From: an uncultured archaeon
GTDB taxonomy: Archaea; Asgardarchaeota; Jordiarchaeia; Jordiarchaeales; Jordiarchaeaceae
Assembly (NCBI GenBank): GCA_964510585.1
Contig: CAZECW010000150.1
Location: 1 to 32,000 of the forward strand
Length of the DNA stretch: 32,000 nt
Direction of reading: 5' to 3'
How positions within the stretch are numbered: position 1 is the first letter of the stretch; each line of letters begins with the position of its first letter. Below are positions 1-32,000 of the stretch, piece after piece. The translations under genes and the position numbers were made by a program. The notes under the pieces are model-generated. The model had not been told where the DNA came from. It saw only the letters and a program-made list of their open reading frames with translations, and did no database searches.

Positions 1-106
1 TGATGAGATAGACCTGGTTTCGAGAATGCCGGTATTCCATCTGTTGATACCCATAAATTCATCAACACACAAGCCTATAAGCCTTTTTGGCGATTCATCC
101 CCACGA

Positions 107-868
107 CTAAAGTCGGGGGCTTTCTCGCCAAGGGTTGTAAAAAATGGTTTCTCCACTCCCCTCCACTTCATAGTAGAGTTTTTTTGTATCAATTAGAAAA
201 ACCCCTTTAATGACTTGAAGATAGTTCTTAAGTTTATCCTGCTTTTCCTCCACTTTGAACTCAATCACCACATCCGCCAATTGGTTCATTATGGCTCTAA
301 ACTTTTTTTCATGGGCTTCCCAGTTTAAAAGGTAAAAGGCAATGTCCCTAAAGCTCTTATGGAAGCGGAATACCCTCCTACAGAATTTTACCAACTCCTC
401 TTCGGAAACACCGATGCTCATATCAGTTAAACTATCAAAAACCCACAGGGCAGACTTATTTTCACCCAGATCCTCCCTAACCTGTTTCATTGTCGAATAC
501 AGCCTATTTGGGTCAAAAGGATATTGAACTTGGTATATGACCCCACCATCAACCTTTTTTACAGTATCGCTTGCCTCTGTAAAACAATCAATAAGAGTGA
601 AAAGATTGTCTCTCTGAACTTTGGTATTCTCATCTATAAAAATGGATTTAACATTCGAACGATCAAGGAATTCTACAGCAGGTAGAGCAAAGTTTACAAG
701 TATAATGTGAGGGTTATCAATCTGTTTGGGGACGTTCCACCGAGTAAATTGGATAAGTGTCACACCCGTTTGGATAGATAATAGAACAATTGAGTTGGAG
801 AGTATGCCTCCGCCTAAACGTTCATCTAGTGCTGGTATGCCCGTGCTGATTTTTTTGATATCCCTCAT
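107..868 (-). CDS. KaiC/RAD55-like RecA-superfamily ATPase domain protein, probably inactive
   Basis: ISTGIPALDERLGGGI N-terminal motif, WVFDSLT Walker B-like motif, LADVVIEF...LQVIKG C-terminal motif; Walker A degenerate (SIQTGVTL instead of GxxGxGKT). Confidence 0.8.
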   Translation of the reverse strand: MRDIKKISTGIPALDERLGGGILSNSIVLLSIQTGVTLIQFTRWNVPKQIDNPHIILVNFALPAVEFLDRSNVKSIFIDENTKVQRDNLFTLIDCFTEASDTVKKVDGGVIYQVQYPFDPNRLYSTMKQVREDLGENKSALWVFDSLTDMSIGVSEEELVKFCRRVFRFHKSFRDIAFYLLNWEAHEKKFRAIMNQLADVVIEFKVEEKQDKLKNYLQVIKGVFLIDTKKLYYEVEGSGETIFYNPWRESPRL

Positions 869-997
869 AACTATTCCAACTCGGCAGTGGGGGTGCTGGT
901 TTGTGAAACTTGGTGTCCTTTAATAATTATTTAGGGAGAGTGGTTCTAATAGTTATCGTTCTTACTTTTTTGGTTAGTAACTTCCCAATAGGGTAAG

Positions 998-1005
998 TTT
1001 ATATA
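998..1005 (+). promoter_or_regulatory. Candidate TATA box for hsp20
   Basis: TTTATATA about 80 nt upstream of the ATG at 1086. Confidence 0.4.
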
Positions 1006-1085
1006 CTTCAATGTAGACTGAATATATTGGCATACAAAGTATTCCAAAACCCAATAAGCAAAACAAAAAAGGAAGAGGATAGAAA

Positions 1086-1664
1086 ATGGAAAAAAGAAGA
1101 AGGAGCATCTGGGATCTATTCGGGTTTGATGACTGGACTGAGTTTGACGAGATAATTCGAAGAATGTTGGAGAGCCTAGGAGAAGCAGTGGAGTCGGTAG
1201 AGTTTGGCGAAAAGTCATTTGTAATGCCCTTTGAAGGCCCAAACTATAAAGGATTCGTAAAATACGAATACTCTCATAAACCCCTAAATGTGCAGGAGGG
1301 GGAGTCAGAAGAACCCATAATCTTCAATGAATATCAGCCAGAATGGTTTGAAACAGAGCCACCAAGATCCACCCCAAGAAAAGCCAGACCCGAGAAACCA
1401 TCAGTGGTGGCTATTCCAGAAACGAGTAAAGATACACTGGTGGACGTAATAGATAACCCCCAAGAGTTACTTGTGGTTATGGAGGTTCCAGCAGCCAGCA
1501 AAGATGATATTAAACTTAACCTCACTGAGAGAAAACTGGAGGTAAGAACCGATTCTCCAGTAATGTTCTACAAAGTGATTCAACTGCCCTGCGAAGTAGA
1601 CTGTGATTCGGCTAAAGCTAACTTCAGAAACAGGATACTGGAAGTCCGGCTGAGAAAAAAGTAA
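1086..1664 (+). CDS. hsp20: Small heat shock protein, Hsp20/alpha-crystallin family
   Basis: C-terminal LVDVID...VVMEVPA..KDDIKL...FYKVIQLP..VD...AKANFRNRILEVRLRKK is typical of archaeal Hsp20. Confidence 0.9.
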   Translation: MEKRRRSIWDLFGFDDWTEFDEIIRRMLESLGEAVESVEFGEKSFVMPFEGPNYKGFVKYEYSHKPLNVQEGESEEPIIFNEYQPEWFETEPPRSTPRKARPEKPSVVAIPETSKDTLVDVIDNPQELLVVMEVPAASKDDIKLNLTERKLEVRTDSPVMFYKVIQLPCEVDCDSAKANFRNRILEVRLRKK

Positions 1665-1691
1665 TAGTTAACCCTTTTTGAATCAATTTTA

Positions 1692-2459
1692 TTGGAGGTA
1701 AAGGAGGGCATAACCGGGAAAATGTTTGAATCTTCAAGCACCGAGGTTCCAATAAATGTTAAGAGAGGGGAAACTGATTACTCCCAATATGTAGAATTTA
1801 TCGGAACAGCCCACTTCAGTAAAACTAGCATTATGGAAGTCATGGAGAGGGTAAGGGAACTCAAGCCCGACGCGGTGGCTCTGGAGCTGTGCCCTCTTCG
1901 ATACTATAGTCTGCAGCGGGTATGTTTAAGTTGTCCCAAAAGAGGAAACTGTGATCGCAAGTGTGAATTCATTATTTCAACTGATCATCTGGCTAACAAG
2001 GATACCGATATCTGGCTTATTGACATGGAAGAACCTGAAATTCTTGCTCGAATAAGAAGTATGGCCACCGAGAGAGAGGTTAGAAATTGGCTTAGGGCTT
2101 CAAGGTATGTGAGATCCAATGAGCTTGAGGGATTACAACTCTGGGAGGAGGGACGCAAAGAGGAGGCAATGCATATTTTCGACTCAAACACCGAAATAAT
2201 GAGGAAAACGTTTCCAAGCCTGTGGAATGTTCTCATCGAACAGAGAAACGCACTTATGGCGGCAAGAATTCACTACATTATTAAAACTTACCTGGATAAA
2301 GGCCTGAAAAACTTCAAAATCCTCGTTGTAACGGGTGCCGCGCATGTTCCGGGTCTAAAAGAAATGCTCCAAAATCCGGAGCTTTCCTTCGAAATTATGA
2401 GGAAATACCGAATAAAACCTACTCCTCCGTTCCGAATCAGGAGAGTTAGAGTAGACTAA
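1692..2459 (+). CDS. TraB/PrgY/GumN-family protein (start may be ATG 1722)
   Basis: IGTAHFS, KPDAVALELCxxRY, LIEQRNALMAARI and VVTGAAHVPG motifs. Confidence 0.8.
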   Translation: MEVKEGITGKMFESSSTEVPINVKRGETDYSQYVEFIGTAHFSKTSIMEVMERVRELKPDAVALELCPLRYYSLQRVCLSCPKRGNCDRKCEFIISTDHLANKDTDIWLIDMEEPEILARIRSMATEREVRNWLRASRYVRSNELEGLQLWEEGRKEEAMHIFDSNTEIMRKTFPSLWNVLIEQRNALMAARIHYIIKTYLDKGLKNFKILVVTGAAHVPGLKEMLQNPELSFEIMRKYRIKPTPPFRIRRVRVD

Positions 2460-2643
2460 CTCCTCTTTTTTTGGCGTTTTTAGCCCTAAATAGGTCTTTA
2501 ACTCTCCTGTATTTGGAAGCATTATACTTTCAAGTTTCGATGAGTACTTTATAGACAATTTATCTCTTTTTTTTGTTTTTATAAAGAAAAAGCTTTTATT
2601 ATAGGCACTCTCCAAATAAACAAGATGACAGGAGGAGAGCTTG

Positions 2644-3189
2644 ATGAATTACTGGTTTAGCTGGGGGCCAGTGTCACTGACCTATGTAACATTGGAGCTG
2701 GAAATAGATAAAATTCCCGACCTGAACCCTCCAAGTGACGTGAAGGTGAGAAGGTACGACCCCGAGAAAGACGCACAGACTCTAGCCATGCTACATAATG
2801 AGACCATGAAGGAGTTTCGAGATTTCGCCGAAATAACACAGGACTTCTTAAAAAAAGTGAGCACCGAGTGTTCCTTCATTGCAGAAATTAACGGCACCCC
2901 AGTAGGAATGGGCCTATGCACCGTGGCAGACACAAAGAAAGGCCGCCTCGGCTATATAGCAGAGTTTGGAGTAATAAAGAAGTATCGAAGAAGAGGCGTG
3001 GGAACCGCCCTTCTCAAACACATTCTTAACTGCTTTAAAGCCCACAAGGTGGACATAGTAACCTGTGAAGTTTTGGATGAAAACGATTTAACCCTGCTAA
3101 TTTTAAGGGATAAACTCGGATTTAGAGAGGTTGAAAGAACAACTATAATATCCTCTGGGGTACCTCCTGGATTATTCGGTCAAAGATGA
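2644..3189 (+). CDS. GNAT family N-acetyltransferase
   Basis: GVIKKYRRRGVGTALL acetyl-CoA motif A, ENDxxxxxxxDKLGF motif B; SD GGAGGAG at 2631-2637. Confidence 0.85.
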   Translation: MNYWFSWGPVSLTYVTLELEIDKIPDLNPPSDVKVRRYDPEKDAQTLAMLHNETMKEFRDFAEITQDFLKKVSTECSFIAEINGTPVGMGLCTVADTKKGRLGYIAEFGVIKKYRRRGVGTALLKHILNCFKAHKVDIVTCEVLDENDLTLLILRDKLGFREVERTTIISSGVPPGLFGQR

Positions 3190-3686
3190 AAGGGGAAACT
3201 GTTATGAGCTCCTATGGAGGAGGCGAAATATACTATTACATGTCACACGACCTAAAAAACCTACCACTAGAATACATAAACAAGAATGTTAAAGTGAGAT
3301 ACCTTAAAAAAAATGAACTCCCCGAATACGTAAACCTAGTAAACGAATCCCTAAGCCACGGCCCAGACCCCTTCGTAGAAATGACCATGGACTTCGCTGA
3401 GAAGTGGCCTCTAGAACAAACGCTCATCGCGGAGTACAATGGCGAAATGGCCGGCTTCCTGATGTTTGAAACTCGAGGAAAAACCGGAATACCAGTTCAA
3501 TTAGGGGTTTCCCCAAAATACCGTCGACTGGGCATAGGAACCACCCTACTATTAACCCTCCTAGACAAATTCAAAAAAGACGGAATAAAAGAAGTCCAGA
3601 TGAAAGTATACGAAAATAATATCCCAGCCCGGAACCTTTACAAAAAACTAAACTTCAAAATTTACGGCATCGTAATAGAACACTAA
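3186..3686 (+). CDS. GNAT family N-acetyltransferase (start may be ATG 3204)
   Basis: GVSPKYRRLGIGTTLL and VYENNIPARNLYKKLNF motifs. Confidence 0.88.
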   Translation: MKGETVMSSYGGGEIYYYMSHDLKNLPLEYINKNVKVRYLKKNELPEYVNLVNESLSHGPDPFVEMTMDFAEKWPLEQTLIAEYNGEMAGFLMFETRGKTGIPVQLGVSPKYRRLGIGTTLLLTLLDKFKKDGIKEVQMKVYENNIPARNLYKKLNFKIYGIVIEH

Positions 3687-3877
3687 CCAAAACATTTTCA
3701 ATCAGCTAATGCCGAAAGCATTTTTCTTTTCTAAAAAAGGGCTCGTGGGTGTATTTTTTGTATAAACTCTTAAATATAACTTATTTATTATTGGAGCTAA
3801 AGGCTGGAAGTACCATTGTTATGTCCATAATGTTTAATAAAAACAATTAATCCAGCTGATAACCATTTTGTGAGGTT

Positions 3878-4933
3878 ATGAATGTGATTCCGAAAATGGT
3901 GAAGAACGCTTTTTGGAACAGCATAGAGTTTGCAGAGCGAAAACAAATAAAAACCATACAGGAGTCAAAGCTTAGGACCCAACTAAACCATGTTTACTGG
4001 AACTCCCCCTTCTACCAGAAAAAAATGCGTAATAGTATAAATAGAGTTAACAAGCCAGAAGACCTCAAACATATTCCAGTCACAACCCGAGCCGAACTTG
4101 AGGAGGACGTGGAAGCCACCAAAGACATTTTTGGAGGAAGGCTATGCACAACAATGGACAAAATCCTTTACCCTATAAGCCCTCCCGAATTCCCCATAAA
4201 AGGTGCTCCTGTAGGAACCGCGATAACTAATTCGGATCATGCAGTAGTGGTAGAACACCTAATTCGGCAGTGCATAATGGTGGGAATTAAAAACGGGGAC
4301 ACAATTCAAGTCCAATGCAATGGGTGGGAACCCCTAAACTTCGCATATTTCTCTCCAATGTTTGGGGCTGCAACTCCTCCAAATGTTGGTGAAATACTAG
4401 AACTAAACGTGATTCCCTTGGAAATAATCGTTGTGGATATGGCAAGAACCATACATACTGCTCGGTTCTTTCAACCTACCGCAGTGTACACTAATAAGGC
4501 TGCCTTAATGTTTATGGAGGACATAATAAACAAAGAAAAGGGCAACCCTAAACAGTTAGGCTACCAACAAATAATTGTGAGAGAAGACAAAGTTACGCCA
4601 AGCGCTACAGAGAGAAAAACCCTTACGGATAAATGGGGAGCTGAAGTGTACTCAATGCTGGACGTCCAAGACAACCTATTTTACGCTATGGATTGTCCAG
4701 AGCACAAGGGACTACATGTCTGGGAGGATGGATTCATAGTAGAAATCACCGATAAGGAAACAGGCGAACCACTTGAACCAGAAGAAAAGGGAATGCTAAC
4801 TATAACAAACCTATTCGCTGAAGCAACTCCCCTAATAAGATACCAGACAGACATCGAGGCCACACTAACATTCGAAAAATGCCCTTGTGGGAGAACACAT
4901 GCCCGAATAATTCCACCAAACTACAATTTATAG
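3878..4933 (+). CDS. Phenylacetate-CoA ligase (PaaK)-like protein, short and degenerate
   Basis: SPFYQKK, IPVTTRAEL, CPEHKGLHVWED, GMLTITNL...PLIRY, CPCGRTH; lacks the SSGTTG P-loop and the C-terminal domain. Confidence 0.8.
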   Translation: MNVIPKMVKNAFWNSIEFAERKQIKTIQESKLRTQLNHVYWNSPFYQKKMRNSINRVNKPEDLKHIPVTTRAELEEDVEATKDIFGGRLCTTMDKILYPISPPEFPIKGAPVGTAITNSDHAVVVEHLIRQCIMVGIKNGDTIQVQCNGWEPLNFAYFSPMFGAATPPNVGEILELNVIPLEIIVVDMARTIHTARFFQPTAVYTNKAALMFMEDIINKEKGNPKQLGYQQIIVREDKVTPSATERKTLTDKWGAEVYSMLDVQDNLFYAMDCPEHKGLHVWEDGFIVEITDKETGEPLEPEEKGMLTITNLFAEATPLIRYQTDIEATLTFEKCPCGRTHARIIPPNYNL

Positions 4934-4946
4934 GAGGAAACTAAAA

Positions 4947-6296
4947 GTGGAAAGCTACAAACAATATTGGAACCCCAACATAGAAACAATGCCCAAAGAG
5001 GACCTAAAACGGCTCCAACTAAAACGACTAATTTCACAGGTAGACTACGTCTACAAGAACTCACAATTTTACCACAAATTATACAGTCAAGCAGGCGTGA
5101 CACCAGAAGACATAAAATCCTTGGAAGACTACCAAAAAAGAATACCCATAATCCAAAAAGATGACATAAGAAAAGATGTGTCGCCAGAGAATCCATTCGG
5201 AGGGGTGAACTGTGTACCACCCAAAAAACTAATGATTTGGGTATCAACAGGAACATCTGGAGTACCTACCTTCGGGGGACGAACCAGAGAAGACTTAATC
5301 ATTATGATAGAGAATCTTTCCCGTTCATTCTGGGCGACTGGCTTTAGACCGGGAACAAAAGTTATTCAGCAATTTGGAAACTGGCACTGGTCACCTTCCA
5401 ACTTGGTGGTAGCCTGTAACCGGATGGGAGTAAAACAGATGATGGTCATTGGTGCTTCGATTGGTCCCTTCGCTCAGAGAGCAGCTGTTCTAACCAAATA
5501 CTTTAAGCCAGACTTTCTAGTTTTGCCAGCAACTTTCACACAACTTATGATTCAGGAGACGATCAAGATGGGTGAAGAGCCCACGGAGCTTTTCTCAGGC
5601 ATCAAGAAGATTCTGGTTAGTGCCGAGGTGCTAACGCCTTTGACAAGGAAGAGGCTTAAGGAACGGGCTTTCTGCAATGCTGAGGTTCACTTCTACGCTG
5701 GAGGCGGAGAATCTCAGGTTTGGCCTGTGGACAGCTGTTACCCTGAGTGTGAAGGCGGACACCTTTGGGAGGACTTGGTTCTCTCGGAGCTGATCGATCC
5801 CGAAACCCGAGAGTTGATTCCAGGCGCTGAGCGGGGTGAGCAAGTGACCACAAATATTGCAACAAAGGGTACACCATATGTGAGGTTCGACATGGAGGAT
5901 CTGGTGGACATGTACTATGATCCCTGCGTTTGTGGAAGGACACATCCTAGAATTACAATAGTTGAGCGTGCAGATTGGCAGATTAAAGTCGCAGGAAAAA
6001 CCATTGTGCCTTTTGATGTGCGCACCATTTTTGAGGAATTTCCAGAAACCGAGGAGGCAATTTTCAAAATCCAGAAATACTCCCAAAAAATGGATAAGCT
6101 AAAAATTGTAGCAGAATATGATAGAAAAAAGACTAAAGACCGCAAAGAACTCCGAGAACGTTTACGCCAGAGAATTAAAGAAAAGTTAGGTTTAGAATCA
6201 GAAATTGAGTGGGGACAAGTTGTGATTCCCTCCATGGATCAGGTGACACATAAAATTGTGCGAATAGAGGATTTAACAAAGGAAAAGAAAGAGTAA
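4947..6296 (+). CDS. Phenylacetate-CoA ligase (PaaK) family AMP-forming CoA ligase
   Basis: YWNPNIETMP, STGTSGVP P-loop, GGHLWED, CVCGRTHPRI, complete C-terminal domain; SD AGGAGG. Confidence 0.88.
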   Translation: MESYKQYWNPNIETMPKEDLKRLQLKRLISQVDYVYKNSQFYHKLYSQAGVTPEDIKSLEDYQKRIPIIQKDDIRKDVSPENPFGGVNCVPPKKLMIWVSTGTSGVPTFGGRTREDLIIMIENLSRSFWATGFRPGTKVIQQFGNWHWSPSNLVVACNRMGVKQMMVIGASIGPFAQRAAVLTKYFKPDFLVLPATFTQLMIQETIKMGEEPTELFSGIKKILVSAEVLTPLTRKRLKERAFCNAEVHFYAGGGESQVWPVDSCYPECEGGHLWEDLVLSELIDPETRELIPGAERGEQVTTNIATKGTPYVRFDMEDLVDMYYDPCVCGRTHPRITIVERADWQIKVAGKTIVPFDVRTIFEEFPETEEAIFKIQKYSQKMDKLKIVAEYDRKKTKDRKELRERLRQRIKEKLGLESEIEWGQVVIPSMDQVTHKIVRIEDLTKEKKE

Positions 6297-6347
6297 GTAA
6301 TAAAAATTTTTGGACATAGTTCAAAATTTTCATTTATATTCTGGAGT

Positions 6348-7271
6348 GTGGTGACCTTGGTCATAGATTGCCTAGTCTTCCCCCCAACATTGGAGTGTAT
6401 GAAGTATAATTTGGAAATACCCCGCGTTCAGTACGGCTACATGATACTCTTTGGAAAAAGGTTTTTGGGCGAAGACTTTACTGTTCCAAGAAACATTGAC
6501 GATATTGCTAAACTCCAGTATCCCTTCAAGGCAGAGGATATGGTTATGCCCATGGAAAAATTTGTAGAGATGTTGGACAGCTTGGGCATCGATCACTGTG
6601 TTCTATTTGCTATGGATGAAGAAACCAACACTGGGAAACCAGTTCTAAATGACCACATAGCGCAGCTAGTGAGGGAGTACCCGGACAAGTTTAAGGGTTT
6701 TGGAGGTGCAGACCCCCACAAGGGCAAAAGGGCTGTGGAGCAAGTAGAAAAAGCATACAATGACGGCCTAATAGGCATAGCAATGAGACCCTTCATTCAT
6801 AATCTCTACTCCAGCAGCAAAAAGTACTACCCCATATACTCCAAGTGTGACGAGCTGGACATGATAGTCTGGTTACATACCTCTATGAACTGGTCACACA
6901 TAAGGAGAATGGATCTCGGCCGCCCCCTATACCTAGATAGGGTGTGTCTGGATTTTCCAGAGCTAAGAATAATTGCTGGACACGCGGGGTGGCCTTGGGT
7001 TACTGAGCTTATGGGTGTACTGTGGCGTCACCCCAACGTCTACACTGACATTACAACCATAAACCCAAAATATATTGGTATGCCAGGTACAGGCTGGGAG
7101 CCTCTAATAACATATGGCAACACTCTACTCCAGGACAGGGTACTATTCGGAACCTCATGGCCATTAATGCCCTTCGACCTATGTATCGAAGAAGTGAAAA
7201 AGCTTCCCCTCAAGGACTCAGTAAAGGAAAAATGGCTGCACAAGAATTCTGAGCGCCTATTTGGATTCTAA
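6348..7271 (+). CDS. Amidohydrolase_2 family protein (TIM-barrel metallohydrolase/decarboxylase)
   Basis: NDHIAQLVREYPDKF, YYPIYSKC, DFPELRIIAGHAGWPW, HPNVYTD, DRVLFGTSWP. Confidence 0.9.
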   Translation: MVTLVIDCLVFPPTLECMKYNLEIPRVQYGYMILFGKRFLGEDFTVPRNIDDIAKLQYPFKAEDMVMPMEKFVEMLDSLGIDHCVLFAMDEETNTGKPVLNDHIAQLVREYPDKFKGFGGADPHKGKRAVEQVEKAYNDGLIGIAMRPFIHNLYSSSKKYYPIYSKCDELDMIVWLHTSMNWSHIRRMDLGRPLYLDRVCLDFPELRIIAGHAGWPWVTELMGVLWRHPNVYTDITTINPKYIGMPGTGWEPLITYGNTLLQDRVLFGTSWPLMPFDLCIEEVKKLPLKDSVKEKWLHKNSERLFGF

Positions 7272-7369
7272 TCTCCACCCACTCACAACCAAAACTTTTA
7301 CTTTTTACTTCTCCCCCTTTAGAAACAGTAATAAGTACATTCTATGTGTTTTTATTAGTTGGAGGTGAA

Positions 7370-7669
7370 TTGGAGGCGTATCGTATTATAGTTACTGTTA
7401 AAGAGGTCAAAGGTCACTGTGGAATTCACAAGGTTGGAGACCGCTTCATTGTGGAGGAGGGTCAAAACCTCTCTCTTGACACCGCAAAAAGCCTTTGCAT
7501 CTATGCGCTGGCCGGCTTAATTCCCCTCTTTCCCGCCCTATCTAAAGACTTGCCTAAGGACGACTGGATGAGTGCAGAAACCCAATACATACAGTGCATA
7601 GATCCTGGTCCCCAGTATGGCGGCGGTGGCACAGTCATATTTGAAATCAAGAGAGAAAAAGCGACCTAA
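7370..7669 (+). CDS. TIGR04076 family small Cys-containing protein
   Basis: VKEVKGHCGIHKVGDRF, LCIYAL, QCIDPGPQYGGGGTVIFEIKR; TTG start after GGAGGTG. Confidence 0.85.
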   Translation: MEAYRIIVTVKEVKGHCGIHKVGDRFIVEEGQNLSLDTAKSLCIYALAGLIPLFPALSKDLPKDDWMSAETQYIQCIDPGPQYGGGGTVIFEIKREKAT

Positions 7670-7730
7670 CCACTAATTTTTGTTTTCTGAAGACTTTCTT
7701 TTTCCCCTTCTTACCGCCACCTTATTTTTT

Positions 7731-7908
7731 TCAGGTTATGGTTTTGGGTGTCTCTGTGGGTAGCTTTATAGTGTTTTCCACATCCCTTCAGATCCACCAC
7801 CTCTACGGGTGAGTGGGTGTATCTGGGTGTATCTTAAGGGTACACACAAGGGGGCAGGTGGCGACTCCTTCGCGGGCGAGCTGTACTGCAGCTCCATCTG
7901 TGGAGCCC
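7731..7908 (-). pseudogene. Decayed duplicate of the 3' end of the M42 peptidase gene (direct repeat of 14440-14605)
   Basis: Near-identical to 14440-14605 apart from a few substitutions, two 1-nt insertions and a 10-nt tandem duplication (tgggtgtatc); encodes GSTDGAAVQLAREGVATCP and then frameshifts to a stop. Confidence 0.95.
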
Positions 7909-8387
7909 GGAGTCCGTCACTTAGGGAACCTCCAGCCCTTCAGCCATATGGAATGTGGTCGGTTTTCTAACTTTAGATCACAGAGGAATCTGAGTATCTT
8001 ACGAATGTTTTGTTGCTTCCCCTTGGAAAAAATTCTGGGTTTGAATTCTCCTTCTGGGAGAGGAGGGCTTCTGAAGGATTTCTCCAAATGTGGATGGGGG
8101 GTGACCGACCCCTAAAACTTTGAAATAATATGCTCCTTCTTGGGGTTGCTGAAGGATAACCCTGAATTCCCCCGCCAGCTTGGTGAACTGTTCTAAGGGG
8201 CGGTTCGCTTAACCAATCTCTGAAACAAAACACCCGCATATTTACAGGGAAAGGCTTCCGCATCAAAACTACAAAAGGCGCTAGAAGTGAAGGAATAAGT
8301 TGGCAATGATAATAATTCAATCAAAAACTTAAAATATTTAATTATTTCCACTATTAAAAAATAAAGCGATTTTTAATAGCTCTACGG

Positions 8388-9887
8388 GTGGTGCCTTTAA
8401 TGGAAGTAAACATAAGAGGCGAATATGATGTAATAATTTTAGGCGGTGGCGTTACAGGCCTTATTTTAGGAAATATCTTGCAAAAAAACGGTTTTTCCAC
8501 TCTAATTGTGGAGAAGATGCCTAAACCAGGTGGTAAATGTTGTGAACTAAACTGGCATGGCGTAAAATTCGACAATTTTGGCAAATGGGATACGGTATAT
8601 GGAACAAGTAATCCGAAGGAAAGTTCTTTCTATCGTGCATGTAAGGAAGCGGGTCTGGATCTCAAGTTTAAACTGGTGCCTTGGAGAGTGGGTTTCCTCA
8701 AGAAGGAAGCTACTAAGCCTGAATATTTGTCAATTGATGACTGGAAGGGGGGCAAGGCAATGTTAGACTTTGCTAAAAAGATGACGGGAATAGAACTAAC
8801 CGAGTCGCAAAAACTAGAATTCACGCAAACACTTGAGAAGATGCAATCCTATTCTGAAGAAGAACTGACGAAAATGACTCATCTCAGTTTAAAAGAATGG
8901 CTAGATCAAAATGTTAAAGACGAACTGGTAAAGCAGTTTTTTAATCTGGGATGTATTGTAACAGATACTTCACCTGAAGAATATGGTTTTCCTCACAGCG
9001 CTTGGACAACAGGAAACTTAATACAGGGGAAGTTTGTTTATGTAACTGTTGTTGGAGGGTCTCTGTTTAAAACATTGATAACACCTCTGGTTGAGGCAGC
9101 CCAAAAAAAAGGTGCGGATATTCTAACCAACTACACTGCACAAGAAATCGTAATTAAAAACAACTCCGTGGATAGCGTCTGGATTATGGATAACTCGACG
9201 CTTTTAAACTATAAAATCAAGGCAAAAAATGTTATTGTTAATGTACCGCTTTACGACGCTTATCCCCGATTGTTAAAGGACGAAATGTTAAGCAATGACG
9301 AGTTAAAATATATTAAGCGACTTATACAAACATATACAAACGACCTATCATGCTACTTCATATTGAAAAAGGGCACACTAGAAGATCTTCCCGGACATTT
9401 CCACTGCTTCGATGTTACTTCAGGCATCCCCATTTACATCGGTGAAATCGTCCAGCAAAAGGTATTTGGAGCCATCGTACCTGATAAGTACGATTATCTC
9501 CAGATTTACATCCCTGGAGGGCGAGCGGGAGGCTACCTGATGTATGAAGGTGACCCAAACAAGGTTTCCTACGAAAAGCTGGAAGAAATCAAAAATAAAG
9601 TTCTTGAAATCGTCAATAAATGGATGATACCCGGCTTCAAAGATAATATTCTCTACTCAGCAATTACTTGGTCGCCTAATTTCGGCAGATACTGCCAGAT
9701 GGCATTCCCCACAAATGTTGAAACAAAATCAAAGAAAATCAAAGGCCTTTATTTTGCAAGCGATACAGTCGACATCACTTGTATAGGCAAACTTGGCATA
9801 GAAAGATGCGGCGAAGTCGCCCTAAGATGCACAAAAACATTCCTAGAGGATAATAAAGAACCAAAAAGGTACAATAAGCCGAATTAA
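8388..9887 (+). CDS. FAD/NAD(P)-dependent oxidoreductase, phytoene-dehydrogenase-like (start may be ATG 8400)
   Basis: YDVIILGGGVTGL...LIVEKMPKPGGKC dinucleotide-binding fold; C-terminal IKGLYFASD motif. Confidence 0.8.
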   Translation: MVPLMEVNIRGEYDVIILGGGVTGLILGNILQKNGFSTLIVEKMPKPGGKCCELNWHGVKFDNFGKWDTVYGTSNPKESSFYRACKEAGLDLKFKLVPWRVGFLKKEATKPEYLSIDDWKGGKAMLDFAKKMTGIELTESQKLEFTQTLEKMQSYSEEELTKMTHLSLKEWLDQNVKDELVKQFFNLGCIVTDTSPEEYGFPHSAWTTGNLIQGKFVYVTVVGGSLFKTLITPLVEAAQKKGADILTNYTAQEIVIKNNSVDSVWIMDNSTLLNYKIKAKNVIVNVPLYDAYPRLLKDEMLSNDELKYIKRLIQTYTNDLSCYFILKKGTLEDLPGHFHCFDVTSGIPIYIGEIVQQKVFGAIVPDKYDYLQIYIPGGRAGGYLMYEGDPNKVSYEKLEEIKNKVLEIVNKWMIPGFKDNILYSAITWSPNFGRYCQMAFPTNVETKSKKIKGLYFASDTVDITCIGKLGIERCGEVALRCTKTFLEDNKEPKRYNKPN

Positions 9888-10442
9888 CAGGGTAAAACTA
9901 ACCATCCAAACCCTTAAAAAACCATCTCCAATAAAGCTGAAGTTACTTGAAGCACTGATAATAGCAACCAACCTAGTATGATGAATGAATCCAAAATTTA
10001 TCTTTTTACTTTATTTTTATTGACGATGTTAAATTAGGAAATTTCCGTTTTCGGCTTTTAAAAAAGCGAAAAATTAATTTCCCTCACTTGAAAAAATTTT
10101 GAAGAACTAAATTGCAACTGAAAAAAACGTTGTCAAGCTTATTAAAATATCGTTAAGGGTGTAATAGAACTTAAAATTTGCTACTATTTCAAGGAAATTA
10201 TACGGTGAACTTGTTTTGAATCTTTCATAATTGCTACGGGCACTTGTCATAATAGTCTATGCACAAAAGCAGAACTATGAAGTTCTCCTCTCAAAAATGA
10301 GATACTTAAGATGGGGGTCAATCCTATAATAATTTTTAAATATTTGAAGAAAAATGAATATATTAACTATACTTTGATACATTTTTATAAGCACTTCAGT
10401 TTGAAAGGCAACGTGTATGTTTAGATAATTGGAGGGAAACAA

Positions 10443-11393
10443 ATGCGTTCAGAAAAAGAAAGTGCAGAATTATTAGAGAAAACAAAGGAAAAAAAGGTAA
10501 TCGAAACCGTTATAGTGAAAGAAGCCGAACCTAGAGCAGCCTTAGATAAGACTAAAATGGCTCCCGAACCTGTGGAAGTCACATATGTTAGGGGAAGACT
10601 GTTGGGTAAGGTTGCCTTGGTGACAGGGGGCAGTGTAGGGATTGGACAGGGAATAGCCCTGCGTTTTGCCCGTGAAGGAGCGAAGGTCTGCTTGACCTAT
10701 AACACACACAGGGACGAGGCGAGAAAAACTGTTAATGAGATTAAGGATTTCGGCGGAGAAGCAATGTATACACAATGCGATGTTAGGAACAGCGAACGCA
10801 TTTTTAAGGTTGTGGAAGAAACCGAGGCCAATTTTGGAAGCGTAGACATCCTCGTGAACAACGCAGGGATAATGGAGCCATATTTTCTTGTTGACATACC
10901 TTTAGAAAAATGGCAAGACATGTTCAGAGTTCATGTTGAAGCCACATTCTTATTCTGCAAAGCCGTCCTCAAAAATATGAAGGAAGGCGGGAGAATAATC
11001 AATATGTCTTCAATCTCGGGAATCAATGGAGATGTGTTCCTGTCTCATTACAGTGCAGCGAAAGCTGCTGTAGTAGCACTTACAAAATCTCTAGCAATGG
11101 AGGTGGCACACAGGAAAATCACTGTGAATGCAATTGCGCCCGGAATGATACGCACACCCTTATCAAAACCCTTAGAGGCGGCTTTACCAGATCTCTGGAA
11201 AAATATACCTGCCAGAAGGTGGGGCGAAGTAGAAGATGTAGCGGAGGTTGCAGCCTTCCTAGCATCGCCAGGGGCGAGCTATGTAACGGGCCAGGTAATC
11301 GTTGTGGATGGAGGATTCAGCATAACGAAAGCTGGATATGCAATGCCAGATATACTGGCGGACTCTAGAGGTATATTAGACATAAAGCAATGA
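10443..11393 (+). CDS. Short-chain dehydrogenase/reductase (FabG-like) with a ~50 aa N-terminal extension
   Basis: TGGSVGIG, LVNNAG, NMSS, YSAAK, VNAIAPG, VTGQVIVVDGG; SD GGAGG. Confidence 0.93.
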   Translation: MRSEKESAELLEKTKEKKVIETVIVKEAEPRAALDKTKMAPEPVEVTYVRGRLLGKVALVTGGSVGIGQGIALRFAREGAKVCLTYNTHRDEARKTVNEIKDFGGEAMYTQCDVRNSERIFKVVEETEANFGSVDILVNNAGIMEPYFLVDIPLEKWQDMFRVHVEATFLFCKAVLKNMKEGGRIINMSSISGINGDVFLSHYSAAKAAVVALTKSLAMEVAHRKITVNAIAPGMIRTPLSKPLEAALPDLWKNIPARRWGEVEDVAEVAAFLASPGASYVTGQVIVVDGGFSITKAGYAMPDILADSRGILDIKQ

Positions 11394-13145
11394 TTGCCCT
11401 CTTAGGAGAAGTACAGTCATTTTATTTTTTCCATTATTTTAACATATGTTTTGTAGTGCTCGTCGAGATAATTTGACCCACATAGTTCTGAGAGTTCCTA
11501 GAAAACATTAACTTTGGTAACATAGTCAATGCTTTCTTGTTTGACGCCAATTGCTGGCGGAGGGTTAACTCTATGCCCTCTAGCCCGCGGCTCATCTCCG
11601 CGGCATCCACCGCCGAGCAACATGCTCAACCCCGGGTGGGATAGGATGTAGACAATGCCCTGCGTCGTCGATCCTCAGCTCCGAGGTAGCAGCGGTGTGG
11701 GGTGCGACCCACTTGTCAACGGCATTGACTCCTCCAACATCTCCGCCCGACATCCTTCCATCGGTGCCGGAGCGGGGCATCAGGAGTTCGTGCCGGTGCC
11801 CGTGAAATGACGAAACAATTTTTTGCACATGCGCTTCCTTTTTTGTGTCTGCTCAAGCTGCTTGAGCATTTAGCCTTTCACCGTAGCCGAGCGCACCCCC
11901 CAGCACAAAAGCGGCAGGCTGATGATCGTTGAAGTGCGAGAATTGTTTGCCTGTGGACACGGAGGACCTTCGCGGCTTTACCAGTTGACCACATTTTTTC
12001 TTCCATTCACTCCACGCAATTAAAAGTTTTTATTATCTATAAAGATAACAATTCAAGCCAACTGTTGACAAGACCAGCAATGCTTGTAATCTTTGTGCGA
12101 AAACAAATATGTAAGAAATATCATGTATTTGGGGCATCAAGAGAAAATTCGCAGTCATCAAGGCGGCACCGAAGTATGTCCAATTTAACATCTTAGACTG
12201 CAAACCTTACTAGGTTCCCATCAAGTAAGAAGAACCTAATTCTTCTATATTCCCAACAGAATCTGCGGGATCTACATGTTTTTCTTCGACTATTGAAATT
12301 CTCAAGAGTCACTACTATAAGCCCAGATCCTCATTTCTCCCTATCCGTTATGATTGGAATCAGAAACCCACACTAGAATGGTATAACCTTAAATAAGCTA
12401 AGTAAAAATTTAATGGATGGTGTGGAATTAGTTTTTTAGTTGCGCATATTGAGTAGTGTGATGAGAGAAATAGTGATGGAATGAAGAGGAGGGTAAGGAG
12501 AAACCGATGAGTAAGAGGCGAAAGTGATTTTTGAACTGACCTGAGCTCCTAAGTAAACCCTGAACCAAACTCTAACTATTTGGGGAGTTGATGAGATCTA
12601 TATCTAAAGTCGCCTTAGAAACTGCATCTTCTCCCAGAGGTGAAATATATAATAAAACCAGAATGGTTTCTGTAAGCACTGAGTATACTATATATTACTT
12701 TTTGGTGTTTATACTTTTGCTTTTTGATGTTGCTTTTGAAAGGGAACACCAGTTCAAATTGTTTTTCGGAGGTTGGAAAATAGGGGCTCTCCAAATGATG
12801 CGGAGCGCCAAAAAACACTCTTGGGAGGGCAAAGGGCTCAACATTCAATTTTCAGGATAATGAGAAAATTGCTACATAGGATAGTAGACTTGATTTTCGT
12901 GAGCTAAATGCAGACGTTTTTCCATTTCTAAAAAAATGTACATTATTTTTTTTAAAAATTAAACATTTTTGCAACATAGTTCTTAGAAAGGGAAAAGGTA
13001 TATAATACTATAATTGAATATATTTAGTGTGCATTAAATCTGAAATGGGAAGCGCAAACATCGCTGAAAGAACATTTTGTAAAAAAAGAGCTACATACTG
13101 AAGACCTTTTCATCAATATCGAAATGATGCGAGGTGTATGGAACA

Positions 13146-13616
13146 ATGTCTTCGAGGTTGGATCCCTTTATTGATGCTCTTATTTTCTGCACCGTTGTAG
13201 GCTCTTTGGATAAGATGGGACTAAACCCAATGTTGTTAGCTCGTCAGGCTGGCAGAGAAATGGAATCCACAATAGGTGCTTCGATTAAACGGCTTTTAGG
13301 TGTAAACCCCCCATCAACATTGGAAGAGCACTGCAAGATATCTGAAGCGTTTTTTAAACCCGCCCAGACAGCAGACCCTGATAAGACCAAAGTCTCGTGC
13401 TCGGGTAATGTTATCATCATGGAGATAGTTGACTGCGCATACCTAACCCAAGCTGAGTTGGGAAGAAGCTTAGGATACAACGCCTGCCCACTATGCATTC
13501 AAGCCTTCTGCGAATCTGCCTTAACCAAAGCTGTAAATATAGCTGAGATTGAAAGTTTCCAGGTGGAACGCAATAAGGACACTTGCACCGTTAAAATAAA
13601 ACTGTTAGAAAAATAA
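13146..13616 (+). CDS. Small Cys-rich protein, V4R/MetOD1-like fold candidate (paralog 1)
   Basis: ATG after GAGGTG; MEIVDCAY, CPLC and C-terminal DTCTVKIKL; clearly paralogous to the next gene; fold assignment is inference. Confidence 0.6.
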   Translation: MSSRLDPFIDALIFCTVVGSLDKMGLNPMLLARQAGREMESTIGASIKRLLGVNPPSTLEEHCKISEAFFKPAQTADPDKTKVSCSGNVIIMEIVDCAYLTQAELGRSLGYNACPLCIQAFCESALTKAVNIAEIESFQVERNKDTCTVKIKLLEK

Positions 13617-13640
13617 AATAGTTGCGAGGTGTACAACATA

Positions 13641-14099
13641 ATGCGCGAAGTAGATCCAAGCTACAACGCCCTAATTTTATCCACCCTATTCCGTGCTTTA
13701 GACAGGGTTGGTATGAATCCCATGTTAATAGCCCGCAATGCTTCCGAGTTGTTATCTAAACTGTTTGAAGGCCCAGCCAAACAGATTTTTTGTGGAAGGC
13801 TGCCATCAACTGTGGAAGAGCTCTTAACTCAAATTGAAAAGCTAGGAATCAGCAGAGCACAAGAAAAGTCTGAACATTCTTTCTCCAACGGCGTTATAAC
13901 AATGAAGACTGTTGATTGCATATACCTACCCCTAAATGCCGTGGGAAAGAACATGGGATACAGGGGTTGTCCAATGTGTGTCCAAACTCTCCTACTAGCT
14001 GGTTCACTTAAAGCCCTAAATCTGGGTGAGGCTAAAGACATTCGCCTAGAAAACAACGAAAACACTTGCGTCCTAAAACTAGAAATGACAGAAAAATAA
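13641..14099 (+). CDS. Small Cys-rich protein, V4R/MetOD1-like fold candidate (paralog 2)
   Basis: ATG after GAGGTG; MKTVDCIY, CPMC, NTCVLKLEM; shares GxNPMLxAR and PSTxEE with paralog 1. Confidence 0.6.
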   Translation: MREVDPSYNALILSTLFRALDRVGMNPMLIARNASELLSKLFEGPAKQIFCGRLPSTVEELLTQIEKLGISRAQEKSEHSFSNGVITMKTVDCIYLPLNAVGKNMGYRGCPMCVQTLLLAGSLKALNLGEAKDIRLENNENTCVLKLEMTEK

Positions 14100-14439
14100 T
14101 CCACACCACATACCTTAAGGCAAAAACACTCTTCAAAATTACGAAACGTCTCAACATTTCCCTTTTTAGCTAGGAAAAAAGAAATAAGAGGACTAACAGG
14201 ATAACGAACCCAAAAATGCTCCAATCTTTACCTTTTTTTACTCCCATTTTCTAAAAAAGGGTGACTGCCCTATATGCCCCTTATTCATCTGAAATAAAGG
14301 TTTACCTTTTCTCTGCCACCATTAACTAGGCAAGAGGGAATCTTTAGGACACACAAGACTGTGGACATCTTCGTCGTGGAAAATAGTCAAAACTCCTTTA
14401 CACTACAAAGGCTTTTGCGCTTGTACTATTCCCCCTTTT

Positions 14440-15477
14440 TCAGGTTATGGTTTTGAGTGTCTCTGTAAGTAGCTTTATAGTGTTTTCCACATCCCTCAGA
14501 TCCACCACCTCTACTGGTGAGTGGGTGTATCTTAAGGGTACACACAGGGGGCAGGTGGCGACTCCTTCGCGGGCGAGCTGTACTGCAGCTCCGTCTGTGG
14601 AGCCCATAGCTACTGCCAGTTGGTAGGGGATGTTCATTTTTTCAGCGGTTTCAATTAGCATTTCTCTGGGCTGCCTATCTGAAACGAATCTCACGTCCAC
14701 TGCTCGGATTACTGGCCCTTTTCCTAATTCTATGGTTGTAGTGTAGGGCTTTACTCCCGGGAAATCTGCTGCGCCTGTGGTATCTATCGGGAATGCGATT
14801 TCTGGCTTTAGGCTGTAGGCAGATACCGTAGCTCCTCTTAGTCCTCTTTCTTCTTCTACAGTGAAGGAGTAAAGTAAGTCTGCTGCGATTTCTTGGTCTT
14901 TTAGTCTCTTTATGCATTCTATTGCCACGAGGCAGCCTATCCTGTCATCGAAGGCTTTACCACAGATGCGGCTTCCTAAAAGTTCATCTAGGCCTCTGTG
15001 GAGAGTTATTGGGTCAACCACTCTCACTCCTGCTTCCATGGCCTCTTCCCTGCTTGATGCGCCGATGTCGATGAACAAGTTTTCAGCTGGAATCACCTTA
15101 TCTCGCTCCTTATCGGTGGTGAAGTGTGGTGGGATGATGCCTATGCTGCCTTTAATTTTTCCTTTTCTTGTGTGAATGATGACTCTCTGCGCCGGAAGAA
15201 CTCTGTTATCTATTCCCCCCAAAACTTCAAATCTTATAAACCCCTTATCATCAATGGCTTTTACGACGAGCCCCACTTCGTCCATATGTGCGTCAACTAG
15301 AACCCTTGCGGCTCCCTTTCCCTGAACTTGGGCTAAAACGTTTCCCAGTCGGTCAACCTTAACCTCATCTACATAGTCCTCAATTTTGGAAACAATAAGT
15401 TGAGCTATTTCTGTTTCAAAACCGGAAACTCCAGGGGTAGATATTAATTCTTTTATTAGTGGAATCAATTCACTCAT
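14440..15477 (-). CDS. M42 family (TET-like) metallo-aminopeptidase
   Basis: PGVSGFE, DAHMDEVG, GKAFDDRIG, TVEEERGLRGA, GSTDG, RYTHSPVE. Confidence 0.95.
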   Translation of the reverse strand: MSELIPLIKELISTPGVSGFETEIAQLIVSKIEDYVDEVKVDRLGNVLAQVQGKGAARVLVDAHMDEVGLVVKAIDDKGFIRFEVLGGIDNRVLPAQRVIIHTRKGKIKGSIGIIPPHFTTDKERDKVIPAENLFIDIGASSREEAMEAGVRVVDPITLHRGLDELLGSRICGKAFDDRIGCLVAIECIKRLKDQEIAADLLYSFTVEEERGLRGATVSAYSLKPEIAFPIDTTGAADFPGVKPYTTTIELGKGPVIRAVDVRFVSDRQPREMLIETAEKMNIPYQLAVAMGSTDGAAVQLAREGVATCPLCVPLRYTHSPVEVVDLRDVENTIKLLTETLKTIT

Positions 15478-15635
15478 TTACTATTCCTCTCATACGATGT
15501 GCTTAACCTATTTAAATCGGGACTCACACATTTATAGATTGTTTTCCACTTCATAATAAGAATATTTGAAGGCTCTCTATTTTCTTATCTATAACAAATT
15601 TAACTAAGTGGGCTGCTCCAAAAGAAAGAGTTTTA

Positions 15636-16469
15636 ATGACGGTATGTGGAGTATTCTTAGGGATTATTATGGGAGATGGTAGAAGTTCTGGAGCGGGATT
15701 GGTGCTCTGTTTAACCATTTTGGGATTTGCAGTGTGTTTACTTTTTGCCCTCTGGCCGCTGGCATTTATCATACTCTTTTTGGGACTGGTTACCTTCTGC
15801 GCCTTGGAATCTAGTAGAAAAGGAACAGTGCCAAGAACACCACAGGATACAAGGCCGAGGAGGTACGAAGTAAGAACTCCACCCACCCCCACCACTGAGG
15901 AATATCGCCGCCCCTATTTTAGGGAAACTCCCGAAAAACCACAAGTAAAAGTTCCAGTGAAGTATGATGAAGAAGTAACCGCATATGACAGGGCGATTGA
16001 AAGAGCCCCGGAGGCAGAGACCGTTGACCTTAGTAGAAAAGGGGTATATCGTTGGGGGGAGCTGGAAAAAGCCGAGACTTCGACTTTAAGTGAGACTGCT
16101 CTGAGGGGAGAGCCTCCTTATGGGGGAGCCGAGGAAGAAAGCGATTTGTATGGATTAAAAGAAAAATTGGAAAGCACCAAAGCCAAATATAGGTCAATGA
16201 GCTACGGAACCGAAGCGGCAGAAAAAGCTAAAAAAGAAGTCAAAATGCCATCCGTTCCAGAGAAGACACAGGAACAAGAAGATTTAGAGAGTCAAGAGGA
16301 GGCAAACCGAATCCTACTGGAAGAATTGAAAAAACGTTGGATGTCTGGAAAAATAGATGTTGCTATGTACAATAAACTCAAAGAGAAGTACGAAAAGAAA
16401 ATCGCAGAAATAGAAAAACAGAAGAAAAAAATAGCAAAAAACAGCTCAACACAAGCCAGCACAAAGTAA
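15636..16469 (+). CDS. Hypothetical membrane protein with a charged low-complexity linker and a C-terminal SHOCT-like helix
   Basis: Hydrophobic segment at about aa 20-57; LEELKKRWMSGKIDVAMYNKLKEKY resembles SHOCT. Confidence 0.65.
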   Translation: MTVCGVFLGIIMGDGRSSGAGLVLCLTILGFAVCLLFALWPLAFIILFLGLVTFCALESSRKGTVPRTPQDTRPRRYEVRTPPTPTTEEYRRPYFRETPEKPQVKVPVKYDEEVTAYDRAIERAPEAETVDLSRKGVYRWGELEKAETSTLSETALRGEPPYGGAEEESDLYGLKEKLESTKAKYRSMSYGTEAAEKAKKEVKMPSVPEKTQEQEDLESQEEANRILLEELKKRWMSGKIDVAMYNKLKEKYEKKIAEIEKQKKKIAKNSSTQASTK

Positions 16470-16708
16470 ATATTTTTATGGATTTCTGGTGCAACAAACT
16501 CTTCAGATTAACTGCCAAAATTAGGCCCTGAACTTGAGGCTTTAATACCTACCTTAAAGGACACCCCTAACCAAAAAGTACGCATCCAACAGAGAAACGT
16601 ACCCACTAAAAATTGCTATAAACATAATCAAACCGTAAAGAATTGGCCCCGTCTAGTCGTGCCAGTTTACATCAATCCTAAAACTTTTGCTGAAACTTGG
16701 TGAAAAGA

Positions 16709-16715
16709 TTATAAA
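16709..16715 (+). promoter_or_regulatory. Candidate BRE/TATA for the thiolase operon
   Basis: GAAAAGA followed by TTATAAA about 60 nt upstream of ATG 16774. Confidence 0.45.
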
Positions 16716-16773
16716 CCTGATGTTTATACTGATAAAGCCGTCCTAAATAAGTTTAATAGTGGTGCGATAAAAA

Positions 16774-18027
16774 ATGGGCAAACTGGCAAGAGGAGTAGCG
16801 CTCATAGGAGCGGGAATGTCAAAATTTGGAGCATTCCCCGATAAAACTGGAAGAGAACTATTCGTAGAAGCATACATTGATGCACTAAACTCCGTAGACA
16901 AAGGAATAGATAACAAGGATATAGAGGCCATGTTCCTAGGAAATTTCTCAAGCGACATCTTTGAGGGGCAGGGACATAACGGCCCACTGATGGCTGACTG
17001 GGTAGGCTTAACACCCAAACCCGTAACCAGAACAGAGGGAGCCTGCGCCAGCAGCGGCATCGCCATAAGAGCTGGAATACTGGCTATCGCCTCTGGATTA
17101 CATGACGTGGTGTGTGTTTCTGGGATGGAAAAAATGACCGATCTTCCGACTTCTAGGGTAACTGACGCACTTGCTGCGGCTAGCGATGTTTCATACGAGT
17201 TTCCAGCAGGAGCCACCTTCCCGGGACTATACGCAGCCATAGCCACAGCACACATGAAAAAGTACGGGACAACCATAAGACAACTTCGAATGGTGGGCAT
17301 TAAAAACCACAACAACGGAAAACTAAACCCCAAAGCGCAGTTCCCCATTACCATAAAGGAGCTAATGGAAAGGAGAATAGCGAAATTAAAAGAGAAGGGG
17401 GAGCCTGTCCCCTCTTGGAGGGACGAAATGGACTTCCTTGAAGACCCTGTTTCAAACCCCATAGTAGCATGGCCACTAAGACTCTATGACTGTTCACCTA
17501 TAACTGATGGCGCGGCAGTATTATTCCTAGCTGCCGAGGAAGTGGCCAAAAAATTCACCGATACTCCCATACATATAATAGGCACAGGTCAAGGAAGCGC
17601 TCCATTCGCCCTACACAACAGGCCAGACATCACATCCCTAATTTCAGCTAGGGAAGCGGCAAAGATGGCATACAAGATGGCTGGAGTGGACCCCAAAGAT
17701 ATACAGGTGGCTGAAGTTCATGATTGTTTCACAATTGCAGAAATAGTGGCAACCGAAGACCTGGGATTCTTTAAACCAGGCGAAGGTGGAAAAGCCGCTG
17801 AGGAGGGGTTAACAGCACGCGACGGAGAAAAACCCATAAACACCTCTGGGGGACTAAAATCTAAAGGGCATCCTGTAGGTGCAAGTGGGGCGGCTCAAGC
17901 TGTCGAGATTTGGAAGCAGCTCCGGGGCGAAGCGGGTCCAAGACAAGTTCCCGGTGTAGAGCTAGGGCTTACCCACAATGTGGGTGGAACTGGAGCCACC
18001 TGTGCGGTGCATATTTACAGGAGGTAA
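16774..18027 (+). CDS. Archaeal/SCP2-type thiolase (acetyl-CoA C-acyltransferase)
   Basis: EGACASSG, DCSPITDGAA, EVHDCFT, SGGLKSKGHPVGASG, HNVGG. Confidence 0.95.
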   Translation: MGKLARGVALIGAGMSKFGAFPDKTGRELFVEAYIDALNSVDKGIDNKDIEAMFLGNFSSDIFEGQGHNGPLMADWVGLTPKPVTRTEGACASSGIAIRAGILAIASGLHDVVCVSGMEKMTDLPTSRVTDALAAASDVSYEFPAGATFPGLYAAIATAHMKKYGTTIRQLRMVGIKNHNNGKLNPKAQFPITIKELMERRIAKLKEKGEPVPSWRDEMDFLEDPVSNPIVAWPLRLYDCSPITDGAAVLFLAAEEVAKKFTDTPIHIIGTGQGSAPFALHNRPDITSLISAREAAKMAYKMAGVDPKDIQVAEVHDCFTIAEIVATEDLGFFKPGEGGKAAEEGLTARDGEKPINTSGGLKSKGHPVGASGAAQAVEIWKQLRGEAGPRQVPGVELGLTHNVGGTGATCAVHIYRR

Positions 18028-18031
18028 AAAA

Positions 18032-18433
18032 ATGTTGGTTCCCGAGGCTTCTGTAAAATCGTTTTACAATTTTCTCAAAGAAAAGAAAATTATGGGTACC
18101 AAGTGCAAGGACTGCGGTGAAGTATACCTGCCCCCCAGACCATTATGTCCCAAGTGCATAAAGTCAAATCTGGAGTGGGTGGAACTTGAGGGCAAAGGGA
18201 AACTAGTGGCCTTTACCTCAATAGCTGTGGCTCCAACACACATGCTGAATGCAGGGCACTCAAGAGACAACCCATACGTGTACGGCGTGGTCAAACTGGA
18301 TTCTGGACCGAGCATAAGTGGACTCATTCTTGTGGACGCTAAGAACCCAGAAAAAATAGAAATAGGTACCCGAGTCACTGCAGAATTCGTTAAGAGAGAC
18401 GATAGGGTGATTTTAGGATTTAAACCCCCTTAA
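18032..18433 (+). CDS. DUF35 Zn-ribbon/OB-fold thiolase partner
   Basis: CKDCG...PPRPLCPKC, GKGKLVAFT, PYVYGVVKL; ATG 18032 after AGGAGGT. Confidence 0.93.
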   Translation: MLVPEASVKSFYNFLKEKKIMGTKCKDCGEVYLPPRPLCPKCIKSNLEWVELEGKGKLVAFTSIAVAPTHMLNAGHSRDNPYVYGVVKLDSGPSISGLILVDAKNPEKIEIGTRVTAEFVKRDDRVILGFKPP

Positions 18434-18678
18434 ACCTCTTTCCTTTCTATTTATTTTTCTTCGGGTTAACGTTTGTTGGAGTGTAAATAGTTTAAAGTCA
18501 GCTCACATTGAATTCTTCAGTAAAGTTTATAATGAAATCAAGCTTCACTTCTTTGTTTATGCTTAAAAATTTTTGCAGATTAAATATATAATATAGAGTT
18601 TCAAAACTTGTGAAGAATACATTCGAACAGTATTTGTACAATTAACCTTCAAACGCGGCTTAGAGGTGTGATTTAAAA

Positions 18679-19836
18679 ATGAATTTTGACCTAACCGAAG
18701 AACAGGAAATGATAAGGCAGACTGTTCAGGAATTTGCTCAAAAGGAACTAATACCTAAAGTCAACGAAGCAGAAGAAAAGGGTGAATTTCCTAGGGAAGT
18801 CATAAAAAAGGCGGCAGACCTAGGCTTCCTAGGAGCAACAATACCCCCCGAATACGGAGGGTCGGGAGTAGACAGTATTAGCGCAGCAATCCTCATAGAG
18901 GAGCTCTCCCGCGCATGGACTTCCATCGGAACAATAGTTCACGTTCACAACTCGGTATGCTGCTGGCCAATTAACCACTTCGGCACAGAGGAACAGAAAA
19001 AAAGGTATCTCCCAAAACTTGCCAAAGGGGAAATCATTGGAGCATTCAGCCTAACTGAGCCGGAAGCTGGTAGTGATGCTTCAAACGTAAAAACCACAGC
19101 AGTACTTGATGGAGATGAGTGGGTTATAAATGGCTCCAAACAGTGGATAACAAATGGACTGGTGGCTGGAGTCTTCCTAGTCTTCGCAGTAACAGACGGT
19201 GCAACCGGTGATCCAAAGAGGAAACCCATAAGCGTTCTGATAGTTGATAGGAATACCCCAGGGCTCAAGATTGGCAAGCCCGAGAGAAAGATGGGAATAC
19301 ACTGCTCTGAGACCGCCAAGTCTCTTACCTTCGAAGACTGTAGAATACCAAAAGAGAATGTACTAGGCAAAGTGGGTGAAGGATACAGGGTGGGCATGAT
19401 CACACTTGACCAAGCCAGAATCGGCATCGCTGCTCAAGGTGTAGGGGTAGCCCAAGCAGCCCTTGATGAGGCTCTAAAATACTCTCAGCAGAGGGTTCAA
19501 TTCGGCCAACCCATAGCAAGATTCCAAGCCATACAATGGATGCTGGCTGAGATGGCCACAGAAATAGAAGCAGCACGCCTACTGACCTACAAAGCAGCTT
19601 ACCTCAAGGACAAGGGCGAAAGAATTTCTATGGAGGCAGCTATGGCAAAACTTGCAGGAGGAGAAATCGCCATGAAAGCCGCAAATATGGCCCTACAAAT
19701 TCACGGCGGATTCGGATACGTCAAAGACTACCCAATTGAGAGAATCTTCAGAGACGCAAAAATAATAGGAATATACGAAGGCACTAACGAAATACAAAAA
19801 TTAAGAATTGCCGGCGAACTACTAAAGGGTAAATGA
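18679..19836 (+). CDS. Acyl-CoA dehydrogenase (short-chain/butyryl-CoA type)
   Basis: FSLTEPEAGSDA, NGSKQWITNG, RVQFGQPI, QIHGGFGY, IYEGTNEIQ. Confidence 0.96.
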   Translation: MNFDLTEEQEMIRQTVQEFAQKELIPKVNEAEEKGEFPREVIKKAADLGFLGATIPPEYGGSGVDSISAAILIEELSRAWTSIGTIVHVHNSVCCWPINHFGTEEQKKRYLPKLAKGEIIGAFSLTEPEAGSDASNVKTTAVLDGDEWVINGSKQWITNGLVAGVFLVFAVTDGATGDPKRKPISVLIVDRNTPGLKIGKPERKMGIHCSETAKSLTFEDCRIPKENVLGKVGEGYRVGMITLDQARIGIAAQGVGVAQAALDEALKYSQQRVQFGQPIARFQAIQWMLAEMATEIEAARLLTYKAAYLKDKGERISMEAAMAKLAGGEIAMKAANMALQIHGGFGYVKDYPIERIFRDAKIIGIYEGTNEIQKLRIAGELLKGK

Positions 19837-19870
19837 TAAACATTACCCTTATCTAAAATGAACTAGGAAT

Positions 19871-19893
19871 GGGAAAAATGTCAATTTTTTCCC
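19871..19893. terminator. Inverted repeat between the convergent acyl-CoA dehydrogenase and etfA genes
   Basis: GGGAAAAA-tgtcaat-TTTTTCCC. Confidence 0.35.
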
Positions 19894-20054
19894 GCATTTC
19901 CTCGCAACAAATTCCTAATTTTTTTCAGAATCGTTGCCATGAAAATATATTTCCATATTTATATCCGAAACGCTTCTAACATATGGGGGTTGTGGAAAAA
20001 GCCCCCCCAACTTAAAGTCGTAGAGAGTGCTAATAACCAACAAAACCAGAATTT

Positions 20055-21251
20055 TTAGTCTCCTCGAAGTCCTTTACGCAACTCTTTTTCTAGCTCTGGA
20101 ACTATTTTGAATAGATCTCCAACCACACCATAGTTTGCTATTTTCAGAATGGGAGCATCAGGATCCTTATTAATGGCTACTATTATGTCTGAAGTTTGCA
20201 TACCTACAAGATGCTGAATCATACCCGAAATTCCGACCGCAATGTAGAGTTTGGGAGCAACTGTCTTGCCGGTCTGGCCTACCTGATGCATATGGGGCAG
20301 CCAATTTTCATCTACTACCGGTCTTGAACAGCCCAAAGCGGCGTTGAGAGTCTTAGCTAGAGCTTCAACCACTGGTATGTTTTCTGGTTTTCCAATTCCG
20401 CGTCCGCAGGAAACTATAATGTCTGCTTCCTCTAGATTAACACCCTCCGAAACTTCCCTAACCACATTGACAACCTTAGCCCTAATGATTCTGGGGTTGA
20501 TATTCGCTTCAACCCTAATAACTTCACCTTTTCTACTGGGGTCGGGTGGCGCTCTTTTCATAACGTTGGGTCGAACAGTAGCCATCTGGGGCCGCGTGTA
20601 TCTTGAAAGAATTTGAGCCATAATATTGCCACCGAATGCAGGTCGAGTCTGTAAAAGCAAACCATCGTCAGTTATGTCTAAGCCTGTACAGTCTGCGGTT
20701 AAGCCGACCCTTAGTCTGGCTGCTACTCTGGGTGCTAGGTCGCGACCGTTAAGTGTGGCTCCATAAAGCACTATGGAAGGCTTATACTGGGATATTACTG
20801 CAGTGAGCAAAGTGGTGTAAGCGTCGCTATTGTATCTTTCGAGAAGTTCATTTTCAATTAAGTAAACTTTGTCTGCACCATGAGCGATAAGAGTGTCTGA
20901 TAGGTTGGACACATTTTTTCCTATCAGAACTGCTGCGAGTTCCTGTCCCAGCTTGTCTGCTAGTTTTCTTCCTTCACTCAGGAGTTCCAGTGCCACGTTT
21001 TTTATTTTTCCTTCACTTTGCTCGGCATATACCCATACTCCTTTATATTCCGCTAGGTTTATTTCTGCGCGTTTAGGTCTTTCAATAATTATGGCTTGGG
21101 CGGGGCAGGACTTTTCGCAGGCACCGCAAAGATTACAGGCTGCTGTTATTTGAGCTTTTTCGTTAACTACTTCAGCTGCGCCGAAGGGGCATATTGAGAC
21201 GCAAACTTTACATCCAGTGCACTTATCTACTATAACTCGAATCATTTTCAC
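20055..21251 (-). CDS. etfA: Electron transfer flavoprotein alpha subunit with an N-terminal 2[4Fe-4S] ferredoxin domain
   Basis: CTGCKVCVSICP and CNLCGACEKSCP; GLTADCT, RPQMATVRP, QVGQTGKTV, GISGMIQH, INKDPDAPI. Confidence 0.95.
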   Translation of the reverse strand: MKMIRVIVDKCTGCKVCVSICPFGAAEVVNEKAQITAACNLCGACEKSCPAQAIIIERPKRAEINLAEYKGVWVYAEQSEGKIKNVALELLSEGRKLADKLGQELAAVLIGKNVSNLSDTLIAHGADKVYLIENELLERYNSDAYTTLLTAVISQYKPSIVLYGATLNGRDLAPRVAARLRVGLTADCTGLDITDDGLLLQTRPAFGGNIMAQILSRYTRPQMATVRPNVMKRAPPDPSRKGEVIRVEANINPRIIRAKVVNVVREVSEGVNLEEADIIVSCGRGIGKPENIPVVEALAKTLNAALGCSRPVVDENWLPHMHQVGQTGKTVAPKLYIAVGISGMIQHLVGMQTSDIIVAINKDPDAPILKIANYGVVGDLFKIVPELEKELRKGLRGD

Positions 21252-22069
21252 TTCACCTTTTCCCTGAGTTTCTTTATTATGGGTTCTTCAAGTAGTAGCT
21301 GGGCTAGTTTCTTGGCGGCGACCGCAGGATCCTCTTCCTTAATGATTATTCCGCCTCCTCTCTGTTTTGGGGTGAATATTCGCACAACCTCTGTGAAGGA
21401 GCCACTCAAACCGTATGACTGGGGTTCTCCCCCTATGCTTGCAAGGTTGAGTTCCTTAATTTCCTTCTTCTTGGCGAGCATTATTTCTCTGAGTGCCGGA
21501 ATTCTAGGTTCATTTAAACCTTTAATAGCGGTCAAAAGGACTGGCAAGCGGCTTTCAATGACTTCGTAGCCTTCCTCAGTTTCCCTATGAACCGTTATTC
21601 GTTTTTTCTCTGTATCGATTTCAACCTTCTTAACATAAGTGATGGGAGTTATTCCCAAGTTCTCAGCCAGTTCTGGTCCTACTTGGGCCGTGTCGCCATC
21701 AATTGCTCTTGCTCCACATAATATTAAATCGTACTCCATTTTTTTAATTGCCTGGGCAAGTGTGTAGGCGGTCGCCCAAGTATCCGAACCAGCGAATGCT
21801 CTATCTGTAAGCAGAATTCCTTTATCTGCACCCATCGCTAAACATCTCAAGAGCGCCTGTCTAGCTTGTGGCGGACCCATTGTTATCACTGTAACTTCTC
21901 CTCCATGTTTTTCTTTTAGCCTCACCGCTTCTTCCACAGCAATTTCGTCGAATGGGTTAACAATAGAAGGTACTCCTTCACGTATTAGTGTATTAGTCTT
22001 GGGATCTATCTTGACTTCGGTGACTTCGGGCACCTGCTTAACACAAACTATTATCTTCATTTTTGCCAA
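21248..22069 (-). CDS. etfB: Electron transfer flavoprotein beta subunit (start may be ATG 22060)
   Basis: IIVCVKQVP, NPFDEIAVEEA, DRAFAGSDTWAT, AIDGDTAQVGP, NEPRIP. Confidence 0.96.
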   Translation of the reverse strand: MAKMKIIVCVKQVPEVTEVKIDPKTNTLIREGVPSIVNPFDEIAVEEAVRLKEKHGGEVTVITMGPPQARQALLRCLAMGADKGILLTDRAFAGSDTWATAYTLAQAIKKMEYDLILCGARAIDGDTAQVGPELAENLGITPITYVKKVEIDTEKKRITVHRETEEGYEVIESRLPVLLTAIKGLNEPRIPALREIMLAKKKEIKELNLASIGGEPQSYGLSGSFTEVVRIFTPKQRGGGIIIKEEDPAVAAKKLAQLLLEEPIIKKLREKVK

Positions 22070-22560
22070 TCCTCTATTACTCTCATCTATTTAACACGCC
22101 TGTCTAGGGTAAAAATTTCGGTGTTTTGCTATCCAATCCTTTTTTTCCAACTTAAAATTTTTGGAGGTTGTACAGTAATCACAACTCAGAAACTAACACC
22201 TTCTAGAAAATTTTAAAAATATAATACTCTAAAAACTCTTATACACTTCGCAACGGTAAATCTTCCCAGTGTTGTACTACCTTTAAGAAAAGCAGTTCAA
22301 ATAAGGGTTCATTCCCCCGCAATCAGCTTTATCTAAAAAGCCCAAACAATTCGTCCTTTCTAAATAGAACTCTTACCACACCATTTTTATCACGCGATAA
22401 ATGCATTCAAACCATAAATTTAAAAGATACAAATCTTCCAGCTTCCAACAGTAAAGAATAAATTTGCAAAGTTTTCATAAAATATCCTTAGATATGGACT
22501 AAACTTACAAAAAAGCACCCGAAGTAAAAGTAAAAGTAAAACATTCTAGGAGGAATAAAA

Positions 22561-22896
22561 ATACCGAAAATCACAGATAAATTCCTAATAAAAGAACTGG
22601 GAATCGACGACCTAAAAACCACAAAGAAGAAGATCATAGAAGCAGTGACCGAATTAGTCAACAGCTATGAAACCCTCTGGGACCTCCTGATGGGCTGCGT
22701 AAGAAGTCCAGAATGCAAAAAAGACCACGAATTAGAAATAGCTGATGTCATCGAAGAAGCAATAGGCACCGACTGCGACAGCGTCCACGACTTAGAGGAA
22801 GAATACTACGAAGAGTACGAAGAGGAAGAAGAGGAAGAAGAAGAGGAAGAGTACGAAGAGGAAGAAGAGGAAGAAGACTACGGGGATGAGGAGTAA
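22561..22896 (+). CDS. Small hypothetical protein with a poly-Glu/Tyr acidic tail; probable ATA start
   Basis: The frame of ORF 22645-22896 is open back to a TAA at 22537; AGGAGGA at 22548-22554 precedes ATA 22561 (MPKITDKFLIKELGIDD...). Confidence 0.65.
   Translation: MPKITDKFLIKELGIDDLKTTKKKIIEAVTELVNSYETLWDLLMGCVRSPECKKDHELEIADVIEEAIGTDCDSVHDLEEEYYEEYEEEEEEEEEEEYEEEEEEEDYGDEE
22810..22877 (+). repeat. 36-nt period tandem duplication within a GAA/GAG-rich tract
   Basis: gaagagtacgaagaggaagaagaggaagaaga occurs at 22810 and 22846. Confidence 0.8.
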
Positions 22897-22966
22897 ACTA
22901 CTTTCTTTTAATTTTTTATGAGTGCTAATTTTTCTCGATATTTAACTCATGTGTTTGGACTACAAA

Positions 22967-24202
22967 TTATGTAACCTCTGGTTTTGTTTCATGTTCACAA
23001 TATTCGTCTCCTTTGGCAACACATTTTACTTCCTGTGTTGAGCACTTCCTTCCAGTTAGTATTTCGTAGAGTCCGGATATTATTCCGCTAAACCAGAATC
23101 CTATGGGTTTTCCAAAGTTTTGGAATTGGTTGCATATGGGGGAGTTTAAATGTTTTGTGCGGAGCATGTTAGTTGTATCATTGAGTTCGCCAATGAATCG
23201 GCCGAATCCTCTTAGTGAATTAAATTTAGTGTATATTGGTATCGCTTCGCTTAGACTTGGTTTGAATTGTCTCATGAAGTCTTCAACCACTACTCTGCTT
23301 CTCTTTTTGCCTTGATTGTAGATTATTTTGTACGTTTCTTCGTAGCCGAATTTTTCTATCATGGTCTTGATAAATTGTGCCATGTATCTGGTTTCACTTA
23401 TAATCACTCTTGCACCTAAAAGTTCAACCACACCTCTTTCAGGCATCTTTAGGTGTTGCTTCATTCTGTGAAATTCTTCCATTATTTCTGTGCTTAATTC
23501 GATTCCTCTTCTCCCCACATTATAGAGAATGAGGTCGTCTACATAGTCCAGTGTGGGTGATTTGGAGACTCTGAGAAATCTTTTATAACTATTGTCCACC
23601 TCAAATATTTTAAGCTCAACAACATAATCAAAGATGTGCTTTAATGTGCTTATTATCGTGTCATCTAACATAGACTTGTTAAAAACGAAAAGCGATGTAC
23701 CAAACTCACTTAGTAGAATCTTACTCTTGTATATCCAATTAATAATTTTGTCTACATCCCTCCCTTTTGACAGCATAATGTTGCTCAAATAACACACATT
23801 AAAGCTATGCTCATATTTCTTCATGAATCGAATAGTCCCATGGAGATAAACGTCAAGATGAAGAATATCTCTTGGATCATCGATGATGAACTTTTCTTCG
23901 GATTGGAGTTTTTCGTACATGTTGGTGAAGCCGTCAACCAGGAAAAACTTTTTTTCCTTCTCAAATTCTTCAAACCTAGAATTAAAAAACTTTAACCATT
24001 CCCTAATCCGCATTGGTGGTAAATCGAGGTCCAGAATTAATCCATAGTCTCCTTTTTTTAATCTAAAATCCATTATCTGCAAGGGCAAAATCTCACCCAT
24101 AGTTCCGGTTTCAGTTAACAGTAGGACTTGGGCATTCTTCTCAAAACCGCCTCGTGTCAAAAAATCGAAGGCAGGAATGCCTGTACTTAACAACTCCATC
24201 AC
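22967..24202 (-). CDS. Inactive KaiC-like ATPase domain fused to a C-terminal V4R domain
   Basis: LSTGIPAFDFLTRGGF, degenerate Walker A TETGTMGE, HIFDYVVEL..RFLRVSKSP; V4R with RGFG, NSPIC, EVKCVAKGDEYCEH. Confidence 0.85.
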   Translation of the reverse strand: MMELLSTGIPAFDFLTRGGFEKNAQVLLLTETGTMGEILPLQIMDFRLKKGDYGLILDLDLPPMRIREWLKFFNSRFEEFEKEKKFFLVDGFTNMYEKLQSEEKFIIDDPRDILHLDVYLHGTIRFMKKYEHSFNVCYLSNIMLSKGRDVDKIINWIYKSKILLSEFGTSLFVFNKSMLDDTIISTLKHIFDYVVELKIFEVDNSYKRFLRVSKSPTLDYVDDLILYNVGRRGIELSTEIMEEFHRMKQHLKMPERGVVELLGARVIISETRYMAQFIKTMIEKFGYEETYKIIYNQGKKRSRVVVEDFMRQFKPSLSEAIPIYTKFNSLRGFGRFIGELNDTTNMLRTKHLNSPICNQFQNFGKPIGFWFSGIISGLYEILTGRKCSTQEVKCVAKGDEYCEHETKPEVT

Positions 24203-24255
24203 TATTCACCCAGGAAGCAAGTAAAAACTCGAGCCTACATTTTCACCTATAGCTT

Positions 24256-25518
24256 TCATACCCGTGAATGTTTTACGATAAATTCGCAATAATCATCCCC
24301 CTTTGCTACACATTTTATCTCTTCACACACGTAATGATCTCCAGTAAAGATTTCGAAGGCCCCCGCTATTAGTCCCGCCCTGAGCCAACCAGTAGCCTTA
24401 CCAAGACCTTTGAAATGTGAACAGAAAGGAGAATTTGCAACTCTAAACCTGTAACTATTTGTTTTTTCGTCAAATGTGAAGTCTGTGGCCCCCTGTCCCC
24501 AGAGCTCTGTTAGTTTAGCCAATGATTCAGCCGCCTTTTTAAGATCAGTTATTTTGAACTGCTCCCTGAAATCTTTAACTAATGGAAAGCCAACTTTTCC
24601 CTGATGGTACATAAACTTACTGGCCTCCTCGTATCCGAACTCTTCTATCATCATTTCAAAAACCATAGGATAAAATTTTGGGTCCTGAATAATCACTCTC
24701 GATTCTAGAAATTCGAGGACGCCTTCTTCTAGCATTTTCAATTGTTGACTTATATAATCGAAATCCTCAACGGTTTTAGTACTCAGAGCAAATCCTGTGG
24801 GTCTTATCTCGTATGGAACAAAATCATCTCGATAAGTAGGAGATGGTGATTTAACCACCCTCAAATACTTCTGAAACTTTCTGTTCACCTCAAATATTTT
24901 AATGTCTAAAACGTAGTCGAACATATGCTCTAGGATTTTTTGGCTTCTTTCTTCCAGCATACCCTTATCTAAAACAAAGATACACAAGCCGAGCCGGCTA
25001 AATCTTGTTATCGCTTGATAAATGAAATTTATGACCTTGTCCAGTTGCCGTTTCCTAAATAGGAACAAGTTGCTGGAAAACACAAGAATACAAACATTGG
25101 GTTTTCGTTGCTCAATTATTTGTGAAAGTTCAGATAAGTAAGCATTGATGTGGACAATGTCTCTAGGTTTTTCTATTATATGTTCTTCGTTAGAGAGGGG
25201 CCCCTCGTACATCCTCGTAAAACCGTCTATCATAAAAAACCGTCTATCTTTTTCCAACTCTTCAACGTTGAACTTTTTAAATTTAAACCATTCCCTAATT
25301 CTATTTGTGGGAATATCAAAATCTATTATGAAACCCGTATCCCCCAGAAATAATCTATTAGCAAACAAGTTAAGAGCCACTATCTCTCCCATGCTTCCCG
25401 CTTCGATCAAAAAAAGAACAGAGGAATGCCTGAGAAATCCACCGCCACTCAAACCATCTATTTCTAGATTCCCTGAACTAACTAATTCCACAAGGTTCCC
25501 CCTTTTGGAAGCTATCAC
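24256..25518 (-). CDS. Inactive KaiC-like ATPase domain fused to a C-terminal V4R domain (tandem paralog)
   Basis: VSSGNLEIDGLSGGGF, IEAGSMGE, HMFDYVLDI..KYLRVVKSP; V4R with WGQG, NSPFC, EIKCVAKGDDYCEF. Confidence 0.85.
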   Translation of the reverse strand: MIASKRGNLVELVSSGNLEIDGLSGGGFLRHSSVLFLIEAGSMGEIVALNLFANRLFLGDTGFIIDFDIPTNRIREWFKFKKFNVEELEKDRRFFMIDGFTRMYEGPLSNEEHIIEKPRDIVHINAYLSELSQIIEQRKPNVCILVFSSNLFLFRKRQLDKVINFIYQAITRFSRLGLCIFVLDKGMLEERSQKILEHMFDYVLDIKIFEVNRKFQKYLRVVKSPSPTYRDDFVPYEIRPTGFALSTKTVEDFDYISQQLKMLEEGVLEFLESRVIIQDPKFYPMVFEMMIEEFGYEEASKFMYHQGKVGFPLVKDFREQFKITDLKKAAESLAKLTELWGQGATDFTFDEKTNSYRFRVANSPFCSHFKGLGKATGWLRAGLIAGAFEIFTGDHYVCEEIKCVAKGDDYCEFIVKHSRV

Positions 25519-26035
25519 TCTTACTCCTCTATATAGAGAACAATTAAATAATATAAAGATACTTACTAACTAATTCTTTTCAATTTGGAAATATTAAGGC
25601 TAGGGGTGTTATGTGAATTATGGTTTAATATGTTTTTCTTGGGTGTAGAAGATTTTTGTCGCAAAATCGTGTTTGGGTGTTCTAAGTCATCTTTCAGCTG
25701 GAGTCTGACTTGTCTTCCGGTGAACAACTTTTGTTCCCGTTTTGCAAGAAGGCGAAATATTAAGCCTTTTCCGGGAGGGGGAAAATTAAAAAGTCCTCTC
25801 ACCTAGGAGACAGAAAACTGCTCCAATCCAAAAAGTGCATTTAATTCTTTTATTCCTTCTTTTTTCTTGTTATACTGGTGAGAATGGGTTTATGCAGTCT
25901 CGGAGGATCCCCACCTGACTATAACTGATTGGGTGTTAGAAATCAGTCTTGAAAAATGTGTAGAAAATACTGTTTGTCCTGGGAATTGTTGGAATCAAGG
26001 TTGCAGAATGGTTAATTATTAGCTAAATGTCAAAT

Positions 26036-26917
26036 TTATTCTTTGGGATTTCTACTTATTTCTTTTTTGATTTGTTGCAGTTTTTGTGCTACATCTTCCT
26101 TAAGTGAGTAGGAATATTCTTCTGTGGGAAAAAGCTCTTTTTCTACTTCCTCCTTGTACTGTAGCACCGCGTTTTTAATGGCTTCTCTTACATTTCCGAA
26201 CCTTTTTACAAATTTTGGTTTAAAGCCCTGGTTAATCCCTATGGCATCATGCAATACCAAAACTTGTCCGTCACAGTGGATACCCGCGCCTATTCCTATG
26301 GTGGCAGCTTCCACTGATTCTGTTATTAGCTTAGCAACCTGCCAGGGTATCCCCTCAAGCACAATCGAGAAGACGCCCGCCTCATCTAGAGCCTTTGCAT
26401 CTTCAAGTAAAGCTTTTATTGCCCTCTCAGTTCTGGCCTGAACCTTATGACCTCCAAAAATATGTATGGATTGTGGGGTGAGTCCGATATGCCCCATTAC
26501 TGGAACACCAAGGTTGAGAATCGCCTTCACCACTTCTATTATCCTTTTTCCACCTTCCGGCTTAACGGCTTCGGCTCCACCTTCCTGAACTAGACGCATA
26601 GCGTTTTTCGCAGCAATCTCGGGAGTTATGCAGGAGCCGAAAGGCATATCTCCCACAAGTAAAGCGTACTGAGTTCCCCTCCGTACAGCGGCTGTGTGTC
26701 TCACCATATCTTCCATTGTTACGGAAAGAGTATCTTTATATCCCAAAACATTGTTTCCTAGAGAGTCACCCACCAGAATTATGTGTACTCCTACCTCGTC
26801 CAAAATCTGAGCTGTGGGAGTATCATAGGCGGTTAGCATAACGATTTTTTTACGCTCCTCCTTCATTCTCTTAATATCAAGCACAGTTATTTTTTCTCGT
26901 TCCATTAAAACCATCAA
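26036..26917 (-). CDS. panB: 3-methyl-2-oxobutanoate hydroxymethyltransferase
   Basis: MLTAYD, LVGDSLG, GDMPFGS, MGHIGLTPQS, TIGIGAG..CDGQVLV. Confidence 0.97.
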   Translation of the reverse strand: MMVLMEREKITVLDIKRMKEERKKIVMLTAYDTPTAQILDEVGVHIILVGDSLGNNVLGYKDTLSVTMEDMVRHTAAVRRGTQYALLVGDMPFGSCITPEIAAKNAMRLVQEGGAEAVKPEGGKRIIEVVKAILNLGVPVMGHIGLTPQSIHIFGGHKVQARTERAIKALLEDAKALDEAGVFSIVLEGIPWQVAKLITESVEAATIGIGAGIHCDGQVLVLHDAIGINQGFKPKFVKRFGNVREAIKNAVLQYKEEVEKELFPTEEYSYSLKEDVAQKLQQIKKEISRNPKE

Positions 26918-27253
26918 CCTACTTCACTCTTTAAATTAAGAAAAAATAAGATCACCTTAAAAAATGTGCTGTACAAAAATATTTGCGTATACTTCTCAGA
27001 TCAAGAACTGTATGTCTTGGCAACATTTCTCTTTGCTATGAAACATATTTTCTTCCTTCACTCGTAGAAACATATGTGGAAGGGTTTGTGTAGAACGATA
27101 AAGACCAGAAGGGATGCAGAGGCAAAACTTTATTTATGAGCGAGAAGCAGATTGAAAACATATTTTTGATTCAAAAACTCTTAACCGTTATATCTTACGA
27201 AAAAATTATATCCTCTCTGAAGAATTGTCTCTTGCGAGTTTATAACACTTTTT

Positions 27254-27261
27254 AGGAGGTG
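27254..27261 (+). promoter_or_regulatory. Shine-Dalgarno site of hdrA
   Basis: AGGAGGTG 8 nt before the in-frame ATA at 27270. Confidence 0.75.
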
Positions 27262-27269
27262 TTTAAAAA

Positions 27270-29213
27270 ATATCTGAGAAAAGCGATATACGCATAGGTG
27301 TCTTTGTCTGCGGCTGAGGCACTAATATATCAGGCGTTATCGATGTGAGAGCGTTAAAAGAATACGCTTCTACACTAGCAAACGTTGTTGTGGCTGAGGA
27401 GTCAACTTCGCTATGTACAGAAGCAGGCGCAAACCTCATCAAAAAGAGCATTAATGAAAATAATTTGAATCGTATAGTAGTGGCGTCCTGCACTCCAATA
27501 ACCCATGAATCAGTGTTTAAAGCAGTGCTGGAGGATGCGGGGCTAAATCCTGGATTGCTTGAATTCGTAAACATACGGGAACACGATGCATATGTTCACA
27601 GGAATCAACCGGAAGAAGCTCTGGAGAAGGCTAAAGATCTAATCAGAGCCGGCGTGGCTCGTGCAAACTTTCTTGAAGAGATCCCCACAAGAGTAATACC
27701 CGTGGAGAGAAAATCTCTCGTTATTGGTGGAGGAATTTCAGGAATTCAAGCAGCTTTGAACCTTGCAAATGATGGTTTTGAAGTCTTTCTAGTTGAAAAG
27801 AGCCCTACCATAGGAGGAAAAATGGCTCAACTAGACAGAATCTTTCCAACGGATGACTGTGCGATATGAATTCTAGGTCCTAAAATGCTTGAAGTAGCAA
27901 GAGAACGTAATGTTAAATTATTAACCTACTCAGAAGTGGAGAAGATAGAAGGGTACTTGGGTAACTTTAAGGTGACAATTAAGAAGAAACCTAGGTACAT
28001 CATCGCTGAAAAATGCAATGGTTGCGGTGTCTGTGAAGAGGTATGTCCAGTATTCAGACCAAAAGAGTTTGACGAAAATATGGGAATCAGAAAAGCAATC
28101 TACATTCCTTTCCCCCAAGCAGTGCCCAAAATAGCTATAATCGATATGGAACACTGTATAAAGTGTCGACTCTGCGAAAAAGTGTGCGAATTTAAAGCAA
28201 TTGACTTGGACCAAAAGGAAGAAAAAATAGAGTTAAGTGTAGGTACAATCATAGTCGCAACCGGATATGATCAGTATAATCCAGAAGGAAAATATGGTTA
28301 TGGCAAGTATGAGAATGTCATTACACAGCTTCAACTGGAGCGATTACTTGCACCTAATGGACCAACCGGCGGCCACTTGGTGAAATTATCTGATTTGAAG
28401 AAACCTGAGAGTATTGTTATGATTCAATGTGTTGGCTCTAGAGATTTGAATTCCAATCAGTACTGCTCTGACGTATGCTGTATGGTGGCCATAAAGAATG
28501 CAAAGCTAATAAAGCAGGAATATCCAGACGTAGAGGTAACAATCTGTTACATGGATATAAGGTGCGCAGGGAAGGCTTGGGAAGAATACTATACCAGAGC
28601 GAGAGAATATAACATAAAATTCATTAGGGGAAATGTCGGCTCAGTTAGAGAGAATCCCGAGACAAAGAAATTGATCGTTAGAGTTGAAGATACTCTGAAC
28701 AGTGAGATAAAAAGGATAGAGGCTGATTTAGTGGTTCTTTCAGTTGCAATGGTTCCTTCCAAAGACTCCGAAAGGCTAGCAAGCATCCTGCGCCTAGATA
28801 GAAGTCCAGGAGGTTTCTATAAAGAGAGACACTCGGTGCTTAGTCCAATAGATACTAAGGTTCCAGGAATATACGTTGCAGGCGCGGCTCATGGACCCAA
28901 ATCTGTACCAGAAGCTGTGGCTCATGCCAGTGGTGCAGCTGCTGCAGCAGCGATACCCCTAATTAAAGGTAGGTACACGATAGAACTCGTATCCGCTACA
29001 GTTGATAAAGATCGGTGTAATCTGTGTGAATTGTGCGTAAATGTATGTCCGATTGGTGCAATTACGGTCAAGGATGGTGCTATTGAGATTAATGAGATAA
29101 TCTGTAAAGGTTGTGGTTCTTGCGCTTCGATGTGTCCTTCTAGAGCTATGACTGTGAGGTTTTACAGGCCAAAACAGTTTGAAACGTACATTGATGCTCT
29201 GTTTACAACTTAG
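27270..29213 (+). CDS. hdrA: Heterodisulfide reductase subunit A, selenoprotein with 2 Sec (UGA at 27315 and 27867), 647 aa
   Basis: Single frame: RIGVFVCG-UGA-GTNISGVIDV matches CHCGxNI; DDCAI-UGA-ILGPKM matches DCSICILxPKM; also VASCTP, GGGISG, QCVGSRD, YCSDVCC and four CxxCxxCxxxCP motifs; joins ORFs 27345-27869 and 27885-29213. Confidence 0.93.
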
Positions 29214-29227
29214 TCGGGGTGTTCTTT

Positions 29228-29659
29228 ATGAGTTTAAATTTTGAAGTTTTCACTCCCAAAATTGCTGCGTTCTTATGCTTGAAGTGAGGTTACGGTGCAG
29301 CTGATATGGCTGGAACAATCAGAAGCCAATACCCAACATCAATAAGAGCGGTTAAGGTTAGGTGTTTAGGCATTGTGCATCCTGACTACATACTAAGGGC
29401 TTTATGCAAAGGAGCAGATGGGGTACTTTTAATAGGGTGACGAATAGGAGAATGCGACTATGAAACAGGGAACATATCTGCAACTAAACATGTGGGATAC
29501 TTAAAACAGGTATTGCGTGCTATAGGATTAAGTGAAGAACGTTTGCAAATTTACTACTGTTCCTCAGCAGAGGGATCATTATTCGCTGAAATAATCAAAA
29601 AGGTAACAGAAGTGATCGCGAAACTAGGACCCAATCCAATTAGGCAAACTAAAAGCTAA
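29228..29659 (+). CDS. mvhD: MvhD/VhuD [2Fe-2S] hydrogenase delta subunit, selenoprotein with 2 Sec (UGA at 29285 and 29438), 143 aa; absent from the ORF track
   Basis: Manual translation: MSLNFEVFTPKIAAFLCLK-U-GYGAADMAGTIRSQYP...VRCLG...GADGVLLIG-U-RIGECDYETGN...ERLQIYYCSSAEG...LGPNPIRQTKS-TAA. Confidence 0.95.
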
Positions 29660-29704
29660 GTAGTGTGAGCCTCGTAGGTAAACCTTTGACTATGAGGGGA
29701 CTAC
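29660..29704 (+). promoter_or_regulatory. Eukaryote-type SECIS element (3' UTR)
   Basis: GTAG/CTAC helix I, G-UGAG/GGAC core with tandem G.A pairs, CCTCGTAG/CTATGAGG helix II, apical AAA; begins directly after the mvhD TAA. Confidence 0.8.
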
Positions 29705-29745
29705 CCCCTTAAGGCGAGGGGAAGCTATGACTAATCTACTCTCAA

Positions 29746-30861
29746 ATGAAAGTTAATGGAACGGGAATTTCGGAATTGAAGACAGGTGACTATGTAATAG
29801 CGAGCAGTAAGGACGAAAGATTATCTGCAACATATGGAGGAGGAGCCATCCAAACTATTCTCAAAAAAATGCTGGAAAATAAATTTGTGGAAAAAGTTGT
29901 GCTTTTTCAAGAAAAAAAGGATAGATACAGTCTGGCTCCAGTAGTAATAGAAAATCCAGACCAACTAACCTCTATACCTCTTTCTCAATTCAGTGCGTAC
30001 TACCTTTCTGGACTTAATAGTGTGCCCAAATATATCCAGCAGAATTTAAAAAACGCTGGAAAAATAGGTGTTATAGCAAAGCCATGCGATATTAGAGCTA
30101 TGGTTGAACTAGAAAAAAGGAAGCAAGCAAATTTAGATAACTTGGTAATTTTGGGGGAGGAATGTCACGGCAAGGTTTCACCAAAAAAGGTTCAAAAAAT
30201 ATTAGAGGAAGAACGGGTTGACGCAAGTAAAGTAATTAGTGAGATGATAGACGGCAATAAGTTTAATATTAGTTTTGAGGGTGGAAACAAAAATTATATT
30301 TTGGGGAAGAAGCTTGATTTGGAAGAGAGTTGTAAAAGGTGTGGGGAGAGGGAACCAAATATTTCAGACATTTCATTTCAAGTTGTTAAGGACAACGATA
30401 AAACAAAAACTTTAATACATATAAACTCAGAAAGGGGATTAAAAATTATTAAGTTAAGCTCAGAAGAATTGAACTTGGAAAAAGCAAAGGAAGAAGTGTT
30501 GGAACACGCTGAGAGAAATATGGCTCTATCAATTTTGAAGGCAGAAAGGTACAAATTAAAACAATTTAAAAATTTTGATAAATTATCCGAGGTAGAGGCA
30601 TATAACTATTTCAAGAAATTAATTGAAAATTGTAGGAAATGCGGAAACTGCATAAGGGCATGCCCAATCTGTGTCTGCTTAGATTGTACAGTAATTAAGC
30701 AGAGGAAGGAAATAGAACCAACTTTATACTTCCTACTTAGGATGGGACACATGGGCAAAGCATGCGTAAATTGCGGCATCTGCGATTCATCATGTAATTT
30801 TCTGGATCTGGGGCCGAGCCTGATATTCCATAGGCTTAGCGAAATTTCTAAAAAAGGATGA
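29746..30861 (+). CDS. FdhB/FrhB-family coenzyme F420 dehydrogenase beta-like Fe-S flavoprotein
   Basis: GGGAIQTIL, GVIAKPCDIRAMVEL, ILGEECHG, ESCKRC, CRKCGNCIRACPICVC, HMGKACVNCGICDSSC. Confidence 0.88.
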   Translation: MKVNGTGISELKTGDYVIASSKDERLSATYGGGAIQTILKKMLENKFVEKVVLFQEKKDRYSLAPVVIENPDQLTSIPLSQFSAYYLSGLNSVPKYIQQNLKNAGKIGVIAKPCDIRAMVELEKRKQANLDNLVILGEECHGKVSPKKVQKILEEERVDASKVISEMIDGNKFNISFEGGNKNYILGKKLDLEESCKRCGEREPNISDISFQVVKDNDKTKTLIHINSERGLKIIKLSSEELNLEKAKEEVLEHAERNMALSILKAERYKLKQFKNFDKLSEVEAYNYFKKLIENCRKCGNCIRACPICVCLDCTVIKQRKEIEPTLYFLLRMGHMGKACVNCGICDSSCNFLDLGPSLIFHRLSEISKKG

Positions 30862-30981
30862 ACATGTAAATAATACTTCGTATTACAAATTTCCTTTCAG
30901 AAAGATGTGGTGGGGGGTATTACCTTGAAGGAGAGGAATGAAAATTTCAGAAAACTGTTTCAAAAGGTGTCTGTTTCATTT

Positions 30982-31650
30982 TTACTTTGTTGGTTTCTTT
31001 AACTTCTCTAAGATCTCGTCCCATATTCGTGTGTGTTCCCCTGAATAGTGGAATTTGTTTCTTTCTATTTCTATAACATCCTTAACGGGGCAACTGTTAA
31101 TACAAGCTCCACAAAGAATACATTTTTCTTTGTCAATTTCAACCTTTCCCGACTTCTCCCAGCTCTTTCTTTTCGGGATACTTAACGCCCCGACTGGGCA
31201 TATCTCCACACATGTGGAGCATCCTCCTGGACACTTTTCGTTGTGTATTTTTATCTCTCCCTCGAAAAACTTGTATGCTTTTCGGCCTGTTTTCTCACAG
31301 TATACTTCTGTTTTTTCAATTTTGGGCAAGGCTCCTTTCTCAAGAATTATAAGTTCATGTTCTCCATCTATGGTCAGCTCGAAACACTCAAATGGGCATA
31401 ATATTTCACAGACACCGCAGAAGGAACACTTTTTTTGATCTATTACTACTGTGGGGGCACTTGTTAAACCCTTCAGGGAGGCTCCTACTGGTCCACGCTG
31501 TATAGCTTGCTTTGGACAGGCTGTTAAACAGATTCCGCATCCAATGCACTTGTTTCGGTCAAATGTAAGTTTTAGGTGTTTTGTCAACATTTTCAATTCA
31601 ATAACCACTTTGTCAGTGTCTACTGTTTTTGAAAATGCTGGAATTGCCAA
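30982..31650 (-). CDS. Polyferredoxin, FwdF-like, with four [4Fe-4S] motifs
   Basis: CIGCGICLTACP, CSFCGVCEILCP, CPGGCSTCVEICP, CILCGACINSCP; likely TTG start at 31650 after AAGGTG. Confidence 0.85.
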   Translation of the reverse strand: MAIPAFSKTVDTDKVVIELKMLTKHLKLTFDRNKCIGCGICLTACPKQAIQRGPVGASLKGLTSAPTVVIDQKKCSFCGVCEILCPFECFELTIDGEHELIILEKGALPKIEKTEVYCEKTGRKAYKFFEGEIKIHNEKCPGGCSTCVEICPVGALSIPKRKSWEKSGKVEIDKEKCILCGACINSCPVKDVIEIERNKFHYSGEHTRIWDEILEKLKKPTK

Positions 31651-31867
31651 GATAGACACCTTGTAACTTTTCATTATCTTCCAATACATAAAATTGTCCA
31701 ACCTTTAAAACTATCGAATTTTTTAAGGAATACCAGAAATTTTTTATAATCATACTCTAACTGTAAAGTGGAGATCAAGGAAAAGTTATGTATATTCAAA
31801 TTTGTTTTGGTTAACCATGAATTTGGGGACCGCATAGAATAAACTTTTATGTGGATGAGGTGTAAAA

Positions 31868-32000
31868 ATGATTTATGGTGCTGAGAACTCGAAGGAGGAA
31901 AATTTAACTAGCGATGGTGAGCAGTTAACAAAAGAAGAAGGTAAAGATGTCACTAGCTCTATCCCTGAACAACTTGAGTATTTTTTAGGGCAATCTTTGG
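31868..32000 (+). CDS. 5' part of an unidentified gene running off the window
   Basis: GAGGTG SD, ATG 31868, open frame MIYGAENSKEENLTSDGEQL... to the window end. Confidence 0.55.
   Translation, partial: MIYGAENSKEENLTSDGEQLTKEEGKDVTSSIPEQLEYFLGQSL

Follow-up and report, generated by a model that had tools for sequence, protein, structure and literature searches.

The locus described here raises the question of how four in-frame UGA codons, spread over two adjacent genes, can be read as selenocysteine (Sec) when a SECIS-like hairpin is found behind the second gene only. The locus lies in a window of 32,000 nt, by which we mean the whole stretch of DNA that was analyzed. Our reading, to which sequence comparison leads us to assign a probability of roughly 0.8, is that one mRNA carries hdrA and mvhD and that a single 3' eukaryote-like SECIS behind mvhD directs Sec into all four UGAs of both cistrons. 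The two genes are presumed to be cotranscribed. The features that define the gene pair are as follows.

27270 to 29213, + strand: hdrA, encoding a heterodisulfide reductase subunit A-like flavoprotein of 647 aa as counted from ATA 27270 (start inferred); stop TAG.
27315 to 27317, + strand: UGA 1, HdrA residue 16 in a CxU motif, likely Sec, opposite Cys in PDB 9sfi_A.
27867 to 27869, + strand: UGA 2, HdrA residue 200, the canonical Sec site, opposite a non-standard residue X in 9sfi_A.
29214 to 29227, + strand: spacer of 14 nt with a Shine-Dalgarno-like GGGGTG, too short for a SECIS.
29228 to 29659, + strand: mvhD/vhuD/frhD, 143 aa, ATG start, stop TAA; full-length match to Pfam PF02662 (140.9 bits).
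29285 to 29287, + strand: UGA 3, MvhD residue 20, likely Sec.
29438 to 29440, + strand: UGA 4, MvhD residue 71, likely Sec.

The two frames are open only if TGA is read as Sec, one running to TAG 29213 and the other from ATG 29228 to TAA 29659. With the standard code, hdrA falls into pieces of 174 and 442 aa and mvhD is absent from the list of open reading frames, which makes the locus an annotation trap where standard gene calling splits hdrA and overlooks mvhD. The predicted HdrA matches positions 1-640 of the 777 in the NCBIfam model NF040770 (E value 1e-250), under the whole-protein cut-off, and its residues 5-645 match 9sfi_A, the closest solved HdrA, with an E value of 3e-228. MvhD also matches NF045873 VhuD (E 1e-42) and positions 647-774 of NF040770, which is a model of the fused HdrA type. 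A position near 200 is given as the canonical Sec position of HdrA in the account of PMC4989117.

All four UGAs fall at Cys/Sec positions. Among related loci, which were picked because mvhD had TGA, the UGA 1 site is TGA in 15/19 and Cys in 4/19 of those covering the site, the UGA 2 and UGA 3 sites are each TGA in 20/20, and the UGA 4 site is TGA in 18/20 and Cys in 2/20. Alternation between TGA and Cys among relatives is the usual sign of a selenoprotein. The original prediction of four in-frame UGAs over two genes (27315, 27867, 29285, and 29438) stands, given a non-standard hdrA start, as does its point that the 14-nt gap leaves no place for a SECIS in an hdrA 3'-UTR, since TAG ends at 29213 and the ATG follows at 29228. 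No terminator-like site was seen in the spacer by a promoter/terminator scan of sigma-70 type, which is uninformative for an archaeon.

Two further features directly follow the stop codon of mvhD.

29660 to 29704, + strand: type I eukaryote-like SECIS with a GUAG/CUAC lower helix, a GUGA...GA core, an 8-bp upper stem (29670-77/29690-97), and the 12-nt loop GUAAACCUUUGA.
29705 to 29721, + strand: accessory hairpin with 5 bp and a loop of 7 nt, immediately following the SECIS.

The core GUGA at 29665 is 2,350 nt past the first UGA. From its base, the SECIS is composed of the GUAG/CUAC helix, three unpaired bases, a GA·GA tandem, the 8-bp stem, and the 12-nt loop. The helix, the 3-nt bulge, and the tandem GA we take to be a predicted kink-turn layout. 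A kink-turn is likewise expected for the Loki element as described by Mariotti (2016, PMC4989117). The element falls within the type I eSECIS-like description of Huang 2024, having a GA_[G/A]A core, a stem of 7-15 bp, a loop of 8-20 nt, and no ministem, and falls outside the strict lokiSECIS definition of Mariotti 2016 (AUGA, a stem of 9 bp, and a loop of 11 nt with a final G) by virtue of its GUGA, 8 Watson-Crick pairs, and 12-nt loop ending in A. The core reads AUGA in 11/11 aligned related elements, as opposed to GUGA at this locus.

Both structures covary. In an alignment of 12 sequences, 86.6% of 202 cells of the SECIS stems are paired and 9/17 pairs show two-sided changes (slid registers gave 37-54%), while 91.7% of cells and 3/5 pairs, respectively, do so for the accessory hairpin; these figures are inflated, as the sequences are related and the structure was drawn from the same sequences. 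A hairpin also folds downstream of each of the 20 elements that the broader descriptor (see below) picked up. The 62-nt element (29660-29721) folds with the upper stem and the hairpin, and a wider stretch of 91 nt has another minimum-energy fold in which the hairpins pair mutually (z -2.34).

The claim that this is the single SECIS-like hairpin, behind mvhD and about 2.35 kb from the first UGA, was examined with several search models. A covariance model (R1) was built from 11 related elements with this sequence left out. In the 32-kb window it scored 61.1 bits (E 1e-15) at 29658-29724, and the next of the 17 matches listed scored 10.2 bits; the best scores inside hdrA and mvhD were 5.0 and 9.2 bits. 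Genome-wide, R1 listed seven matches, of which four had an E value under 0.01, all at hdrA/mvhD loci. R1 is a narrow model, which recovered 1/5 hdrA-specific elements and did not pick up that of selD. A model that includes the hdrA-specific elements (R2) also gave one match in the window; it is a sequence-only check, carrying no base pairs because its 20-row alignment was out of register. A descriptor that recovers 20/21 related elements gave one match in 26900-31000, on the + strand, and a stricter first descriptor gave one match, compared with an average of 0.2 over 60 shuffles (9/60 shuffles had at least one); the known elements guided the writing of the descriptor, and a differently shaped element could escape it.

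Other kinds of signal were also sought. No euryarchaeal-type GAA_A element was found in 26900-31000 with a pattern of a GAA_A bulge and three S-S pairs. No conserved or stable hairpin lies behind any of the four UGAs in 11 segments of 60 nt (z -1.74 to +0.9), as a bacterial SECIS would have it. An Rfam scan of 26800-31200 returned five matches at E up to 10, none to a SECIS family, and is blind here, as the real element went unmatched too. The scan with R1, which took in the coding sequences and the 5' UTR as originally proposed, thus agrees with R2, the descriptor, and the GAA_A pattern in finding no additional SECIS, and the claim of a single hairpin is upheld for elements of known shape. 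Where the spacer is long (∼116 nt at G000:C76), hdrA's own SECIS was picked up by the same methods. A dedicated hdrA element is therefore detectable where present, which argues for its absence at this locus, within known shapes.

Related loci provide the context for this arrangement. In a tree of 24 HdrA proteins (midpoint-rooted, which does not tell fusion-first from fission-first), this HdrA groups with those of genomes G004 and G002, which have split genes and one element. In the sister clade (100/100), formed by G001, G003, and G005 (3/5 congeners), hdrA and mvhD are joined into a single frame that contains the same four UGAs and has one homologous SECIS, the UGA of whose core is the TGA stop. 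It follows from this clade that the element family spans the same distance within one ORF. The host genome itself retains, on contig C179, a decayed copy that resembles the fused type and keeps the element. In a separate clade (G000:C76, G005, G006, G007, and G009) the spacer is long and holds a second SECIS-like element for hdrA in 5/5 loci examined, a count to which six more loci that probably belong to the two-SECIS clade do not contribute; these dedicated hdrA elements have an ordinary SECIS shape. The hdrA stop is TAA or TAG in 18/18 split pairs examined and TAG here, and mvhD ends in a TGA at or just ahead of the SECIS in 6/20. Every Sec-hdrA/mvhD locus examined in the class retains a cis element. 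The presence of split pairs with one SECIS, fused genes, and split pairs with two SECIS within one genus provides a ready comparison for a SECIS serving two cistrons.

The gene downstream of the pair also ends in UGA.

29746 to 30861, + strand: fdhB/frhB-like gene, 371 aa, PF04422 and PF04432, ending in UGA.

The start of this ORF is 24 nt past the accessory hairpin, and its TGA, 1,138 nt downstream of the SECIS, is followed by Thr-Cys-Lys-TAA, so that readthrough would add four residues only. The G004 orthologue has TAG one codon later, and neither R1 nor the descriptor found a SECIS-like match behind the ORF up to 31000. The original reading of this UGA as a true stop is thus likely correct, and it says little on the polarity of the SECIS.

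The host genome (G000; 3.78 Mb, 96% complete) encodes machinery for Sec. The HdrA is closest, among 30 named loci, to those of Jordarchaeia/Jordarchaeum, with 87% and 81% identity. SecS (435 bits), EFSec/SelB (302 bits), and SelD (228 bits) all score over their cut-offs, and a PSTK-like protein (206.7 bits, under its 290.5 cut-off) is encoded in a cluster with SecS and EFSec on contig C146. The Sec-SelD gene is on contig C193 and holds an in-frame TAA, so it can be functional only if the insert that carries this stop is removed. tRNA-Sec was not found in the host genome (Rfam RF01852, ARAGORN, and two pattern scripts) nor in 5/5 congeners, and tRNA detection generally fails here, with ARAGORN returning 6 tRNAs in the whole host genome. 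Intron-rich tRNAs are reported for the Jordarchaeia class in the accounts of PMC11291895 and bioRxiv 10.64898/2026.10.13.758758, and tRNA introns are a likely reason why tRNA-Sec was not found.

The count of four UGAs requires a non-standard hdrA start, to which one more feature is relevant.

27255 to 27261, + strand: Shine-Dalgarno-like GGAGGTG, 8 nt ahead of the likely hdrA start at ATA 27270.

Upstream of UGA 1, at 27315, the hdrA frame holds no ATG, GTG, or TTG, and an in-frame TAA occurs at 27264. Standard starts are moreover the norm behind GGAGGTG in this genome, where 24/30 long ORFs have one within five codons. Both observations would suit a start at GTG 27345, behind UGA 1, with three UGAs decoded and a longest reach of 1.8 kb. 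Such a start would cut off the conserved N-terminal IGVFVCxC strand that aligns to the solved HdrA, however, and would leave the TGA or Cys found at the UGA 1 site in 19/19 loci outside the protein. Four congeners have ATT at the place of the ATA, 8 nt behind GGAGGTG in G004 and G005 and 9 nt behind in G001 and G003, the latter two with an upstream in-frame ATG as well. We found nothing relevant in the literature on non-AUG starts in Asgard archaea. Taken together, hdrA likely begins at AUA 27270, and we regard a start at GTG 27345 as very improbable.

Three other explanations bear on the SECIS itself. The gene hdrA could have its own signal of unrecognized shape, in the 5' leader or the coding sequence, leaving the 3' SECIS to serve mvhD only. 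For methanococcal fdhA, a SECIS in the 5'-UTR has been put forward, as PMC2933860 recounts; R1 recovered few of the hdrA-specific elements; and three weak matches (-3.3 to -4.8 kcal/mol) turned up inside hdrA with a loose descriptor. Those three matches, however, have no RUGA core, nothing was found there with R1, R2, the broader descriptor, or the GAA_A pattern, and the dedicated hdrA elements of the paralogous clade are of ordinary shape, which makes a private hdrA signal quite unlikely. The distant UGAs might instead be recoded without a cis SECIS, in trans or independently of any SECIS, with hdrA possibly on its own transcript; this would accommodate the statement in PMC2933860 that no archaeal SECIS-binding factor is known, as well as the presumptive nature of the hdrA-mvhD cotranscript. 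Against this, UGA is still a stop here, for example in the selenoprotein-free fdhB-like ORF, and the cis element has been kept throughout the class loci examined, so that recoding of this kind is very doubtful. Finally, the failure of the tRNA-Sec searches in the host genome and its congeners and the decayed copy of a related pair on C179 could be taken to mean that the UGAs are read as Cys or Trp or that the genes are decaying. TGA alternates with Cys only, however, the reading frames show no other damage, and the scores of SecS, EFSec, and SelD exceed their cut-offs; we consider this extremely improbable. Sharing of one SECIS by both cistrons is supported because the UGAs are at Cys/Sec sites, the element is conserved and covarying, no second element was found, and Sec machinery is encoded. 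Long-range polycistronic recoding by one eukaryote-type SECIS, as originally predicted, thus remains the best reading, with no separate hdrA SECIS found; its novelty is another matter, considered below.

A mechanism for the shared SECIS can be proposed. The GA/GA core would fold as a kink-turn and recruit EFSec with Sec-tRNA through a putative bridging protein; Asgard archaea are described in PMC11227280 as being without SBP2. The mRNA would loop so that the SECIS reaches ribosomes 227, 380, 1,798, and 2,350 nt upstream. In this mechanism hdrA would have to stop at UAG or UAA, since translation would continue past a UGA in that position. UGA 1, at codon 16, would be recodable only after 2.35 kb more had been transcribed, and the first ribosomes might therefore stall or stop. 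The 2.35-kb reach is inside the eukaryotic range and is longer than the 80-1,300 nt that PMC2933860 gives for the SECIS of methanococci; in a methanococcal reporter, as reported in PMC9622424, distances of 520-679 nt revealed no strict limit. The two genes would yield the HdrA flavoprotein and the MvhD [2Fe-2S] adaptor of an electron-bifurcating complex, for which the FdhB/FrhB-like neighbor is a candidate partner. The serving of two cistrons by one RNA element would bear on how eukaryotic selenocysteine decoding arose.

The in-frame TAA of selD belongs to a lead outside the window that is more interesting than the SECIS finding itself. In the host genome, the TAA lies in a 30-nt hairpin insert, and an insert of 30-34 nt occurs at the same position in 10/11 class genomes (the eleventh match starts behind the site); all of these inserts have a central helix of 4 bp and an inner stem of 8-10 bp. 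When they are excised at the positions expected for cutting of a bulge-helix-bulge, the conserved DVY-A(I/M/K)G motif is restored; the motif of the insert is a relaxed bulge-helix-bulge, because the outer helix is weak. An insert of 29-35 nt in gatE occurs in 11/11 class genomes, with a full central helix in 10. The flanks adjoin on the respective profiles at 90/91 for selD, 88/90 for gatE, and 66/68 for cbf5. The last of these is a known archaeal pre-mRNA intron gene according to PMC2738675, and its recovery gave the insert screen a positive control that had not been planned. In the host genome, a TIGR00375 gene is the fourth candidate, with less tight flanks (236/250). In the sister family, mvhD has a canonical bulge-helix-bulge insert of 21-22 nt that ends one base ahead of the Sec codon in 5/5 genomes and shifts the frame in 4/5. 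The screen returned 152 rows, most of which look like chance.

The hdrA and mvhD genes of this locus contain no bulge-helix-bulge insert. We also considered that splicing of an intron at the 14-nt spacer might fuse hdrA with mvhD, and rejected this, as no such insert is among the screen rows listed (80 of 152) or the filtered remainder.

The inserts of selD and gatE are likely mRNA introns of bulge-helix-bulge type. On balance we lean toward a broader proposal, that four-UGA decoding in Jordarchaeia is gated by mRNA splicing, given the class-wide selD inserts carrying a stop or frameshift and the insert in sister-family mvhD; together with gatE, cbf5, and TIGR00375 these would form a set of introns spliced by the tRNA endonuclease, and the three states of hdrA-mvhD would make SECIS sharing testable. 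We found no description of mRNA introns in Jordarchaeia in the literature as searched by titles and the beginnings of abstracts, with subscription papers mostly outside the search. If the proposal is true, spliced mRNA introns occur in an Asgard class, and the presence of the selenium donor gene selD among the interrupted genes ties splicing to Sec decoding.

The novelty that the original prediction placed in lineage and arrangement does not survive comparison with published work. One SECIS serves up to six UGAs of hdrA-vhuD over ∼2 kb in Lokiarchaeota, as described by Mariotti (2016, PMC4989117). In the account of Huang (2024, PMC11227280), a single element is shared by the two genes in almost all hdrA/frhD pairs of Asgard archaea, and there GUGA cores and G[U/G]AAA loop starts are among the variants listed; its data set took in Jordarchaeia genomes. 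Sec-HdrA, Sec-MvhD, and SECIS elements are reported for Jordarchaeia by Sun (2021, PMC9723677). The locus is thus a further example of an Asgard arrangement published in 2016 and 2024, to which we add the fused sister clade, the paralogous pair with two SECIS, the likely AUA start of hdrA, and the conserved hairpin behind the SECIS. The main text of PMC11227280 contains none of the words "fused," "fusion," "hairpin," or "intron."

Like the methanococcal SECIS of PMC9622424 and PMC2933860, the present element is in an untranslated region and would act at a distance; unlike that GAA_A type, of which 26900-31000 has no example, it has a different core. For the class of the host, accounts of Jordarchaeia/Freyarchaeia selenoproteins (Sun 2021, PMC9723677; Valentin-Alvarado 2024, PMC11291895) report Sec machinery, tRNA-Sec, eukaryote-like SECIS, Sec-HdrA, and Sec-MvhD; the distances between selenoprotein and SECIS given in those accounts are 30-500 nt, and sharing is not discussed in them. 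The elements of Huang 2024 (PMC11227280) resemble the present element in the GA_GA core and in stem and loop sizes, and its GUGA and loop start are among the variants given there. The closest parallel is the Lokiarchaeota HdrA-VhuD tandem as described in PMC4989117, which likewise has hdrA upstream, a very short spacer, one SECIS behind the second gene, several UGAs over ∼2 kb, and an hdrA that never ends in UGA. The present locus differs in its Jordarchaeia host, in having four UGAs rather than up to six, in its element (GUGA, 8 bp, and a 12-nt loop starting GUAAA, compared with AUGA, 9 bp, and an A-rich loop of 11 nt in Loki), and in its 3' accessory hairpin, of which we found no mention in that account. 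Finally, whereas the spacer is "invariably very short" in the account of PMC4989117, the paralogous Jordarchaeia pair has a long spacer and two SECIS elements.

The window's own genome (G000) carries a second hdrA/mvhD pair with selenocysteine codons, in which each gene contains two in-frame UGAs. Pairs of this type have a SECIS-like element behind each gene, the hdrA one being housed in a long spacer and the other following mvhD, and this layout was observed in 5 of 5 examined loci of the clade (L091 and L047-L050).

C76, 13316-15855: second Sec-hdrA/mvhD pair of G000 (L091)

In three related genomes, G005, G003, and G001 (L031-L033), hdrA and mvhD form one fused frame with four UGA codons, and the UGA of the SECIS core doubles as the TGA stop. 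A decayed copy that resembles this fused type was found in G000 (C179, 283-1141); it has an internal deletion and has lost UGA 1, and its SECIS is still recognisable at 52.5 bits. Cys-type paralogues of hdrA and mvhD are numerous in G000 (contigs C188, C76, C20, C146, C196, and C3), and the genome contains 12 mvhD-like matches in total. In the sister family (G006-G010, L036-L040), the SECIS falls inside the coding sequence of mvhD, at its 3' end. The start of mvhD in all five of these genomes carries a canonical bulge-helix-bulge insert of 21-22 nt, which in each case stops one base short of the first Sec codon.

Within the window, hdrA likely starts at an AUA (within 27255-27272), and congeners carry AUU at the matching site. 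An accessory hairpin follows the SECIS at 29705-29721. Hairpins of this kind, often with AGC in the loop, were also seen in the class behind selD elements and elements specific to hdrA. Elsewhere in the window are two tandem ORFs of ∼411 and ∼420 aa (22967-25518, minus strand), which resemble KaiC/RecA-type ATPase plus V4R-domain proteins, and an 83-aa ORF (22645-22896, plus strand) with a long acidic tail rich in Glu and Tyr.

Short inserts also interrupt other genes. In 10 of 11 Jordarchaeia genomes (L092 and L093-L102), selD is broken by a hairpin insert of 30-34 nt that introduces a stop codon or shifts the frame, and the boundaries are of the bulge-helix-bulge type. The start codon of selD appears to be a CTG behind GGAGGTG. 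An insert of the same build (29-35 nt) splits gatE at profile position 86-88 in every one of the 11 class genomes (L114-L124). Both inserts are likely mRNA introns, with splicing predicted. In G000, a TIGR00375 family gene contains a similarly built, frame-shifting insert of 28 nt, and cbf5 contains a canonical bulge-helix-bulge insert of 31 nt.

C193, 53626-53655: selD insert (L092)
C18, 16244-16273, minus strand: gatE insert (L111/L115)
C180, 1146-1173: TIGR00375 insert (L113)
C18, 27688-27718, minus strand: cbf5 insert (L112)

The cbf5 insert splits the Asp codon of the HAGTLD motif; introns in cbf5 are known from Crenarchaeota.
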